A model generated the notes under the pieces. It was given only the letters and a program-made list of their open reading frames with translations, was not told the origin of the DNA and ran no database searches. 64,000 nt of DNA from Bacilli bacterium (lineage in GTDB: Bacteria; Bacillota_I; Bacilli_A; RFN20; DUOF01). The stretch spans positions 2,432 to 66,431 of the forward strand of contig JAFWYE010000010.1 in NCBI GenBank assembly GCA_017517765.1, written 5' to 3'. Shown here piece by piece: positions 1-64,000 of this stretch. Within the stretch, counting starts at the first letter, position 1. Each line of letters opens with the position of its first letter. The position numbers were made by a program, and so were the translations under genes.

Positions 1-429
1 AAACACGATGGTGTTATTTACTATACAATTGGACAAAGAAAAGGTTTAGGAATAGGTGGAATAAAAGGTGTTACGCCTGGTAGTTATTTTGTTGTTAGTA
101 AAGATGTAAATGAAAATATTTTATATGTTGCAAAGGGCGATGATAATGATTATTTATTGGCTGATTCATGTCTAGTTGAAGATCTTAACTGGATCGATGA
201 TGAAGTAGAAATGGATAATTTAGAATGTTGTGCTAAGTTTAGATATAGACAAGAAGATAAAGAAGTAACTTTAAAAAGAGTTGATGATAGTCATGTTATG
301 GTTTATTGCAAGAATCCAATAAAGTCTATTACTAGTGGACAAGCAGCTGTATTTTATTTAGGAGAAGAATGCCTTGGTGGAGGAACTATCTGTAAGGTGT
401 ATCGTAATGGAAAGTTGTTAAAGTGTTAG
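1..429 (+). CDS. mnmA: tRNA 2-thiouridine(34) synthase MnmA, C-terminal fragment (5' end lies outside the window)
   Basis: Frame 1 is open from base 1. The translation KHDGVIYYTIGQRKGLGIGG... matches the conserved MnmA/TrmU C-terminal region. recD2 follows, as in Bacillus. Confidence 0.75.
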   Translation, partial: KHDGVIYYTIGQRKGLGIGGIKGVTPGSYFVVSKDVNENILYVAKGDDNDYLLADSCLVEDLNWIDDEVEMDNLECCAKFRYRQEDKEVTLKRVDDSHVMVYCKNPIKSITSGQAAVFYLGEECLGGGTICKVYRNGKLLKC

Positions 430-430
430 T

Positions 431-2590
431 ATGGATGAGGTAATTGGAAAATTAAAAGTAGTAGTTTTTCACAATAATGAAAACCTATATAGTGTAATTA
501 AAATAAAAACAGATGAAGATGATAAATACCTTACGGTTGTAGGGAATTTTTCTATACCCAATAATACTAATAATTATAAATATTATGGAGAGTATTATAA
601 TCATCCAAGATTTGGTACTCAATTTGTTGCTACTAGGCATGAGGAATTATTACCATCAAGTAAGGAGGAAACACTTAGATATTTATCTTCTCCATTATTT
701 AAAAGTATTGGATTAAAAACTGCTACAAAAATAGTTGATGCTTTAGGAGAAGATGCGTTAGAACAAATAAAGATAAATCCTAATATTTTGAATAGTATTG
801 TAAGTGCAAAGCAAAAGGAAAGCATTGTTTCTCAACTAACTGAAGCTGATTATTTTGATGAAGCTATCAAATTATTTATGATGGATGGATTATCTATGAA
901 GATGCTACTTAAAATCAGAAGTGTATATCAAGATGAGATGATTTCTAAAGTAAAAGCAAATCCATATAAATTAGTTGAAGATATAGATGGATTTGGTTTC
1001 AAATTAGCAGATGCACTAGCTAATAAACTGGGTTTTGAAGAACTAGATCCTAATAGAATTATGGCTGCATTATTGCATAGTGCTAATCAAGCAACCTTTG
1101 AGAGCAGTTCAACTTATACTAGTTTAGAAGCGATAATATATAATTTCAAAAAGATAATTCCTAATGTTGATGATACTAGTATTGATTATTATATAGCGAT
1201 GCTAATGAGGGATGGGAAACTTTATAAAGAAGATGATAAGTATTATCCATACAAACAATATGAAGCGGAAATCATTAATTCTAAGGTTATATCTAGGTTT
1301 GTAAAAAGAATCATTAATGAAATACCAAGAAGTGATTTAGAAAAGAGTATTTCTGAAATAGAAAAAGATATAAATATCACCTATGATGATGATCAAAAAG
1401 AGTCTATTATAAATTGTATTAATAGTGGTATCTCAATAATTACAGGTGGTCCTGGTACAGGAAAAACTACTATTATAGATGCTATTATTCAAGTGTATGA
1501 TTTATTGTATCCTAAAAATAAAATCATTTTGGCTGCTCCTACTGGAAGAGCTAGTAAAAGGCTCTCTTTAATTACAGGACATAAAGCTGCTACTATTCAT
1601 AGCCATTTGAAATGGGATTTACATTCCAATACATTCTCTATTAATAAAGATAATCCTCTTCAGGGAGATTTATTAATCATAGATGAATTTTCAATGGTAG
1701 ATAATATTCTTTTATCTAAATTATTAGATGCAAGTATGAACATATCACAAATTATTATAGTAGGAGATTCTGATCAATTACCATCAGTAGGCCCAGGAAA
1801 TGTATTACATGATTTAATCGATTCAGATTTAATTAATGTAATTAAGTTAAATAAGATATATAGGCAAGATGAGGTATCTAATATTATAAAACTTGCTCAT
1901 CATATAAAAAATAGTGAAGATATAAGTGAAGATTTTGAAAATGATGTAACATTTTATGAGACAAATAATATTAATATTAAAAATACAATTTTAGAATATA
2001 TAAAGCTTGCCAATAAAAAAGGATATACTCAAGATGATATTCAAGTAGTTGCTCCTATGTATAGCGGGGTAAATGGTATAGATAATATTAATATGATGTT
2101 ACAAGAATACTTTAATCCTAGAGATGAATTTAAACTAGAAATTAAACATGGTAGTGTTATATATAGAGAAGGAGATAAGATACTTCAATTAAAGAATCAA
2201 AATGAAGATGATGTATATAATGGGGATATTGGAACTTTAATTAGTATTGAGGATGATAAAGACAGTAAGGGTAAAAAGTTAGTAGTAGATTTCGATGGTA
2301 ACTTAGTAGAGTATAGTAAGGGAGATTTAATTAATATTAGACATGCTTATTGTATAAGTGTACATAAGTCTCAAGGAAGTGAGTATCCATTAATTATTGC
2401 TCCATTTAGTTATAACTATCAAAGAATGTTAGCTAAAAATCTTGTTTATACTGCTATTACAAGAGCAAGAAAGAAACTTGTTTTAGTAGGTGATTATAAT
2501 TCATTTTTATATGGTGTTAATAATGAAAAGTATCAAAAAAGATATACTGGGTTAAAAGAAAGATTAATAAAAAGTGTAAATAATTTATAA
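431..2590 (+). CDS. recD2: ATP-dependent RecD-like DNA helicase (RecD2/YrrC type)
   Basis: 719 aa. Walker A GGPGTGKTT, Walker B LLIIDEFSMVD, SF1 motifs VGDSDQLPSVGPG and a C-terminal SVHKSQGSE...YTAITRARKKL. Confidence 0.85.
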   Translation: MDEVIGKLKVVVFHNNENLYSVIKIKTDEDDKYLTVVGNFSIPNNTNNYKYYGEYYNHPRFGTQFVATRHEELLPSSKEETLRYLSSPLFKSIGLKTATKIVDALGEDALEQIKINPNILNSIVSAKQKESIVSQLTEADYFDEAIKLFMMDGLSMKMLLKIRSVYQDEMISKVKANPYKLVEDIDGFGFKLADALANKLGFEELDPNRIMAALLHSANQATFESSSTYTSLEAIIYNFKKIIPNVDDTSIDYYIAMLMRDGKLYKEDDKYYPYKQYEAEIINSKVISRFVKRIINEIPRSDLEKSISEIEKDINITYDDDQKESIINCINSGISIITGGPGTGKTTIIDAIIQVYDLLYPKNKIILAAPTGRASKRLSLITGHKAATIHSHLKWDLHSNTFSINKDNPLQGDLLIIDEFSMVDNILLSKLLDASMNISQIIIVGDSDQLPSVGPGNVLHDLIDSDLINVIKLNKIYRQDEVSNIIKLAHHIKNSEDISEDFENDVTFYETNNINIKNTILEYIKLANKKGYTQDDIQVVAPMYSGVNGIDNINMMLQEYFNPRDEFKLEIKHGSVIYREGDKILQLKNQNEDDVYNGDIGTLISIEDDKDSKGKKLVVDFDGNLVEYSKGDLINIRHAYCISVHKSQGSEYPLIIAPFSYNYQRMLAKNLVYTAITRARKKLVLVGDYNSFLYGVNNEKYQKRYTGLKERLIKSVNNL

Positions 2591-3631
2591 TTGATAAAAA
2601 TAATATGGGTGATTATTATAAAAAGAATAACAAACATATTATTTTTTATTTTACTTTTAATAGGAATAGTTTACTTATTAGATACACTAGGAATTATTGG
2701 TTTTATATCTGGATTATTTAAGGTGGTTATGCCTATTATTGTAGGGCTATTTATAAGTATTGTTATAGAAAGTGTAATATCGAGATTTGTAAATAAAGGA
2801 TATCAAAGAAAGTGGGTTGTAATAATAACCTATATATGTATGATATTATTACTAATCTTATCTATAGTGCTTGTTTCACCTAGTATAATTAAACAAGTTA
2901 AGGTGTTTTTAACTACATTGCCTTTACTAATAACTAATATTAATAATTTGTTAGTACAATATCATATTGATTTAACTAATCTAATAAATTTAACTGACTT
3001 TAAATTTGATAAGATTATTAGTTATGTAGGAGGTGGATTTTCTATTATTTTTAATATTGGTATAACTATTTCGAGTGCTTTTTTTATTTCTTATGATTAT
3101 CCAAAAGTAAAAGAAAAAGTAAAAGGATTAATACCAAATATCATAAAAAAAGAAGTTATATATTTCTTTTCTAAATATTTACCTTTTTTTTCAAAATATA
3201 TTTATTCATTACTAATTGATAGCTTAATAACTTTTGCAATTTCATTTTTACTATTTATATTATTTGGAATAGATTATTCTCTTATTGGGGCTCTTATTAT
3301 AACTATTACTAATTTAATTCCTTATATTGGTCCTATATTAGGAACCATACCACTTTTTATTATAGGATATAGTGTCTCTCCATATTTTGCTGTTACAAGC
3401 TTAATAATTGTTTTAATAGTGCAAATTATTGAATCTAATATAATTCAACCTCTTATATTTAGAAACGTAATCAAGATTCATCCACTTGAAGGAATAATTG
3501 GAGTTTTAGTTTTTTCTTACTTGTTTTCAGTAATTGGTATGATATTATCTCCATTACTAGTGGTTGCTTTCAAATTGCTATTTATTGAGAAATATAATAG
3601 TGAGTCACATCTTGGGGAGGAAAGCATATAA
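2591..3631 (+). CDS. AI-2E (PerM/UPF0118) family membrane transporter
   Basis: 346 aa and polytopic. The C-terminal LIPYIGPILGTIP...IQPLIF pattern is typical of the family. The start (TTG 2591 or GTG 2609) is uncertain. Confidence 0.7.
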   Translation: MIKIIWVIIIKRITNILFFILLLIGIVYLLDTLGIIGFISGLFKVVMPIIVGLFISIVIESVISRFVNKGYQRKWVVIITYICMILLLILSIVLVSPSIIKQVKVFLTTLPLLITNINNLLVQYHIDLTNLINLTDFKFDKIISYVGGGFSIIFNIGITISSAFFISYDYPKVKEKVKGLIPNIIKKEVIYFFSKYLPFFSKYIYSLLIDSLITFAISFLLFILFGIDYSLIGALIITITNLIPYIGPILGTIPLFIIGYSVSPYFAVTSLIIVLIVQIIESNIIQPLIFRNVIKIHPLEGIIGVLVFSYLFSVIGMILSPLLVVAFKLLFIEKYNSESHLGEESI

Positions 3632-3659
3632 TAGAGTGAAAACAAAGGAGGTACTAGTT

Positions 3660-3779
3660 GTGAATAATACAGGTTGTGGATGTCAAACTTATGGCGGAAA
3701 TAGTAGTTATGGAAATGGCTTTTTAGTAATCTTAATATTGTTTATTTTACTTGCTATACTTGGCTGTTATTTCTTATAG
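3660..3779 (+). CDS. YjcZ-like tiny sporulation membrane protein (39 aa)
   Basis: GTG start 8 nt after the RBS AAAGGAGG (3644-3651). The product VNNTGCGCQTYGGNSSYGNGFLVILILFILLAILGCYFL has a Gly/Tyr-rich head and the FILLxI tail of the tiny-TM YjcZ family. A terminator follows. Confidence 0.45.
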   Translation: MNNTGCGCQTYGGNSSYGNGFLVILILFILLAILGCYFL

Positions 3780-3800
3780 TTTGTAGAATTGAAGTTATAT

Positions 3801-3825
3801 AAGAGGTAGGAATACCTCTTTTTTA
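3801..3825 (+). terminator. Rho-independent terminator
   Basis: Stem aagaggta / tacctctt, loop ggaa, followed by a T-run. Confidence 0.7.
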
Positions 3826-3874
3826 ATTGATTATACATTAATTTAGTTGTATCCTTATTGTGGGTTGTGAATAT

Positions 3875-5455
3875 ATGTATATAGTGAGTAATGTAAAAAT
3901 TGAAATAAATGAGAATAATATTAAAGAAGTTATTTCTAAAAAATTAAAAGTATCTTCTAATGATATTATTTCTTTTTCTTATTATAAAAAAGCAATTGAT
4001 GCAAGAGATAAAAATCATGTTTTCTATATATGTCATTTTTTAGTAGATGTAAAGAAAAATGTTATAGGAAAAGTAAGTAAAAACAAAGATGTAAAAATTT
4101 ATAAGCCATATATTTTAGAAACTTCTAAGATAACTACAGACAAGAAAATATATATAATAGGCAGTGGCCCTTCTGGATTATTTACCAGTTATGTATTAGC
4201 TCTTAATGGAATAAAAAATATAGTTATTGAAAGAGGAAGTAAGGTAGAAAAAAGAATCAATGATGTAAATGAAATATTTACTACTGGCATAATTAATCCA
4301 AATAGTAATCTTCAATTTGGTGAGGGAGGGGCTGGAACATTTAGTGATGGTAAACTAACTACAAATATAAATGATGAAAGAATAGAGTTTATCAAAAATA
4401 CTTTTATAAAATTTGGGGCTCATGAAGATATTTATTATATGTCAAAGCCTCATATTGGTAGTGATGTACTAGTAGAGGTAGTAAAAAATATGAGAGAAGA
4501 ACTTATCAAAATGGGAGTGGAATTTCATTTTGATACAACTCTTGTAGACTTTAATATAGATGAAGGTAAGATTAGTGATATATATTTAAAAAATAATGAA
4601 ACTGGTACCATATCAAACAAGAAATGTGATCTTTTGATTTTGGCTACCGGTCATAGTGCTAGAGATATTTACTACATGTTAGATAAACATAATATATATC
4701 TAGAGAAAAAACCATTTTCTATTGGAGTGAGAATTGAACATAAAAAAGAAGATATTGATAAAGCTCAATATGGAGAGAAGTACTATAAATATTTACCTGC
4801 TGCAGATTATAAATTGGCTGTTCATTTGGACAACAATAGATCCTTATATTCTTTTTGTATGTGCCCTGGAGGAGTTGTGGTAGCTAGTGGTAGTGAAGAT
4901 GGCTATATTGTTACAAATGGTATGAGTTATAATGCTAGAAATAAAGAGAATTCAAATAGTGCACTATTAGTGAATGTAAATGAAGATGATTTGGAAGAAG
5001 ACCTTTTTGGGGGTATTAGATTTCAAGAAAAATATGAAAAACTAGCATATGAAATATCAATGAGTAATAAAGCTCCATGCCAATTGTTTGGCGATTTAAT
5101 TAATAATGTTAGTTCAACAAACTATAAGAGTATTAAGCCTTCCTATCTTCCCGGTGTTACATTTACAAATTTAAGAAATTGTTTGCCTGATTTTGTTATT
5201 GATACTCTGATTAAAGGAATTCCTCTTATGGATAAGAAAATAAAAGGATTTGCTAATCCTGATGCCTTGTTAACTGCTCCTGAAACTAGAAGTAGTAGTC
5301 CAATAAGAATTGTTAGAGATGAATCATATCAAACTAATATTAAAGGAATATTTCCATGTGGTGAAGGAAGTGGATATTCTTCAGGAATTACTACAAGTGC
5401 ACTAGATGGAATAAGAGTAGCTAATAAAGTAATAAAAGATATATTAAATAATTAA
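3875..5455 (+). CDS. FAD-dependent oxidoreductase (COG2509-type uncharacterised dehydrogenase)
   Basis: Dinucleotide-binding motif IIGSGPSGLF and the family-typical FCMCPGGVVVASGSEDGYIVTNGMS. ATG 3875 is preferred over the upstream GTG 3860. Confidence 0.7.
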   Translation: MYIVSNVKIEINENNIKEVISKKLKVSSNDIISFSYYKKAIDARDKNHVFYICHFLVDVKKNVIGKVSKNKDVKIYKPYILETSKITTDKKIYIIGSGPSGLFTSYVLALNGIKNIVIERGSKVEKRINDVNEIFTTGIINPNSNLQFGEGGAGTFSDGKLTTNINDERIEFIKNTFIKFGAHEDIYYMSKPHIGSDVLVEVVKNMREELIKMGVEFHFDTTLVDFNIDEGKISDIYLKNNETGTISNKKCDLLILATGHSARDIYYMLDKHNIYLEKKPFSIGVRIEHKKEDIDKAQYGEKYYKYLPAADYKLAVHLDNNRSLYSFCMCPGGVVVASGSEDGYIVTNGMSYNARNKENSNSALLVNVNEDDLEEDLFGGIRFQEKYEKLAYEISMSNKAPCQLFGDLINNVSSTNYKSIKPSYLPGVTFTNLRNCLPDFVIDTLIKGIPLMDKKIKGFANPDALLTAPETRSSSPIRIVRDESYQTNIKGIFPCGEGSGYSSGITTSALDGIRVANKVIKDILNN

Positions 5456-5462
5456 ATAGTAC

Positions 5463-5491
5463 TTGCATTAACTATCTAAATTTGGTAGTAT
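5463..5491 (+). promoter_or_regulatory. Candidate sigma-A promoter of rplS
   Basis: -35 TTGCAT (5463-5468), 17-nt spacer, extended -10 TGgTAGTAT (5483-5491). Confidence 0.4.
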
Positions 5492-5575
5492 ATTAACGCT
5501 TTGTGCTGCAGGTGGTCCGCTTATAGTCACATTAATGAACACCCTAAGATATGGATGAATGGGAGGATGTAATTT
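5492..5575 (+). promoter_or_regulatory. rplS 5' leader, possible L19 autoregulatory leader
   Basis: About 85 nt of structured, relatively GC-rich untranslated RNA (gctgcaggtggtccgc...) between the promoter and the RBS GGGAGG. Firmicutes carry an L19 leader at this position. The fold was not verified. Confidence 0.3.
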
Positions 5576-5926
5576 ATGAATATGAATTTAGTAAATGAAA
5601 TTACAGCTAGCCAAATTAGAACTGATATCCCTGAGTTCTCATCTGGAGATACAGTTAGAGTTCATGTAAAAATCATCGAAGGAGACAAATCTCGTATCCA
5701 AGTATACGAAGGTGTAGTTATGTCTACTAGAGGTAGTGGAGTTAGTAAAACTTTCACTGTTAGAAAGATTTCTGCTGGACAAGTTGGCGTTGAAAGAACT
5801 TTCTTCTATAACTCACCAGTAATTGCTAAGATTGAAGTAGTAAGAAGAGGTAAAGTTAGAAGAAATAAGATTTCTTACTTACGTAAGTTATCAGGTAAAG
5901 CTGCAAGAATTAAAGAAGAACAATAA
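5576..5926 (+). CDS. rplS: 50S ribosomal protein L19
   Basis: 116 aa. The [26 protein letters not shown]...VRKIS.GVGVERTF pattern is unmistakable. Confidence 0.95.
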
Positions 5927-5933
5927 AAGTGAC

Positions 5934-5966
5934 AAAGAAACCCATGGTTGGGTTTCTTTTTTTTTC
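5934..5966 (+). terminator. Rho-independent terminator after rplS
   Basis: 11-bp stem aaagaaaccca / tgggtttcttt, loop tggt, long T-run. Confidence 0.8.
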
Positions 5967-5999
5967 TTATTTATATTATAATTTTATTGGGTGACACTT

Positions 6000-6542
6000 A
6001 TGGAAAAATATTGTGAGATAATCAGTAAATCATTAATCGATTTTGAAGAAATTAAAATGATACTAGCGAATAATAATGTGATGCTAATAAGTGGTAACCA
6101 AATTAATGATAGGGTATTTTTAAAAAATGGAGTTTCTTTATCTAGTTCTAATTATAAAACTATCGTAGATAATTCTATTGTTATTTCTAGTGTAAATGAC
6201 AAAAAATACCTTTTATATACAACTGGAGACTCTTATAATAAGCAAAGTAGTAAAATTGAAATTGTTAATGAAAAAGATTGCGAAGAATTTTTAAATCATA
6301 TTGGATTTAAAGAAACATTTGAAGTTGATGCTGATTGTTATACTTATTCAGATGGAAATAATAGTTTAAATATTATTAATCTTATAAATATTGGGCTATA
6401 TGTAAGTGTGAGAAAAGAAAATGCAACAGTAGATGAACTAAGGGAAATATTATCTTCATTTAATATTCCTTATGATGAGGCAGTTGTTGATGAGTCTATT
6501 GAAAAATTATGTGTAAATAAATTAAGGAGGCAGATGAAATGA
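6000..6542 (+). CDS. Hypothetical protein (about 180 aa), possibly a degenerate CYTH-like fold
   Basis: Clean ORF overlapping the lepB start by 4 nt (ATGA). No diagnostic motif. The C-terminal FLNHIGFKETFEV...LYVSV only loosely resembles CYTH domains. Confidence 0.5.
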   Translation: MEKYCEIISKSLIDFEEIKMILANNNVMLISGNQINDRVFLKNGVSLSSSNYKTIVDNSIVISSVNDKKYLLYTTGDSYNKQSSKIEIVNEKDCEEFLNHIGFKETFEVDADCYTYSDGNNSLNIINLINIGLYVSVRKENATVDELREILSSFNIPYDEAVVDESIEKLCVNKLRRQMK

Positions 6543-7255
6543 AAAAAACTTGTTCTGTATGTAATGGGAGAGTTAAATTTGATGTCGAAACTCAAAAATA
6601 TAAGTGTATAAAGTGTGGCCAAGAATATTTGGAATCTGTTACAAGTGAAGTTAAAGAAAAGGAATCTAAAGAAGAAAAAGATCCTAAAGAAATGATTAAA
6701 TCTATAGTTAGTTGGGTATTAACTATTGTTATATGTTTAGTTAGTGCTAAATTATTTACTACTTTTGTAATAAGTAGTGTTGAGGTAGATGGTACATCAA
6801 TGTATTCAACTTTGGATGATGGTGATAAGGCATTAACTGATGCATTATTTTATAAAATGGGTAAGATTAATAGATTTGATATTGTAATTATAAAAATGGA
6901 TAGTGGTCCACATAAGGGTGAAAAACTAGTTAAAAGAGTTATTGCATTACCTGGGGAGACAATAGAGTATAAAAATAGCACTTTATATATAAATGGTGAA
7001 GTTGTTGAGGAAGACTTTATTGTTGATTTAGCTAAAGAAGCTACGGGTACTATAATTGAAACAAAATTAGGTGAAGATGAATATTTTGTTTTAGGAGATA
7101 ATAGAGGGGCTTCAAGTGATTCTAGAAGATTTGGAGCAGTTGAAAAAAGTGAAATTAAGGGTAGAGGTCTTTTAAGATTTATGGTTTGTACTAAAAAGGA
7201 TAGTAATGGAGAGTGTAGCAAACGTAAGTTTATTTGGCCTAGTGTAGTAGATTAG
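6539..7255 (+). CDS. lepB: Signal peptidase I (S26) with an N-terminal CxxC...CxxC zinc ribbon
   Basis: Catalytic boxes GTSMYSTL, VKRVIALPGE and GDNRGASSDSR. One TM segment follows the N-terminal CSVCNGRV...CIKCGQ. Confidence 0.85.
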   Translation: MKKTCSVCNGRVKFDVETQKYKCIKCGQEYLESVTSEVKEKESKEEKDPKEMIKSIVSWVLTIVICLVSAKLFTTFVISSVEVDGTSMYSTLDDGDKALTDALFYKMGKINRFDIVIIKMDSGPHKGEKLVKRVIALPGETIEYKNSTLYINGEVVEEDFIVDLAKEATGTIIETKLGEDEYFVLGDNRGASSDSRRFGAVEKSEIKGRGLLRFMVCTKKDSNGECSKRKFIWPSVVD

Positions 7256-7281
7256 TAGATTTAAAATTGGAGGTGAATATA

Positions 7282-8139
7282 GTGAGTGAACAAAATGCAT
7301 CAAAAATGAATATAAATTGGTTTCCAGGGCACATGTCTAAATCGTTAAGAGAAATAGAAACTAATTTGAAACTTGTAGATATTATTATAGAAATTGTAGA
7401 TGCCAGAGCTCCTGTATCTAGTAGAAATCCAGAGATTATAAAATATAATAAGCCAAGATTACTTATTTTATCTAAGAAAGATTTAGCGGATGAAAATAGT
7501 GTTAAAAAATGGTTAGAATATTTTAAAAGTGATAATAGTCTTGCAATTGCTATGGATTTAAATAAAGGATTTAATGAAAAAGTTGTTATAAATAGCATTA
7601 ATACTTTAATGAAAGAAAAAATAGAAAAAGATTTAAAAAGAGGAATAAGAAATAGAACTATTAGAGCACTAGTTGTAGGAATTCCTAATGTAGGAAAATC
7701 TACTTTTATAAATAAAATGGCACATAAAAAGGCTGCAGGAGTTGGAAATACTCCTGGATTCACAAAGAGTTTAAAATGGGTTAATACTGCAAATGTAGAT
7801 TTACTTGATACTCCTGGTGTTTTATGGCCAAAATTTGATGAGAGTACTGGTATTAAGTTAGCTCTTATTGGAACTATAAAAGAAGAAATATTAGATCAAG
7901 ATACCTTATCAAATTTACTTATTAATCTATTAATTGATAAATATGATAAAGAACTTGAGAAAAGATATAATTTGAATGAATATTCAAAAGAAAATATATA
8001 TGAATGTATTTGTAGGAGCAGAGGACTATTACTAAAAAATAATGTTTTAGATATTTCTCGTGCTAAATATCTAGTATTAAAAGAATTTAAAGAAGGGTTA
8101 ATTGCTAAAGTATGTTTAGAGTTACCAGGTGAACAATAA
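7282..8139 (+). CDS. rbgA: Ribosome biogenesis GTPase A (YlqF)
   Basis: NWFPGHM signature and a circularly permuted GTPase (KKDL...GIPNVGKST...DTPG). GTG 7282 follows the RBS GGAGGTG. Confidence 0.85.
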   Translation: MSEQNASKMNINWFPGHMSKSLREIETNLKLVDIIIEIVDARAPVSSRNPEIIKYNKPRLLILSKKDLADENSVKKWLEYFKSDNSLAIAMDLNKGFNEKVVINSINTLMKEKIEKDLKRGIRNRTIRALVVGIPNVGKSTFINKMAHKKAAGVGNTPGFTKSLKWVNTANVDLLDTPGVLWPKFDESTGIKLALIGTIKEEILDQDTLSNLLINLLIDKYDKELEKRYNLNEYSKENIYECICRSRGLLLKNNVLDISRAKYLVLKEFKEGLIAKVCLELPGEQ

Positions 8140-8762
8140 TGGCTTCAATGGAATATGAAAATAAGTACTATGAACTTGGTTACAAAAGTGTTATGGGAAT
8201 AGATGAAGCAGGTAGAGGGCCTCTTGCTGGTCCACTTGTAGTTGCAGGTGTTATATTTCCTAAGGGTTATGAAAATAGCCTTATAAATGATTCTAAGCAG
8301 TTAAGTGAAGCAAAAAGAGAATCATTATATGAAGTGATTAAAAAAGATGCATTACATATTATAGTCAAAATTATTGATGAAAGAACTATTGATAAATTAG
8401 ATATTTATCATGCAACCAAATGGGCTATGGAAGAAATAGTTAAAGAAGCTAATGATAAATGTGATGCAGTATTAGTAGATGCAATGAAAATAGAGGTCAA
8501 GGATAAAGAGATATTACCACTAGTTCATGGTGATGCTCTTTCAACTTCAATTGCAGGAGCTTCAATTATTGCTAAAGTTACTAGGGATCATATAATGTAT
8601 GAGTTAGATAAAAAATATCCTGAATATGACTTTAAAAATAATAAAGGGTATGGAACAAAAAAACATATGGAAGCGATTGATAAGTATGGTATAAGAGAAT
8701 GTCATAGAATGTCTTTTGCTCCGGTATATAAAGCAGCAAGTCAAATGAAATTAGATATATAA
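8139..8762 (+). CDS. rnhB: Ribonuclease HII
   Basis: GIDEAGRGPLAGPLV active-site motif. The rbgA-rnhB order is conserved in Bacillota. Confidence 0.9.
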   Translation: MASMEYENKYYELGYKSVMGIDEAGRGPLAGPLVVAGVIFPKGYENSLINDSKQLSEAKRESLYEVIKKDALHIIVKIIDERTIDKLDIYHATKWAMEEIVKEANDKCDAVLVDAMKIEVKDKEILPLVHGDALSTSIAGASIIAKVTRDHIMYELDKKYPEYDFKNNKGYGTKKHMEAIDKYGIRECHRMSFAPVYKAASQMKLDI

Positions 8763-8775
8763 GAAGGTGATTTAG

Positions 8776-9864
8776 GTGAAAATAGAGTTTGAAACAAAAA
8801 TAAATGAACTATTAAACTATTTTCATTCTAATAATATAGAGGCATATCTTGTAGGTGGATTTATTAGAGATTATTTAACTAATAAAACTTGCTATGATTT
8901 AGACTTTTGCCTTGTTTCCTCTTATAAAGAAGCCTTGGATGCATTGAAATCTAAATATAGACTTGAACATATCGATGAATATGGTTGTATCAAGTTTAAA
9001 ATAGGTGAATATGATATTGAGATTACTCATGCAAGAAAAGAAAGAGAGTATCTTGATTATAGACATCCATATGTAATTGAATTTACAAGTGATTTAAGTA
9101 TAGATTGTTTGAGAAGAGATTTTACTATTAATGCTTTGTATTATAAAGATGGAGAGTTTTATGATTTTTGTGGTGCAATGGAAGATATAAAAAGTAAAAC
9201 TCTAAGAGTAATAGGTGATACATTAACAAGATTTAAAGAAGACCCATTAAGAATACTTAGAATGATAAGATTTTCTTGTTATGATTTTGATATATCTATC
9301 AATGATAAACAAATTATTAAAGATAATGCTTATTTATTAAAAGAACTTAGTGAAACATCTTTTAATAAAGAATTTGATAAGATATTAATGCTTAATAATC
9401 TATATATAATTAATGAATATAAAGATCTATTTGAAAATTATTTTGACATTAAAATAAAAAAACTAATTAATCTCAATAAACTAACTTCCCTAGAAGAAAA
9501 GAAGACTTTTTTAGGTATTAAAAATAAATCTAATTTGTATAAATATCGTGATTTAAAATTATATAAAGATAAGTTTGAAATTAATAAACTTATTTACAAA
9601 TATGGTGATACAGTAATTAAGGAATTATTATCTTATGATGATAAGCTTAATGAAAGAGGGCTAATGAGCATTTATAATGATATTATTCTTAATGGATATT
9701 ATTCGAAAAAGGATTTAAAGATAAATCCTAATAAGATAATAGAACTAACTAATAAAAAAGAGTTAACAAGCTATTACATTGATATGATTTCCTATGAGAT
9801 TATGAAAGGAAACTTAATTAATGAAGAAAAAGAAATAATAAAATTTTTAGAAAGGTTGATATAA
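8776..9864 (+). CDS. cca: CCA-adding enzyme / poly(A) polymerase-family tRNA nucleotidyltransferase
   Basis: YLVGGFIRDYL...DLDF head-domain motifs and RRDFTINAL. Confidence 0.6.
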   Translation: MKIEFETKINELLNYFHSNNIEAYLVGGFIRDYLTNKTCYDLDFCLVSSYKEALDALKSKYRLEHIDEYGCIKFKIGEYDIEITHARKEREYLDYRHPYVIEFTSDLSIDCLRRDFTINALYYKDGEFYDFCGAMEDIKSKTLRVIGDTLTRFKEDPLRILRMIRFSCYDFDISINDKQIIKDNAYLLKELSETSFNKEFDKILMLNNLYIINEYKDLFENYFDIKIKKLINLNKLTSLEEKKTFLGIKNKSNLYKYRDLKLYKDKFEINKLIYKYGDTVIKELLSYDDKLNERGLMSIYNDIILNGYYSKKDLKINPNKIIELTNKKELTSYYIDMISYEIMKGNLINEEKEIIKFLERLI

Positions 9865-11009
9865 TGGAGTTTATTTATAAGTTATTTATAAAAGATAGCA
9901 AAACAGTTACAGAAAGTAATAGAGAGAAGTTTGGAATAGTATGTGGAGGAGTTGGAGTTTTTGCCAACGTTTTACTAGTTGTTTTAAAACTTATTATTGG
10001 AATTATTACTTCTAGTATCTCAATTATTGGTGATGCCATTAATAATATGAGTGACTCTCTAAGCTCTATTATTAATGTTTTCTCATTTAAAATAAATGCT
10101 AAACCTGCGGATAAAGAACATCCATATGGACATAGAAAAAGTGAGTACATAGGTGGTCTACTTGTATCTGTGCTTATTTTGTTTGTTTCATTTGAATTAT
10201 TTAGTTCATGTATATCAAGAATAATAACTCCAGTAGAAACTACAATCAATTTAGCTTTATTAATTGTTCTTATTATTAATATAATCATTAAGTTATTTAT
10301 GACTATCTTATATAGAAATACTTATAAGAAAATTAATTCAATTTCTCTTAAAGCTGCATATAAAGATTCATTAAATGATATATTGACTACATTTATTATT
10401 GTTGGTGGTTTATATACTGGTAGTCTATTTAAGGTAAATGTAGATGCATACTTAGGTATATTATTATCTATTTATATTTTTATAAGTGGTATTAATTTAG
10501 TTAGGGAGTCTATTGGAAAATTAATGACTGATACACTTAGTGGTGATCTTGTTGAAGAAATCATTGATAAAATTAGAGCTAATGAGCATGTCATTACAAC
10601 TCATGATGTGTTAACACATAAGTATGGAGAAGGAAAAGCATTTATGTCAATTCATGTTGAAATGGATGCATCTTATTCTTTGCTTAAAGCTCATAATATT
10701 GTAGACAAAATTGAAAGAAAAATAAAAGATGAATATGATATAGATATTTTAATTCATATTGATCCTGTGGATTTAAGCGATGATGAACTAGCGAGCGTTA
10801 AAACTATTGTAGAAGAAGCACTTAAAGATATAGATGAATCCTTTTCTGCTCATGATATAAGATTAGAAAAAAGTGAAAATAGACTTTATTTTGATTTAGA
10901 AATGCCTTATAAATATCACACTAGAAGTAAAGAATTTTTAGATTTAGTTAAAAATGAAATAAATAGAAAAGTAGATTATAAGTTATCTATAGATATCAAT
11001 TACAAATAA
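9864..11009 (+). CDS. Cation diffusion facilitator family transporter
   Basis: Six TM segments with DAINNMSDS and HPYGH motifs, plus a C-terminal cytoplasmic domain. Confidence 0.8.
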   Translation: MEFIYKLFIKDSKTVTESNREKFGIVCGGVGVFANVLLVVLKLIIGIITSSISIIGDAINNMSDSLSSIINVFSFKINAKPADKEHPYGHRKSEYIGGLLVSVLILFVSFELFSSCISRIITPVETTINLALLIVLIINIIIKLFMTILYRNTYKKINSISLKAAYKDSLNDILTTFIIVGGLYTGSLFKVNVDAYLGILLSIYIFISGINLVRESIGKLMTDTLSGDLVEEIIDKIRANEHVITTHDVLTHKYGEGKAFMSIHVEMDASYSLLKAHNIVDKIERKIKDEYDIDILIHIDPVDLSDDELASVKTIVEEALKDIDESFSAHDIRLEKSENRLYFDLEMPYKYHTRSKEFLDLVKNEINRKVDYKLSIDINYK

Positions 11010-11013
11010 AAAA

Positions 11014-11039
11014 AGGTTGGGAATCCAACCTCTTTTTTT
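11014..11039 (+). terminator. Rho-independent terminator
   Basis: Stem aggttgg / ccaacct, loop gaat, T-run. Confidence 0.75.
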
Positions 11040-11263
11040 GATAATTGGTAACTTAAGGTATAAAACAACATTTAGTTAATCACTGGAAAGGGGTATCTTT
11101 CTATGAAAAAGTATTTTAATAAAGCAATTACCACTTATCTACCTACATTATAAGTCTAGGGCAAACAAAATTCAATAATTATTTTTTTAGTGGTGGAAAG
11201 ATAAAAAATTTTTTATTGAAGGTGTTTTGTAAATGATATATTATATAGATGTGAGGTGTTTGT

Positions 11264-11686
11264 ATGAGAAAGTATTCAAGTAAAGTATTTAGAAAATTAT
11301 TAGCTAATAGAATAATTAATGAATGTGAAAGATTAAGAAAGTTTGATATAAGGGCTTCTTTTGGTGAAGAGTGTGATCACTATGATTCTAAACAAGATAT
11401 TTTTATTTATAGAGAAAAAGATAGTAATGATTTTGTTGGAGTAGTAAAAGGAATTGCATTTGAATATAAAGCAAACACTATTTATTGTTTTGCTAAGGAT
11501 AAAAAATATCCAAATTCTTTAGGGGTATTTAGAGTAATAACTGACGGAAACTATAGTGATGTCTCAAGTGAAATTAAATTCTTTGAAGCAGATTCAAAAA
11601 GAGGACAAGAATTATTGAGCAAGTATGAAGAAATTACTACATTAAAAGATAAATTTGTATCTAAAAGTAATAGTGTGAAAAGGTAA
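11264..11686 (+). CDS. Hypothetical protein (140 aa)
   Basis: RBS GTGAGGTG upstream and its own terminator (11679-11705). No recognisable motif. Confidence 0.5.
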   Translation: MRKYSSKVFRKLLANRIINECERLRKFDIRASFGEECDHYDSKQDIFIYREKDSNDFVGVVKGIAFEYKANTIYCFAKDKKYPNSLGVFRVITDGNYSDVSSEIKFFEADSKRGQELLSKYEEITTLKDKFVSKSNSVKR

Positions 11687-11705
11687 TGAAAATTACCTTT
11701 TTTTA
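11679..11705 (+). terminator. Rho-independent terminator
   Basis: Stem aaaggtaat / attaccttt followed by a T-run. Confidence 0.7.
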
Positions 11706-11818
11706 TTCTTGGTATAAGAAAATTGTCGAGTGGAAGTTAATGAATTTGCTTACATGAAAAATTTTTGAATGTTAAAATATAAGTGTTGAATTAATGGCTA
11801 GAGAGGAGATACTTATAA

Positions 11819-12307
11819 ATGAAATATAAAATAAATGATCATGTAATACATAAAAATGAAGGACTATGTGTAGTTAATGATATAGTTGTAATGGTAGGTA
11901 GAGAATATTATAAAATGAATGTCATAAATAAAAGCGAAAATACAACGATTTATTTACCAATAAGTAAAGAAGATGAAATGCTTATGGAACTTATGACAAA
12001 AAATGAAGCAGATATATTATTAGACTATATGAAGAGTCTAAAAGAGGAGATAGTAGAGTCTAGTAAAGAGAGAAGAAACGAATTTACTAAATTGTTATCT
12101 AGCGGAGATAAAAAAGATTTAGTTTATATAATTAAGTATTTATATCTTTTAAAAAAGGATAAAGATAAAAAGAATGTAAAACTAGGGGAACAAGATACCA
12201 ATACATATAATAAAGCATGTGATTTATTATACGATGAGTTAGCAATAGTATATGATATAAGTAGAGATAAAGTAGAAGAATTTATTGCAAATAGAATGGA
12301 AAGTTGA
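11819..12307 (+). CDS. CarD/CdnL/TRCF-domain family protein (putative RNA-polymerase-interacting regulator)
   Basis: The N-terminal YKINDHVIHKNEGLCVVNDIV...YYKM fits the CarD_CdnL_TRCF Tudor-like pattern. The C-terminal half is helical. Confidence 0.6.
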   Translation: MKYKINDHVIHKNEGLCVVNDIVVMVGREYYKMNVINKSENTTIYLPISKEDEMLMELMTKNEADILLDYMKSLKEEIVESSKERRNEFTKLLSSGDKKDLVYIIKYLYLLKKDKDKKNVKLGEQDTNTYNKACDLLYDELAIVYDISRDKVEEFIANRMES

Positions 12308-12333
12308 ATAAGTAATTGCTTATTCAATTTTTT
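12304..12333 (+). terminator. Rho-independent terminator
   Basis: Stem ttgaataag / cttattcaa, 6-nt loop, T-run. Confidence 0.65.
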
Positions 12334-12386
12334 AATATTAGTGACTTTAAAGCGTTTAAATTGTATAATTACTATGTGGTGATAAT

Positions 12387-13769
12387 ATGAAAAAGATAAA
12401 GGTAATGGTAAAAGATAAAAATACATTAATTTTGCTTGAGGATGCAAAATGTGATGATGTAATTGATTTAAGTGATCTAAATGAATTGGATTATGATCAA
12501 ATTGAGTTACTTATAGAAAAAGGAAAAGATACTATATACTTAAAGAAACTTGAAGAATATAGAAAAGTTATAGATTTAGAAAACCAAAAGGTATTAAATT
12601 CAAAAGTTAATGAATTAAATAATATAATTAGTACCCTAAATAATAAGATTGACTCTATGAATAAAGAAAAGATATTTTTACTTAAAGATAAAGAAAATGA
12701 AGTAGAAAAAAGATTTATTGATGAAATAAATAAACTAAAGAATGAATTAGAAAGAGCCAAACTTAATAAAGACTATGAAATTACCTCAATTAAAAACGAA
12801 CATAATTTAGTTATTAGTGATCTAAATAATAAAATTAATAATCACTCTGTTGAGTTAACTTATAAAGTAAAAGAAAAGGAAAGCGAAATTACTTCTTTAA
12901 AAGATAAAGAAATAGGAATTTTAAAAGAGGAATATGAAAATAAAATAAAAGAAAAGGATGAAATGATTAATTTACTTCAAAGACAAAAGGCTAGCTTAAA
13001 TGTTAAACAAACTGGAGAAGATTTAGAGTCTTGGTGTAATAATGAAGTTATTTCATATATGCAAAATGGGTTACTTAATTGCAAATGGATTAAAGATAAT
13101 GAAGTAATTAAAGACGAAGGGGAAAGTAAGGGAAGTAAAGCTGATTACATCTTTAAAATTTATGCTGGTGAAGATAAGAATGAAGAAGATTTATTGACTA
13201 GTATATGTATGGATATGAAAGATGAGAATCCAGATTCAGTTAATAAAAAAAGCAATGCTGATTATTATAAGCAATTAGACAAGAATAGAATTAAGAAGAA
13301 TTGTAAATATGCCCTTCTTGTTTCTAATTTAGAAATTGATAAACCTAATGATTTGCCTATGTTTAAGGTTAGTGACTATAAAGATATGTATGTAGTAAGA
13401 CCTGCTTATTTAATGACGTTTTTAAATATGATTGCTTCTCTTGTTTCTAGATTTGCAACACTTGTAAAAGCTGATAAACAAAGTAAGTTAGATCTTAAAA
13501 ATGCAATTGACTTATCAAATCAATTTGACGAACTTAAATTAACGTATTTAGATAAACCACTTTCTAATTTAGAAAGTCATGTTAATGATATTTTAAAGCA
13601 AAATGAAGTTATAATGAATGCTAGTAATAAAGTTAGTGAATCGTGTAATAAAATAATTAATTCTTATATAAATCAAATTCATGATAAGTTAAGTAAATTT
13701 GAAATTAAAATTAATAAAGAATATAAAAAGTATGATAGGTTAGAGATGAATAATGAGACTAGTAATTAA
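12387..13769 (+). CDS. DUF2130-family protein (N-terminal coiled coil plus C-terminal restriction-endonuclease-like core)
   Basis: GEDLESWC...GSKADYIFKIY...ICMDMKDE...NADYYKQLDKNRIKKNCKYALLVSNLE follows the DUF2130 pattern as I recall it. Confidence 0.65.
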   Translation: MKKIKVMVKDKNTLILLEDAKCDDVIDLSDLNELDYDQIELLIEKGKDTIYLKKLEEYRKVIDLENQKVLNSKVNELNNIISTLNNKIDSMNKEKIFLLKDKENEVEKRFIDEINKLKNELERAKLNKDYEITSIKNEHNLVISDLNNKINNHSVELTYKVKEKESEITSLKDKEIGILKEEYENKIKEKDEMINLLQRQKASLNVKQTGEDLESWCNNEVISYMQNGLLNCKWIKDNEVIKDEGESKGSKADYIFKIYAGEDKNEEDLLTSICMDMKDENPDSVNKKSNADYYKQLDKNRIKKNCKYALLVSNLEIDKPNDLPMFKVSDYKDMYVVRPAYLMTFLNMIASLVSRFATLVKADKQSKLDLKNAIDLSNQFDELKLTYLDKPLSNLESHVNDILKQNEVIMNASNKVSESCNKIINSYINQIHDKLSKFEIKINKEYKKYDRLEMNNETSN

Positions 13770-15639
13770 TAATGGCAAGATTGAGTTTGCTGGTAATGCA
13801 ATAATTGAACATATTAATTTTGATATTAAAGATAATTCTAAAATTGCTATAATTGGTAGTAATGGTAGTGGGAAGACTAGTTTACTAAAAGTTATTGAAG
13901 GAGAATTAGATTTAACTTTTGATAGTAGTAATCTAGATGGCTATATTTCTAAGAGTAATGATTTTGATTTGGGATATTTAAAGCAAATATCTTTTAGTGA
14001 TGATAGTATAACTTTAGAAGAAGCAATGCTAGAGTGCTATAAAAAAGTTATTGCTTTAGAAAATAGATTAAGAGAATTAGAAGAAATATTACAAACTGAT
14101 ATGAGTGATAAGGTTATAAGTGAGTATTCTAAAACACAAGAGCTATTTGAAAATATGGATGGATATTATTATCAAAAAGAATATAGTACTGTGCTAAAGA
14201 AGTTTGGGTTTACTAAAGATATGTTTAGTAAGCCTCTTTCTTCGTTTTCTGGAGGAGAGAGGACAAAGATTGCTTTTGTTAAATTATTACTATCTAAGCC
14301 TGATTTATTACTTCTTGATGAACCTACTAATCATCTTGATTTGGAAGCGATAGAATGGCTAGAAGAATATTTAAAGAATTATAAAAAGGCATTTATTGTA
14401 GTAAGCCATGATAGAGAGTTTATTAATCATGTGGCTAAAGAAGTATATGAAATTGAATATAATACTTTAAATAAATATAGTGGTAACTATGATGAGTATT
14501 TAATAGAAAAAGAAACTAGACATAAAACTTTAGTTAAAGAATATGAAAAGCAACAAAAGGAAATTGCACATCAACAAGAACTTATAGATAGGTTTAGATA
14601 TAAGGCTACTAAGGCTAAAATGGTGCAATCAAGAATCAAACAACTAGATAAAATGGATGTTATAGAAGCGCCCAAAGAGACTAAGAAGAAGACTTTTAAA
14701 ATGAATATTAATCCAGTTAGTGAAAGCGGTAAGGAAGTACTTTCTATTAGAGAACTATCAGTTGGATATAATAGCGAATTAGCAAAGATAAGTTTAGATA
14801 TATATAAAGGGGAAAAGTTAGCTATAATTGGAGAAAATGGTAGTGGTAAGTCTACAATATTGAAAACAATTATGGGTATGATTTCTCCTCTTTCTGGAGA
14901 ATATAAATATGGATTTAATGTTAAGATAGGCTATTTTGATCAACAAGTTGCTAGTAAAACTAGTGATAAAACCATTTTAGAAGATTATCAAGATACATTT
15001 CCTTTTTTAACTAATCAAGAGGCTAGAAACGATTTAGGATGTTTTCTTTTTAGTGGTAAAGATGTAGATAAGAAGATTAATGTTTTATCCGGGGGAGAGA
15101 TAGTTAGATTATCTTTAGCTAAAATATTTAAAACTAGACCTAATCTATTGATTTTAGATGAACCTACTAACCACATGGATATAGTGAGTAAAGAAACTAT
15201 TGAAAAGATGTTAAAGTCATATAAAGGAACTGTTATTTTTGTGAGCCATGATAGATATTTTGTTAGAAAGATTTCTGATTCATTGCTTGTTTTAAAGGAT
15301 GGGGGAGTTAACTATTATCCATATGGATATAGTCAATACATGTCTAAAAAGGAAGATAAAACATTTATTGTTAAAGAAGAAGTAAAGAAGGAAAAACCGG
15401 TTGAAAAAAAAGATAGAAACACACTAAAAAAGGAGCTATCTAGTTTAGAGAAACTTATTAATGAAAAAGAAAATAGAATAAAGGAAATAGAATTAGAATT
15501 TGAAAAAGAAGAAGTATATTCTGATTTTATGATTATGCAAGAATTAGAAAATGAAAGTGAAGAGTTAGAAGATGAGATACAATCTTTGACTTTAAAATGG
15601 GAAGAGGTAGTTGTTCTTTTAGAGGAAAAAGGTATTTAA
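13753..15639 (+). CDS. ABC-F family ATPase (two ABC domains plus a C-terminal coiled coil)
   Basis: Walker A GSNGSGKTS and GENGSGKST, signatures LSGGERTK and LSGGEIVR, no TM domain. Confidence 0.85.
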   Translation: MRLVINNGKIEFAGNAIIEHINFDIKDNSKIAIIGSNGSGKTSLLKVIEGELDLTFDSSNLDGYISKSNDFDLGYLKQISFSDDSITLEEAMLECYKKVIALENRLRELEEILQTDMSDKVISEYSKTQELFENMDGYYYQKEYSTVLKKFGFTKDMFSKPLSSFSGGERTKIAFVKLLLSKPDLLLLDEPTNHLDLEAIEWLEEYLKNYKKAFIVVSHDREFINHVAKEVYEIEYNTLNKYSGNYDEYLIEKETRHKTLVKEYEKQQKEIAHQQELIDRFRYKATKAKMVQSRIKQLDKMDVIEAPKETKKKTFKMNINPVSESGKEVLSIRELSVGYNSELAKISLDIYKGEKLAIIGENGSGKSTILKTIMGMISPLSGEYKYGFNVKIGYFDQQVASKTSDKTILEDYQDTFPFLTNQEARNDLGCFLFSGKDVDKKINVLSGGEIVRLSLAKIFKTRPNLLILDEPTNHMDIVSKETIEKMLKSYKGTVIFVSHDRYFVRKISDSLLVLKDGGVNYYPYGYSQYMSKKEDKTFIVKEEVKKEKPVEKKDRNTLKKELSSLEKLINEKENRIKEIELEFEKEEVYSDFMIMQELENESEELEDEIQSLTLKWEEVVVLLEEKGI

Positions 15640-15672
15640 ATATAATATTGATTATTAAATTAGGAGGAAAAT

Positions 15673-16419
15673 ATGATTTTTAAAAAAGCAAAATTTGATA
15701 TAGATTATAATAATATTCCTAAGCATGTTGCTTTTATAATGGATGGTAATGGTAGATGGGCAAAGAATAAAGGATTAATGAGGAGTGCAGGACACAAAGC
15801 TGGAGCAGAAACATTATTTTCTCTAGCTAAAGATGCTAAAGAACTAGGAGTTGAAGTTGTTACTGTATATGCTTTTTCTACTGAAAACTGGAAAAGAAAT
15901 AAGGAAGAGATAAATTATATATTTAAGTTAATGGAAACTGTATTTGAAGAAAAATACGAAGAAATGCAAAAAAATAATATTAAAGTTAGAATGATAGGAA
16001 CTCTAGATAGATTAGTTGGTGAATATGATTCATTAAAGAAAAAAATAGAAAAGATTATTGATGATACTAAAAATAATGATGGCATAACTTTAAATATCGC
16101 ATTTAACTATGGAAGTAAAGATGAAATAATTAGAGCGGTTAGAAATATAAGTAAAGATGTTAAAGAGGATAGGATTAAGATAGATGAGATAAATGAAGAC
16201 TTATTTGAAACATATCTTATGACACATGGATTGCCTAAAATTGACTTAATGATTAGAACAAGTGGTGAACAAAGATTATCTAACTTTTTGTTGTGGCAAC
16301 TAGCTTATACTGAGATGATTTTTACCTCTACATACTGGCCGGATTTTAATTCAAAAGAATTGAAAAAGTGTATTTTAGAGTATCAAAAACGAGATAGAAG
16401 ATACGGAAATGCTAAATAA
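15673..16419 (+). CDS. uppS: Undecaprenyl diphosphate synthase (isoprenyl transferase)
   Basis: HVAFIMDGNGRWA, FSTENWKR and RTSGEQRLSNFLLWQ. Confidence 0.9.
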   Translation: MIFKKAKFDIDYNNIPKHVAFIMDGNGRWAKNKGLMRSAGHKAGAETLFSLAKDAKELGVEVVTVYAFSTENWKRNKEEINYIFKLMETVFEEKYEEMQKNNIKVRMIGTLDRLVGEYDSLKKKIEKIIDDTKNNDGITLNIAFNYGSKDEIIRAVRNISKDVKEDRIKIDEINEDLFETYLMTHGLPKIDLMIRTSGEQRLSNFLLWQLAYTEMIFTSTYWPDFNSKELKKCILEYQKRDRRYGNAK

Positions 16420-16493
16420 TAAGAAACATAATTAATCAAATATAATGTAAAAAAAAGTAAAAAATAATATACTTTAATTAAGTGGTGATTAAT

Positions 16494-18068
16494 ATGAAAA
16501 AGTGTATTATTTTTTTATTGTCAATATTTATGATAACTATATCGGGTTGTACTATTGATTATAAAGCTTATTTTGCTTTTTATGGAGATGATATATTAAA
16601 TGGTGAAACCCCAGGGGGGCAAACGCCTCCAGAGAGTGGAACTACCCAACCTGGCCAAACTCCAGGAGGAGAATCAGGAAGTGGAACTACTCAACCTGGC
16701 CAAACTCCAGGAGGAGAATCAGGAAGTGGACAAACTCCAAGTGTATCACCAGGGACTTTAATGAGTACGATTATTCCTGATGGAGTATTATCATATCCTA
16801 GTAATAACTCGGCTTTGATTGCAGAAAGAGGAGATTATTATGAGTATGCAACAGATATTAGTGTGTACTCAAGTTATTATTCAAGTGAGTATGACACATT
16901 ATATATTGCCTACACTAAGAATGGAGCAAACACTCAAACTTTAGATGCTAGAGATTTAGCTTTAATTGAAGAACATATATTATATTATTTTGTAAGTGAT
17001 GCTAGAAAAAGCGAATATAGGGATTATATTAATGTAATAAGAATTTATTCGGATTATGCTACAAGTGCATGTAGATCACCAATGGATCCTAGTTATTCTC
17101 AAATCATGGGGTGCGCAGATTATGATCAAGTTGATGCAGCGATTAATTTAAATGGTGTTAACTCAATGAATGAGTTTTTAAACGATACAATGGGATATCA
17201 ACCAAAACGTGATACATTTGCTCATGAATATGGTCATGTATCTACTTATTATCATATGATTCTAAAAAATAGAGGAAATTATGAGGAATATCTAAAAATT
17301 AGATTAGGGGATCAATATGATGTGATTTATCCTGATGGTTTATTACAAGAGTATGATAGTAATGATACATATTATATTCAGCCTTCAGAGATTTTAGCAG
17401 ATGATTATGTAGATATGTATTACGATGTAAGTCAAAAGGCTGTTACAGATCAAAATGATTATGATATATCATATACTGATGAAAGAAACTCTTTAACAGG
17501 TACTAGTGCAGTAAAAGATTTAAATACAAATCCTACTTTGTATGCTAAAGTAAAAGCTTACTATAACAATTATTTAAATAAAGAGGAAAATGTACTTTCT
17601 ACCCCAAAAGTTGTAAATGCTACAGGAAAAGTTTATGGATCTATTAAAGCGGTAACTGATGGAAGTGCTATTCTTACATTATCTGCTAAAAAAGCGATTG
17701 TAATATCTGAAGTGATAATTAATGGAGTAACATATTACAAAATTATCTTGTCTAATATAACTAAAGCATCTGAAAGAGGCGGAGATTTAAGAGATTACAC
17801 AAAGAACGTTGGATATATATTAAAATCTAATTGTACAATCACTAGTGGTAGTGTCTTAAAATTCACAAGATTTAATGGAAGTACTATAGAATCAAATTCT
17901 TATATACCATTAAATTCCTCTCATATATCTGGATTGCCTTATTCAGTAGACTTGCTTCCTCACTATGAATTCTCGTATTTTGTTGAGACAAGCGGCAAGT
18001 TAGAATTATATAATTTATTTGATTCTACATTTGGAATTCAAAAATTCTCATCTAGTCAATTCAAATAA
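16494..18068 (+). CDS. Lipoprotein with an HExxH zinc-metallopeptidase motif and a Pro/Gly/Thr-rich repeat linker
   Basis: Lipobox ITISGC, tandem GTTQPGQTPGGESGS repeats, and HEYGH at 17223-17237. Confidence 0.7.
   Translation: MKKCIIFLLSIFMITISGCTIDYKAYFAFYGDDILNGETPGGQTPPESGTTQPGQTPGGESGSGTTQPGQTPGGESGSGQTPSVSPGTLMSTIIPDGVLSYPSNNSALIAERGDYYEYATDISVYSSYYSSEYDTLYIAYTKNGANTQTLDARDLALIEEHILYYFVSDARKSEYRDYINVIRIYSDYATSACRSPMDPSYSQIMGCADYDQVDAAINLNGVNSMNEFLNDTMGYQPKRDTFAHEYGHVSTYYHMILKNRGNYEEYLKIRLGDQYDVIYPDGLLQEYDSNDTYYIQPSEILADDYVDMYYDVSQKAVTDQNDYDISYTDERNSLTGTSAVKDLNTNPTLYAKVKAYYNNYLNKEENVLSTPKVVNATGKVYGSIKAVTDGSAILTLSAKKAIVISEVIINGVTYYKIILSNITKASERGGDLRDYTKNVGYILKSNCTITSGSVLKFTRFNGSTIESNSYIPLNSSHISGLPYSVDLLPHYEFSYFVETSGKLELYNLFDSTFGIQKFSSSQFK
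16635..16730 (+). repeat. In-frame 45-nt tandem repeat (2.1 copies) inside the lipoprotein gene
   Basis: Units at 16635-16679 and 16680-16724 differ at one base (c/t). A third copy begins at 16725. Confidence 0.9.
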
Positions 18069-18075
18069 AAATAAG

Positions 18076-18100
18076 AAAACCAATTTTTGGTTTTTTTATT
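18076..18100 (+). terminator. Rho-independent terminator
   Basis: Stem aaaacca / tggtttt with a T-run. Confidence 0.6.
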
Positions 18101-18147
18101 TTACTTTTATGCTATACTAAATAACGTAGTTAAAGGGGTAGATGTAG

Positions 18148-18495
18148 ATGAAGGGATTAATAATTAAATCGCCATGGATTGATTATATTCTAGATAAAGA
18201 AAAAATATGGGAAATAAGGGGTAGTAGTACTACCATTAGAGGTCCTATTTTACTTATAAAGAGTGGTACTGATAAAGTATATGGAGAGTGTAATTTAGTA
18301 GATTGTATAGAACTTGATTATACTGGCTATAAAAATAATGTGAGTAAGCACCATATTACACAAATAACAAGTGATATTTTGCCATATAAGAGAACTTATG
18401 CTTGGGTATTAAAAGATGTAGTTAGATATGACACACCTAAAAAATATACCAAAAAACCAGGAGCTATTGTTTGGGTGAATGTTGAAACATTCTAG
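18148..18495 (+). CDS. ASCH (PUA-like) domain protein
   Basis: 115 aa. IKSPWIDYILDKEKIWEIRG...ILLIKSG resembles ASCH domains. Confidence 0.55.
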   Translation: MKGLIIKSPWIDYILDKEKIWEIRGSSTTIRGPILLIKSGTDKVYGECNLVDCIELDYTGYKNNVSKHHITQITSDILPYKRTYAWVLKDVVRYDTPKKYTKKPGAIVWVNVETF

Positions 18496-18504
18496 GAGAA
18501 ATTA

Positions 18505-19452
18505 ATGAAAACACATTACAAAAAAGATTTTAATAGGGACAAAACAAATCATAAAAATGAAAATACTAGTAAAGATTACGTCGTAAGAAATAAGACAATC
18601 CTACTAGATTTTTTGCTTGCTAATGTAAAAGGACAATCTAGAAATAATATAAAAAATTTATTGACTAGAAAATACGTTTTGGTAAATGGGAGTGTTGTGA
18701 GCCAATATAACTATGAATTATCTGTTAAAGATATTGTTTCTATTTGTAAAAATCCAGTTAATACAAATCAAAAAGAGAGTGTTCGCTATAGCAAAAATAA
18801 GAGTAATTTAGATATTATTTACGAAGATGAAAATATAATTGTAATAAATAAACCTGCAGGATTACTATCGATTGCAAGTGATAATGAAAAAGTAGAAACA
18901 GCTTACAGATTGGTTTTGGACTATGTTAAGAAAAATAACCCGAGAAGTAGAGTATATGTAACTCATAGAATTGATAAAGAAACTTCAGGAGTTTTAATGT
19001 TTAGCAAAAGTGAAAAGTTAAGAGATGAACTTCAAGATAACTGGAATGATATAGTTTCTAAAAGAGGTTATTATGCCCTAGTAGAAGGAAAACTAGAGAA
19101 AAATGAAGATACCATAGTAAATTATTTAATGGAGACTTCTACTAATGTTATGTATGCTAGTAATGACAAAAAACATGGCAAAAAAGCTGTGACTCATTAT
19201 AAAGTTATTAAGTCTAGTTCTAAATACAGTCTTTTAGATGTAAATATAGATAGTGGAAGGAAAAATCAAATTAGGGTGGCACTATCTAACATTAATCATC
19301 CAATAGTTGGAGATGATAAATATGGTAATAAAGTTAGTGTTATTAAAAGATTAGGACTTCATGCATATGAATTAGATATTACTATATCTAACAAAGAGTA
19401 TAAATTTGTTGCAAAGATGCCGTCTATTTTTAATAGTGTCTTTTCTAAATAA
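18505..19452 (+). CDS. RluA-family pseudouridine synthase with an S4-like N-terminal domain
   Basis: Catalytic HRIDKETSGVLMFSKS and SGRKNQIRV. Confidence 0.8.
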   Translation: MKTHYKKDFNRDKTNHKNENTSKDYVVRNKTILLDFLLANVKGQSRNNIKNLLTRKYVLVNGSVVSQYNYELSVKDIVSICKNPVNTNQKESVRYSKNKSNLDIIYEDENIIVINKPAGLLSIASDNEKVETAYRLVLDYVKKNNPRSRVYVTHRIDKETSGVLMFSKSEKLRDELQDNWNDIVSKRGYYALVEGKLEKNEDTIVNYLMETSTNVMYASNDKKHGKKAVTHYKVIKSSSKYSLLDVNIDSGRKNQIRVALSNINHPIVGDDKYGNKVSVIKRLGLHAYELDITISNKEYKFVAKMPSIFNSVFSK

Positions 19453-19537
19453 AAATATATTTTTTTTATGGATTTATATAGAATCATGATATAATTTTTA
19501 TATCGAATATACTTGAATTCTTTTAGGGGGAGTAGTT

Positions 19538-20065
19538 ATGGTAAGAAGATTAGATGATACTAAGGTTGGAGAGTATAAAAATAGTTGGTTTTTTGAACTT
19601 GTACAATTACTTATTTCAATACTTGGATGTATAGCGGTTTTTTTAATTCCTATAACATATAATGTTGTTAAAGGGGAAAGTGAAACAACAATGACAGCTA
19701 TGTCACCTGTGAACTATTTGTTCTCTGATCCAGCTGGTTGCTATACTAAAGTTTTATCAATAGCAATACTGGTGTTTTTTGGCTTTTTATTGCTTAATAT
19801 ATTTGCTTTGCTAGCAATACCAAAAGTTAGCAAGTCTGTCTATGTGAAAGTTTCAAAAATCATTGAGGGCATTTTGGCTCTTGTGTGCATTGCTCTACTT
19901 TCATATTATATGGTTCATTTATTCAATAGTAGTTATTTTGTGAATATGGATCATGTTGAGGGAATGTATAAATTAGTTATAATTTATATTGGCATAATAG
20001 GTTTTGCGCTTATTAATTCAATATTTGTTTGCTTTACTTCAAAAAAAGTATCTATTTATGACTAA
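19538..20065 (+). CDS. Hypothetical polytopic membrane protein (175 aa)
   Basis: Four to five hydrophobic segments. RBS GGGGGAG upstream. Confidence 0.55.
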   Translation: MVRRLDDTKVGEYKNSWFFELVQLLISILGCIAVFLIPITYNVVKGESETTMTAMSPVNYLFSDPAGCYTKVLSIAILVFFGFLLLNIFALLAIPKVSKSVYVKVSKIIEGILALVCIALLSYYMVHLFNSSYFVNMDHVEGMYKLVIIYIGIIGFALINSIFVCFTSKKVSIYD

Positions 20066-20126
20066 TTTCTAGTATTTATTAAAAATATTATTGTATAATT
20101 TTATTGTGACTTAGGGGGAATTAACG

Positions 20127-20378
20127 ATGGATAAGAAAGTAATTCAAGAAGAAATAGATGTATGTAACAGTATCCTTGCAAAGTTTAAAGATGAAATGGC
20201 TGATTGCAAGGCAGATTATGATAAATTAAAAGAGTTAGAACCAATTGATGGAAATAACCCTAATTTTAAGAAGGCTTTTATTGCAGTTAAGGAAAGACAT
20301 GATGATATTGCGCTAAGTGTAAAATTAATTAGAAATAGACTTGATAAATTAGCTGAAGATTTAAAGAATGCTGAATAG
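20127..20378 (+). CDS. Hypothetical small helical protein (83 aa)
   Basis: RBS AGGGGGA upstream. The stop lies 3 nt before the next gene. Confidence 0.45.
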   Translation: MDKKVIQEEIDVCNSILAKFKDEMADCKADYDKLKELEPIDGNNPNFKKAFIAVKERHDDIALSVKLIRNRLDKLAEDLKNAE

Positions 20379-20381
20379 TTT

Positions 20382-21446
20382 ATGAATGTCATTGATTTTA
20401 TAAAAATTAATGGTCATAAAAGTTTTTCTGTATTACCTTTTAGTGAGATTGATGCTCTTGCTTTAGCTCAACTCTCATACATGAATTATAATGAATTAAT
20501 TACTAGTTTTGATGACGTTATAGATGGAAGTAATCTAGATGCCTACGAAACTAGTATTTTATTATCCTCTAGAAATATGGGTGATACAAAAAATGATGAA
20601 AAATTAGTAAAGGAAATATTGTCTTCAAAAAGATATCAAGACCTAAAATTTGCACATTACATAAACGATCATAGTGAGAAACAATTCTGCGCAATAACAT
20701 TTATTTTTAAAGATTTTATTTGTGTTTCCTATATGGGAACAGATGATACAATTGTCGGTTGGAAGGAAGATTTTGCTCTGTCTTATTTACCTGAAATAGC
20801 TAGCCACAAAGAAGGACTTTCCTACCTTGAAAAGATAGCTTGTAAGTATGATTTACCGATAGTATTAACAGGGCATTCTAAAGGTGGCAATGTTGCGATT
20901 TATTCATATCTTAATTCAAGTGAAAATATAAAGAAGAGAATTACTAAAGTGTATACCTATGATGCACCGGGATTCAATAAAGAAACCATTGATAAAATTA
21001 TTGATGATACACTAATTGATTCTTATATACCTGAATCATCTTTTATTGGACTTATAATGCATCAAGTAAAGGATTGTAAGATTGTTGCCTCTAATAAACC
21101 ATTCATGTTTCAACATAATATTTATAATTGGTTATTAGATGAAAACGGATTTTTATATGAAGAAAAACTTGCCAAAAAATCTGTTGCCTTTGCAGAATCT
21201 AATAAGGCTTGGATTGATAGTTTTACTAATGAAGAAAGACAAGTTTTTTTTGAAACTGTCTTTGATTTATTTGAAAATAATGACATAGATTCTTTTTTAG
21301 AATTAAAAAAGAACTCTAAAGAGAAGATTACTAAAATAATAGATAGTAGTGCCAAGATAAGTAAAGAGCACAAAGAACTAATGAAATCAATTATAAAAAG
21401 TTTGATTTCCTTGTATTTGAAGATACTATTTGATAGAAAAAACTAA
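20382..21446 (+). CDS. DUF2974 (Mbeg1-like) alpha/beta-hydrolase family protein
   Basis: Nucleophile elbow LTGHSKGGNVA in the family-typical context. Confidence 0.6.
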   Translation: MNVIDFIKINGHKSFSVLPFSEIDALALAQLSYMNYNELITSFDDVIDGSNLDAYETSILLSSRNMGDTKNDEKLVKEILSSKRYQDLKFAHYINDHSEKQFCAITFIFKDFICVSYMGTDDTIVGWKEDFALSYLPEIASHKEGLSYLEKIACKYDLPIVLTGHSKGGNVAIYSYLNSSENIKKRITKVYTYDAPGFNKETIDKIIDDTLIDSYIPESSFIGLIMHQVKDCKIVASNKPFMFQHNIYNWLLDENGFLYEEKLAKKSVAFAESNKAWIDSFTNEERQVFFETVFDLFENNDIDSFLELKKNSKEKITKIIDSSAKISKEHKELMKSIIKSLISLYLKILFDRKN

Positions 21447-21489
21447 TAATTAGTGATATAATGTAAAAGTTTTAAGGGAGTGTGTTAAA

Positions 21490-23208
21490 GTGAAAGCGTC
21501 AAAAATGTTAATTTCAACACTAAAAGAAGCACCAAACGAGGCTATTATTGATAGCCATATTTTATTGTTGCGTGCTGGTATGGTTAGAAAACTTGTTTCT
21601 GGAGTATATAACTACATGCCCATGGGAAAAAGAGTACTTAATAAAATTCAAGAAGTAATAAGAAAACATATGGATGAAGCAGGAGCTTTGGAAATACTAT
21701 GTAGCGCTGTTCAACCTAAAGAGTTATGGGAAGAAAGTGGAAGATGGTATAAATATGGTCCTGAACTTATGAGATTTAAGGATAGACATGATCGTGATTT
21801 TTGCTTAGGTCCTACTCATGAAGAAATTTTTACAGACATTATAAAAAATGAGGTTAAGTCATATAAAAATTTACCTTTAAATATTTATCAAATTCAAACT
21901 AAATATAGAGATGAAATGAGGCCAAGATTTGGACTTATAAGAAGTAGGGAATTCTTAATGAAAGATGCATATAGTTTTGATGTAGATGAAGAAGGACTAG
22001 ATAAGTCATATGAGTTAATGAAAGAGACTTATAAAAAGATTTTTGATGAACTTCATTTACATTATCAAATAGTATTAGCAGATACTGGTGCTATTGGGGG
22101 AAATGGTTCACATCAATTTATGGCCTTAAGTGATGTTGGAGAAGGAAACATTGTATATTGTGATAGTTGTGGCTATGCTGCAGATGAAGAAAAAGCAGAG
22201 TCTAAAATGGAACCATATAATACTGATGTTGTTGTTCAAGATTTGGATGAGGTACATACACCTAATGCAAGAACTATTGAAGAAGTTTCTAGTTTCTTAA
22301 ACATTAGTGAAAAAGACTTAGCTAAATGTCTTATTTATTATGCTAGAGATAAGTATGTTTGTGTTCTTATAAGAGGAGATAGAGATGTTAATGAAATCAA
22401 ATTAGGCCATGCATTAGACGTTGCTGAGTTTGAACTTAGACTAGCTAGTGATAGAGAAATTGAAGAATTAGGTTTAGTAAAAGGATTTATGGGTCCTAGG
22501 GGAATGCCTTTAGAGATTATCATGGATCTTGAAATAGCTGAGCAAAAGAATTTTGTTACAGGTGCTAATAAGGCAGATTATCATTTAATTAATGCTAATT
22601 TAGATAGAGATTTTAAGGTTAATAAAATTGCAGATATTAGACTTGCTAAAGATGGAGATATATGCGCAATTTGTGGTAAGCCAATGAAAGGTGAAAAAGG
22701 TACTGAAGTTGGCCAAATCTTTAAATTACAAGACAAATATAGTAGTTCTATGAATTGTACTTATTTAGATGAAAATGGAGTTAATAAACCAATGATTATG
22801 GGCTGTTATGGTATTGGGGTTAGTAGAACTCTTCAAAGTATTATTGATCAATATCATGATGAATATGGTATTAAATGGCCAGTTAATGTTGCTCCATATC
22901 ATTTGGTTGTAGTTCCTGTTAACTATAAAGATGAAGAAATGAAAAAACTAAGTGATGAAATCTATAATGAATATAAAAAATTAGATAACGAAGTAATTTT
23001 AGATGATAGAGACTATAAACCTGGATTTAAGTTTAAAGACTGGGATTTGATTGGTATACCATATATGATTATCGTTGGTAGAAGAGCAAATGAAGGTATA
23101 GTTGAAGTAAAAGATAGGTATACTAATGAAAAAGTAGAAATGTATGCTAATGATGCAATTGAAATGGTAAATAGGATGATTAAGTATCAATTAGGGGAGG
23201 AAATGTAA
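21490..23208 (+). CDS. proS: Proline--tRNA ligase (bacterial type with INS editing domain)
   Basis: 572 aa. The N-terminal region is typical of bacterial ProRS, and class II motifs include FRDE-like YRDEMRPRFGLIRSREFLMKDAYSF. Confidence 0.95.
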   Translation: MKASKMLISTLKEAPNEAIIDSHILLLRAGMVRKLVSGVYNYMPMGKRVLNKIQEVIRKHMDEAGALEILCSAVQPKELWEESGRWYKYGPELMRFKDRHDRDFCLGPTHEEIFTDIIKNEVKSYKNLPLNIYQIQTKYRDEMRPRFGLIRSREFLMKDAYSFDVDEEGLDKSYELMKETYKKIFDELHLHYQIVLADTGAIGGNGSHQFMALSDVGEGNIVYCDSCGYAADEEKAESKMEPYNTDVVVQDLDEVHTPNARTIEEVSSFLNISEKDLAKCLIYYARDKYVCVLIRGDRDVNEIKLGHALDVAEFELRLASDREIEELGLVKGFMGPRGMPLEIIMDLEIAEQKNFVTGANKADYHLINANLDRDFKVNKIADIRLAKDGDICAICGKPMKGEKGTEVGQIFKLQDKYSSSMNCTYLDENGVNKPMIMGCYGIGVSRTLQSIIDQYHDEYGIKWPVNVAPYHLVVVPVNYKDEEMKKLSDEIYNEYKKLDNEVILDDRDYKPGFKFKDWDLIGIPYMIIVGRRANEGIVEVKDRYTNEKVEMYANDAIEMVNRMIKYQLGEEM

Positions 23209-24806
23209 TGGCAAAGAAATTTTATATAACTACTCCAATATATTATCCAAGTGGTAATTTTCATATTGGTAATGCTTATACTACAGTTATTGCTGATTGT
23301 ATTAAAAGATATAAACAAAATAGAGGCTATGATGTATTCTTTTTAACTGGTACAGATGAGCATGGTGAAAAGATTGCCACTAAAGCTAGTGAAGTAAATA
23401 AAACACCTCAAGAATATGTAGATGATATTGTTTCTAGAGCTAAAAAATTATGGGCTGAACTTGGCATTAATTATGATGATTTCATTAGAACTACTGACGA
23501 AAGACATGTTAAGGTTGCTCAAGATGTATTTTCTAAATTTTTGGCTCAAGATGATATTTATAAAAGTAGCTACAAAGGGTTATATTGTAGGTCATGTGAA
23601 GCTTATTGGACTCCTACACAAGTTGGAGAAAATAATGAATGTCCTGATTGTGGTAAGGTAACAGAAGTTAAAGAAGAAGAAGCATATTTCTTTAGAATGA
23701 ATAAGTATGCTCCTTGGCTTATTAATTATTACAAAGAACACCCTGATTTTGTAGTGCCTCATGCTAGAATTAATGAAATGCTAAATAACTTCTTATTGCC
23801 TGGTTTAAATGATTTGTGTGTATCTAGAACTAGCATTGATTGGGGAATTGAAGTAAAAGAAGATCCAAAACATGTTATTTATGTTTGGATTGATGCTTTA
23901 ACTAACTATATTAGTGCATTAGGTTATAATAGTGATGATGATTCTAGATTTAAGAAATATTGGGAAGATGAAGATTGTGAAGTTGTTCATCTTATGAGTA
24001 AGGAAATTATTAGGTTCCATACTATTTATTGGCCAATTATGCTTAAACAATTAGGATTAAGATTACCATCAAAAATCTATTCTCATGGATGGGTTTTAAT
24101 GAAGGGCGGTAAGATGTCTAAGAGTGTAGGTAATGTGGTGTATCCAGGATATTTAATTAATAAATATGGAGTTGATACATTAAGATATTACATGACTAAG
24201 ATAGTTCCATTTGGACAAGACGGTACATTTACTCCAGAAATGTTTATTGAAAATATTAATACTGATTTAGTGAATAATATTGGAAATTTATTATCTAGAA
24301 CAGTAGCAATGATTATTAAGTATTTTGATGGAGTTGTTCCTAGTATTGATGAATCTTGTATAAATGAATATGACACTAAGTTAACTAGTGCTATAAACAA
24401 TCTAGTAGACAAGTTTGAATCTAATATGGATGAGATGAAGTTGACTGAAGGTATTACTAATATCTTTGAAATTGGAGATTACGCTAATAAATATATTGAT
24501 GAAAAAACTCCTTGGATTTTAGCAAAAGATGAATCTAGAAGAGGAGAACTTGCTAATTGTATGAACTTGCTTGCAGAAGCATTAAGAAAGATTGCAATTA
24601 TGTTTACTAGTTTCTTTGTAGAAACTCCTGAAAAGATGTTTGCTCAACTTGGTACAAAAGAAGAAAATAAAGCTTATTCTACATTAAGGGAAAATTTAAG
24701 TGCTGGATGTAATGTGAGTAAACTTGAACCTTTATTTACTAGATTAGATGTAAATGTTGAAGCTGAATATATTGATAATAAAATGAAAGAAGGATTACCT
24801 TATTAA
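23208..24806 (+). CDS. metG: Methionine--tRNA ligase (short form, no C-terminal tRNA-binding appendix)
   Basis: HIGN (HIGH) motif, KMSKS, and a CxxC...CPDC zinc knuckle. Confidence 0.95.
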   Translation: MAKKFYITTPIYYPSGNFHIGNAYTTVIADCIKRYKQNRGYDVFFLTGTDEHGEKIATKASEVNKTPQEYVDDIVSRAKKLWAELGINYDDFIRTTDERHVKVAQDVFSKFLAQDDIYKSSYKGLYCRSCEAYWTPTQVGENNECPDCGKVTEVKEEEAYFFRMNKYAPWLINYYKEHPDFVVPHARINEMLNNFLLPGLNDLCVSRTSIDWGIEVKEDPKHVIYVWIDALTNYISALGYNSDDDSRFKKYWEDEDCEVVHLMSKEIIRFHTIYWPIMLKQLGLRLPSKIYSHGWVLMKGGKMSKSVGNVVYPGYLINKYGVDTLRYYMTKIVPFGQDGTFTPEMFIENINTDLVNNIGNLLSRTVAMIIKYFDGVVPSIDESCINEYDTKLTSAINNLVDKFESNMDEMKLTEGITNIFEIGDYANKYIDEKTPWILAKDESRRGELANCMNLLAEALRKIAIMFTSFFVETPEKMFAQLGTKEENKAYSTLRENLSAGCNVSKLEPLFTRLDVNVEAEYIDNKMKEGLPY

Positions 24807-24832
24807 GGGATAGCTAAGGCTATCCTTTTTTG
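24805..24832 (+). terminator. Rho-independent terminator after metG
   Basis: Stem aagggatagc / gctatcctt with a T-run. Confidence 0.75.
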
Positions 24833-24882
24833 TTGTTCTAAAAAATGTTGTATTTGAATATATACAATTAGGGGGAATAATA

Positions 24883-25383
24883 ATGAAGGCTAAAAAAATA
24901 ATTTCTTTTTGTTCTATGTTTAGTTTGGTATTAATTTTATCTGTATATTATGTTTTATCACCAATTGGAGTAACTGATCAAAGTGTTTCTAATATTGAAA
25001 ATAACGAAGGAGTTAATGTTGAAATTGTGGATGGGGAGAGTGCTTATTTTAAAAATTTAGATGTTTTAAAAGAAAGTGCTTACCTAGAGGAGATTAAGGC
25101 TCTTGATGCAATTGTGGCAAGCAAAGATGCAACAAGCGAAGAGAAAGTGGCGGCACTTGAAGCAAAAAATAATAAAGCTAAATTAAAAGAAAGTGAGAAG
25201 TCTTTAACTAAGGTTATAAAAGATAAAGGATATGAAAATGCTTATGTAGAGTATGAAAACAATACAATTAATATTCTTGTTTCTAAAAAAGATGCTACAA
25301 GTAGTGATGCGCAATTAGTTATAGAATCTATATATCCACTTATTGATATAAATAAGACACCTATTGTAACTTTTAAAGGGTAA
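24883..25383 (+). CDS. SpoIIIAH-like protein
   Basis: N-terminal TM segment. YFKNLDVLKES...EEKVAALEAKN...KDKGYENAYVEYENNTINILV...PIVTFK follows the SpoIIIAH family layout. Confidence 0.5.
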   Translation: MKAKKIISFCSMFSLVLILSVYYVLSPIGVTDQSVSNIENNEGVNVEIVDGESAYFKNLDVLKESAYLEEIKALDAIVASKDATSEEKVAALEAKNNKAKLKESEKSLTKVIKDKGYENAYVEYENNTINILVSKKDATSSDAQLVIESIYPLIDINKTPIVTFKG

Positions 25384-25406
25384 TAATGTAAATTTGACTA
25401 CTTTTG

Positions 25407-25435
25407 TTGCAAGATTGATAGTCTTTTAATATAAT
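25407..25435 (+). promoter_or_regulatory. Candidate sigma-A promoter
   Basis: TTGCAA, 17 nt, TATAAT. Confidence 0.4.
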
Positions 25436-25459
25436 TAAACCTGAAGGTAGGGATATATT

Positions 25460-25777
25460 ATGGCACAAGCAGATTATCATTATATTGAAAACTATTCTAA
25501 TGTAGGAAAAATTGGTATTTCTTATACAGCAATGGGAGAAATGCTAAAAGAAAATATTAAAGACATTGAACATGTAACAATTTCTAAAGGTATTACTTTT
25601 GAAGTTGGTAAAGATAAAGTTTTAAATGTTAATATTGGATTAAAAGTTGATTATGGGACAAATATTAATGATGTTAGTGAACTAATTCAAGAAAGAATTT
25701 GTACTGCATTAGCTAATATGTGTGAGATTACAAACGTTAAAACAAATATTAAATTAGAAGGGATAATAGTGAAATAA
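25460..25777 (+). CDS. Asp23/Gls24-family envelope stress protein
   Basis: 105 aa. The pattern and its position upstream of nusB match other Bacillota. Confidence 0.7.
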   Translation: MAQADYHYIENYSNVGKIGISYTAMGEMLKENIKDIEHVTISKGITFEVGKDKVLNVNIGLKVDYGTNINDVSELIQERICTALANMCEITNVKTNIKLEGIIVK

Positions 25778-25799
25778 TAACTCATTTGAGTTATTTTTT
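25776..25799 (+). terminator. Hairpin plus T-run (terminator or attenuator)
   Basis: aataactca / tgagttatt followed by ttttt. Confidence 0.5.
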
Positions 25800-25812
25800 A
25801 CTTGGATAAAAA

Positions 25813-26865
25813 ATGAAAAGACTAGATAAATTAAGAGGTTTTTTATTAGGAAATAATGCAGATGGAATTATTGTGAGTAGTTATCCAAATATCTTTTATT
25901 TTAGTGAATTTACTAGTGAAAATGCGCTTCTTTACATAACTAGAGAAAAAGCATATTTGATTACAGATTCTAGATATACAATACAAGCAAAAAAAGAGGC
26001 AAAAGGATATGATGTTATAGTCTTTAAAAATGGATTTTTAAAAGAATTAGAAAAACTTATTATTAAAGGAAGTAATATTCTTTTTGAAGAATCTATGACT
26101 TATGCTAGATATAATGCCTATTCTAGTAATTTAGAGTGTAATTTGGTCGCCACAAATATTGATTCATTAAGAAATATAAAAGATGAAAAAGAGATTAAAA
26201 ATATTAAAAAAGCATGTGATATTGCTAGTAAAACATATGATCATATAATAAATTTTGTTAAACCTGGAATGAAAGAAAAAGAAGTTGCAAATGAAATGAT
26301 TCATTATATGAAAAGTTTAGGTGCTAGTAAAGAGTCTTTTGAAACAATAGTGGCTAGTGGTAAAAGAGGAGCAATGCCTCATGGGACTGCCTCTAATAAA
26401 GTGATTAGAGATGGAGATTTTGTGACACTTGACTATGGTTGTATATATAATGGGTATTGTAGCGATATAACTAGAAGCTTTTTAGTTGGTAATGACAATA
26501 AAGAAATGATTAAAATATATAATATTGTAAAAAAAGCTCAAGAGTTAGCTGTTAAATCGGTTAAAGCAGGAGTTAGGGCTAGTGAAGTTGATAAAGTTGC
26601 TAGAGATTATATTACAAGTAAGGGATATGGAAAATATTTTACTCATTCAACTGGGCATGGACTAGGAATAGAGGTGCATGATCCTATATCAGTTTCTTCT
26701 AGAAGTGATATGGTTTTAGAAGAAAATATGATTATTACAATTGAACCAGGTATTTATATTAAAAATCTTGGTGGTATAAGAATAGAAGATGATGTTTTAG
26801 TTACTAAAGACGGCTATAAAATATTAACTAAAGCGAGTAAGAAACTTATAAAAATAACTGAATAG
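25813..26865 (+). CDS. M24-family Xaa-Pro aminopeptidase
   Basis: Metal ligands in DYGCIYNGYCSDITR, HSTGHGLGIEVHD and EPGIY...GGIRIED. Confidence 0.85.
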   Translation: MKRLDKLRGFLLGNNADGIIVSSYPNIFYFSEFTSENALLYITREKAYLITDSRYTIQAKKEAKGYDVIVFKNGFLKELEKLIIKGSNILFEESMTYARYNAYSSNLECNLVATNIDSLRNIKDEKEIKNIKKACDIASKTYDHIINFVKPGMKEKEVANEMIHYMKSLGASKESFETIVASGKRGAMPHGTASNKVIRDGDFVTLDYGCIYNGYCSDITRSFLVGNDNKEMIKIYNIVKKAQELAVKSVKAGVRASEVDKVARDYITSKGYGKYFTHSTGHGLGIEVHDPISVSSRSDMVLEENMIITIEPGIYIKNLGGIRIEDDVLVTKDGYKILTKASKKLIKITE

Positions 26866-26890
26866 GTATGTATAACATACCTTTTTTTTC
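26864..26890 (+). terminator. Rho-independent terminator
   Basis: Stem aggtatgt / acatacct, T-run. Confidence 0.75.
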
Positions 26891-26960
26891 ATTTAGATGA
26901 TTTTATAGTTTATTTAAATATTATTTTGTGATAGAATTTCTAAGGATTGAGGTGAGAATT

Positions 26961-27365
26961 ATGGCTACTAGTAGAAGTAAATTACAAGAATTATCAGTAT
27001 TTGCCATATACCAATACTTATTTTATTATGAATATGAACAAAGACCTGGATTAAAAGAAATAATCGAAGGTGTTTTTGGTTGCCCTAGTAAAGAATGTGA
27101 TGAATTTGCTAAGGAATTAATAAAGGCTGCAATTAAGAATGCTGATTCTAGTATTAAAGAAATCAGTGTTTATTTAAATAATTGGCAATTTGAAAGATTA
27201 AATTATGTTGAGCAAGCTATACTTTTATCTGCTTATACTCAAAATAAATATCTTAATCAACCTAAGCAAATTGCAATTAATGTTGCAGTAGATTTGGCTA
27301 AAAAATACGGTGATGAGAATTCATATAAATTTATAAATGGAGTATTAGATAACTGCTTATGCTAA
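26961..27365 (+). CDS. nusB: Transcription antitermination factor NusB
   Basis: MATSRSKLQE...W.FERLNYVEQAILLSAY...INVAVDLAKKYGDENSYKFINGVLD. The ATG at 26961 follows the RBS GAGGTGA. Confidence 0.8.
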   Translation: MATSRSKLQELSVFAIYQYLFYYEYEQRPGLKEIIEGVFGCPSKECDEFAKELIKAAIKNADSSIKEISVYLNNWQFERLNYVEQAILLSAYTQNKYLNQPKQIAINVAVDLAKKYGDENSYKFINGVLDNCLC

Positions 27366-28642
27366 ATCACAATGTTAATGTCATTAGTGTTAGCCAATTA
27401 AGTTTTTATTTAAAAAATGTTTTAGATAATGATGTTGTTTTAAATAATCTTTTAGTAAAGGGAGAAATAAGCAACTTAAAATATCATCCTAGTGGACACG
27501 TTTACTTTTCGCTTAAAGATCAAGATAGTGTAGTTAAATGTGTCATGTTTTCTAGTTATGCCTCTAAATTGACTGTTACGTTAAAAGAGGGAGAAAAGAT
27601 TATTGTAAATGGAAGTTTAAGCTTATATCCAGCTTCAGGGTCTTATCAAATATATGTAAAAGGATTAGAAAAAGATGGAATAGGTAATTTGTATTTAGAA
27701 TTTGAAAAGCTAAAGAAAGAACTAGAGCAAAAAGGACTATTTTCTCCATTACATAAGAAAAAATTAAAAGAATTCCCTTTTACTATAGGAGTGATTTCAG
27801 GAAAAACAGGTGCTGGCTTAAGAGATATATTAACTATTATTAAAAGAAGATGGCCAATAGCAGAAATTATAGTCTTTCCATGTCTAGTCCAAGGTAATGG
27901 TGCAAGTGAATCTATTATTAGAGCATTAGATGAAGCTAGCAAATTTAACCTTGATTTAACTATCTTGGCTAGAGGTGGGGGTAGTCAAGAGGACTTATGG
28001 TGCTTCAATGATGAAAAATTAGCATATGCAATTTATAATTATAAGACACCTATTATTACAGGAATTGGGCATGAAATAGATTTTACAATAGCAGATTTTG
28101 TAAGTGATTGTAGGGCTCCAACTCCAAGTGGGGCAGCAGAAATGTCAACTCCTGATATTGAAGAGGTCAAAACACTTATAAAAAATTATAATGAAATCAT
28201 AAAGCATAGTTCTAAAAAGCTAGTTATGGATAAGCGAAATATATTACTTGACTATGAATCATATTTAACAAAAGAATATTTTGATAAATTATTAGAAAAC
28301 AAAAGAGAAACACTAAAAGATAGAAAAGAGCAATTAAGAATCAGTTATTTAAACTTTAGTAAGTTTTATAAAGGAGAAATAGTGGATCTTAATAAGACTT
28401 TAAAGGTTGAATATAGTCATTATTTGGCTAATGTAAGAAATATATTAAGCAGTGAAATTAAAATATTAGATAACATATCGCCACTTAAAGTACTTTCTAG
28501 AGGATATAGTTTAGTAAGTGGTGTTGAAGGTGTTATTAACAGTGTAAATAAAGTAAATGTTGATGATGTAGTTAAAATAACTATGTCAGATGGAAAAGTA
28601 TATGCATGTATTACTAGAAAGGATGATAGCAATGGAAAATAA
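27359..28642 (+). CDS. xseA: Exodeoxyribonuclease VII large subunit
   Basis: OB-fold N-terminus (VKGEISNLKYHPSGHVYFSLKD) and ARGGGS.EDLW.FNDE. Confidence 0.9.
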   Translation: MLNHNVNVISVSQLSFYLKNVLDNDVVLNNLLVKGEISNLKYHPSGHVYFSLKDQDSVVKCVMFSSYASKLTVTLKEGEKIIVNGSLSLYPASGSYQIYVKGLEKDGIGNLYLEFEKLKKELEQKGLFSPLHKKKLKEFPFTIGVISGKTGAGLRDILTIIKRRWPIAEIIVFPCLVQGNGASESIIRALDEASKFNLDLTILARGGGSQEDLWCFNDEKLAYAIYNYKTPIITGIGHEIDFTIADFVSDCRAPTPSGAAEMSTPDIEEVKTLIKNYNEIIKHSSKKLVMDKRNILLDYESYLTKEYFDKLLENKRETLKDRKEQLRISYLNFSKFYKGEIVDLNKTLKVEYSHYLANVRNILSSEIKILDNISPLKVLSRGYSLVSGVEGVINSVNKVNVDDVVKITMSDGKVYACITRKDDSNGK

Positions 28643-28847
28643 GACATTTGAAGAAAATTTAGCAAGGCTTAAGGAAGTCGTAAGATTAATTCAAAGTGGT
28701 GAACTTAATTTAGATGAATCTATTGAGGTTTTTAAAGAAGGAATAGAGCTTAGCAAATATTTGGAAGAAAAACTTTCTAGTATTGAAAATAAAGCAATAA
28801 AACTATTTGAAAATAATGAATTAAAAGATTTTAATGGTGAGGAGTAA
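28632..28847 (+). CDS. xseB: Exodeoxyribonuclease VII small subunit
   Basis: [43 protein letters not shown]. This internal ATG overlaps the xseA stop. The longer ORF in the track is an upstream extension. Confidence 0.85.
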
Positions 28848-28852
28848 TTAGT

Positions 28853-30655
28853 ATGGATAAGTCTAAGATTAGAAACTTCTCTATCATAGCACATATTGAT
28901 CATGGAAAATCTACTTTAGCAGACCGTATCATTGAGTATACTGGTACAGTAAGTAAAAGAGATATGAAAGCACAACTACTTGATAATATGGATATTGAAA
29001 GAGAAAGAGGAATAACAATTAAATTAAATACGGTAGCTTTGACTTATTTAGCGGATGATGGAAATGAGTATACATTTCATTTAATTGATACTCCAGGCCA
29101 TGTTGACTTTGCCTATGAAGTTAGTAGATCACTTGCTGCATGCGAAGGTGCATTATTAGTTGTAGATGCAGCGCAAGGTATTCAAGCTCAAACAATTGCT
29201 AATGTGTATTTAGCCCTTGATAATAACCTTGAGATAGTACCAGTTATAAATAAGATTGATTTACCTGCGGCTAGACCAGATGAAATTAAATTAGAAATAG
29301 AAAATGTTCTTGGCATACCATGTGATGAAGCTCCACTTATTAGTGCGAAAACAGGTCTTAATACAAAAGATGTTTTAGAAGCTATTGTTAAATATGTACC
29401 TGCTCCAACAGGTAGGGATGAAAATCCTTTACAAGCGCTTATTTTTGACTCTTATTATGATGCCTATAGAGGAGCAATTGTTTTTGTAAGGGTAAAAGAA
29501 GGAACAATTAAAGTTGGAGATAAAATTAAAATGATGGCTACAGGACAAGAATATGATGTTCTTGAACTTGGTATTAGAACTCCAGGAGAAGTAAAAAAAG
29601 ATCAATTAGTCGCAGGAGAAGTTGGATGGATTGGTGCATCAATTAAACAAGTTAGAGATGTAAGAGTTGGTGACACAATAACTTCAGCAGCTAACCCATG
29701 TAAAGAACCACTTCCTGGATATAGAGAAATGGAACCGATGGTTTATTGTGGTATTTATCCAATTGATAATGCTAAATATAATGATTTAAAAGAGGCGTTA
29801 GAAAAATTGAAATTAAATGATGACTCTTTAGTGTTTGAACCCGAAACATCTCAAGCTTTAGGATTTGGTTTTAGATGTGGTTTTTTAGGATTGTTGCATA
29901 TGGATGTAACTCAAGAGAGAGTAGAAAGGGAATACAATATTCCTCTTATTGCTACAGCTCCTTCAGTTATTTATCATGTATACCTTCATGATGGTAGTAT
30001 GATAGAAATAGATAACCCTAGTAAGTTACCTGATATGACAAGGATAGAACGTATTGAGGAACCAATTGTTAGAACAACTATTATGACTCCAAATGAATAT
30101 GTAGGTCCTTTAATGGATTTGTGTCAAAAGAAAAGAGGAGTGTATAAAGATTTAATTTATATTGATTCTAATAGAATGGAACTAGTATATGAATTGCCAC
30201 TATCAGAAATTGTTTACGATTTCTTTGATAAATTAAAATCATCTACTAAAGGTTATGCTTCTTTTGACTATGAACTATGTGGTTATAAGGCTAGCAAACT
30301 TGTTAAGATGGATATTTTAATTAATGGTGATACTCTAGATGCTTTATCTGTTATTGTTCATAAAGATAGTGCTTATTATAGAGGAAACTATATCTGTGAA
30401 AAATTAAAAGAATTGATTCCTAGACAACAATTTGAAGTTCCTATTCAAGCGGCTTTAAATGGTAAAGTAATTGCTAGAAGTACAATCAAAGCAATGAGAA
30501 AAGATGTACTTGCTAAATGTTATGGTGGAGATATTTCTAGAAAGAAAAAACTATTGGAAAAACAAAAAGAAGGTAAAAAGAGAATGAAGTCTGTTGGTAG
30601 TGTAGATGTGCCACAAGAGGCATTCATGGCTATTTTATCAGTTGATGATGAATAA
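28853..30655 (+). CDS. lepA: Elongation factor 4
   Basis: [20 protein letters not shown]...DTPGHVDF and the LepA C-terminal domain. Confidence 0.97.
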
Positions 30656-30671
30656 AAGGAGAGGGTAAAAC

Positions 30672-31763
30672 ATGAGTGAGGTAAAATCAATGTATGTGCA
30701 TATACCATTTTGTAAAAGTATTTGTTCATATTGCGATTTTACTAAAGTGTTTTACTCCTTTTTGTATGAAGAAAAATATTTGGATAGTTTAGAAAATGAA
30801 ATAGTAAATGATAATCCAAATAAATGTGATACTATTTATATAGGTGGAGGAACTCCTAGTGTATTATCTTTAAATGGATTAGAGAGATTATTATCTTTTT
30901 TATCTAAGTATTTAGAAAAAGAATATGAGTTTACAATCGAAGTGAATCCAGAAACTATAGATGAAGAAAAGGTTAAACTATTTGCTAAGTATGGAGTAAA
31001 TAGAGTTAGTATTGGGGTAGAATCATTTAGTGAAGAAATGCTAATGTTTTTATCTAGAAAACATAAATATGAAGATATTAAAAGATGTGTAGATTTACTA
31101 AATAAATACAATATCATAAATTATTCATTTGACTTTATATATGGAATAAAAGGTCTGAAAATAAGCCATATCAAAAATGATTTTAAATATATAGATATAC
31201 TAAAACCTAAGCATTTATCTTTTTATAGTCTAATATTAGAGGATAACACCTGTCTTAAAGCACAAAAATATGTAGAAGAAGATGAAGAAGTTGTTGTGGA
31301 TCAATATAATTATATATTTAAAGAATTAGAAAAAAGAGGATTTAATCAATATGAGGTTAGTAACTATTCTCTAGAAGGATATAAATCAAAACATAATTTA
31401 GTGTATTGGAATGCCAAAGAATATTATGGATTTGGATTAGGGGCAAGTGGTTATGTAAATGGAATAAGATATATTAATACTAGAAACTTAACTAAATATT
31501 TACATAAAGAAAATATTAGGATTAAAGAAGAATTATCCTATCAAGATAAAAAAGAAGAGTATATCATGCTTAAGTTAAGACTAAACGAAGGATTTCTATT
31601 AGATGAGTATCAAAATCTATTTAATGAGAATCTATTAGATACTAAAAAAGAGGAAATAAAATCATTGATTGAAAGAAATTTAATAAAAATTGAGGAAAAT
31701 AGAGTAACTCCTACCTATCAAGGTATGTTATTATTAGATACGGTTGTAGTTAAATTAATATAA
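30672..31763 (+). CDS. hemW: Radical SAM heme chaperone HemW
   Basis: HIPFCKSICSYCDF cluster motif. The lepA-hemW-hrcA order is conserved. Confidence 0.85.
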   Translation: MSEVKSMYVHIPFCKSICSYCDFTKVFYSFLYEEKYLDSLENEIVNDNPNKCDTIYIGGGTPSVLSLNGLERLLSFLSKYLEKEYEFTIEVNPETIDEEKVKLFAKYGVNRVSIGVESFSEEMLMFLSRKHKYEDIKRCVDLLNKYNIINYSFDFIYGIKGLKISHIKNDFKYIDILKPKHLSFYSLILEDNTCLKAQKYVEEDEEVVVDQYNYIFKELEKRGFNQYEVSNYSLEGYKSKHNLVYWNAKEYYGFGLGASGYVNGIRYINTRNLTKYLHKENIRIKEELSYQDKKEEYIMLKLRLNEGFLLDEYQNLFNENLLDTKKEEIKSLIERNLIKIEENRVTPTYQGMLLLDTVVVKLI

Positions 31764-31777
31764 AAGGAGGGGAAAGA

Positions 31778-32191
31778 ATGTTAACGCATGAAAGAAAATT
31801 TTTGGCAGCGCTTATTGATATTGCTGTTGTATTAGTACTTACTGTAATATTATATTTATTTGTTCCTAAGCTAGATTATGCTAATACGTTTTTGTTTGCT
31901 CTTATATATGCAATAGTGGCATTCTTATACTTCTTTATATTTATGCTTGTTAGTAAGGATACTACTTTAGGATTAAAAATTATGGAATTAAAGATTTTAA
32001 ATAAAGATTGGAGTAAACCAACACTAAAATCTATTCTTCTAAGAAGTGTTTCATATACAACAATAGTTATATATATATTAAATCTATTATATTTATTTAT
32101 TAATAAAAGTGAAGTTACTTTATTTGATGAATTGAGTGATTCATTTGTGGCTCCTATTGGGGATGCTTATAAGGTGAATAAAAATCAATAA
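31778..32191 (+). CDS. RDD-family membrane protein
   Basis: 137 aa, with the R..A.LID topology of RDD domains and three TM segments. Confidence 0.55.
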   Translation: MLTHERKFLAALIDIAVVLVLTVILYLFVPKLDYANTFLFALIYAIVAFLYFFIFMLVSKDTTLGLKIMELKILNKDWSKPTLKSILLRSVSYTTIVIYILNLLYLFINKSEVTLFDELSDSFVAPIGDAYKVNKNQ

Positions 32192-32208
32192 TATTACATA
32201 TTATTAAA

Positions 32209-32232
32209 GGTATGCATTTGCATACTTTTTTT
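32209..32232 (+). terminator. Rho-independent terminator
   Basis: gtatg / catac stem with a T-run. Confidence 0.55.
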
Positions 32233-32257
32233 ATTAATTTTAATATAAAAATAAATT

Positions 32258-32284
32258 TTAGCACTTTTTTGTTGACTCTGCTAA
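32258..32284 (+). promoter_or_regulatory. Degenerate CIRCE-like element overlapping the -35 box
   Basis: TTAGCACTT-N9-CTCTGCTAA, compared with the consensus TTAGCACTC-N9-GAGTGCTAA. Confidence 0.45.
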
Positions 32285-32299
32285 AAAAGAGCATATAAT
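32272..32299 (+). promoter_or_regulatory. hrcA operon sigma-A promoter
   Basis: TTGACT, 16 nt, TATAAT. Confidence 0.65.
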
Positions 32300-32303
32300 G
32301 AAA

Positions 32304-32330
32304 TTAGCAATTCTAAAACAAGAGTGCTAA
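32304..32330 (+). promoter_or_regulatory. CIRCE operator (HrcA binding site)
   Basis: TTAGCAATT-N9-GAGTGCTAA. The right arm is perfect and the left arm matches 7 of 9 positions. It lies between the -10 box and the hrcA RBS. Confidence 0.85.
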
Positions 32331-32344
32331 AAGAGGTGAAAATA

Positions 32345-33364
32345 GTGGGTCTAACTAGAAAAGATACTATCTTGAAATATATAGTTGAACAATTTGTAAA
32401 GAGTGCTCAACCAGTTGGTAGTAACACTTTACTTGAAATATATAATTTACCTTATTCTAGTGCTACAATTCGTAATGATATGCTAGAACTTGAAAATATG
32501 GGAATGCTAGAAAAAACTCATACTTCTAGTGGCAGAGTTCCTAGCGCAAAGGGTTATAGATATTACATTGATCATCTAAGAGAAGAATTTAATGATGAAG
32601 AAAATTATGGCAAGCTTAGAAGATTAGTTAATGATTCTACAAGCCATGTTAGTGATGTTTTAAGACATAGTTGTGCGATTTTAAGTGAAATGACTTCGCT
32701 TACTACAATAATGCTTGGTCCTGATGAACTTGGGGAATTATTATCTCAAATTCAATTAATACCAATTAATACTAATAGTGCTGTATGTATATTCATAACT
32801 AGTAATGGTCATGTAGAGCATAAAACATTCAATGTCCCTAATGGCATTGATGCAAAGGACTTAGAAAAGTGTGTTCAAATATTAAATGATAGACTTGTTG
32901 GTACTCCACTTTATGGATTGGTAGAAAAAATGGTAACATTAAAACCTGTCTTGTCGCTTCAAATTGAAAAATATGAATTGCTAATTGCGGCATTTAAAGA
33001 CTTATTTAAAGATATGTCTAATGAGAAAGCAAGTGCTTGGGGAACTACACATTTGTTTAACCAACCCGAGTATAGTACTGATATAGAAAAACTAAAGAAT
33101 GCAGTTAAACTTATTGAGACTAATAGTGTTTGGAAGTTTATTGGAAATGAAGGAAAAGGAAAAATAAATGTTCAAATTGGTGTTGATGATGAGTTTAATG
33201 ATATGAGTGTTGTAAGTGTTGATGTAAATGTTCGAGGAAAAGAAGAAGCTAAAATTGCTCTTGTTGGTCCTAAAAGAATGGACTACTCTAAAGTTATTGG
33301 AATTATGGAATATTTATTATCGCAACTAGATGAAGCTTATGGGGAGGAAAATGAAGATGAGTGA
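32345..33364 (+). CDS. hrcA: Heat-inducible transcription repressor HrcA
   Basis: GTG 32345 follows the RBS AAGAGGTG. SNTLLE...PYSSATIRNDMLELENMGMLEKTHTSSGRVPS. The upstream part of the tracked ORF overlaps CIRCE. Confidence 0.9.
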   Translation: MGLTRKDTILKYIVEQFVKSAQPVGSNTLLEIYNLPYSSATIRNDMLELENMGMLEKTHTSSGRVPSAKGYRYYIDHLREEFNDEENYGKLRRLVNDSTSHVSDVLRHSCAILSEMTSLTTIMLGPDELGELLSQIQLIPINTNSAVCIFITSNGHVEHKTFNVPNGIDAKDLEKCVQILNDRLVGTPLYGLVEKMVTLKPVLSLQIEKYELLIAAFKDLFKDMSNEKASAWGTTHLFNQPEYSTDIEKLKNAVKLIETNSVWKFIGNEGKGKINVQIGVDDEFNDMSVVSVDVNVRGKEEAKIALVGPKRMDYSKVIGIMEYLLSQLDEAYGEENEDE

Positions 33365-33950
33365 TGAAACACTACAAGAAGAACTAGAAGAAGCTACTAG
33401 TGAAGAAGTTAAAGATAAGAAAAAGAAAAAAGAAAAGAAAAAGGATATAGTAAGTGAACTTGAGGACAAGTGTGCTGAACTAAATGAAAAATATTTATAT
33501 GCCTTAGCACAAATGAGGGACTTACATAAAACATATGAAAAAGAAAATGCTATTGCAGTTAAGTATGTTACCTATGATTTAATGGAAGAGTTACTTCCTA
33601 TAGTAGATATCTTTGGAATGGTGCTTGAAAATACAAATGTTCCAGATGAGGTTAAAGCATATTTTAAAGGATTTGAATTAGTATTTAATCAATTTAAGCA
33701 AGTTATGGATAACCATGGTGTGGTTGAGATTGTAACTAATAAAGGAGACAAGTTTGATCACAATGTACATAATGGAGTAGAAAAAGTAGAAATTGAGGAA
33801 GGCGAACATGATACAATCGCTGAAGTATTACAAAAAGGGTATAGAATTGGGGACAAGATTCTAAGACCTGTATCAGTTAAAGTTTACAGTTTAAAGGAAA
33901 CTAATGTTGAACAAGAAACTGCCGAAGTTAGTGAAGATAAGGGGGAATAA
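33351..33950 (+). CDS. grpE: Nucleotide exchange factor GrpE
   Basis: Acidic and Lys-rich N-terminus, then the GrpE core (FDHNVHNGV...GYRIGDKILRPV.V.V). The start is 33351 or 33357, after the RBS GGGGAGG. Confidence 0.9.
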   Translation: MKMSDETLQEELEEATSEEVKDKKKKKEKKKDIVSELEDKCAELNEKYLYALAQMRDLHKTYEKENAIAVKYVTYDLMEELLPIVDIFGMVLENTNVPDEVKAYFKGFELVFNQFKQVMDNHGVVEIVTNKGDKFDHNVHNGVEKVEIEEGEHDTIAEVLQKGYRIGDKILRPVSVKVYSLKETNVEQETAEVSEDKGE

Positions 33951-35786
<1,836 letters not shown>

Positions 35787-35808
35787 TTAAATATTAGGGA
35801 GGGGTATT

Positions 35809-36957
35809 ATGGCACAAAATAAAAGAGACTATTATGAAGTCTTGGGTATAGATAAAAGTGCGGATCAAGATACAATAAAGAAAGCATATAGAACACTTGC
35901 TAAAAAATACCACCCTGATATTAATAAATCTGAGGATGCAGTAGAAAAATTTAAAGAAGTACAAGAGGCTTATGAAATATTAAGTGATGAGAATAAAAAA
36001 TCTCTGTATGATCGTTATGGTCATGCAGGGGTTGATCCTCAAGCTAATGGTGGCTTTGGTGCTGGTGGATTCGGTGGAGCCAATGGTTTTAATTTCGGCG
36101 AATTCGATATGGGAGATATTTTCTCTTCTTTCTTTGGGGGAAGAGGTGCATCTCAGGGCGCTAGACGAACTTCACCTATGCAAGGAGAAGATAAATATCT
36201 TCAAATGGAAATTGACTTCTTAGAGGCGGCTTTTGGATGTAAAAAAGTTATTGCTTTAAATGTTGATGAACGTTGTAACGAGTGTAAGGGAACTGGTGCT
36301 AAAAATGGTACTGAGTTTGAAACTTGTCCTGATTGTCATGGTCATGGTAGTGTAAGAACACAACAAAGAACAATGTTTGGTGTATTTGAAACAACAACTA
36401 CATGTCCAAAATGTAATGGTAAAGGTAAAGTTATAAAAACTAAATGTGATGCATGTCATGGAGAAGGATATAACAGAAGAAAGGTTAATGTTGATGTAAA
36501 TGTACCTGCGGGTATAAATTCTGGACAACAACTTAGAATTGCTGGTAAGGGTGAAAGAGGAATTAATGGAGGTCCTAATGGGGATTTATATATCGAAATT
36601 CTTGTTTCAAACCATAAGCATTTTACTAGAAAAGGTACTGATATATACGTGACAATTCCTATATCATATGTCGATGCTGTTCTTGGATGTAAGATAGATG
36701 TTCCTACAATTCATGGTGATGTAAGTGTTGAGGTGCCATCTGGTATTCAAAATGCACAACAACTTAGAATTAAAGGTAAGGGTATAAAAGACTTAAGAAG
36801 CAATTCGATTGGTGATGAATATATAATTTTGGATATCAAAGTTCCTACTAAGTTATCTAAAGATGAAAAAGAATTATATAAAAAGCTTAAAGGAATTGAA
36901 GAAAAGCAAGGAGATAGTATCTTTGCAAAGTTTAAAAAAGCATTTAAATTAAAATAA
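35809..36957 (+). CDS. dnaJ: Molecular chaperone DnaJ
   Basis: J domain with HPD, a G/F region and four CxxCxGxG repeats. Confidence 0.97.
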
Positions 36958-36986
36958 GAGTTGAGTTTACTTAACTCTTTTTTTTC
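36956..36986 (+). terminator. Rho-independent terminator after dnaJ
   Basis: 10-bp stem aagagttgag / cttaactctt, loop ttta, 8-T run. Confidence 0.8.
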
Positions 36987-37105
36987 TTATTAGTATAATA
37001 AGAATATGTAGTTAATTGTAAAAAATTGTAAATCAGTGTTATTTTTTTAAAATTATAAGTTAATTTATGGTTTAAAATAACAATCTTTTTAAAAGAAAAG
37101 TTCAA

Positions 37106-37137
37106 TTATTGATTTAACAATCAATAAAAAGTATATT
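37106..37137 (+). promoter_or_regulatory. Candidate promoter plus inverted-repeat operator upstream of the four-gene cluster
   Basis: The inverted repeat ttattgat-N6-atcaataa (37106-37127) overlaps a -35 TTGATT (37109-37114). A 17-nt spacer leads to the -10 TATATT (37132-37137). Confidence 0.35.
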
Positions 37138-37146
37138 GGAATATAG

Positions 37147-37857
37147 GTGGAGGGGATTAGTATTAGTAAGAGATATTATTGGAAGAAAATCAGAGTGGCA
37201 TTGCTAATTCTAGCTTTTGCTATTACTTGGTTTTTACTTGTCCTTGCAATTAATGACAATACAAATGGTAATATGACTATTTATGTAGATAAAACTACTG
37301 CTAAAAAAACGCTTAGTTTATCTGAGTCTAGTCAGCTTACTGATCCAACAGGATTATTATATGGTCCATCAATGACTGGGGCTTGGGATCAAGATCCAGG
37401 TGCATTACCAGATTATTCGGATTTAATTGATGGAGACCAAAGTAGATTTGATGGTGCAATTTATGATTCTAGCCCTTCTGTAAATAAATATGTTGGTCAA
37501 AATTATTTGGCTTACACTTTCTATTTGTTTAATAGTGGTAGCGAGTCACTTGATTATTCTATGAAATTTAATATAGAACATGAAGAAAAATCTTTAGGAG
37601 ATGCCATTAGAGTTAGAGTATATGAAGATAGCGAAATTCCTACAACATATGGAAGAGAAGATTCTAGAGCAAGTGACGTATTTACTAATTTTGAAAATTC
37701 TACAACTATATTTACTAGAAACTATGAGGATTTTGAGGTGAATCAAGTCAGAAAATATAGTATTGTAATTTGGATTGATAAAAATGACATAGATACAACT
37801 AATGAAAAGATTGGTGGATCAATTAACTTGTCTATCCAATTTACGGTTACAGGATAG
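37147..37857 (+). CDS. Cluster gene A: signal-anchored or secreted protein (236 aa), paralog of gene B, possibly a TasA/camelysin-like beta-sandwich
   Basis: Basic n-region KRYYWKKIR plus a hydrophobic segment VALLILAFAITWFLLVLAI. The C-terminal motif is KYSIVIWIDKNDIDTTNEKIGGSINLSIQFTV. The start is uncertain because the GTG at 37147 lies inside an SD-like AGGTGGAGGGG. Confidence 0.6.
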   Translation: MEGISISKRYYWKKIRVALLILAFAITWFLLVLAINDNTNGNMTIYVDKTTAKKTLSLSESSQLTDPTGLLYGPSMTGAWDQDPGALPDYSDLIDGDQSRFDGAIYDSSPSVNKYVGQNYLAYTFYLFNSGSESLDYSMKFNIEHEEKSLGDAIRVRVYEDSEIPTTYGREDSRASDVFTNFENSTTIFTRNYEDFEVNQVRKYSIVIWIDKNDIDTTNEKIGGSINLSIQFTVTG

Positions 37858-37870
37858 GGGAGTGAGTGAT

Positions 37871-38698
37871 ATGAATTTTTTGAAAAAGTTATCTCTCTAT
37901 ATATGTATATTTGTTTTGACTATTAGTGTTTCATCTGTTGTTTATGCTGGGTTTACTAGACAATATACTCCTCAAGTAAAATCGTTTGGTATTACTGTAG
38001 CAACTCAAGAAAACATGCTTATCTCTACAACAGGAGATCCTTCAACATTTGCTGATATGGTTCAATTTTCTGATTTGGTTTCTAGTACAGATACTAATAT
38101 CCAACCATTAGAAGCAACAATTGAAGAAACTGGTAATGATTATACTAATCTTATTTTGAAAGATGGCGGAGGAAATACGGTATATACAAGTAAAACATCT
38201 GATGATAACGTTAATGTTAATGAAAAATATATAGAATTCAATTTGTATTTTATTGGAAGTAGCGATATGAATTTATATCTAGGGAATGATAGTGTTAGAA
38301 ACATTATTACATTAGATGAAAGTTCTACTGCTAATTTGAGTTTTACTGCAACTCAAAAGCAAACTTTATTATCTAGTATGAGAATAGCATTTCTAACATA
38401 TGCTACAACTTATCCTGAAGATTATACTGGTATTAATATAAGATATAGCGATTCGCCTGTATCTGCAAATATTTACTCAGTTTCTGCAACTGGAGATACA
38501 TATGAAGATTATATGTTTACTGAAGTTGGATATAACACAACTACTAGAGAAGGAACTATACTTGCTGAAACAATAAAAAATGAAACAACAAAGATAAAAG
38601 TTGTTATTTGGCTTGAAGGTGCCAATTTGGATACATCAATACTTAGCGCAATTGCTGATTTGAAATTTAATATAGCATTTCAAGCTGTTAAAGTTTAG
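37871..38698 (+). CDS. Cluster gene B: secreted protein (275 aa), paralog of gene A
   Basis: The ATG follows the RBS GGGGAG. The signal peptide MNFLKKLSLYICIFVLTISVSSVVYAGFT ends like SipW/TasA-type signal peptides. The C-terminal motif KIKVVIWLEGANLDTSILSAIADLKFNIAFQAV aligns with that of gene A. Confidence 0.65.
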   Translation: MNFLKKLSLYICIFVLTISVSSVVYAGFTRQYTPQVKSFGITVATQENMLISTTGDPSTFADMVQFSDLVSSTDTNIQPLEATIEETGNDYTNLILKDGGGNTVYTSKTSDDNVNVNEKYIEFNLYFIGSSDMNLYLGNDSVRNIITLDESSTANLSFTATQKQTLLSSMRIAFLTYATTYPEDYTGINIRYSDSPVSANIYSVSATGDTYEDYMFTEVGYNTTTREGTILAETIKNETTKIKVVIWLEGANLDTSILSAIADLKFNIAFQAVKV

Positions 38699-38712
38699 AA
38701 GGGAGAATAGAT

Positions 38713-40599
38713 ATGTCTGGATTTACAAAATTTTTTGGAAGAATAATGTCGGTTTTATGGAAAGATATCATAGCTTTCTTTAAGAGCATATTTGATTTTA
38801 TTGTAGGTATATTTCAAAAACTTATTAGTGATTTTTCTTACTATAAGTCAGTTTTTGATTTATATTCACAAGATTTCGATGCTTTAGGATGGATATTATT
38901 TGTTTTATCTATTTTATTAGTTTTAGGTTTATTTGCTCTTTTAGTTTGGGGTATCTATAAGATAAGTAAAAGAAGGTACGTTGCTAAAAGAAAAGTTAAA
39001 GATAAAATTGTTCTTTTAAGAGAAATAGATAAGTTAAATAATAAAGTTATTGACTTGATGGATCAAAGAAGCCAATTATTAGCATTAAAAACAGCTGAAC
39101 TTGGGTATGCTCCAACTAAAGAGGATTTAAAGAAAATTGAAGCAGCTAGAAAAAGAGCACAAGAAGCAATTGATAATCCTGAAGAAAATAAGTATGTTGG
39201 ATTTAAATTTAAAACAACTAAGAAAGGTGCCCCTGTATTTGATAAAAGAGGATTACCTGTTATTGAGCTTGAATATAAGCTTGGAGAAGATGGAAAACCT
39301 TTATTAGATGAAAATAAAAAACCTATACCTTTAATTGAATTTAAAACAGATAAAAAAGGTAAAATTTTATTTGATGCTAATGGATTACCAATTCCTGTTG
39401 ATCCAGTTGCTGCAGAAAATCAAATTGAAGCAGATAAAGCACTTGAAGGTGAAGGAAATCAAGAAGTTGGTGAAGATGGAGAAGCAATTCCTAGTGACTT
39501 AATTGCTAAAGCTAGATTCCCTAAACTTATTCGTATTGACTGGGACTATAGAAACTATGAATTTCCTGGTATGACAGAAGAAGATAAAAAGATGAATTTA
39601 AAAGAACTTGTAGATCGTTTTAGAAATTTCGCTGCAGGAAAATTACATCTATACTATAGTTTTAGAACTTTAGCATTATTCTTCTCTGGAATGGGAACAA
39701 CAAGATTTGCTATTCTTGAGGGTATCTCAGGTACAGGTAAAACTTCACTTCCATATGCATTTGGTAAATTCTTTAGAAATAGAAGTCCTATCGTTGCTGT
39801 TCAACCTTCATGGAAGGATAGATCAGAACTTATTGGATATCTAAATGAGTTTACTAAGAAGTTTAATGAATCTGTTTTCCTTGAAGAATTATATAAAATT
39901 GCTAAGCAAAAGGACCCACATATTTTGGTTCTAGACGAAATGAACTTGGCTCGTATTGAGTATTATTTCGCTGACTTCCTATCTATCATGGAAATGCCTA
40001 GTATGGATGAATGGATTATTGAAATTGTTAATACTGACCTTGAAGGTGACCCTGTGTTACTAGACCATGGTAAGTTCCTTATTCCAAAGAATGTTTGGTT
40101 CCTTGGAACAGCTAATAACGATGACTCTACATTCTCAATTACAGATAAGGTTTATGACCGTGCTATGAGTATGTCACTTAATAAAAAGACTGAAGTATTC
40201 GAACCTGAATGGGATGCAGATAGTATGTATATGGACAATGAGTTCTTTGTACAACTATTTGAAGATGCTAAAGCTAAATATTCAATTAGTGAAGAGGCTT
40301 TATCTAAGTTAGCTGCAATTGATAAATATATGGTACAAAACTTCAAGATTTCTTTCGGTAACCGTATCATGAAACAATTCAGATTATTTGTTCCTTGTTA
40401 TATTGGTTGTGGAGGAGAAGAATATGATGCGCTAGACCACCTTATTACACGTAAGATTTTACATAAACTAGAAGCATTGAATATTTCATTCATTAAGAAT
40501 GAATTAAAAGGATTAATTGTAGAAATTAATAAACAATTTGGAAAAGATGCATTTAGCGATGCAAAAGAATATATTAATGACTTATTGAAACAAGTATAA
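38713..40599 (+). CDS. Cluster gene C: membrane-anchored McrB-family AAA+ NTPase (628 aa)
   Basis: TM segment at aa 57-82, followed by a basic cluster. Next come a coiled coil, three 20-aa repeats, and Walker A GISGTGKT (39721-39744). Walker B and the McrB signature read LVLDEMNLARIEYYFADFLSIME (compare E. coli McrB DEINRANLSKVFGEVMMLME). GTANNDDST corresponds to GTMNTADRS. Confidence 0.7.
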   Translation: MSGFTKFFGRIMSVLWKDIIAFFKSIFDFIVGIFQKLISDFSYYKSVFDLYSQDFDALGWILFVLSILLVLGLFALLVWGIYKISKRRYVAKRKVKDKIVLLREIDKLNNKVIDLMDQRSQLLALKTAELGYAPTKEDLKKIEAARKRAQEAIDNPEENKYVGFKFKTTKKGAPVFDKRGLPVIELEYKLGEDGKPLLDENKKPIPLIEFKTDKKGKILFDANGLPIPVDPVAAENQIEADKALEGEGNQEVGEDGEAIPSDLIAKARFPKLIRIDWDYRNYEFPGMTEEDKKMNLKELVDRFRNFAAGKLHLYYSFRTLALFFSGMGTTRFAILEGISGTGKTSLPYAFGKFFRNRSPIVAVQPSWKDRSELIGYLNEFTKKFNESVFLEELYKIAKQKDPHILVLDEMNLARIEYYFADFLSIMEMPSMDEWIIEIVNTDLEGDPVLLDHGKFLIPKNVWFLGTANNDDSTFSITDKVYDRAMSMSLNKKTEVFEPEWDADSMYMDNEFFVQLFEDAKAKYSISEEALSKLAAIDKYMVQNFKISFGNRIMKQFRLFVPCYIGCGGEEYDALDHLITRKILHKLEALNISFIKNELKGLIVEINKQFGKDAFSDAKEYINDLLKQV

Positions 40600-40620
40600 T
40601 TAACAGTTAGGAGTGTTATA

Positions 40621-42306
40621 ATGGCTACTGATATAATTAAGAAATTTTGGGATAAATTAAGCCGTAGGCATGATAATCTTGGCAGAGATGATTCTTTTTA
40701 CGCACTTTTTTCTAATGGCTTTGATAGAGCTAAGATTAAGCTAGATCATATCACTAGAGTTGTAGTTAGAGAGTATGATGAAGAAACATTAAAGAAAATA
40801 GAAGATGGATTAGTAGCCATAGACACAATTGTAAGAAATCCTAAGCAATTCCTGAAGGTTGATGATGAAATCATCCCAGTAGAACTTGCTAAAAAAGTAA
40901 ATCAAGATTCTATTAAACATTTATCTAGCCATTCTCATCTTATTAATAGAGTTGAAGATGATGGAATGGTTATGCCAACTAGAATTCTTACTGGATTAAA
41001 AGATGACACTATTAATTTGTATGAGAACAGATTTGTTAGATCTCTTATTATTAACTTAGTTACTTTCTTTGATAGAAGATTTAGTGAGTTTTTAGATGAT
41101 GTAGATTTTTCATCTATGACTAAATTAGATAATAAAACTGCTTTTGTAGTAAGAAATTCTCAAATTAATTTAGATTTGCAAATGACTATTGTTACAGATA
41201 ACTTCAATAGAGATGACATTATTCAACTTGATGACTTATTTAGAAGAGTTGCTTGGATTAAGCATACTCTAGCTAAGTTATATGACTCTGATTTTATGAA
41301 GAGGCTTAATGGAGAAAAATTGGTAGTAGGTGAAATAAAAAGAACTAATACTATTAAAGGACACCCTCAATACAATATTTGCTATCATTTATGGAATCAC
41401 ATCATGAACTATCAAGGCATGGTTTTAGATTTTAGGGTAGAAGAAATTCCTATTGTTTTAAGCGATAAATATAAAAAGAAAATGAATAAGGCTTTCATGT
41501 ATCTTCATGGGGCAATTGATGCAGCTCAAAAAGATAATGAAAAATATGTTGAAGCATTAAATAAATCTTTAAATCTTAATATTAAACAGGGTAAAGTTAA
41601 GCTTATCAAGGATACTATTGATAGAAGCCAAGTTGAAGTTGTTAAAGAGGAACTTGATAAAACTATCTTTAAACCCGAACAACAAAAAGCTCTTGATAAA
41701 CTTTATGCAGAAAAAGAAAAACTTGAAACTCAACTTTCAGAGATGAAAGAAAGACATAGAGAAAAAGAAAGAGAAAATAGGGAAATGGAAGCTAATAAGA
41801 AAGAGTTCATTATCCTTAAAGAAAGAGAAATTAAAGATTTATTGAGAATGAAGCAATATGCCAAGGATAGTGCTGTTGTTAGAGCAAGAGATAAGAAAGA
41901 AAAAGAAATCGCTGCTCAAGAAGCTAAAAAAGTTGCGATTGTTAGAAATAAGAAATATGATGTTGTTTCTAAACTTGTTTCTTGGGAAGATAAGAAGAAA
42001 ATTAGTGAAAGAAGTATTGAGAAAGCTAATGGAAGTAAAGTTCTTCTTAATAGAGAAATTAAAGCTGGTATTAGAGTGGAAGAAAATACAGCTGAATTAA
42101 AGAAGATTGAGGCAGATATTATTCAATGGAATAAAACTATTGAAATGGCTAAGAAAAAGCGTGTTATTTTAGAGCAAGAAGAAGAGAGACTACAAGCTCA
42201 AATTGATAAAATTAATGCTTCTAATAAAGCTAGAAGAGAGAAACGTAGAGCAATATTGAAAGAAAAGAATAATCGTTTGATGTCTCAATATGAAGATTTA
42301 AAATAG
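40621..42306 (+). CDS. Cluster gene D: McrC/DUF2357-like N-terminal domain fused to a roughly 220-aa Lys/Glu-rich coiled coil (561 aa)
   Basis: It sits immediately downstream of the McrB-like gene. The LYENRFVRSLIINLVTF motif (41020-41040) resembles the xENRF[VIL] motif of DUF2357/McrC-like partners. No clear PD-(D/E)xK motif is visible. aa 335-561 carry a heptad-like K/E/R-rich sequence. Confidence 0.55.
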   Translation: MATDIIKKFWDKLSRRHDNLGRDDSFYALFSNGFDRAKIKLDHITRVVVREYDEETLKKIEDGLVAIDTIVRNPKQFLKVDDEIIPVELAKKVNQDSIKHLSSHSHLINRVEDDGMVMPTRILTGLKDDTINLYENRFVRSLIINLVTFFDRRFSEFLDDVDFSSMTKLDNKTAFVVRNSQINLDLQMTIVTDNFNRDDIIQLDDLFRRVAWIKHTLAKLYDSDFMKRLNGEKLVVGEIKRTNTIKGHPQYNICYHLWNHIMNYQGMVLDFRVEEIPIVLSDKYKKKMNKAFMYLHGAIDAAQKDNEKYVEALNKSLNLNIKQGKVKLIKDTIDRSQVEVVKEELDKTIFKPEQQKALDKLYAEKEKLETQLSEMKERHREKERENREMEANKKEFIILKEREIKDLLRMKQYAKDSAVVRARDKKEKEIAAQEAKKVAIVRNKKYDVVSKLVSWEDKKKISERSIEKANGSKVLLNREIKAGIRVEENTAELKKIEADIIQWNKTIEMAKKKRVILEQEEERLQAQIDKINASNKARREKRRAILKEKNNRLMSQYEDLK

Positions 42307-42314
42307 GTGATTAT

Positions 42315-43037
42315 ATGCAAGAGTATTTTGCGATTAATAAAATAAATGAAAAATTTATCTTGTCTGAACAAGATAATTTTCATATTGAAAGAGTTTTAAG
42401 AATGAAAAATGGTGATCATATAATAGTCACTTATGAATCTAAAAAATATGATTGTATTATTGATTTTAAAAACGGATTAAATGTTACGTATTTTTGTGAG
42501 TTAGAAGTTTCTAATGAGTTAGAATGTGAGGTTACTTTAATATATGGATTGCCAAAAAAAGATAAATTTGAAATGGTAGTACAAAAAAGTTGTGAACTAG
42601 GTGTTACTTCTATTGTCCCTTTTTTAGCTAAAAGAAGTATTCCTGTACTTGATGATAAAAATACAAATAAGAAGTTAGAAAGATGGAATATGATTGCTAA
42701 AGAAGCATGCGAACAATCAAAAAGAAATGAACTAGTTAAAGTTGTTCAACCAGTGAAATTAAAAGATCTATTAAACTATAAAAGTGAACTTAATTTGATT
42801 GCATATGAAGATTTAAATTGTGTTGGTAGTAGTCATTTATATTCACTTCTTGGAAATAATCCTAAAAGTATTACAATAGTTGTTGGACCTGAGGGTGGAT
42901 TTGATAAAGGTGAAGTAGATTTCTTAAGTGAAAATGGATTTATTTCTGTATCTTTAGGAAAAAGAATACTAAGAAGTGAAACTGCACCTTTATATATGCT
43001 TAGTGTCATTGGATTTATGAATGAGAGGAATAAGTAG
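42315..43037 (+). CDS. rsmE: 16S rRNA (uracil1498-N3)-methyltransferase
   Basis: RsmE layout with a C-terminal GPEGGF...E......G...VSLG.RILR.ETA. Confidence 0.85.
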   Translation: MQEYFAINKINEKFILSEQDNFHIERVLRMKNGDHIIVTYESKKYDCIIDFKNGLNVTYFCELEVSNELECEVTLIYGLPKKDKFEMVVQKSCELGVTSIVPFLAKRSIPVLDDKNTNKKLERWNMIAKEACEQSKRNELVKVVQPVKLKDLLNYKSELNLIAYEDLNCVGSSHLYSLLGNNPKSITIVVGPEGGFDKGEVDFLSENGFISVSLGKRILRSETAPLYMLSVIGFMNERNK

Positions 43038-44351
43038 ATGAAAAGTTTCTTAACTGTAAATTTAGGATGTAAAGTTAATGCATATGAGTGTGATGCTATT
43101 GCTAATATTTTAGAAGATAATGGATATATACTAGATGAGAATAATCCTGATCTTATAGTCATTAACACTTGTAGTGTTACTGCTACAAGCGATAGTAAAT
43201 CTAGGCAAAAAATACGAAGAATAATAAAGGAAAACCCAAATTCAATTATTTGTGTTATGGGATGTTATAGTCAAATTGCTCCAGAAGAAGTAAGTGCAAT
43301 CGAGGGAGTTAGTATTGTTATAGGTACTAGATATAGAGACAGAATTTTAGAATATGCACTTGAATTTGAAAAGAATAAAAAGCAAATTATTAAAATTGAT
43401 AATGCTAGAGAAAATAGTGAGTATGAAAACTTAACTGTATATAATTTTTATGATAATACTAGAGCATACTTAAAAATTCAGGATGGTTGTAATAATTTTT
43501 GTAGTTATTGCATAATTCCCTATACTAGAGGGTTAGTGAGAAGTAAGCCTAGAGAAACGGTATTAAAGGAAGCTCAAATATTAGCAGATAAAGGATACAA
43601 GGAACTTGTATTAACTGGTATTCATACGGGTGGATATGGGTTGGATTTTGAAAATTATAGATTTTATGATTTATTAAAAGACTTAATTAATGATGTGAAA
43701 GGAATTAAAAGGATCAGAATTTCTTCGATTGAAATTAATGAGCTTACAAATGAGGTTATAGAACTTATTAAATCTAATAATATTATTGTTAATCATATAC
43801 ATATTCCTATTCAATCTGGTTGTGATAAAACCCTAAAAGCAATGAATAGAAAGTATAACCTTGCTCAATTTGAAGAAAGAATAAAAATATTAAAAGACAA
43901 TATTGAAGATTTAAGTATTACTACGGATGTAATTGTAGGTTTTCCAAATGAGAGTGATGAGGATTTTGAAATTACTTATAATACACTTAAAAGAATCGGA
44001 TTCTCTAGACTACATGTATTCCCATTTTCATCTAGAAAAGGAACTGTTGCTAGTAACATGAAGAATCAAATTCATGGAGATATCAAAAAAGAACGCGTAA
44101 ATAGGCTAATTTTGCTTTCTAAGGAGCTAGAGAAGGAATATTACTCTAAGCATCTAAATAAGTCTGTAGAGGTCTTATTTGAGGAAAATAAGGAGGGTTA
44201 TTATAAGGGACTTACCACTAATTATTTGAAAGTTAGAGTTAAGAGCGATGAAAATGTTTCCAAATGCTTTAAACAAGTTAAACTAAATAAGATAATAGAT
44301 GTAGGAATGGACTATGAAATAGAGGGGGAAATTATAGATGAATTATGCTAG
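43038..44351 (+). CDS. mtaB: tRNA threonylcarbamoyladenosine methylthiotransferase MtaB
   Basis: UPF0004 N-terminal domain, radical SAM motif CNNFCSYCIIP, and a TRAM domain. It follows rsmE as in Bacillus (yqeU-yqeV). Confidence 0.85.
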   Translation: MKSFLTVNLGCKVNAYECDAIANILEDNGYILDENNPDLIVINTCSVTATSDSKSRQKIRRIIKENPNSIICVMGCYSQIAPEEVSAIEGVSIVIGTRYRDRILEYALEFEKNKKQIIKIDNARENSEYENLTVYNFYDNTRAYLKIQDGCNNFCSYCIIPYTRGLVRSKPRETVLKEAQILADKGYKELVLTGIHTGGYGLDFENYRFYDLLKDLINDVKGIKRIRISSIEINELTNEVIELIKSNNIIVNHIHIPIQSGCDKTLKAMNRKYNLAQFEERIKILKDNIEDLSITTDVIVGFPNESDEDFEITYNTLKRIGFSRLHVFPFSSRKGTVASNMKNQIHGDIKKERVNRLILLSKELEKEYYSKHLNKSVEVLFEENKEGYYKGLTTNYLKVRVKSDENVSKCFKQVKLNKIIDVGMDYEIEGEIIDELC

Positions 44352-45015
44352 TTTTATAGATCACACTGTTTTGAAAGCAGATACTAAATTAAGTCAGATT
44401 AAAAAGTTATGTAAAGAGGCTATAGAATATAAGTTTTGTAGTGTTTGTGTTAATCCAGTACATGTTAAATCATGTGCTAAATATTTAAGTGACTCAGATG
44501 TTAAGGTTTGTACAGTAATTGGTTTTCCTTTAGGAGCTAATTCTAGTAAAACTAAGCTATTTGAAGCAAAGCAAGCTATAAAAGATGGAGCTAGTGAAAT
44601 AGATGTTGTGATAAATGTAGGTAAGCTTAAGGATAAAAAGTATACTTACGTAGAAAAGGAACTTGCTAATATAGTAAAAATAAGTAAGGGTAAAGCTTTA
44701 GTTAAAGTTATTATTGAAACATGTTTATTGACTCCAGATGAAATAAGAAAAGCTTGCGAAATAGTAGTTGCAAGTGGTGCTGATTTTGTAAAAACATCTA
44801 CAGGATTTAGCAAATATGGCGCTAGAGTAGAAGATGTAGAAATTATGAAAGATACAGTTAAAGATAGAATTCTTATTAAAGCTAGTGGCGGAATTAGTGA
44901 TTTTGAAACTATGAAAGCTATGATTAATGCTGGTGCTAGTCGTATTGGAACTAGTAAAGGAACCATTATTATGGAAGAAATCAAACAAAATTCTACTAAA
45001 GTAGGGGAATTATAA
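44338..45015 (+). CDS. deoC: Deoxyribose-phosphate aldolase
   Basis: IDHTVLKADT, VCTVIGFPLG and FVKTSTGF (Schiff-base Lys). Confidence 0.9.
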   Translation: MNYASFIDHTVLKADTKLSQIKKLCKEAIEYKFCSVCVNPVHVKSCAKYLSDSDVKVCTVIGFPLGANSSKTKLFEAKQAIKDGASEIDVVINVGKLKDKKYTYVEKELANIVKISKGKALVKVIIETCLLTPDEIRKACEIVVASGADFVKTSTGFSKYGARVEDVEIMKDTVKDRILIKASGGISDFETMKAMINAGASRIGTSKGTIIMEEIKQNSTKVGEL

Positions 45016-45094
45016 TAATTTTTATTGATTTTTTCTTCAAACTATATTATTATTTAACAGGATTAGCTAGTGTGCTTCAGGGGGAGGGAAATTG

Positions 45095-45280
45095 ATGGCA
45101 AAGGTAGCAGTACGTGAAAACGAAAATGTAGATGACGCATTAAGACGTTTTAGACGTTCAGTTAACAAAGATGGAACTCTTGCTGCAGCAAAGAAAAAAG
45201 AATGTTACATTCCAAAAGGCTTAAGACGTAAATTAAAGTCTGAAGAAGCAAGAAAAAATTCTAAAAGAAAGAAATATTAA
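45095..45280 (+). CDS. rpsU: 30S ribosomal protein S21
   Basis: [21 protein letters not shown]... Confidence 0.95.
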
Positions 45281-45286
45281 TAAGTG

Positions 45287-45316
45287 AAAAGTCCTAAAGT
45301 TAGGACTTTTTTCTTT
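45287..45316 (+). terminator. Rho-independent terminator after rpsU
   Basis: Stem aaaagtccta / taggactttt, T-run. Confidence 0.8.
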
Positions 45317-45346
45317 TCTGGTTTATAATAGTTATAGGTGATTTAA

Positions 45347-46612
45347 ATGGAAGATAAATCAAAAGTAGTAATAGTTGGGGCTAATGTTAATGAACAAGAG
45401 TATTTTCTTGAGTCTATGATAGAACTCGCTTCATTATGCGATGCACTTAACTATGAAGTTGTTAATTCGTATTCGCAAAATTTAAAGGAAATTAATAAAA
45501 ATTTCTATATTGGAGAGGGAAAAGCTAAAGAAATTGCTGTTAAGATAAAAGGTAAAGATTTAGATTATGTTGTTTTTAATAATGAACTTTCTCCTTTACA
45601 ATTACAAAATTTAGAGAATGTTTTAAATGTTAAAGTTATAGATAGAACTATGCTTATTTTAGATATTTTTAGTATTAGAGCTAAAACTAAAGAAGCAAAA
45701 TTACAAGTAGAACTAACTATGCTTGAATATATGATGCCTAGAATGCTTACTATTTCTCATGTTGCTGATAAACAACGCGGAGGCAATAAGAATAAGGGAC
45801 TAGGAGAAAAATTATTAAATCTAGATAAAAGAAGAATTACTAATAGAATCTTATCTTTAAAGAAAGAACTACAAGAAATAGAAAAGCAAAAGATAGTTAC
45901 TAGCAAACAAAGAAATAAAAGTGATACTCCTAAAGTTTGTTTGGTTGGATATACAAATGCTGGAAAATCTAGTTTAATGAATACTTTAATTGAAATGTAT
46001 GGTGTAAAAGAAGATAAAAAAGTATTTGAAAAAGATATGCTATTTGCTACTCTTGATACCTCTACTAGAAAAATAGTTATCAATAAAAAAGATATTATTG
46101 TTTCTGATACCGTAGGGTTTGTATCTCTATTACCTCACTCTCTGATTGAGTCATTTAAATCTACTCTAAGTGAACTTAGGAATGCAGATTTATTAATTCA
46201 TGTTATAGATTCTAGTAATCCTAATTATTTAGTAGAGAAAAAAGTTTGTGAAGATACTATTGAGGGAATACTACAAGGGGAAGAGAAGAAAATAATTAAT
46301 GTGTATTCTAAGATAGATTTACCTACTAATAATCTTATTGAAATTGAAGATAATGAGGTGTTTGTCTCTAGTAAAACTAGGGAAGGTATGAATGACCTTG
46401 TAGAACTTATTTTTACCACCTTATATCCAAATATTGTTTACCATAAATTATTTATTCCTTATAATGAAATTAGCGAATATTATAAAATTGATAAATTAAT
46501 ATTCGAAATTATTAAAAATGAGGAAGAGGAAGGTATATATATAGAGGCATATTGCCCTAAGGAATATTTTGGGCATTATGGTAAATATATTATAGAAGAC
46601 TCTGCTATATAA
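45347..46612 (+). CDS. hflX: GTPase HflX
   Basis: HflX N-terminal domain plus VGYTNAGKSSL and DTVGF. Confidence 0.9.
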   Translation: MEDKSKVVIVGANVNEQEYFLESMIELASLCDALNYEVVNSYSQNLKEINKNFYIGEGKAKEIAVKIKGKDLDYVVFNNELSPLQLQNLENVLNVKVIDRTMLILDIFSIRAKTKEAKLQVELTMLEYMMPRMLTISHVADKQRGGNKNKGLGEKLLNLDKRRITNRILSLKKELQEIEKQKIVTSKQRNKSDTPKVCLVGYTNAGKSSLMNTLIEMYGVKEDKKVFEKDMLFATLDTSTRKIVINKKDIIVSDTVGFVSLLPHSLIESFKSTLSELRNADLLIHVIDSSNPNYLVEKKVCEDTIEGILQGEEKKIINVYSKIDLPTNNLIEIEDNEVFVSSKTREGMNDLVELIFTTLYPNIVYHKLFIPYNEISEYYKIDKLIFEIIKNEEEEGIYIEAYCPKEYFGHYGKYIIEDSAI

Positions 46613-46624
46613 GGAGGATAAGAT

Positions 46625-47077
46625 ATGAAGGCTATACTAAAAAACTCAACGTATTTGTCTATGATTATTGGAATACTAATAGCATTTATAACTTGTATTA
46701 CATTTATTTTCATTAAATCTACAGTGTATTTTACAATTGGATTATTGATTAATATAATTTCAAATTTTGCAGTTATTGGATACAACATGATTAAATATGA
46801 TAATGAATCTTCTGGATTTAAGTCATTAACTCAGGCTGGTTATTCTGGAATTACTTTATTTTTTATTATTCTAGATATGTATATTGCATATTGGGTTTGG
46901 GATATGAGTATTTATACAAATGTGATGTATTTAACTAATACAAGAATGTATGTTGTGTTCTATGCAGTGTTTGTACTATCAATGCTACTTATGAATTTAT
47001 ATGCTACTATTAAAGAGAAAGTTGATAGACATAATTCGACAAAAGTGATACAAAAAGATAAAAAAGAGGATTTATAA
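46625..47077 (+). CDS. Hypothetical membrane protein (150 aa, four TM segments)
   Basis: Hydrophobic segments. RBS AAGGAGGA upstream. Confidence 0.55.
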   Translation: MKAILKNSTYLSMIIGILIAFITCITFIFIKSTVYFTIGLLINIISNFAVIGYNMIKYDNESSGFKSLTQAGYSGITLFFIILDMYIAYWVWDMSIYTNVMYLTNTRMYVVFYAVFVLSMLLMNLYATIKEKVDRHNSTKVIQKDKKEDL

Positions 47078-47089
47078 TCCTTTTTTTTA
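47066..47089 (+). terminator. Rho-independent terminator
   Basis: Stem aggatt / aatcct with an 8-T run. Confidence 0.6.
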
Positions 47090-47120
47090 TTTATATGACC
47101 CTTTGCGACATATTTTTTGT

Positions 47121-47149
47121 TTGTAATAGTAGAATGATGCCATTATAAT
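47121..47149 (+). promoter_or_regulatory. Candidate sigma-A promoter of spo0A
   Basis: TTGTAA, 17 nt, TATAAT. The palindrome TTCGCGAA at 47154-47161 and TGCGACA at 47104-47110 are imperfect 0A-box-like sequences. Confidence 0.4.
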
Positions 47150-47174
47150 AGAGTTCGCGAAAGGGGTTGCAATA

Positions 47175-48005
47175 ATGCAAGATAAAATAAATGTAATGGT
47201 GTGCGATGGTAACCAAACTCAAAAAGAAGAGTTAGAGAAAAGAATGAGTAGTATTACAAGCATTAACTATCTAGGGTTTTATAGCGATGGTAAAGAAGTT
47301 GTCGAAGTATTAGAAAATAATAGAGTAGATCTTTTAATTATAGATGTATTATTAACTGGGATTGATGGTTTTGAAATCATAAGAAGAATTAAAAATGATT
47401 ATAATAAATATAATGTAAATAGAATTGTTGTAACTACTGCCATTGTAAATGATAGTATATATTCATTTTTCAATACTTATGGTATTGATCTTATGATTAT
47501 GAAACCATATGATTTAGATTCATTGTTCATGAAGTTAGAGCATTTAACTGCTCATGATTTTACTAATTCTAATAGATGCATTGTAAATAATACTGTTAAT
47601 AGCGATGGCATCACAGAAAATAAATTAATGAATGATGTAACTTACATATTACACGAGATAGGAATTCCTGCTCATATTAAAGGATATAACTATTTAAGAA
47701 GTGCAATTATAGAAATGTTCTTTTCTGAGGGTGGGATGAATGGAAGAATTACTAAAGAGTTATATCCTAATATTGCAAAGAAATATACTTCTACCTCATC
47801 AAGAGTAGAAAGAGCAATTAGACATGCAATAGAAGTTGCATGGAGTAGAGGAAATATTGATGTTATTGATTCAATATTTGGATATACAGTAAGTGCTTAT
47901 AAAGCTAAACCTACTAACTCTGAATTTATTTCAATGATTACTGATAAACTTAAATTATCATATTCGTCTAAAGAGAGTGATAAATACATTAAAGCTATTT
48001 GCTAA
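47175..48005 (+). CDS. spo0A: Sporulation master regulator Spo0A
   Basis: Receiver domain ([18 protein letters not shown]) plus the Spo0A-specific C-terminus [19 protein letters not shown]...[18 protein letters not shown]. Confidence 0.9.
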
Positions 48006-48045
48006 TGTTCTTTAAAAATAAATAATTAAAGAAAATATGTAAATA

Positions 48046-48077
48046 AAGGATATAGGTACGTATATATCCTTTTTTTG
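48046..48077 (+). terminator. Rho-independent terminator after spo0A
   Basis: Stem aaggatata / tatatcctt, T-run. Confidence 0.7.
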
Positions 48078-48092
48078 TTATAATTTAGTTGG

Positions 48093-49274
48093 GTGATTGA
48101 TGTGGGAAGGGTAATAGTTCATATAGATTTAAATGCGTTTTTTGCATCAGTTGAAGAAATTAAAAATCCTTTATTAAAAAATAAGCCTATAGCAGTTGGA
48201 GGAAAAGGTAGAAGGGGAGTAGTATCTACTGCTAACTATGTTGCTAGAAAATATGGAGTACATAGTGCTATGCCAATATCACAGGCATTAAAATTATGTC
48301 CTCAGCTAATTATAGTAGAAGGTAATCATGAAGATTATTATAGGTATTCAAATGAGTTTTTTAAACTTATTAGAAGTTATTTGGGAGACAAAATAGAAGT
48401 TGCATCAATTGATGAATGTTATGTAGATTTTAGTGATTATAAGGCTAAATGTAATGATCCAATACTTCATCTAAAAACTATGCAAAAAGAAGTTAGTGAA
48501 AAATTAGGGTTGGGTTGCTCAGTTGGTGTTTCCTATAACAAATTTTTAGCTAAAATGGCAAGTGATTTAAAAAAACCAATGGGATTTACAGTAATTAGAA
48601 ATAAAGATGTATCATCGCTTATATGGCCTTTACCTATTGCTGATATGTATGGGGTGGGCAAGAAAACAGCTCCTAGATTAATAGAGCTAGGTATTAAAAC
48701 TATTGGTGATTTAGCAAATTATGACGATAGATATACATTAAAGGCGGTTTTAGGAAAAAACTATATATTTTATAAAGAAAATGCAAATGGAATTGATAAT
48801 AGTGAAGTTATATATCAAAAAGTGGATGCTAAATCTATTGGGAACTCCACCACATATGAGAAAGATTTAGAAGATGAAAGTGAGATAAGAATGGCATTAA
48901 AGGCACTTTCAAAAAGTGTGAGTGAGAGTGTTATTAGCCAAAATATGCTTGGTTTTACTGTGTCTATCACTATCAGATACACAGATTTTTATACTATTAC
49001 TAGATCTGTTACTTTAAAAGAGCCTATATGTAATGATGAAGAAATATATATGAAAGCAGTATCCTTATTTGAAAAAAATTATGATAATAGACCTGTAAGA
49101 TTATTAGGGGTTACATTATCCTCATTAAAGGAGAAAAAAGAAGTATTACAACAAATGAGTATCTTCGACTTAAACATTAATAAAAAGACTACTACTGAGA
49201 TTATTAATGATTTAAATAAACTTCTTGAAGGTAATTATTTGATGAAGGCCAGTGAGGTAAAAAAAGATGAATAA
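48093..49274 (+). CDS. dinB: DNA polymerase IV
   Basis: HIDLNAFFASVE, SIDECYVD and the Y-family layout. Confidence 0.9.
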   Translation: MIDVGRVIVHIDLNAFFASVEEIKNPLLKNKPIAVGGKGRRGVVSTANYVARKYGVHSAMPISQALKLCPQLIIVEGNHEDYYRYSNEFFKLIRSYLGDKIEVASIDECYVDFSDYKAKCNDPILHLKTMQKEVSEKLGLGCSVGVSYNKFLAKMASDLKKPMGFTVIRNKDVSSLIWPLPIADMYGVGKKTAPRLIELGIKTIGDLANYDDRYTLKAVLGKNYIFYKENANGIDNSEVIYQKVDAKSIGNSTTYEKDLEDESEIRMALKALSKSVSESVISQNMLGFTVSITIRYTDFYTITRSVTLKEPICNDEEIYMKAVSLFEKNYDNRPVRLLGVTLSSLKEKKEVLQQMSIFDLNINKKTTTEIINDLNKLLEGNYLMKASEVKKDE

Positions 49275-50106
49275 GTATATAGAATTATATAGAGATTATA
49301 TGATTGTTACTAAAGGATATAGTATCAATACAGTAAATTCTTATTTAAGGGATATAAGACAATATTTTGAACTAACTAAGGGTAGGGGAGTAGAATATTA
49401 TTTTGAATATTTAGCAAAGAATAATTATAGTAGTGCAAGTCAAAATAGAAAGATCAGTGCACTTAATAACTATTACACTTACTTAATTTCATTTAATTAT
49501 TGTGATTATAATCCTTTTTATGGGGTTGAATTTGCTAAAAGGGAAAAGAAACTTCCTGAATATTTAAGTTATGACGAAGTACTAAGATTATTAGAAGTTG
49601 TAGAAGATAATTATTTAAATAGAGTTATATTAGAAGTTTTGTATGGCTGTGGTCTTAGAGTTAGTGAACTTTGCTCCTTAAAGATTAGTGATATTCATTT
49701 TGAAGAGTCACTTATTGAATGTTTTGGTAAGGGAAATAAACAAAGATATGTCCCAATTAATGAAGCTGCATTATTTGCGATAAATGATTATTTAGTCAAA
49801 TTTAGAAGTAAACTCGAATATAAAGAGAGTAATGATGTCTTGCTTTTAAATAAAAAGGGAAGAGTAATAAAAAGAGAATATATAAATAAAATGTTAAATA
49901 AAGCTAGTAAAAAAGCAGGTATTAATAAAAGAATACATCCACATATGCTAAGGCATACTTTTTCTACTCATTTATTAGAAAATGGTGCTAATTTGAGAAG
50001 TATTCAAACTATGCTAGGGCACAAAAATTTGTCTACAACTGAGATATATACGCATATAGATAAGAAAAAATTAATAGATGACTATAATAAATACTTTAAA
50101 GAATAG
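49267..50106 (+). CDS. xerD: Tyrosine recombinase XerD (RipX-like)
   Basis: C-terminal HMLRHTFSTHLLENGANLRSIQTMLGHKNLSTTEIYTH. The xerD-deoB neighbourhood matches B. subtilis ripX-drm. Confidence 0.8.
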   Translation: MNKYIELYRDYMIVTKGYSINTVNSYLRDIRQYFELTKGRGVEYYFEYLAKNNYSSASQNRKISALNNYYTYLISFNYCDYNPFYGVEFAKREKKLPEYLSYDEVLRLLEVVEDNYLNRVILEVLYGCGLRVSELCSLKISDIHFEESLIECFGKGNKQRYVPINEAALFAINDYLVKFRSKLEYKESNDVLLLNKKGRVIKREYINKMLNKASKKAGINKRIHPHMLRHTFSTHLLENGANLRSIQTMLGHKNLSTTEIYTHIDKKKLIDDYNKYFKE

Positions 50107-50150
50107 GTATTTTTAAAGATTTGATTTAAAATATTAGAGGTGATTTATTT

Positions 50151-51335
50151 ATGTATAAGAGAATATTTTTAATAGTGTTTGATTCACTTGGAATTGGAAA
50201 TGGGAAAGATGCTAAAAAGTTTGATGATGTAGGTAGTAATACTTTAAATAGTGTATTAGGAGCAGGGAAGTTTAATTTGCCTTGTCTTTCTAAATTGGGG
50301 TTTTTAAATTTGTCTAGTGATAGAAAGTATCATCAAAATGGTTATGAAGGTATTATTTGTAAATTAAATGAAGTTAGTGCAGGAAAAGATACATTAACTG
50401 GACATTATGAAATAATGGGATTAAAAGTAGAAAAACCTTCAGTTACTTTTACTGAAACTGGGTTCCCAGATGAGCTAATTGAAGAACTTGAAAGAAGATG
50501 GGGAAGAAAGATTATTGGTAATAAGAGTGCAAGTGGTACTGAAATTATTAAAGAATTAGGTGAAAGACATATGAAAACTGGTGAAGCTATAGTTTATACT
50601 AGTGCGGATTCAGTTCTTCAAATTGCTGCTAATGAAGCTGTAATACCATTAAAAGAATTATATAAGATGTGTGAGATAGCTAGAGAAGTTACTTTAAAGG
50701 ATGAATGGAAAGTAGATAGAATTATTGCTAGACCATTTATTGGTACTAATGCTACTAACTTTACTAGAACAAGTAACAGACATGACTATGCAACTTCACC
50801 ATTTGCTCCTACATATATGGATAATTTAAAAGAAGCTGGATATGATGTCATTGCTATTGGAAAGATTAATGATATCTTTAATGGTCAAGGAATAACTTAT
50901 TTTGAAAAAACTAAATCTAATATTGATGGCATGGAAAAAACTATTAGAATTGCTAAGGATGTAGATTTTACAGGACTATGTTTTGTTAACTTGGTTGAAT
51001 TTGATAGCGAATATGGTCATAGAAGAAATCCTATTGGCTATTTAAGATGCTTGGAAGATGCTGATGTGAAAATGAGAGCATTAGTTAATTCAATGAAAGA
51101 TGATGATTTATTAATCATTACTGCAGACCATGGAAATGATCCAACATACAAAGGAACAGATCATACACGTGAACAAGTTCCATTTGTTGCATATTCAAAA
51201 TCTCTTGTTAATAAAGGACATATGATTTCTAGTCAAGATACATTTGCTTGTATTGGTGCTACTATCATTGATAACTTTAATGTGGATGCAAAAGATCATC
51301 AAATTGGTAAATCTTTATTATCAATGATTAAATAA
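50151..51335 (+). CDS. deoB: Phosphopentomutase
   Basis: The N-terminal DSLGIG, the TADHGNDPT motif, and the length fit DeoB. Confidence 0.9.
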   Translation: MYKRIFLIVFDSLGIGNGKDAKKFDDVGSNTLNSVLGAGKFNLPCLSKLGFLNLSSDRKYHQNGYEGIICKLNEVSAGKDTLTGHYEIMGLKVEKPSVTFTETGFPDELIEELERRWGRKIIGNKSASGTEIIKELGERHMKTGEAIVYTSADSVLQIAANEAVIPLKELYKMCEIAREVTLKDEWKVDRIIARPFIGTNATNFTRTSNRHDYATSPFAPTYMDNLKEAGYDVIAIGKINDIFNGQGITYFEKTKSNIDGMEKTIRIAKDVDFTGLCFVNLVEFDSEYGHRRNPIGYLRCLEDADVKMRALVNSMKDDDLLIITADHGNDPTYKGTDHTREQVPFVAYSKSLVNKGHMISSQDTFACIGATIIDNFNVDAKDHQIGKSLLSMIK

Positions 51336-51363
51336 AAATCACATAATGTAAATTATGCGAAGT
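51336..51363 (-). other. dif: Candidate dif site (XerC/XerD chromosome dimer resolution site)
   Basis: The minus-strand 28-mer reads ACTTCGCATAA-TTTACA-TTATGTGATTT. It shares ACTTC with the B. subtilis dif left arm and CGCATAA with the E. coli left arm. It shares TTATGT with the XerD arm of both (consensus sequences recalled from memory). It lies at the gene-orientation switch, 1.2 kb from xerD. Confidence 0.6.
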
Positions 51364-51384
51364 TATAAAAAATAAATTTATTAA

Positions 51385-51414
51385 GGTGGTATTACTTGAA
51401 TATCGCCTTTTTTT
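51385..51414 (+). terminator. Rho-independent terminator after deoB
   Basis: Stem ggtggtatt / aatatcgcc (two G-U pairs), loop acttg, 7-T run. Confidence 0.65.
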
Positions 51415-51465
51415 ATTCCCTTCCCTACAATTTTACACAACTTTATTTTTTATCTTCTCATTAAG

Positions 51466-51494
51466 TTGAAGCTCTTGCCTTGCTTTTATATAAT
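51466..51494 (+). promoter_or_regulatory. Candidate sigma-A promoter
   Basis: TTGAAG, 17 nt, TATAAT, about 30 nt upstream of the RBS GAGGTGA. Confidence 0.45.
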
Positions 51495-51525
51495 AGGTTT
51501 ATACGGATTATTGAGGTGATTTACT

Positions 51526-51921
51526 ATGAAACACACTACATTAGATGTAAAGGCTATCGTTACCAAGGAAACTCTTGATAGAATGGCTGAAAAACAAAAA
51601 ACAGATAAGCCTATAACTCCTGAGGATGCTCCTACTAATGCTGAAATTACTGAAGGACGATCTAGAGAAAATTTAACTAGAGGCCAAAGATGGAGAATTA
51701 AGTTAAAGGCTGCTGGTGGTATGCTTGTTAAAGGATTAATTGCAGCAGCAGCAGTTATTGGTGTTATTAAACTATTTAATCCTGCTTTTGCTATACCTGC
51801 ATTACTTGTAGGTGCTGCTAACATGGGTACAATCGCTGATTTTGCATGTAAAGCAGTAGCGGCCTTCAAAGATGGTGCCACTGCCCTATTTACTAAAGCA
51901 ATGCCAGCAGGAGCGAGGTGA
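51526..51921 (+). CDS. Ala/Gly-rich small protein (131 aa): polar N-terminal half plus two hydrophobic or amphipathic helices
   Basis: Good RBS and promoter. The C-terminal half reads GGMLVKGLIAAAAVIGVIKLFNPAFAIPALLVGAANMGTIADFACKAVAAFKDGATALF. It is locally GC-richer than its surroundings. Confidence 0.6.
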   Translation: MKHTTLDVKAIVTKETLDRMAEKQKTDKPITPEDAPTNAEITEGRSRENLTRGQRWRIKLKAAGGMLVKGLIAAAAVIGVIKLFNPAFAIPALLVGAANMGTIADFACKAVAAFKDGATALFTKAMPAGAR

Positions 51922-51927
51922 AATTAA

Positions 51928-52188
51928 TTGGATAACGTAATTCAAAAAGATGATGTTGTTGTATTATCAGATAACAAAAGTTATTCTGTTTTGAGAGTTT
52001 TTGAATATGAGGGAGATTCATATGTGGTGTTTCTTCAAAGAACTGACTATGATGAAAAAAATCCCGTTGTTTTGTTTGCTAGGGAAAGAGTAGACGATGA
52101 AAAAGTTTCAGTAGACATTATTTTAGATGAAGATTTTATACGTGAACTTTCTGCTCACTTACAAAGCATTTCAGATGATAATGAATAA
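51928..52188 (+). CDS. DUF1292-family protein
   Basis: 86 aa. VVLSDNKSYSVLRVFEYEGDSYVVFLQ...VLFARE...DEDF fits the DUF1292 pattern. The TTG start follows the RBS GAGGTGA. Confidence 0.55.
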   Translation: MDNVIQKDDVVVLSDNKSYSVLRVFEYEGDSYVVFLQRTDYDEKNPVVLFARERVDDEKVSVDIILDEDFIRELSAHLQSISDDNE

Positions 52189-52214
52189 AGAGATCGATTG
52201 ATCTCTTTTTTTAT
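52188..52214. terminator. Hairpin between convergent genes (probably a bidirectional terminator)
   Basis: Stem aagagatc / gatctctt, loop gatt, T-run on the plus strand. Confidence 0.6.
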
Positions 52215-52666
52215 ATAGATAAAAGTAGTGTTTTTAAATCAAATGATATATTAGAGAGAACATTTATTGTATCATAGTCCCCTGCCTCACTAGTTTTGGA
52301 TATGATATCTTTAATTATATCTAGTATTATTTCTATTTCAGTATTTATATTCTCTATAATACTCTCCTCTTTGTAATCTTGTGATACGTAGGTTTTTATA
52401 GGACTAGTTAATTCTAAATCATCTAATTTAAATATTGGATATCCTTTTTTGATTTTTATTAAATTTTTTACTTTTTCTAAAGAATCATCTATTAAATAAG
52501 ATAATTCTTCTAGATTGGATGGTAATCCCAAGTTTTTCTCTATTATTGCATTACTAGAATAGTTCATTATATTTATTTTTTCAGTTAAAAAAGCTGCAAA
52601 TAGCTTATTTAAGGAAGATAGTTCATTCACTTCCCTATACATCGAATAATAATCATAATTTTTCAA
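52211..52666 (-). CDS. Hypothetical helical protein (about 151 aa), possibly a degenerate Dps/ferritin-like four-helix bundle
   Basis: The TTG start at 52666 lies 7 nt after AGGAGTGA (alternative ATG at 52702 has no RBS). The C-terminal EAGDYDTINVLSNISFDLKTLLLSI resembles the Dps C-terminal helix. No ferroxidase ligands are recognisable. Confidence 0.45.
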   Translation of the reverse strand: MKNYDYYSMYREVNELSSLNKLFAAFLTEKINIMNYSSNAIIEKNLGLPSNLEELSYLIDDSLEKVKNLIKIKKGYPIFKLDDLELTSPIKTYVSQDYKEESIIENINTEIEIILDIIKDIISKTSEAGDYDTINVLSNISFDLKTLLLSI

Positions 52667-52710
52667 ATAATCACTCCTAGTTATGTATATGAAAAAAAGC
52701 ATAACGTGTG

Positions 52711-53298
52711 CTATGCTTTAAAAAGTGATAAGTAATTTTGTACTTTATGACTTACTTTTAATAATTTAGAGTAATCTAATAGCTTATGATAATCTATATC
52801 ATCTTTATTGAAATAATAATTAATTAGCTTATTATATTCTCTATGATCAAATCTATTTTCATTTTTTATTATGTCACAAATAGAACGTTCTAGCTCATAA
52901 ACCTTTATATAACCATCATTAGTTTTTATTTTTGTTATTCCAATGTTATAATTGACACTAGAATTATAGAAAATCATGCAATTTTGGTACCTAGAAGCGT
53001 TGTAACCTTGTGGGACACTTATTTCTACCATCTTGGGTGCTTTCTTTAAAAAACCAAGCAAATTTAAGGCGGTAAAGCATGAATAGATTATTTGCTTATT
53101 ATTTTTTTGAAATTCATATAAAGGATTAATACTGTATTCTTTGTTAATACTATATACTCCCCTACCTATTTTGTAAATTCTATTTTGTTTTAATAGGAAA
53201 GTTAGATATATCCTGTGATAACCTAATTCGGTTACCTTTTTAGATGTAATCTTTCCTTCTTTTTTAATAATTTCATATAAATAATCTTCTTTTTTCAT
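52711..53298 (-). CDS. AbiEi-like (type IV toxin-antitoxin antitoxin family) wHTH protein
   Basis: The N-terminal GKITSKKVTELGYHRIYLTFLLKQNRIYKIGRGVYSI fits the AbiEi_4 pattern (G.vt...l..lG.....l..l...G.l.r..rGvY). Confidence 0.55.
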   Translation of the reverse strand: MKKEDYLYEIIKKEGKITSKKVTELGYHRIYLTFLLKQNRIYKIGRGVYSINKEYSINPLYEFQKNNKQIIYSCFTALNLLGFLKKAPKMVEISVPQGYNASRYQNCMIFYNSSVNYNIGITKIKTNDGYIKVYELERSICDIIKNENRFDHREYNKLINYYFNKDDIDYHKLLDYSKLLKVSHKVQNYLSLFKA

Positions 53299-53423
53299 CT
53301 TATACCTCTTTTCTTTAATTGTTTATCAAAAAAGAAAAAAAGTAAATACTATGCGAGCATAATTTTTATATATTACAAATATTCTTTAAATGATGACATG
53401 AAAAGAAAAAAAGTAATTTCATA

Positions 53424-53451
53424 AAAAAGAAAAAAGGATCAACTAGATCCT
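53424..53451 (-). terminator. Rho-independent terminator of the yqeG-nadD operon
   Basis: On the minus strand: aggatc-tagtt-gatcct followed by a T-rich run. Confidence 0.6.
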
Positions 53452-53523
53452 ATCTCCAAAAAAATTATTATATGCGCTAATATCTTTCATCGTAATAAGC
53501 TCCTATATTTTGTTATATATTGA

Positions 53524-54606
53524 TTATTTATTGGCTAAATAATATTCAAAACATTCAATAGTATCTTTATCTTTTATAACCTCTTTTGACTCTAAATATT
53601 CTTTATTAGTTTTTAAAACTTCGATGAATCCTTTTTCAAAGTCTTTGCAACATAATTCTATTAAATGAGTTGTATCAAAATTTCTATTTGGTTCTATCTT
53701 ATCTGCTACATAGATTAGTTTTTCTAGTGTAGACATATTCGCTCTACCAGTAGTATGATGTTTAATAGAGTTTAATATATCTTTATCATTTATATGAAAA
53801 TGATTATTAGCGATATACTCACCTGTATATTGATGTACTATTTTCTCATCTACATCTAAATATTCTATATAATAATTATTCATTATTTCATTTTTAGTAT
53901 CTTCATCTAAATGTTTAGCAATATCATGTAATAAAGCAGCTTTTTCTACTTTATTCTTTTTAATTCCTAATTTTGCTTCTTTATTTATTAAAAGTGCAGT
54001 ATCACTAACAGCAACAACATGATGAAATCTAGGGCCACTTAAATACATTGAAACTTGTTCTTTTAAGTACAAGTTAGTAGCTAATATATATTCTTTTATA
54101 GTTTTATCTGTGTACTCATATTCTCCTCTTTTAATAAGTGAACTAGATATGTCTTTATAGGCATGATTTATAAAAATATAATTAGGATTTACTAAATCCT
54201 CTTTATGACAAACTACACCCTCTCTTCTTGCTACAATAAACTTGAATCTAGAATAGAGCATATCAAACTTATACCATTCTTTTATATGACATAATTGATC
54301 TGCTCCTAGTAAGATATAGGCGTTATCATCTTCATTTAAAAGAGAAAATATATTATTATATGTAGTTTCCATATCACTATAGTTAAAATAAAAATCTAAT
54401 AATTTAATATTATCTTTATCTTTGCAAAATTTAGTTAACATTGTTTTTCTAATAGAAAAAGGGGTTAATTTTCCCTTTTTTGAAGTCTTATTTAATCCTA
54501 AGTATACAATGTCCCCTTTTACTTTTTTTATGGCATTTTCAATCATTGAAACATGTCCTAAATGAAGAGGATCAAAGCTACCAAAAAATAAAATTACATT
54601 TCTCAT
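53524..54606 (-). CDS. nadD: Fused nicotinate-nucleotide adenylyltransferase NadD and YqeK HD-domain hydrolase
   Basis: N-terminal GSFDPLHLGH and ISSSLIKRG (NadD). The C-terminal half has HHVVAV...LLHDIAKH (YqeK HD domain). Confidence 0.8.
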   Translation of the reverse strand: MRNVILFFGSFDPLHLGHVSMIENAIKKVKGDIVYLGLNKTSKKGKLTPFSIRKTMLTKFCKDKDNIKLLDFYFNYSDMETTYNNIFSLLNEDDNAYILLGADQLCHIKEWYKFDMLYSRFKFIVARREGVVCHKEDLVNPNYIFINHAYKDISSSLIKRGEYEYTDKTIKEYILATNLYLKEQVSMYLSGPRFHHVVAVSDTALLINKEAKLGIKKNKVEKAALLHDIAKHLDEDTKNEIMNNYYIEYLDVDEKIVHQYTGEYIANNHFHINDKDILNSIKHHTTGRANMSTLEKLIYVADKIEPNRNFDTTHLIELCCKDFEKGFIEVLKTNKEYLESKEVIKDKDTIECFEYYLANK

Positions 54607-54890
54607 TATAATTTAATAAGTTTCTTTTTACTTTCTCTATATAAAACAATGTTTCTTCCAATTATTTGAATAAGCTCACTATTAGTAGCGCTAGTTATAT
54701 CATATGCTATTTGATTAAGCGGTGAGCTTACATTTTTTAGTACACTTATTTTGATTAATTCATGTGCCTCTAAAGCTAAATCAAGCCCTTTAATTAAATT
54801 ATTAGTAATTTCTTCTTTTCCTACTTGATAGATAGGTTTTAAAGTCATTGCCATAGATCTAAGCTTAACTTTTTGTTTAACAGTAAGCAT
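54606..54890 (-). CDS. yhbY: Ribosome assembly RNA-binding protein YhbY (CRM domain)
   Basis: LRSMAMTLKPIYQVGKEEITNNLIKGLDLALEAHELIKISV. Confidence 0.85.
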   Translation of the reverse strand: MLTVKQKVKLRSMAMTLKPIYQVGKEEITNNLIKGLDLALEAHELIKISVLKNVSSPLNQIAYDITSATNSELIQIIGRNIVLYRESKKKLIKL

Positions 54891-54891
54891 A

Positions 54892-56004
54892 TTAAATCAT
54901 GGCCTCCCTAACATATACATTACAACAAGAAGGAACTTGTAATTCTAATTCTTGTTTGTTACCTTCAAAACTTAGCCATCCATATCCAGAAATCACTACA
55001 TCAAGTTTTCCTTCTTTTTCAATAGTTAAGTTGACTGTTTTTAAGTCTTTAATACTATTTATATTATTGCTTATTGGATGAATGTTTTTAGTTTTTACTA
55101 AGTTATTAAATGTATTGCTTTTTTTATCTTCCTTACATCTTACTACATTAATAAAGTTAGATAAGTATGAAGTAAAGTTAGTATCTTCTCCACCCTTAAA
55201 AGTAAATGTAGCCAATCCTCCTAAAATAAGAGTTTGCTTATTTTTTAGTTGGAATGTAGTAGGCTTAATTTCTTTTCTAGGTAAGATGTACTTTAATACT
55301 TTAGGCTCTACTGCATAATAAATAGAATTTTTAGTTATAATACCTGGAGTATCATAAATATAACTCTTTTTATCTAAAGGTATATTGATTACATTTAATG
55401 TAGTACCTGGGAAATAAGAAGTAGTAATTAATTTATCTGTGAAATTTGAATAATTCTTTAATAATGAATTTATAAATGTAGATTTACCTACATTAGAATT
55501 TCCAATAATATATACGTCTCTTCCATTTCTTAGTTCTTCAATTTTATCAAATATTAAATCTGTATTATAGTTAGTTTGACCACTTGAAAGTATTACATCT
55601 ATAACATGAGAAATACCTAAAGTATTTAATCTAGATTTAATCCATGTTTTTAATTTATTATCTTTAACAGATGCAGGAATTAAGTCTCTTTTATTAGCTA
55701 AAATAAGAATAGGTTTATCAAGTAAATAAGAAGATAGGTTTTCTATAACAGATGATTCAAAAGCAAATAAATCAATTACATATACTACTAATGCATCATG
55801 TTTTCCTACATTTTTTAAGATATTTACAAAATCTTCTGCTACTAATTGTATCTCACTATTAGTATTGTAATGTTGTAATTTGAAACAACGTTGACATAAT
55901 ATATGTTCTCTAGACTCTAAAATCTTAGCAGGCACATATCCAGCCTCATTCTCATTATTACTATGTAATACATTACCACAACCATAACATCTTAATTCAC
56001 TCAT
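54892..56004 (-). CDS. yqeH: Ribosome biogenesis GTPase YqeH
   Basis: N-terminal CYGCG...CQRC zinc finger and a circularly permuted GTPase (NKRDL...GNSNVGKST...DTPG). Confidence 0.9.
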   Translation of the reverse strand: MSELRCYGCGNVLHSNNENEAGYVPAKILESREHILCQRCFKLQHYNTNSEIQLVAEDFVNILKNVGKHDALVVYVIDLFAFESSVIENLSSYLLDKPILILANKRDLIPASVKDNKLKTWIKSRLNTLGISHVIDVILSSGQTNYNTDLIFDKIEELRNGRDVYIIGNSNVGKSTFINSLLKNYSNFTDKLITTSYFPGTTLNVINIPLDKKSYIYDTPGIITKNSIYYAVEPKVLKYILPRKEIKPTTFQLKNKQTLILGGLATFTFKGGEDTNFTSYLSNFINVVRCKEDKKSNTFNNLVKTKNIHPISNNINSIKDLKTVNLTIEKEGKLDVVISGYGWLSFEGNKQELELQVPSCCNVYVREAMI

Positions 56005-56522
56005 TTTCCTACACCCCTATCTATTTTTTCTACACTATTTAAATTATATTTCTTTCTGAAATAATTATCTAACTTCCTATTAAAAAAAGTAACAAATGAT
56101 TCTTCTTTTGATAATGGTTCAGTTAAAACACACTTTATTTTTAATCTATTAGCACATAATATATCAGTCATCATCTGATCTCCAATAAGTACACATTCAT
56201 CCAAATTTATATTATTTTTTAGTAAATATTTTCTTAAAGTAGTAGCAAAGGGTTTTTTAGCACCCGAAACACAATTAATTTCTAACATATTTGAATATGC
56301 AGTAACTCTTTTTCCAGTATTGTTAGAAACAATAATAACTTCAAATCCTTCCTTTTTTAATTCCTTAAAAAACTCTATTGTCTTTTCATCAGGCAATGGA
56401 ACATTATATGGGGCAAGAGTATTATCTAAATCTGTTAAAATATATTTAATATTGTTTTCCTTTAAGAAATTTAAATCTATTTTATAAATATTTGTGCAAC
56501 ACCATGTAGGTAAACGTGCCAT
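56001..56522 (-). CDS. yqeG: YqeG-family HAD-IIIA phosphatase
   Basis: LTDLDNTL nucleophile motif, SNN and GDQMMTD. Confidence 0.85.
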   Translation of the reverse strand: MARLPTWCCTNIYKIDLNFLKENNIKYILTDLDNTLAPYNVPLPDEKTIEFFKELKKEGFEVIIVSNNTGKRVTAYSNMLEINCVSGAKKPFATTLRKYLLKNNINLDECVLIGDQMMTDILCANRLKIKCVLTEPLSKEESFVTFFNRKLDNYFRKKYNLNSVEKIDRGVGK

Positions 56523-56605
56523 TAATAATCACCCATAGTAATTTTACTTTAAATTATAGTAATTTAAAATACTTTAAGAGCATTAATTTAACTAGGAGGA
56601 ATTAA

Positions 56606-57292
56606 ATGTTTGAATTTATTATAAATGCCCTTAAAGAAATATCAATTTTTGTAGGGTATATTAAAAATAATACTTACCCCTTACCCCTAGATGAAAAAGA
56701 AGAAGCACATTACATTTCTATGCTTAAAGGAAAAGATAATGACATAGCTAGAACAAAATTAATTGAACATAATTTAAGATTAGTTATGCATATTGCAAAG
56801 AAATATGTAGGAAATAATGAAAGAGAAGACGATTTATTCTCGATTGGAACAATTGGATTAATAAAAGCCATTGATTCTTACTCAATTGAAAAAGATGTTA
56901 AATTAGCCACTTATGCTGCTAAATGTATAGAAAATGAAATATTAATGCATATTAGAAGCAATAAAAAGAATTATCAAGTCATGTCTTTGAGTGACACTAT
57001 AAGTGAAGATAAAGATGGAATAGAGTTATCTTTAGTAGATATTTTAGCTAGTGATGATGAAACCCTAGATGATAAATTAACTAGAAAAAATAGGTTATAT
57101 AAGTTAATTGATAATTTATGCATATTAGATGAAAAAGAAAAAGAAATTATTAACTTAAGATATGGGATAACAGGAAAAGAATATACTCAAAAAGAAATAG
57201 CTAAAAAATTTAAAATATCTAGATCATATGTTTCTAGAATAGAAAAAAGAGCTCTTATCAAGCTCTTAAATCAAATTAAAAAATCTGAATAA
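56606..57292 (+). CDS. sigK: Sporulation pro-sigma factor, SigK-like
   Basis: The pro-sequence is followed by YIKNNTYPLPLDEKEE (compare B. subtilis VKNNAFPQPL). Also IEHNLRLVMHIAKKY, ATYAAKCIENEILMHIR and ISRSYVSRIEKRAL. The gene is uninterrupted, with no skin-like insertion. Confidence 0.75.
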   Translation: MFEFIINALKEISIFVGYIKNNTYPLPLDEKEEAHYISMLKGKDNDIARTKLIEHNLRLVMHIAKKYVGNNEREDDLFSIGTIGLIKAIDSYSIEKDVKLATYAAKCIENEILMHIRSNKKNYQVMSLSDTISEDKDGIELSLVDILASDDETLDDKLTRKNRLYKLIDNLCILDEKEKEIINLRYGITGKEYTQKEIAKKFKISRSYVSRIEKRALIKLLNQIKKSE

Positions 57293-57299
57293 TATTATA

Positions 57300-57659
57300 T
57301 TATCTTACAATTGCTCTGATTGATCTTTCAAGTTTGAATCTTGCCATAGTCATATCAGCAGTAGTTAAATGTTTAGGATTATATCTTGATTGAGTAATAG
57401 CAACGTTTCTGATTCTTAATAAATTACGTAATTTAATACTTAAAGCTAATGCATAAACATCTCTTTCAGAATAAATTCTAGTTTCTTTTTCTTTTTTAAT
57501 TTCTGCTACTTTTTGTTCATATAATCTATAAAGATATGCTATTTCCTTTTTTGTTAATTTCTTAAAAGTCTCAGTCTCTGTTTTTTCTATGATACTATCA
57601 TATAATTCCTTATACTCATCACTCAAATTATTGTATAAACCTCTTGCTTTAATATACAT
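57300..57659 (-). CDS. Hypothetical helical protein (about 119 aa)
   Basis: It has its own promoter (57681-57709) and an AGGAGA RBS. Candidate starts are 57659, 57665 and 57668. No recognisable family. Confidence 0.5.
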   Translation of the reverse strand: MYIKARGLYNNLSDEYKELYDSIIEKTETETFKKLTKKEIAYLYRLYEQKVAEIKKEKETRIYSERDVYALALSIKLRNLLRIRNVAITQSRYNPKHLTTADMTMARFKLERSIRAIVR

Positions 57660-57680
57660 CTCCATCACTCTCCTGAAGAT

Positions 57681-57709
57681 ATTTTAATATAGTTTAAATA
57701 CCATTTCAA
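57681..57709 (-). promoter_or_regulatory. Candidate sigma-A promoter
   Basis: Minus strand: TTGAAA, 17 nt, TAAAAT. Confidence 0.4.
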
Positions 57710-57729
57710 TAATTATTTTTCTCTCTAAT

Positions 57730-57754
57730 AAAAAAACTTCATCAGTTGATGAAG
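57730..57754 (-). terminator. Rho-independent terminator after pncC
   Basis: Minus strand: cttcatca / tgatgaag palindrome followed by a 7-T run, starting 3 nt after the stop codon. Confidence 0.65.
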
Positions 57755-57756
57755 CT

Positions 57757-58254
57757 TTATTTTTGATAATTATCAATTGCTAATAATTTTATTAAGTCTT
57801 TTGCAATAAATTCTACAATTGCTTCTTTAGATTTTTCCCTGTTTGGAGATTTTACATTCACTACTTTAGTTATAAATTCTTTAGTTTCTCTATTATAGAT
57901 ACTTATGCAAACTTCTCCACCTCTACTACCATCAGTGGTATTAAGACTTAAGTTTCCTGTAACTCCAATTCCAATATTACTATCAGCATATCTAGAAATG
58001 CATTTTGCCATTTCTTTGCTAACTTGAGTACTAAAAACAGTATGCTTTTCTATAGTTCTAGGATTAACTCCAAATTTGATCTTAAAATCAGTGCCATAAG
58101 TAACAGCACTAAACTTTAAAACTTCACTACTACCGCTAACATTAGTAATAGCACTAGCAACACTACCACCAGTACAAGACTCCATAGTAGCAATTGTATA
58201 TCCAAGTTGCCTTAACTCACTTACAATCTTTTCATAATCATTATTTCTAGCCAT
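57757..58254 (-). CDS. pncC: CinA C-terminal domain protein / nicotinamide-nucleotide amidohydrolase PncC
   Basis: TIATMESCTGGSVASAITNVSGSSEVL pattern. Confidence 0.8.
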   Translation of the reverse strand: MARNNDYEKIVSELRQLGYTIATMESCTGGSVASAITNVSGSSEVLKFSAVTYGTDFKIKFGVNPRTIEKHTVFSTQVSKEMAKCISRYADSNIGIGVTGNLSLNTTDGSRGGEVCISIYNRETKEFITKVVNVKSPNREKSKEAIVEFIAKDLIKLLAIDNYQK

Positions 58255-58301
58255 ATATAATCTACCTTCTTCTTATATTTATTATACTCTTATATAAATA
58301 A

Positions 58302-61300
58302 TTAATCTATCTTTTTAGCCTCTCCTTTGAATAAAGAATATAAATATAAATTAATTGGTTTATTTACCATTTTTGATAGGTAATTTTTATATCCTTTTAA
58401 TTGAGATATATAGTTATCATCTTCAATATTAGATAATTTATAATCTATAATTCTATATTCATTTTCATATTCTACAACTAAGTCAATAAATCCATGTTTA
58501 TCACTATCAATAAACTCTAATTCTTTAAAAATATTTAAGCTATTTTTAATATTTAAAATGTCTGAATTTATGAATCTATTAATAATAAATTTATCATTAT
58601 TATCAATACCAGTATAATCAGGATTTTTAAAGTCTATTTCAAATAACAAGTTATGTAATTTATTACCCTTTATTAAAATAGAATCATCTGCATCTTCAAG
58701 TTTCAATTCTTTTGAATACTTACTTGTAATTACCTCTTCTTTACAATTAGGAATACTAATATAATTAAAATTACTAAATTTATTACTTAGTTTCCTATTT
58801 GCAACATATTTTTTATAGTCTTTATTTATATCTAACTCATCAATATTAACAGGTTTAATATATTTATTTAATTGTTCTAAAATATTGATCATAAAGTTAT
58901 TAAAACAAGATGATTTTTCCATATCTTTTTTCTCAGCCTTATCAAAGTCAGTTACTATTATCATCTTTTCTTTACTACGTGTTAAAGATACATAAAGTAA
59001 TCTAATTTTTTCACTTACCTCTTCGGTTAAATAAGAATTTTTATAACTATATAATTCTACATTTGGATACCTATACTTATCAGTATAGAAAGGAATAATA
59101 ATGCCATTTTTAGTTAAAATAAATGTATCTTTTGTTTCACTAGTATTAAATTTATTATTGAATCCCAGAAAATAGCAAACAGGGAATTCTAGGCCCTTTG
59201 AGTTATGAATGGTCATAAATCTAACAGCATCAATATCTTCTGAAGACATAGGTATTTCTATACTTATTTCTTTTTTCTCTATTACATCAAAATAGTTAAT
59301 AACAGTTTCTATAGTATATTCTAATTTATCTAGATTACTAGCTAAATTTATTAGATAAGATAACTTAGCTTCACTACTCTTAGCATCTCCTTTAATGATA
59401 AGTTTTTCATACCAATTGCTAAGGAATATCAATTCATTAAAGATATCTTTTAAAGACATAAAATCTAGTTTACTAATAATAGATTCATACGTTTTGTATA
59501 TAGTATTATCTTTGAAATTCTTTTCTAATATTAAATTATAAATTTCATTATCAGTATAAGAAAATAAATATGATCTAGCCACACTATAAAATGCATGAAT
59601 AAAATTAGTATCAAAATTATTATTTTTATATGAATTTACTAGGACTAATAAACTCTTAAAAATATACATATCATCTTGACCTACTATATTTTCATTTTCA
59701 TACATAATTGTAGGAATTGAAAAATATTCAAATATTTTTTTATAATTACTAAAATCACTTCTTTTATCTACTAAAATAACAAAATCTTTATAACTAGCCA
59801 CATAACTTTTTCCATCTTTTTTATTTACAAGTTTATAACCGGATTTGATTTTATTAATTATGTCATTAGCAGTAATAAATGCTTCTATTTCTCCTGCATT
59901 CAATCCACCATAATCTTTTTTATTATAAGTATAAATTTCAAGATCATGACTCTCTTTTAGTGGCTCCTTTAAATAATTAAGATTACCAAACTCAATCATA
60001 TGATCTTTTTTATAATTAGCTCCTCCAATATCCTCTTGCATAATTCTAGAAAATATTTCATTTACATTATCTAATACTTCTTTTCTACTTCTAAAGTTGG
60101 TATTTAAATCTATTAAGTAACCACCATTATGCTCTTTATAGTTTTTATATTTGCTTTTAAATAAATCTGGATTTGCATATCTAAATCTATATATTGATTG
60201 CTTAATATCTCCAACCATATACATGTTATTATTGCTAATATATGACATAAACTCTTCTTGTAATGAAGAAGTATCTTGATATTCATCAATCATAATTTCT
60301 TTTAATGAAGATCTTATTTCACTAGCAATATTTGGGTTTTTCTTAAAAATTTCAATAGCAAGTTTAGCTATATCCATAAAAGAATACATTTTATTTTCTT
60401 TTTTAAATGAGCTATATTTAAGATATATTTCCTTTAATAATTTAAAAATAATTTGTGATAATTGATAGCTTTCTTTATATTTGGTTTCAATAAATTCTTC
60501 ACTTTCATAAAGACAAATCTTTTTAAGTTCCCCATAGGCCTCACTTACAGCTTTTTTTAGTTCATTTATGTCAGAATTAGCTATTTTACCTGTATACAAA
60601 GTTGGGGAATTATTAATAAAATTAATAATATCATTGTATGATTTTGCCTCTAGTAAAATAGAATAATGATCACTAATTTTACTAACTAATTTCTCATCTT
60701 TTTCTCCCTCGATAAAATCCTCCATTGAAGCAATATTATCTTCTATATTTCTTATTAGAGTGAATAAAGTAGACAAATACCCCTCATATATAATTTTAAA
60801 TCTTTCATTATTGTCTACTTTTGATATATTGTCTAAATATTTGTTTGTATCTATTTCTAAATCAATTTTATCGAGTAATGAGTCTAATCCGTTAACTAGT
60901 AAATCATCATCTTTTCTAAGTAATGTTTTAATAAGAAAAAGGATATCTTCATCATTATTGCTATAATACTTTTCAAGTACTGATCTTATAATTCTTTCTT
61001 TTTCAATAGCAAGTATTGAAGAGTCCATTATTGATATATCCTTATCAACATTTACAAGATAATGATATTTTTTTACCATACTTAATGCAAAACTATCAAA
61101 AGTAGTAATATAGCTAGAGTCAATTAAATCTAGTTCTTTATCTAGTTTAGCACTAATGATGTTATCTCTTATTCGCTCTTTCATCTCTTCACTTGCAGCT
61201 TTAGTAAAAGTCAAAATAAGCAATTCATTAATATGAGCCCCATCTTTTAGTATTCTTATAACTCTTTCAGATAAAATAGCAGTTTTACCACTACCTGCTC

Positions 61301-61376
61301 CTGCACTAACTAAAATATTTTCTCCAGAGTGATTAATAGCTTCCAATTGATCATTCGTCCATTTCATCATCATCAC
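58302..61376 (-). CDS. addA: Helicase-nuclease AddAB, subunit AddA
   Basis: UvrD-like motifs (WTNDQ..AI, AGAGSGKT, DEYQDTS) and a C-terminal RecB-type nuclease (IDLVVEY...IIDYKLS). Confidence 0.9.
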   Translation of the reverse strand: MMMMKWTNDQLEAINHSGENILVSAGAGSGKTAILSERVIRILKDGAHINELLILTFTKAASEEMKERIRDNIISAKLDKELDLIDSSYITTFDSFALSMVKKYHYLVNVDKDISIMDSSILAIEKERIIRSVLEKYYSNNDEDILFLIKTLLRKDDDLLVNGLDSLLDKIDLEIDTNKYLDNISKVDNNERFKIIYEGYLSTLFTLIRNIEDNIASMEDFIEGEKDEKLVSKISDHYSILLEAKSYNDIINFINNSPTLYTGKIANSDINELKKAVSEAYGELKKICLYESEEFIETKYKESYQLSQIIFKLLKEIYLKYSSFKKENKMYSFMDIAKLAIEIFKKNPNIASEIRSSLKEIMIDEYQDTSSLQEEFMSYISNNNMYMVGDIKQSIYRFRYANPDLFKSKYKNYKEHNGGYLIDLNTNFRSRKEVLDNVNEIFSRIMQEDIGGANYKKDHMIEFGNLNYLKEPLKESHDLEIYTYNKKDYGGLNAGEIEAFITANDIINKIKSGYKLVNKKDGKSYVASYKDFVILVDKRSDFSNYKKIFEYFSIPTIMYENENIVGQDDMYIFKSLLVLVNSYKNNNFDTNFIHAFYSVARSYLFSYTDNEIYNLILEKNFKDNTIYKTYESIISKLDFMSLKDIFNELIFLSNWYEKLIIKGDAKSSEAKLSYLINLASNLDKLEYTIETVINYFDVIEKKEISIEIPMSSEDIDAVRFMTIHNSKGLEFPVCYFLGFNNKFNTSETKDTFILTKNGIIIPFYTDKYRYPNVELYSYKNSYLTEEVSEKIRLLYVSLTRSKEKMIIVTDFDKAEKKDMEKSSCFNNFMINILEQLNKYIKPVNIDELDINKDYKKYVANRKLSNKFSNFNYISIPNCKEEVITSKYSKELKLEDADDSILIKGNKLHNLLFEIDFKNPDYTGIDNNDKFIINRFINSDILNIKNSLNIFKELEFIDSDKHGFIDLVVEYENEYRIIDYKLSNIEDDNYISQLKGYKNYLSKMVNKPINLYLYSLFKGEAKKID

Positions 61377-63657
61377 CCTCTCTTAAATCAATATAATTCT
61401 TATATGTATGAAAACAAATATCTTTAAATTTACAATATTTACATGTAGTAGAATTATCTTTTAATATTTTAGGATTAATTTCAAAACTAACATTATTAAT
61501 GCTTTGGATCATGTTATTTATGTTTACTTCCATCTTTTCAATGATTTCATCAAATAAAGCTTTATCAAATAATTTAGCATATGTACCTAAGCCTTTACTA
61601 TTAGGGCTAATACCTTTAAGGTAGCTACCACTATTATATAAGGTATCAATACAAGCAATAATTTCTTCATTATTGTAGCTATATCCTTCAAGCAACATTT
61701 CTTTTTTTACTTGTGTTATAGATTGAATTTTATAATTAAGAAGTTGAAGGTAACATCCTACCAAAAAGATATCTGCATATTCTTTACTTTTATTAATTAA
61801 GTAAAAATAGAATGGGAGTTGTATCTCTAATCCATGATTTAAATATGATAATGTTAGCTTTTTATTACCAGTCTTATAGTCTACTACAATTGCCCTGTTG
61901 AATTCATCTATCATTAATTTATCAATGTAACCATGGATATTTATCGATAATTCTGTTTTTTTATTAATTGATATATGTGTCTCTAATTTAACTTTTTTAA
62001 ATTTAGTGCGCTCATATTGTTCTTTTATAATATCTACTTTTTCCTTAAAATCATTAATTGAATTTTTTAACAAAATCTTTTCTAGATCAGTAGGCACGTA
62101 GTCACTAACATAGTTATTAATTCTTTCATCAAAATTAAAGTTTTCTTCATATACTTTTTCCAAAACATGATGAAAGAGTGAACCTAAGTAAGTAGAAAAA
62201 GTAGTATTAGGTTCTTTTATGATGCTATTAAGATAATATTTAAAATTACATTCATTAAATCTTTCTAAAGATGAGGCAGAGATACTAATTTCATTATTTA
62301 AAGTTGCATCATAATATCTTTGTTTATCAATACTAGTATAACTATTATCATACTTTTTATATTCTTCCTTATTTAAAATATTTAATAAATACTTTAATTC
62401 CTCACTTTGAGAATTATATTTGTAATATGTATCTAATTCTCTTGTAAACTTTAACTTATTATACTCATTAGAATATATATTTTCTTTTTTACTATCTTTA
62501 ACAATATTATTACTAATATAACTTACTATATCACTAGCACTATATTTATTAAAATAATCAGCTTTTCTATAAGAAATAGTCAAATTAACATTCGATTTTA
62601 ATTTATTAATATAAAATTCTTTCATAAATTTGTTTGAATTGTAACTTGCAAAATAACCCATATCTATTTTATTTAAATCACTAAAATAATCTTCATCTTT
62701 TTTATATTTAGGAAAAACTTTATTATTTAAACCAATAAAGAAATAGTAATGATCATTTAAAAAATAACCTATATCAGTATCAAAAGATACTACATTTTTA
62801 TATTTAGGATATTTAATTTTAGTATTTTTTAATAAATATAAAAGAAACTCATTTCTACTATCTTTGTCTTCTATAAAAGATGAGGAATTAATACACTCTA
62901 TAACAAGATTATTGATTGAATCACAAGTATCTATAAAAGGAATATCTTCTTCATTTATATAGCAAGTATATAAATCTTTTACATATTTTAAATCATATAA
63001 ATATGACTCATTATTCAAAGAAAAAGGAATATTATATAAAGTAAAAATTTTATTTATATAATTAAAATAATCACTTGAATAATTTAAAATATGAATTTTA
63101 TCAGGGCTTATATTATTAGTTAATAAGTTTCCTATTTTATTAGCTAAATCCTCTATTTCATTTTCACTATCTTTATATTCATAAATTATTGTTTCTTCAT
63201 TGAGCTCATTTTTCATTACTTCAATTTTATTATTTAGTAATTCATTTATTTTATTAATTAAAGGTGATGATATATCTAAGTCTGTTACTATTCTATAATC
63301 ATTTAAATACTTTAAAAATTTATTATCATATTGAAGTAACCCTAGACTATCTAAGTAATTCTTCATTTCTAATAAACGTATATATTTTTCATCATCAATT
63401 TCTTTTGAATATACTAGATATTTCATTTCATTAATAAATGATTTTGCATTAGAAAAACTGATGTTATATTTTTTTGAAAGTTCATAGATTGATTTATAAT
63501 CAAAATCAAAGTAACATCTTTTTATAAATTCCATTAATGAAAAGAAATGAATATCTAAAATCATTTTTTGATCATTAAGATAAGATAATATCTCTTTTTT
63601 TACTTCATTTGAAACAATGTATATAGTTTTATTTAATATATATTTTTTCATCATCAT
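61351..63657 (-). CDS. addB: Helicase-nuclease AddAB, subunit AddB (short form, 768 aa)
   Basis: It lies upstream of and overlaps addA. The C-terminal nuclease motif is VVDYKTG, and the Fe-S cysteines are CNFKYY...CKYCKFKDIC. No Walker A motif is visible. Confidence 0.8.
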   Translation of the reverse strand: MMMKKYILNKTIYIVSNEVKKEILSYLNDQKMILDIHFFSLMEFIKRCYFDFDYKSIYELSKKYNISFSNAKSFINEMKYLVYSKEIDDEKYIRLLEMKNYLDSLGLLQYDNKFLKYLNDYRIVTDLDISSPLINKINELLNNKIEVMKNELNEETIIYEYKDSENEIEDLANKIGNLLTNNISPDKIHILNYSSDYFNYINKIFTLYNIPFSLNNESYLYDLKYVKDLYTCYINEEDIPFIDTCDSINNLVIECINSSSFIEDKDSRNEFLLYLLKNTKIKYPKYKNVVSFDTDIGYFLNDHYYFFIGLNNKVFPKYKKDEDYFSDLNKIDMGYFASYNSNKFMKEFYINKLKSNVNLTISYRKADYFNKYSASDIVSYISNNIVKDSKKENIYSNEYNKLKFTRELDTYYKYNSQSEELKYLLNILNKEEYKKYDNSYTSIDKQRYYDATLNNEISISASSLERFNECNFKYYLNSIIKEPNTTFSTYLGSLFHHVLEKVYEENFNFDERINNYVSDYVPTDLEKILLKNSINDFKEKVDIIKEQYERTKFKKVKLETHISINKKTELSINIHGYIDKLMIDEFNRAIVVDYKTGNKKLTLSYLNHGLEIQLPFYFYLINKSKEYADIFLVGCYLQLLNYKIQSITQVKKEMLLEGYSYNNEEIIACIDTLYNSGSYLKGISPNSKGLGTYAKLFDKALFDEIIEKMEVNINNMIQSINNVSFEINPKILKDNSTTCKYCKFKDICFHTYKNYIDLREGDDDEMDE

Positions 63658-63681
63658 TACCTCATAACTATTATATCAAAT

Positions 63682-63709
63682 AAAAAAAAGATAGTCATTA
63701 AGACTATCT
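63682..63709 (-). terminator. Rho-independent terminator after spoIVB
   Basis: Minus strand: agatagtc-ttaat-gactatct followed by an 8-T run. Confidence 0.7.
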
Positions 63710-64000
63710 ATATACTTTCTGATTCTAAAAGCATCCAGTCTATAAATACACCATACCCATATTTAACATTGTCTACTACTACATGAGTAACAGCACCGAT
63801 TAGCTTGTTATTTTGTACAATCGGAGACCCACTCATACCTGCCACTACTCCATTTGAAATATTAAGTAATCTTTTATCTGTTATTTTAAAAGTTATTCCT
63901 TTTACATCTTTAGTATCTTGCCTTTTAGCTTTAGTAATCTCTATTTCAAACTTATCTATCTTATTATCATCTACTACTGTATAAATATATGCCTTTCCTT
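63708..64000 (-). CDS. spoIVB: SpoIVB peptidase (S55), C-terminal fragment (5' end lies outside the window)
   Basis: My own reverse-strand translation is ...ITDKRLLNISNGVVAGMSGSPIVQNNKLIGAVTHVVVDNVKYGYGVFIDWMLLESESI*. This matches the catalytic-Ser region of B. subtilis SpoIVB (GMSGSPII...GAVTHVFV). It is absent from the ORF track because it has no in-window start. Confidence 0.85.
   Translation of the reverse strand, partial: GKAYIYTVVDDNKIDKFEIEITKAKRQDTKDVKGITFKITDKRLLNISNGVVAGMSGSPIVQNNKLIGAVTHVVVDNVKYGYGVFIDWMLLESESI

Follow-up and report, generated by a model that had tools for sequence, protein, structure and literature searches.

Textbooks present McrBC as the GTP-driven restriction nuclease, and the prevailing view of TasA and AbpA fibers is that their assembly needs no energy source. 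McrC of both E. coli and T. gammatolerans uses its nuclease domain to dimerize and thereby links two hexamers (PMC6624300, PMC7680126). A relative termed CoCoPALM was named by Bell et al. (eLife 2024, PMC11090510) and comprises an McrB GTPase with a transmembrane (TM) helix and coiled coil, an McrC homologue that also carries a coiled coil, and genes of the signal-peptidase family. The coverage of CoCoPALM in that work amounts to one paragraph, which calls the McrB N-terminus FtsB-like and leaves the McrC homologue and the secreted proteins unanalyzed (PMC11090510). DUF2357 is treated there as the equivalent of the McrC N-domain, and the sister CoCoNuT systems are predicted to be defense systems (PMC11090510). 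Our literature search retrieved no follow-up CoCoPALM paper and none linking SipW or TasA with McrB. The gene cluster described here lies in a 64-kb window (the whole stretch of DNA analyzed) and is of the CoCoPALM type, a kind already named but little described; an earlier sequence-only reading of this DNA had missed the name.

Gene order and the McrB-like GTPase

38713 to 40599, plus strand: McrB-like AAA+ GTPase, 628 aa (weak AAA_5 and PRK11331 McrB matches, BLASTP, PADLOC)
38893 to 38949 (aa 61-79): TM helix of the McrB-like protein, by hydropathy
aa ~84-130 of the McrB-like protein: basic patch and short helical zipper
39190 to 39417 (aa ~160-235): K/G/P-rich linker of the McrB-like protein, with three ~20-aa repeats
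aa ~312-628 of the McrB-like protein: GTPase core
40621 to 42306, plus strand: gene D, McrC-like, an ORF of 561 aa with an ATG start

Gene D occupies the position of McrC relative to McrB, as the sequence-only reading had proposed. The McrB-like gene ends at 40599 and D starts 21 nt further on the same strand, with AGGAG 8 nt 5′ of its ATG; rsmE starts at 42315, directly 3′ of the D end at 42306. This order, McrB-like gene followed by DUF2357 gene, was kept in all of the ~79 surveyed loci that hold both genes. The D family spans 2367 clusters at 50% identity (E ≤ 1e-3).

By BLASTP (E = 2e-8), the McrB-like protein aligns with E. coli McrB at the Walker A, Walker B, and signature motifs, all of them intact. 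A set of 81 homologues conserves GISGTGKTS, LDEMNLA, and GTANNDDS. The signature motif, here G-T-A-N-N-D-D-S, takes the form N-[NKS]-D-D in 81/81 homologues. One reading of it is the NxD-then-D form described by Bell et al.; the ungapped BLASTP alignment to the E. coli NTAD also permits an NxxD reading. The protein has a TM helix where the DNA-binding domain would be, and a nucleic-acid-binding N-domain is absent. A leucine-zipper-like helix follows the TM segment and basic patch, with a heptad signal that is not significant (p = 0.14). Pfam searches of the N-terminal 170 aa for FtsB or DivIC gave no significant match, the best being FtsL_2 (E = 0.18) in a relative.

DUF2357 domain of D and absence of a recognizable nuclease

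40621 to 41625, plus strand: N-terminal 335 aa of D, comprising a DUF2357 (McrC N-terminal/finger-type) domain and a further α/β region

Pfam DUF2357 (PF09823) matched aa 64-171 of D (nt 40810-41133) with E = 5.8e-9 and 36.0 bits, above the curated cut-off of 23.3 bits, which bears out the DUF2357-like N-domain claimed from the sequence alone. The LYENRF motif starts at 41017/41020, where it had been placed, and Y134-E135-N136 is invariant across 48 D-family members with identity down to ~22%. The most conserved block of D, aa 83-123, is a putative stalk and tip. An AlphaFold 2 (AF2) model of the N-domain (pLDDT 71) contains helices and a long β-hairpin at aa 164-193. The most conserved segment is modeled with low confidence.

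The structural and profile comparison with McrC that had been proposed yielded no direct link to solved McrC structures. Foldseek with the N-domain model (pLDDT 71) retrieved nothing from the PDB better than E ~1, including no McrC chain and no nuclease; hhalign of the D-family profile against E. coli McrC was null; three PDB sequence/profile searches with D returned chance or designed-protein matches only; and an NCBIfam scan gave no match. In a Pfam scan, E. coli McrC itself matches McrBC (PF10117), not PF09823. Since no direct similarity to McrC was found, the link is drawn from the Pfam DUF2357 match, gene order, and the literature. It is extremely unlikely that D is an unrelated coiled-coil protein whose DUF2357 match reflects chance or composition. 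That reading could appeal to the missing match to E. coli McrC or any solved structure and to the close orthologues of D, some of which score under the Pfam DUF2357 threshold. Against it, the above-cut-off match sits in the nonrepetitive N-domain, is repeated at 43-51 bits in distant relatives only 22-30% identical, and belongs to a gene that an McrB-type GTPase always adjoins.

The absence of a recognizable PD-(D/E)xK nuclease from D, another claim of the sequence-only reading, was upheld by Pfam, alignment, Foldseek, and PDB searches. A Pfam scan retrieved no nuclease family even at E ≤ 1, and no conserved acidic/lysine triad is present among 48 aligned family members. NLDLQ (aa 183-187) and VGEIK (aa 235-239), considered as a degenerate catalytic pair, were dropped because neither is conserved: D185 is variable, E237 is replaced by S, A, or P, and K239 by Q or N. 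Within aa ~172-335, the residues invariant in the 48-sequence alignment are I239, T242, N243, and W258; R209 and L257, invariant among 13 sequences, are near-invariant or variable among the 48. Across all four cluster proteins, Pfam, NCBIfam, and PADLOC detected no HEPN, PD-(D/E)xK, or PLD nuclease and no RNA-binding domain.

Residues ~172-335 do occupy the nuclease position of McrC, and the AF2 model renders them as α/β (hairpin 164-193, strand 269-277, several helices). Inactivated PD-(D/E)xK folds are also known in some related CnuC proteins, per Bell et al. D could accordingly be viewed as an ordinary McrC with a diverged nuclease and an added tail, the region being a degenerate or, less likely, cryptically active PD-(D/E)xK domain. 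We judge this very unlikely given the lack of any nuclease Pfam match at E ≤ 1, of any PDB match with E < 1 by Foldseek or any but chance or designed-protein matches by PDB sequence/profile search, and of a triad kept in the 48 aligned members, together with a predicted strand order that departs from α-β-β-β-α-β. On sequence evidence, D is McrC-like, pairs with a membrane-anchored GTPase of the McrB type in gene order, and appears to have lost the nuclease and gained a coiled-coil tail.

The D tail forms two predicted coiled-coil segments

41626 to 42306, plus strand: charged helical tail of D, 226 aa (aa 336-561), from composition and periodicity
aa ~350-468 of D: coiled-coil segment 1
42025 to 42075 (aa 469-485): conserved hinge of D, IEKAxG...LNxEIK
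aa 486-561 of D: coiled-coil segment 2
41858 to 42100, plus strand: spurious 80-aa alternative-frame ORF inside the tail-coding DNA

Lysine, arginine, aspartate, glutamate, and glutamine make up 52% of aa 336-561 versus 34% of the N-terminal part, and proline plus glycine only 1.3%. In a 41-orthologue profile, a hydrophobic periodicity of 3.5 residues is significant at aa 350-468 (p ~0.005) and aa 486-561 (p < 0.0005) but does not reach significance over the hinge (aa 469-485). Composition and periodicity thus support the long charged coiled coil of the sequence-only reading; its description as almost pure heptad was slightly overstated, as there are two segments joined by a conserved hinge. 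The coding strand is purine-rich here as reported (66.5% in the tail DNA vs 55%), and the internal ORF at 41858-42100 is present in a frame other than that of D, a spurious product of T-poor, purine-rich DNA.

The tail contains no internal indels in 41 orthologues, its length differing only in the last few C-terminal residues, despite identity that drops to 35-41%. Tails of like composition were present in 83 of 149 representative clusters. From the absence of indels at such identity, the two heptad segments, the hinge, and this recurrence, we propose that the tail may act as a structural ruler or dimerizer. McrC length correlates with McrB length across loci (r = 0.59); being confounded by phylogeny, this correlation was set aside and is not used as evidence.

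Neighboring surface proteins and the SipW-type signal peptidases of related loci

37147 to 37857, plus strand: sm236, a 236-aa membrane-anchored protein modeled as a β-sandwich, TasA/AbpA-like, candidate anchor or minor subunit
37871 to 38698, plus strand: sm298, a 275-aa secreted protein with an N-terminal signal and hydrophobic N-terminus, candidate major fiber subunit

Hydropathy places the TM segment of sm236 at aa 17-35. The two best PDB matches to its AF2 model (pLDDT 81) by Foldseek were the AbpA bundling pilus (7ueg_A, E = 6.9e-4) and the TasA fiber (8aur_A, E = 2.1e-3); these matches carry probabilities of 0.97-1.0 but TM-scores of only 0.28-0.35. Homologues of sm236 occur in most related loci. 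For sm298, the start is likely the ATG at 37871, the mechanical ORF start being 37802. Its N-terminal signal ends VVYA-GFT, like SipW/TasA-type signals, and the orthologue in locus L001 carries ATYA-YFSE. A C-terminal motif of 37 columns is common to sm298 and sm236 (hhalign E = 2e-4). Paralogues in locus L004 gave weak TIGR04088/TasA/TapA signal-region matches, below cut-off. Pfam Peptidase_M73 matched none of the cluster proteins, and sequence similarity to TasA was undetectable.

The signal peptidases of related clusters are of the SipW/archaeal signal peptidase I type (TIGR02228), scoring 75-109 bits against a cut-off of 51.85. Most of ~80 related loci encode such a peptidase, as do L001 and L012-L014, which are orthologous loci. 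Neither tblastn nor phmmer located a SipW homologue in the 64-kb window, and the cluster of the nearest relative, L009, also has none.

Locus structure and conservation

36956 to 36979 plus T-run, plus strand: terminator-like hairpin after dnaJ (consensus scan only)
36971 to 36999, plus strand: promoter-like site TTAACT-17-TATAAT, overlapping the hairpin (consensus scan only)

The transcription unit probably has its 5′ limit in the interval 36956-36999; the next plus-strand terminator-like site, at 45286-45311, follows deoC. Scans of the window for Rfam families and tRNAs gave no hits. In 6/6 related genomes of this gut Bacilli lineage, the cluster is flanked by dnaJ and rsmE, or by whichever of the two is on the contig. 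Among relatives, McrB and the McrC N-domain share 70-84% identity, DnaJ 76-78%, and RsmE, MtaB, and DeoC 57-76%; judged by these sequence identities, the motor genes are conserved at least as well as the adjoining housekeeping genes. The surface proteins and D tail diverge fast, with 46-61% identity for sm236 and 31-37% for sm298. The cluster is vertically inherited within a housekeeping operon.

Core-gene-like conservation would also suit a motor that serves cell division, envelope remodeling, or sporulation-type membrane processes instead of fibers, with the FtsB-like TM and coiled-coil region as the key element and D as a cytoskeletal-type scaffold. Bell et al. did call the McrB N-terminus FtsB-like, and the sporulation genes SipL, YunB, and Veg are close to one distant locus. 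Pfam detected no FtsB/DivIC homology, however, and the genes that steadily accompany the cluster over ~80 loci encode SipW-type peptidases and proteins with a TasA signal or TasA fold; they are not division genes. This role is quite improbable.

Another reading makes the cluster a McrBC-derived anti-phage or conflict system, in which the GTPase–McrC pair would sense infection and the membrane and secreted proteins would act as effectors (e.g., by damaging the membrane or by abortive infection), with D as activator or adaptor. McrBC ancestry, the prediction that CoCoNuT sister systems are defensive (PMC11090510), and a match of the GTPase core to the PADLOC defense candidate PDC-M26A (E = 4e-38) all speak for it. 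The PDC-M26A match is confined to ~120 aa of the GTPase core; D and the other non-GTPase proteins match nothing in PADLOC, so the cluster is not a catalogued defense system. The McrB homologue also lacks a nucleic-acid-binding N-domain, the locus is a fixed, vertically inherited housekeeping one, and strong motor-gene conservation relative to rsmE, mtaB, and deoC is the opposite of typical defense-island behavior. We consider a defense function unlikely.

A possible mechanical output of the motor

We think it fairly probable that D is a CoCoPALM-type McrC-homologous subunit and that the motor output is mechanical or organizational, not nucleolytic. Most likely, the motor would assemble, anchor, or position a TasA-like donor-strand fiber at the membrane. 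By analogy with solved McrBC complexes, aa 83-123 of D would form a stalk and tip inserted in the pore of a membrane-tethered McrB-like hexamer, and the adjoining helical bundle (YEN helix) may stimulate GTP hydrolysis one active site at a time. The dimerizing, hexamer-bridging role of the McrC nuclease domain would pass to the two-segment coiled coil, which might dimerize D, or else pair with the N-terminal helices of McrB, and set a fixed spacing. It is from this presumed takeover that a mechanical or organizational output is drawn. The effector other than DNA cleavage envisaged in the sequence-only reading fits a context on which that reading had not drawn: a TM helix in the McrB homologue, surface proteins, SipW in relatives, and vertical inheritance.

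Against the fiber proposal, TasA fibers in Bacillus need no NTPase, and a cytoplasmic motor has no ready role. Also counted against it are the absence of SipW from the window, the low sm236 TM-scores, FtsB homology that was not reproduced, and the heptad p value of 0.14. A broader proposal is possible but doubtful: the McrBC-derived GTPase and nuclease-free D (as rotor/stalk) might constitute an unrecognized class of NTP-powered machine that assembles, anchors, or tensions TasA-type donor-strand fibers in Bacillota and has become core and housekeeping-linked in this lineage of gut Bacilli, with the indel-free D coiled coil as a ruler or dimerizing shaft between two coupled hexamers tethered in the membrane.

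If fiber handling is indeed the output, the cluster would be a clear case of a defense motor re-used for cell-surface biology, the nuclease lost, the motor membrane-anchored, and SipW/TasA-like genes joined. A dedicated GTPase partner would then alter the picture of energy-free fiber assembly for many gut Firmicutes. The D family is large (>2,300 clusters at 50% identity) and uncharacterized, and motor genes conserved like essential genes in this lineage suggest that the system matters for the physiology of gut Bacilli that are abundant and uncultured.

Comparison with known systems

Resemblance is closest to CoCoPALM, with which the cluster shares an McrB-type GTPase bearing an N-terminal TM helix and helical segment, an McrC homologue encoded downstream that has both DUF2357 and a coiled coil, and a signal-peptidase association, seen here in orthologous and related loci; the signature motif can also be read as N-x-D then D. 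It departs from the published description in that this window and L009 have no signal peptidase in the cluster, the locus sits within a dnaJ...rsmE-mtaB-deoC housekeeping context, and the McrB linker has clade-specific ~20-aa repeats. Relative to Bell et al., the new elements are the sm236 fold matches, the SipW/archaeal type of the peptidase, the dnaJ–rsmE locus, the conservation contrast, and the absence of SipW here and in L009.

Canonical McrC (E. coli, T. gammatolerans; PMC6624300, PMC7680126) is likewise encoded directly downstream of an McrB-type GTPase gene and has an N-terminal finger-type domain, per Bell et al.; pore plugging and GTPase stimulation are presumed for D by analogy. D differs in having a ~226-aa coiled coil instead of a PD-(D/E)xK domain or catalytic D...(D/E)xK and in its membrane-anchored partner GTPase without a DNA-binding domain, and neither its sequence nor its fold was detectably similar to E. 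coli McrC. With CoCoNuT CnuC, the cluster has in common a DUF2357 protein with coiled coils, often without an active PD-(D/E)xK, and, on the NxD reading of the motif, the NxD-type McrB branch. CoCoNuTs carry HEPN and other nucleases plus the RNA-binding CSD and YTH domains, none of which was found in this cluster, where the partners are secreted or membrane proteins.

On the fiber side, the B. subtilis tapA-sipW-tasA operon and the AbpA/AbpB bundling pili of Pyrobaculum (PMC9674648, PMC9245690) provide the nearest parallels. Related loci encode a SipW/archaeal-type peptidase, the secreted proteins bear TasA-like signals, and the best PDB matches of the sm236 model are the TasA fiber and AbpA pilus. 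Whereas those fiber systems have no dedicated NTPase, a McrBC-derived motor is the constant partner here.

D is a DUF2357 protein without a nuclease signature

The McrC-like protein D is encoded just downstream of an McrB-like GTPase, itself preceded by genes for two small envelope proteins, sm236 and sm298.

Genes and open reading frames of the cluster
37147-37857, + strand: sm236, N-terminal TM helix plus beta-sandwich (AF2 pLDDT 81)
37871-38698, + strand: sm298, signal ending VVYA-GFT
38713-40599, + strand: McrB-like GTPase, 628 aa
40621-42306, + strand: D, ORF of 561 aa
41858-42100, + strand: spurious out-of-frame ORF within the tail-coding DNA of D

An AGGAG ribosome-binding site precedes the start of the D ORF by 8 nt. 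The ORF begins 21 nt past the stop codon of the GTPase gene and ends 8 nt ahead of rsmE (42315). A Pfam search assigned aa 64-171 to DUF2357 (PF09823; E=5.8e-9; score 36.0 bits where the curated cut-off is 23.3) and returned no other family, E<=1 included; NCBIfam and PADLOC searches with D gave zero matches. The LYENRF motif singled out by the sequence-only reading is indeed present, with Y134-E135-N136 invariant across the widest family alignment (48 sequences, identity down to ~22%).

That reading also reported no convincing nuclease triad, and the alignments agree. NLDLQ and VGEIK were rejected as nuclease residues because neither is conserved among family members: the Asp of the former varies, and in the latter Glu is replaced by S, A or P and Lys by Q or N. 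Past aa 172, only I239, T242, N243 and W258 are invariant in the 48-sequence alignment (R209 and L257, invariant in a narrower set of 13 sequences, lose that status), and judged from the alignment these residues trace no D...(D/E)xK pattern. AF2 modelling of aa 1-345 from a 48-sequence input (pLDDT 71, pTM 0.51) gave a helical bundle, a long beta-hairpin (aa 164-193) and a strand-helix-strand segment (aa 78-128) that is extremely conserved yet of low confidence. Foldseek comparison of the N-domain model with the PDB gave a best E of about 1, with neither a PD-(D/E)xK enzyme nor an McrC chain recovered, and PDB sequence and profile searches with D were empty. Given no nuclease match and no conserved triad, an active nuclease is very unlikely; aa 172-335 may, with low probability, be a structurally degenerate nuclease remnant.

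A comparison of the D family profile with E. coli McrC by hhalign was null, and the E. coli protein belongs to PF10117, not PF09823. The relationship to McrC is argued from the Pfam match, the invariant gene order and a published account that equates DUF2357 with the N-terminal domain of McrC (PMC11090510). The finger domain of T. gammatolerans McrC combines a helical bundle with a long beta "stalk", at whose end a loop-helix-loop tip is touched by all six McrB subunits (PMC7680126). In the D family, conservation peaks in a strand-helix-strand block (aa 83-123), the natural candidate for an equivalent of this stalk and tip.

A hinged tail of fixed length

K/R/D/E/Q account for 52% of aa 336-561 versus 34% of the N-terminal part, and Pro+Gly for 1.3%. 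The tail-coding DNA is 66.5% purine (versus 55%), which explains the ORF at 41858-42100, correctly dismissed earlier as spurious. In an alignment of 41 orthologues the tail has no internal indels, length variation being confined to the last few C-terminal residues, and its identity falls to 35-41% while the N-domain keeps 68-71%. In the same alignment profile, hydrophobic periodicity of 3.5 residues is significant in two stretches, aa 350-468 (p about 0.005) and aa 486-561 (p<0.0005). Between them lies a conserved hinge (aa 469-485, IEKAxG...LNxEIK) that includes a Gly. Together, these features point to two hinged coiled-coil segments of strict length and register. The earlier description of an "almost pure" heptad coiled coil is thus slightly too strong, as a hinge splits the two periodic segments. 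Segment 1 includes a part (EKERENREME...) similar to a charged single alpha-helix, which may form such a helix instead of a coiled coil.

The N-domain profile retrieved >2,700 proteins from a 90%-identity collection and 2,367 clusters at 50% identity (985 at E<=1e-30). Among the top 149 representative clusters, 83 are tailed (up to 879 aa) and 58 tail-less (340-410 aa); the tails are mostly Pro/Gly-poor, with a charged or Ala-rich composition.

A membrane-tethered GTPase and candidate TasA-like envelope proteins

The GTPase matches E. coli McrB (E=2e-8) with Walker A, Walker B and signature loop all aligned, and GISGTGKTS, hhLDEMNxA and G-T-x-N-x-D-D-S are kept in 81 homologues. Where McrB has its DNA-binding N-domain, this protein carries a membrane tether, one strong TM helix (aa 61-79), along with a basic patch, a short zipper-like helix and a K/G/P-rich linker. 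Given the positive-inside rule, the basic patch predicts a cytoplasmic motor. Within the linker are three tandem repeats of ~20 aa (KKGxPxFDxxGxPIxLEYK; aa about 160-235, window 39190-39417), kept in the orthologous locus L001 and clade-specific; McrB homologues of this clade measure 623-634 aa versus about 510 aa elsewhere.

Among 350,542 PDB chains, the sm236 model best matched the bundling pilus AbpA of Pyrobaculum (7ueg_A, E=6.9e-4), followed by the TasA fibre of B. subtilis (8aur_A, E=2.1e-3), with low TM-scores (0.28-0.35). sm298 shares a C-terminal motif with sm236, and the signal of its L001 orthologue (ATYA-YFSE) is close to the TasA-type SipW signal. The mechanical sm298 ORF begins at 37802, overlapping the sm236 end by 56 nt; the true start is likely the ATG at 37871 (MNFLKKLS...), which yields a normal signal peptide. 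A SipW-type signal peptidase gene lies between the sm298 and McrB genes in L001 (7580-8113; compare window 38698-38713) and in L012-L014. The clusters of the window and of L009, its closest relative, lack this gene, and the whole 64-kb window contains no homologue.

A conserved motor at a housekeeping locus

In the window, L009, L001 and L012-L014, the cluster sits between dnaJ and rsmE-mtaB-deoC, or beside whichever of these genes a contig includes. A terminator-like hairpin and promoter-like site follow dnaJ, and the next terminator-like site lies past deoC. Between the window and these five relatives, identities are 70-84% for McrB and the McrC N-domain, 76-78% for DnaJ, 57-76% for RsmE, MtaB and DeoC, 46-61% for sm236, 31-37% for sm298 and 36-67% for the D tail. 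By these values the motor genes behave like a core function passed on by vertical descent, and the genes for extracellular parts diverge fast, as is usual for surface proteins; this combination argues against the cluster being a mobile defence system.

Relatives of 56% identity carry an insertion between the McrC homologue and rsmE that the window lacks; in L001 (12160-16595) it comprises two large paralogues for membrane alpha/beta-hydrolases (768 and 703 aa) plus a small gene for a FakA-like fragment. Up to about 51.3 kb every large ORF of the window is on the + strand, and from about 52.2 kb nearly all are on the - strand; GC skew changes sign at this switch (about 51400-52200). This convergence point could mark a replication terminus or reflect nothing more than coding-strand bias. 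GC ranges from 21 to 33%; the 64-kb window contains no tRNA genes and no Rfam families at the gathering threshold.

Proposed mechanism and relation to CoCoPALM

McrC inserts in the McrB hexamer pore and stimulates GTP hydrolysis, and its nuclease domain is the dimerisation site through which two hexamers are bridged (PMC6624300, PMC7680126). By analogy, the conserved stalk of D would enter the pore of the GTPase hexamer and stimulate hydrolysis, and its coiled coil most plausibly replaces the nuclease domain as dimeriser and bridge, setting a spacing. Work of the cytoplasmic motor would then be aimed at assembly, anchoring or positioning of a TasA-like fibre of Sec-exported subunits, not at DNA. 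The DUF2357 domain, missing nuclease signature and charged coiled-coil tail bear out the original observation on D, and its interpretation as an McrC-position protein with a role other than DNA cleavage is supported.

We surveyed 80 loci from uncultured Bacilli, 'Tenericutes', Izemoplasmatales, Erysipelotrichaceae, Oscillospiraceae and Lachnospiraceae. The McrB-like gene always precedes the DUF2357 gene, and most clusters encode one or two signal peptidases, with TIGR02228/SipW matches above cut-off, together with sm236-like, sm298-like or TasA-signal proteins. L005-L008 and most "short-class" loci encode tail-less McrC homologues (about 370 aa) within a larger conserved gene set (184-, 310- and 332-aa products upstream, 194- and 199-aa products downstream); none of these five has a Pfam assignment, and weak matches link the 194-aa product to signal peptidases and pilin-like proteins.

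Bell et al. named the same architecture CoCoPALM in one paragraph, deferring its analysis (PMC11090510), and our literature search found no later CoCoPALM paper. D is a new member of a system already named and still uncharacterised. The cluster shares with its CoCoPALM kin the McrB-like and DUF2357 gene order, which in related clusters is accompanied by signal peptidases, and has lineage-specific traits: the housekeeping locus, the loss of SipW, the linker repeats and the indel-free tail.

What the first reader, a model, noticed from the sequence alone, without database searches (positions are those of the whole stretch)
51336..51363. dif-like XerCD site immediately after deoB, marking a probable replication terminus
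**Sequence match.** On the minus strand the 28-mer reads ACTTCGCATAA TTTACA TTATGTGATTT, which is two 11-bp arms around a 6-bp AT-rich centre. Recalled consensus sequences for comparison are:
- B. subtilis dif: ACTTCCTAGAA TATATA TTATGTAAACT
- E. coli dif: GGTGCGCATAA TGTATA TTATGTTAAAT

The window site matches 8 of 11 positions in both Bacillus arms. It contains the E. coli inner left-arm CGCATAA exactly. It keeps the invariant TTATGT of the XerD arm. The arms are mutually inverted (CATAA / TTATG).

**Position.**
- It starts at the base after the deoB stop codon.
- It is about 1.2 kb downstream of xerD.
- It lies 0.85 kb before the point where gene orientation flips.
Basis: partly seen in the sequence, partly recalled or inferred. 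Interest (0 to 1): 0.6.

Follow-up and report, generated by a model that had tools for sequence, protein, structure and literature searches.

The report
Chromosomal dif site at replication terminus
The 28-base sequence just after deoB is almost certainly this gut bacterium's dif site, where the XerC and XerD recombinases separate joined sister chromosomes at the replication terminus; this is an ordinary, well-known kind of element, correctly spotted.

Summary
ACTTCGCATAA-TTTACA-TTATGTGATTT lies on the minus strand at 51336-51363 and starts at the base after the deoB stop codon.

- **Copy number:** it occurs once in the 1.55-Mb, 10-contig assembly. The next-best 28-mer has at least 8 mismatches.
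- **Position:** it lies 0.9 kb from the only terminus-type GC-skew maximum in the assembly. The only skew minimum is 0.7 kb from dnaA.
- **Conservation:** ACTTCG[C/T]ATAA-N6-TTATGTNANNT is found in 97 of 151 genomes of the same order, once each in 95 of them. A reversed-pattern control found it in 0 of 151.
- **Relatives' termini:** in 9 of 10 relatives with strong skew, the skew maximum is 34-867 bp from the site. In two relatives the site is about half a genome from dnaA.
- **Machinery:** the genome has exactly two tyrosine recombinases, both Xer-type with intact catalytic residues, and one FtsK with a gamma domain.

**Caveat:** a matrix built only from published Firmicutes dif sites ranks the site 1st to 3rd of 3.1 million positions and does not separate it cleanly. 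The outer XerD arm has drifted in this family.

**Curiosity:** in 29 of 30 relatives dif sits between the convergent dinB-xerD-deoB and nadD/yqeK-yqeH operons, so xerD is kept within 1.2-7 kb of dif.

Verdict: a new member of a known kind, of low interest.

The parts
51336..51363 (-). dif site, 28 bp: ACTTCGCATAA TTTACA TTATGTGATTT
   Evidence: Sequence read. Unique in the assembly. Top hit of the order-specific profile, 30.5 bits against 15.9 for the next best. Orthologous single-copy sites occur in relatives.
51353..51363 (-). Left arm ACTTCGCATAA, the inferred XerC (CodV) binding arm
   Evidence: Near-invariant in 84 distinct sites of the order, though 10 of its 11 positions were held by the search pattern. 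Identical to the left arm of the predicted Lactobacillus casei dif in Kono 2011. Assignment to XerC is by analogy with E. coli and B. subtilis dif and was not tested.
51347..51352 (-). 6-bp central region TTTACA, where strand exchange is inferred to occur
   Evidence: Variable among relatives except the first T (84 of 84) and the last A (73 of 84). These positions were free in the search pattern. The same-genus genome G002 differs only here.
51336..51346 (-). Right arm TTATGTGATTT, the inferred XerD (RipX) binding arm
   Evidence: TTATGT is near-invariant in the order; those positions were held by the search pattern. The outer bases have drifted in this family: [G/T/A]AT[T/A/G]T against [A/T]AAC[T/C] elsewhere.
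49267..50106 (+). xerD-like tyrosine recombinase gene, 279 aa
   Evidence: Pfam Phage_integrase plus SAM-like domain. TIGR02225 XerD scores 278 bits against 272.6 for XerC, both below the equivalog cut-offs. Aligns to E. coli XerD 1a0p at E=1e-41 with the R, K, H-x-x-R, H and Y catalytic residues conserved.
50151..51335 (+). deoB (phosphopentomutase), whose stop codon abuts dif
   Evidence: NF003766 at 525 bits and TIGR01696 at 495 bits, both above cut-off.
51383..51409 (+). Intrinsic-terminator-like hairpin plus T-run downstream of dif, which would place dif inside the deoB 3' untranslated region
   Evidence: 11-pair stem followed by TTTTTATT. This is a consensus scan only.
51958..53448 (.). 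Plateau of the cumulative GC-skew maximum (peak at 52258), and the point where gene orientation converges (52188/52211, bidirectional terminator-like hairpin 52187-52208)

Best explanation
The 28-mer is the chromosome's dif site, the single target of the XerC/XerD site-specific recombination system that resolves chromosome dimers.

**Inferred mechanism, by homology with the E. coli and B. subtilis systems:**
1. The XerC/CodV-like recombinase, encoded after trmFO on contig C1, binds the ACTTCGCATAA arm.
2. The XerD/RipX-like recombinase, encoded 1.2 kb upstream of the site, binds the TTATGTGATTT arm.
3. When two sister dif sites are brought together at the closing septum, the two recombinases exchange the strand pairs at the edges of the 6-bp central region. 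An FtsK/SpoIIIE-family translocase probably assists. A dimer is thereby converted into two monomers.

The site marks the zone where the two replichores meet.

**Shown here:** sequence architecture, single copy, position at the only terminus-type skew switch, order-wide conservation at the termini of relatives, and presence of intact XerC-like, XerD-like and FtsK-gamma genes.

**Inferred only:** which arm binds which protein, the order of strand exchange, and dependence on FtsK.
For: **Architecture and position in this genome**
- Sequence and coordinates.
- Unique in 1.55 Mb.
- The cumulative skew maximum of C5 is at window 52258, 0.9 kb away. It is the only internal maximum among 10 contigs.
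- The only internal skew minimum, C1:678600, is 0.7 kb from dnaA at C1:679307.

**Conservation in relatives**
- With up to 3 mismatches the pattern hits 22 of 41 relatives; the control hits 2.
- With up to 1 mismatch and a relaxed outer arm it hits 97 of 151 genomes of the order, 95 of them once. The control hits 0 of 151.
- With 20-kb flanks, the skew maximum is within 34-867 bp of the site in 9 of 10 relatives.
- With 8-kb flanks in 20 more relatives, it is within 530 bp in 14. The other six have weak skew on one or both flanks.
- G144 is a single 1.06-Mb contig with dnaA at 204 kb and the site at 719 kb. In G006, dnaA is at 848 kb and the site at 147 kb of a 1.4-Mb genome.
- In the same-genus genome G002, both arms are identical at 22 of 22 positions. 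Only the central region differs, and the flank diverges about 10 bp beyond the site.

**Link to known dif sites**
- The left arm equals that of the published predicted L. casei dif. Sister families in the order carry near-canonical Firmicutes dif. For example, G027's ACTTCGCATAATATACATTATGTAAACT is one central base from the L. casei site.

**Machinery**
- There are only two tyrosine recombinases in the genome.
- One is XerC-like and follows trmFO. The other is XerD-like with catalytic residues intact.
- There is one FtsK with a gamma domain.
Against: - A weight matrix built only from 40 published Firmicutes dif sites scores the site 9.8-18.5 bits. With the one-count pseudocount its 9.8 compares with a training-set minimum of 24.7, the only setting for which training scores were computed. 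It ranks 1st to 3rd rather than clearly first. The cause is the outer XerD arm (GATTT against AAACT) and a C in the central region.
- Both recombinases score below the NCBIfam XerC and XerD equivalog cut-offs.
- The assembly is a draft MAG: 10 contigs, 97% complete, 6.9% contamination. A second site in an unassembled gap cannot be strictly excluded.
- No FtsK-orienting polar motif could be identified.
- No recombination has been observed.
Confidence: 0.9

Rival explanations
1. The site is a genuine Xer target but is recombined by only one of the two recombinases, or independently of FtsK. The mechanism would then depart from the E. coli XerCD-FtsK paradigm, as reported for B. subtilis (FtsK analogues) and for XerS and XerH systems.
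For: Both recombinases fall below the XerC and XerD equivalog cut-offs. xerD is kept close to dif across the order, an arrangement typical of single-recombinase modules such as difSL-xerS (PMC1914069). [quoted passage not shown]
Against: Two paralogous Xer-type recombinases with complete catalytic sets are retained in a reduced 1.5-Mb genome. The site has two different arms, like XerCD dif, and is 28 bp with a 6-bp centre rather than the 31 bp of difSL. An FtsK with a gamma domain is present.
Confidence: 0.06
2. The 28-mer is one junction of an element integrated by Xer recombination (an IMEX), or is an attachment site. The small accessory islet next to it (51526-52188) would be the cargo, and the site's main relevance would be as an integration hot spot.
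For: The two small genes next to the XerC-arm side (orf131 and a DUF1292-like gene) have no counterpart near the site in family relatives. The flank diverges from the same-genus genome right after the site. Two genomes of the order, G010 and G065, carry two identical copies near contig ends.
Against: There is no second dif-like site or credible half-site in 49-56 kb of the window. The islet proteins have no phage or replication hallmarks. The site itself is orthologous and syntenic across the order, so it is the resident chromosomal site whatever lies beside it.
Confidence: 0.03
3. The match is a chance AT-rich partial palindrome, or a cis-element of deoB expression such as an operator or part of a terminator, with no role in recombination.
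For: The genome is 71% A+T. Generic published-site matrices find other sites with similar scores. The site lies between the deoB stop and a terminator-like hairpin.
Against: The site is conserved in single copy in 95 of 151 genomes of the order, against 0 control hits. In relatives it lies from 12 bp to 6.2 kb from deoB while always staying at the skew and orientation switch. The arms pair over only 5-6 bases, too weak for a terminator, and a separate terminator-like hairpin follows.
Confidence: 0.01

Closest known systems
Bacillus subtilis dif (ACTTCCTAGAATATATATTATGTAAACT) with CodV (XerC) and RipX (XerD)
   Same: 28 bp with 11-6-11 architecture. 16 of 22 arm positions are identical, including ACTTC, the inner (A/T)AA, and TTATGT. 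It is single-copy at the terminus. The two recombinase genes sit in the same neighbourhoods as recalled for B. subtilis: xerC after trmFO/gid and xerD next to deoB/drm. The B. subtilis gene order is from memory.
   Different: The outer XerD arm reads GATTT instead of AAACT, and the centre reads TTTACA instead of TATATA. Here xerD lies 1.2 kb from dif, whereas in B. subtilis ripX is far from dif (from memory).
Predicted dif of Lactobacillus casei (ACTTCGCATAATATATATTATGTAAACT; Kono et al. 2011, PMC3025954, Additional file 2)
   Same: The whole left arm ACTTCGCATAA and the inner right arm TTATGT are identical. Sister families of the window's order carry sites one to three bases from this sequence.
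   Different: There are three differences in the outer right arm and three in the centre. The L. casei site is itself a prediction, not an experimentally tested site.
E. coli dif / XerCD / FtsK
   Same: The same architecture, the inner CGCATAA and TTATGT, a position at the skew switch opposite oriC, and an FtsK with a gamma domain in the genome.
   Different: The outer arms differ. No KOPS-like polar motif could be identified here. FtsK dependence is untested.
difSL-xerS module of streptococci and lactococci (PMC1914069)
   Same: The recombinase gene is kept close to its site at the terminus (for difSL-xerS; here).
   Different: difSL is 31 bp, has weak similarity to classical dif, is acted on by a single, longer recombinase, and lies immediately upstream of xerS. 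Here the site is a classical 28-bp dif, two XerC/XerD-type recombinases are present, and deoB lies between xerD and dif.

Membership tests
Chromosomal dif site of the XerC/XerD system | 28-bp site with two 11-bp arms in partial inverted symmetry around a 6-bp centre | tested here: met
   ACTTCGCATAA / TTTACA / TTATGTGATTT. The inner CATAA and TTATG are mutually inverted.
Chromosomal dif site of the XerC/XerD system | Significant similarity to established dif sites of the phylum | tested here: inconclusive
   The left arm is identical to the published L. casei prediction, and 16 of 22 arm positions match B. subtilis. A matrix of 40 published sites ranks it only 1st to 3rd of 3.1 million positions; with the one-count pseudocount it scores 9.8 bits, below the 24.7-bit training minimum. 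Sites in sister families bridge the gap to the canonical sequence.
Chromosomal dif site of the XerC/XerD system | One copy per chromosome | tested here: met
   no other 28-mer with fewer than 8 mismatches; a 14.6-bit gap to the next hit. This is a draft assembly at 97% completeness.
Chromosomal dif site of the XerC/XerD system | Located in the terminus region, at the GC-skew switch opposite oriC | tested here: met
   The skew maximum is 0.9 kb away and is the only one in the assembly. The skew minimum lies at dnaA. In relatives the site is about half a genome from dnaA.
Chromosomal dif site of the XerC/XerD system | Cognate XerC and XerD recombinases encoded in the genome | tested here: met
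   There are exactly two tyrosine recombinases. Their best NCBIfam models are XerD and XerC respectively, both below the equivalog cut-offs. The catalytic R-K-H-R-H-Y residues are present in both (direct reading).
Chromosomal dif site of the XerC/XerD system | Conserved as an orthologous single-copy site in related genomes | tested here: met
   97 of 151 genomes of the order against 0 controls. The same convergent-operon slot is used in 29 of 30 relatives.
Chromosomal dif site of the XerC/XerD system | Supports XerCD-mediated recombination and chromosome dimer resolution | not testable with these tools
   Needs binding, cleavage and resolution assays.
Chromosomal dif site of the XerC/XerD system | Flanked by converging FtsK/SpoIIIE-orienting polar motifs | tested here: inconclusive
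   no k-mer is skewed beyond what base composition predicts (z up to 4.4). GAGAAGGG occurs 8 times on the leading strand and once on the lagging strand, too few to map a switch.
difSL/XerS-type single-recombinase module | 31-bp site immediately upstream of a single, long XerS recombinase gene | tested here: not met
   The site is 28 bp. The adjacent recombinase has 279 aa and scores 105 bits on the XerS model against a cut-off of 267. A second Xer paralogue is present.

The most novel reading that the evidence does not exclude
In this order of small-genome gut Bacilli, a classical two-recombinase Xer system may have a selected cis-organisation. dif is pinned between the convergent dinB-xerD-deoB and nadD/yqeK-yqeH operons in 29 of 30 genomes examined. 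These genomes are so diverged that XerD is only 29-52% identical, yet xerD always lies 1.2-7 kb from its own site. In this genus dif sits inside the xerD-deoB transcript's 3' end. If the linkage is selected rather than inherited synteny, it could couple XerD supply or transcription to the terminus. Possible routes are local loading of XerD on dif, or transcription through dif modulating recombination.
Probability: 0.12. Interest if true: 0.4.

Novelty: new member of a known kind. Interest (0 to 1): 0.18.

Why it matters
**Use for this genome.**
- The site fixes the replication terminus of an uncultured, draft-assembled gut Bacilli genome.
- Together with dnaA at the skew minimum, it gives the replichore layout. 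That layout helps in scaffolding the 10 contigs and in reading growth rates from metagenome coverage.

**Use for the order.** The work yields an order-specific dif profile, ACTTCG[C/T]ATAA-T-N4-A-TTATGT[A/T]A[A/T]NN, for annotating related MAGs.

**Wider point.** The only feature beyond routine annotation is the order-wide proximity of xerD to dif. It contrasts with the textbook statement that the recombinase genes of classical XerCD systems lie far from dif (PMC1914069).

Tried and rejected
1. **Published-site matrix.** A weight matrix from 40 non-redundant published Firmicutes dif sites was scanned over the genome with several pseudocounts, with and without the centre (one search timed out). 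The site ranked 1st to 3rd without clear separation. Sequence similarity to distant dif sites alone would therefore not have identified it. The rivals were set aside for these reasons:
   - C5:99449, C1:132077 and C5:63932 lack the inner ATAA/TTAT core or lie far from the skew switch.
   - C5:63932 lies inside a 768-aa ORF.
   - A looser class-level pattern also hit C4:68786 (ACTTCTTATAATACCAATAATGTTAA). Its TTATGT is broken and it sits on a contig with monotonic skew.
2. **Polar motifs.** I searched de novo for FtsK/SpoIIIE-orienting 7-mers and 8-mers and counted GAGAAGGG, GAAGAAG and GGGNAGGG. Nothing exceeded what the very strong base skew predicts, so this adds nothing independent of GC skew.
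3. **IMEX reading of the neighbouring islet.** There is no second site or half-site and no phage-like proteins.

Full report
**1. What is there**

The minus strand of window 51336-51363 reads ACTTCGCATAA TTTACA TTATGTGATTT. The three plus-strand bases before it (51333-51335) are the stop codon of the ORF 50151-51335. That ORF is phosphopentomutase DeoB, above NCBIfam's equivalog cut-offs.

Upstream on the same strand lie hflX, an unassigned ORF, spo0A, a dinB-type polymerase and a 279-aa tyrosine recombinase at 49267-50106. The recombinase ends 1.23 kb before the site.

The last plus-strand ORF ends at 52188, and minus-strand ORFs begin at 52211. A bidirectional terminator-like hairpin lies between them.

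That includes 8 of 11 matches per arm to the B. subtilis dif as printed in Kono et al. 2011.

**2. Is it more than chance?**

- The window is C5:2432-66431 of a 1.55-Mb, 10-contig, 29% G+C assembly.
- The 28-mer occurs once, and no other 28-mer has fewer than 8 mismatches.
- With up to 3 mismatches in the arms, the pattern hits 22 of 41 relatives. The reversed-pattern control hits 2.
- With the outer right arm relaxed (ACTTCGCATAA-N6-TTATGTNANNT, up to 1 mismatch), it hits 97 of 151 genomes of the order, 95 of them exactly once. The control hits none.
- Two positions left free in that pattern are nonetheless conserved and agree with the window site. The first central base is T in 84 of 84 distinct sites, and the last central base is A in 73 of 84.
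- In the same-genus genome G002 both arms are identical at 22 of 22 positions. Two central bases differ, and the downstream flank becomes unalignable about 10 bp after the site.

This is the pattern expected of a recombinase site: arms constrained, centre free.

**3. Position**

- GC skew on C5 is +0.2 to +0.36 up to about 54 kb and negative afterwards.
- The cumulative maximum is at window 52258, with a plateau over 51958-53448. That is 0.9 kb from the site.
- No other contig has an internal maximum. The only internal minimum is at C1:678600, and the only dnaA is at C1:679307. The skew therefore reads replication correctly, and the site lies at the single terminus-type switch.
- In ten relatives with 20-kb flanks, the skew maximum is 34-867 bp from the orthologous site in nine. 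The exception, G028, has only a 2.5-5-kb positive patch on one side.
- In twenty further relatives with 8-kb flanks, the maximum is within 530 bp in fourteen. The other six have weak skew on one or both flanks.
- G144 is a single 1.06-Mb contig with dnaA at 204 kb and the site at 719 kb, 49% of the circle apart. In G006 the two are 701 kb apart in a 1.4-Mb genome.

**4. Machinery**

- The genome encodes exactly two tyrosine recombinases.
- The one in the window scores best on the XerD model: 278 bits, against 272.6 for XerC. It aligns to E. coli XerD (PDB 1a0p) at E=1e-41, with Arg, Lys, His-x-x-Arg, His and the Tyr nucleophile in place.
- The other lies directly after trmFO on C1. It scores best on the XerC model, 278 bits against 249 for XerD. 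The same catalytic motifs are readable in its translation.
- Both fall below NCBIfam's strict equivalog cut-offs. They are diverged Xer proteins, not textbook ones.
- One FtsK/SpoIIIE gene with a gamma domain is present on C1.
- The gene neighbourhoods trmFO-xerC and xerD-deoB match my recollection of codV and ripX in B. subtilis. That comparison is from memory and was not tested.

**5. Link to known dif sites, and a caveat**

Kono et al. 2011 list predicted dif sites for 97 Firmicutes. The L. casei site, ACTTCGCATAATATATATTATGTAAACT, shares the entire left arm.

Other families of the window's order carry sites such as ACTTCGCATAATATACATTATGTAAACT (G027) or ...GTATATTATGTAAACT (G130). These are one to two central bases from that published sequence.

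The window's own family has drifted in the outer XerD arm: TTATGT[G/T/A]AT[T/A/G]T.

Because of this drift, a matrix from 40 non-redundant published sites scores the window site only 9.8-18.5 bits. With the one-count pseudocount its 9.8 compares with a training minimum of 24.7. It ranks 1st to 3rd among 3.1 million positions, depending on pseudocount.

The competitors break the inner ATAA/TTAT core, lie inside a long ORF, or lie tens of kilobases or more from the skew switch. As a rough estimate of my own, the chance that one of three top hits falls within 1 kb of the switch in 1.55 Mb is about 0.4%.

A profile of the 84 distinct sites from relatives, excluding this genus, scores the site 30.5 bits. 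That is within the training range of 29.5-43.0, and the next-best position in the genome scores 15.9. This profile is not independent in sequence, because the relatives were fished with the site's own arms. Their sites are, however, validated independently by position (section 3).

**6. Mechanism**

The best explanation is a classical dif. The XerC-like protein binds the ACTTCGCATAA arm and the XerD-like protein binds the TTATGTGATTT arm. Sequential strand exchange occurs at the borders of the 6-bp centre when sister sites are synapsed at the septum, probably assisted by FtsK.

The steps shown here are architecture, copy number, position, conservation and presence of the genes. The arm assignment, the order of cleavage and FtsK dependence are inferred from the E. 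coli and B. subtilis systems.

PMC1914069 notes that in B. subtilis neither FtsK analogue appears to drive Xer recombination. FtsK dependence is therefore the weakest inferred step.

**7. Beyond the finding**

In 29 of 30 relatives examined, spanning six families, the site lies between the convergent dinB-xerD-deoB operon and the nadD/yqeK-(yhbY)-yqeH operon. It is 12 bp to 6.2 kb from the end of deoB, and xerD is 1.2-7.1 kb from dif.

XerD identity among these genomes is only 29-52%, so the arrangement is old.

Five of 30 class-level loci outside the order also have deoB and/or xerD within 1.5 kb of their dif-like site.

PMC1914069 describes classical XerCD genes as distant from dif. Kono et al. 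report xerD genes mostly near the origin. The arrangement here departs from both, but it is most simply explained by conserved synteny around a fixed terminus.

In this genome and in G002, dif sits between the deoB stop codon and a terminator-like hairpin at 51383-51409. It would therefore be transcribed with the operon.

**8. Organism**

The nearest named records are MAGs labelled "Bacilli bacterium". Candidatus Onthovivens has 54% DeoB identity. The genome carries spo0A.

**9. Verdict**

This is an ordinary dif site in a lineage where it had not been annotated: a new member of a known kind, of low interest.

Earlier first-stage notes on the same genome describe the gene-orientation switch at 52188/52211. 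This agrees with my ORF list and the skew.

Noticed in passing
window 48093-56004; relatives L023-L042 and L089-L108: Order-wide synteny. dif always lies between the convergent dinB-xerD-deoB and nadD/yqeK-(yhbY)-yqeH operons (29 of 30 relatives, six families). This keeps xerD 1.2-7.1 kb from dif although XerD is only 29-52% identical. It departs from the usual description of classical XerCD genes as distant from dif.
   Followed up: partly
window 51336-51409: dif lies between the deoB stop codon and a terminator-like hairpin at 51383-51409, so it is probably transcribed as part of the xerD-deoB mRNA 3' end. In the same-genus genome G002 dif lies 4 bases after the deoB stop codon.
   Followed up: partly
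window 51336-51346 and sites listed: Family-specific drift of the outer XerD arm. The window's family has TTATGT[G/T/A]AT[T/A/G]T, while most other families of the order keep the canonical TTATGT[A/T]AAC[T/C]. G at position 24 is seen only in this genus. This may reflect co-evolution with the diverged XerD.
   Followed up: no
window 51526-52188: Two small plus-strand genes sit directly beside the XerC-arm side of dif: a 131-aa ORF with no family match and an 86-aa DUF1292-like ORF. They have no counterpart near dif in family relatives, and the same-genus flank diverges right after dif. No second dif-like site and no phage hallmark was found.
   Followed up: partly
L037/L038 (G028:C15:14889-54888): G028 is the one relative whose dif-like site is not at a broad skew switch. 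Skew is negative on both sides except for a 2.5-5-kb positive patch, and none of the usual neighbours (xerD, deoB, nadD) lies within 20 kb. Possible causes are a rearrangement, a MAG mis-join or a secondary site.
   Followed up: partly
G010:C14:464 and C35:2793; G065:C3:104964 and C8:2; G163:C1:1181635 and 1181688: Two relatives carry two identical dif copies, mostly near contig ends. This could reflect strain mixtures or an element integrated at dif. One class-level genome has two dif-like sites 53 bp apart in opposite orientation.
   Followed up: no
L031/L032 (G017) and L033/L034 (G023): In one family (f8) dif is inverted relative to deoB, with the XerC arm proximal, and lies further away (2.5 and 6.2 kb). 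In all 27 other syntenic relatives examined the XerD arm faces deoB.
   Followed up: no
window 53524-54606: nadD and yqeK are fused into one 360-aa ORF (NCBIfam NF005519 plus TIGR00488). The fusion-sized match is also found in relatives. Another first-stage note has already flagged this.
   Followed up: no
G000:C4:68786-68813: A weak dif-like sequence, ACTTCTTATAATACCAATAATGTTAAAC, is the second-best hit of the order profile at 15.9 bits. It sits on a contig with monotonic skew, and its TTATGT core is broken.
   Followed up: partly
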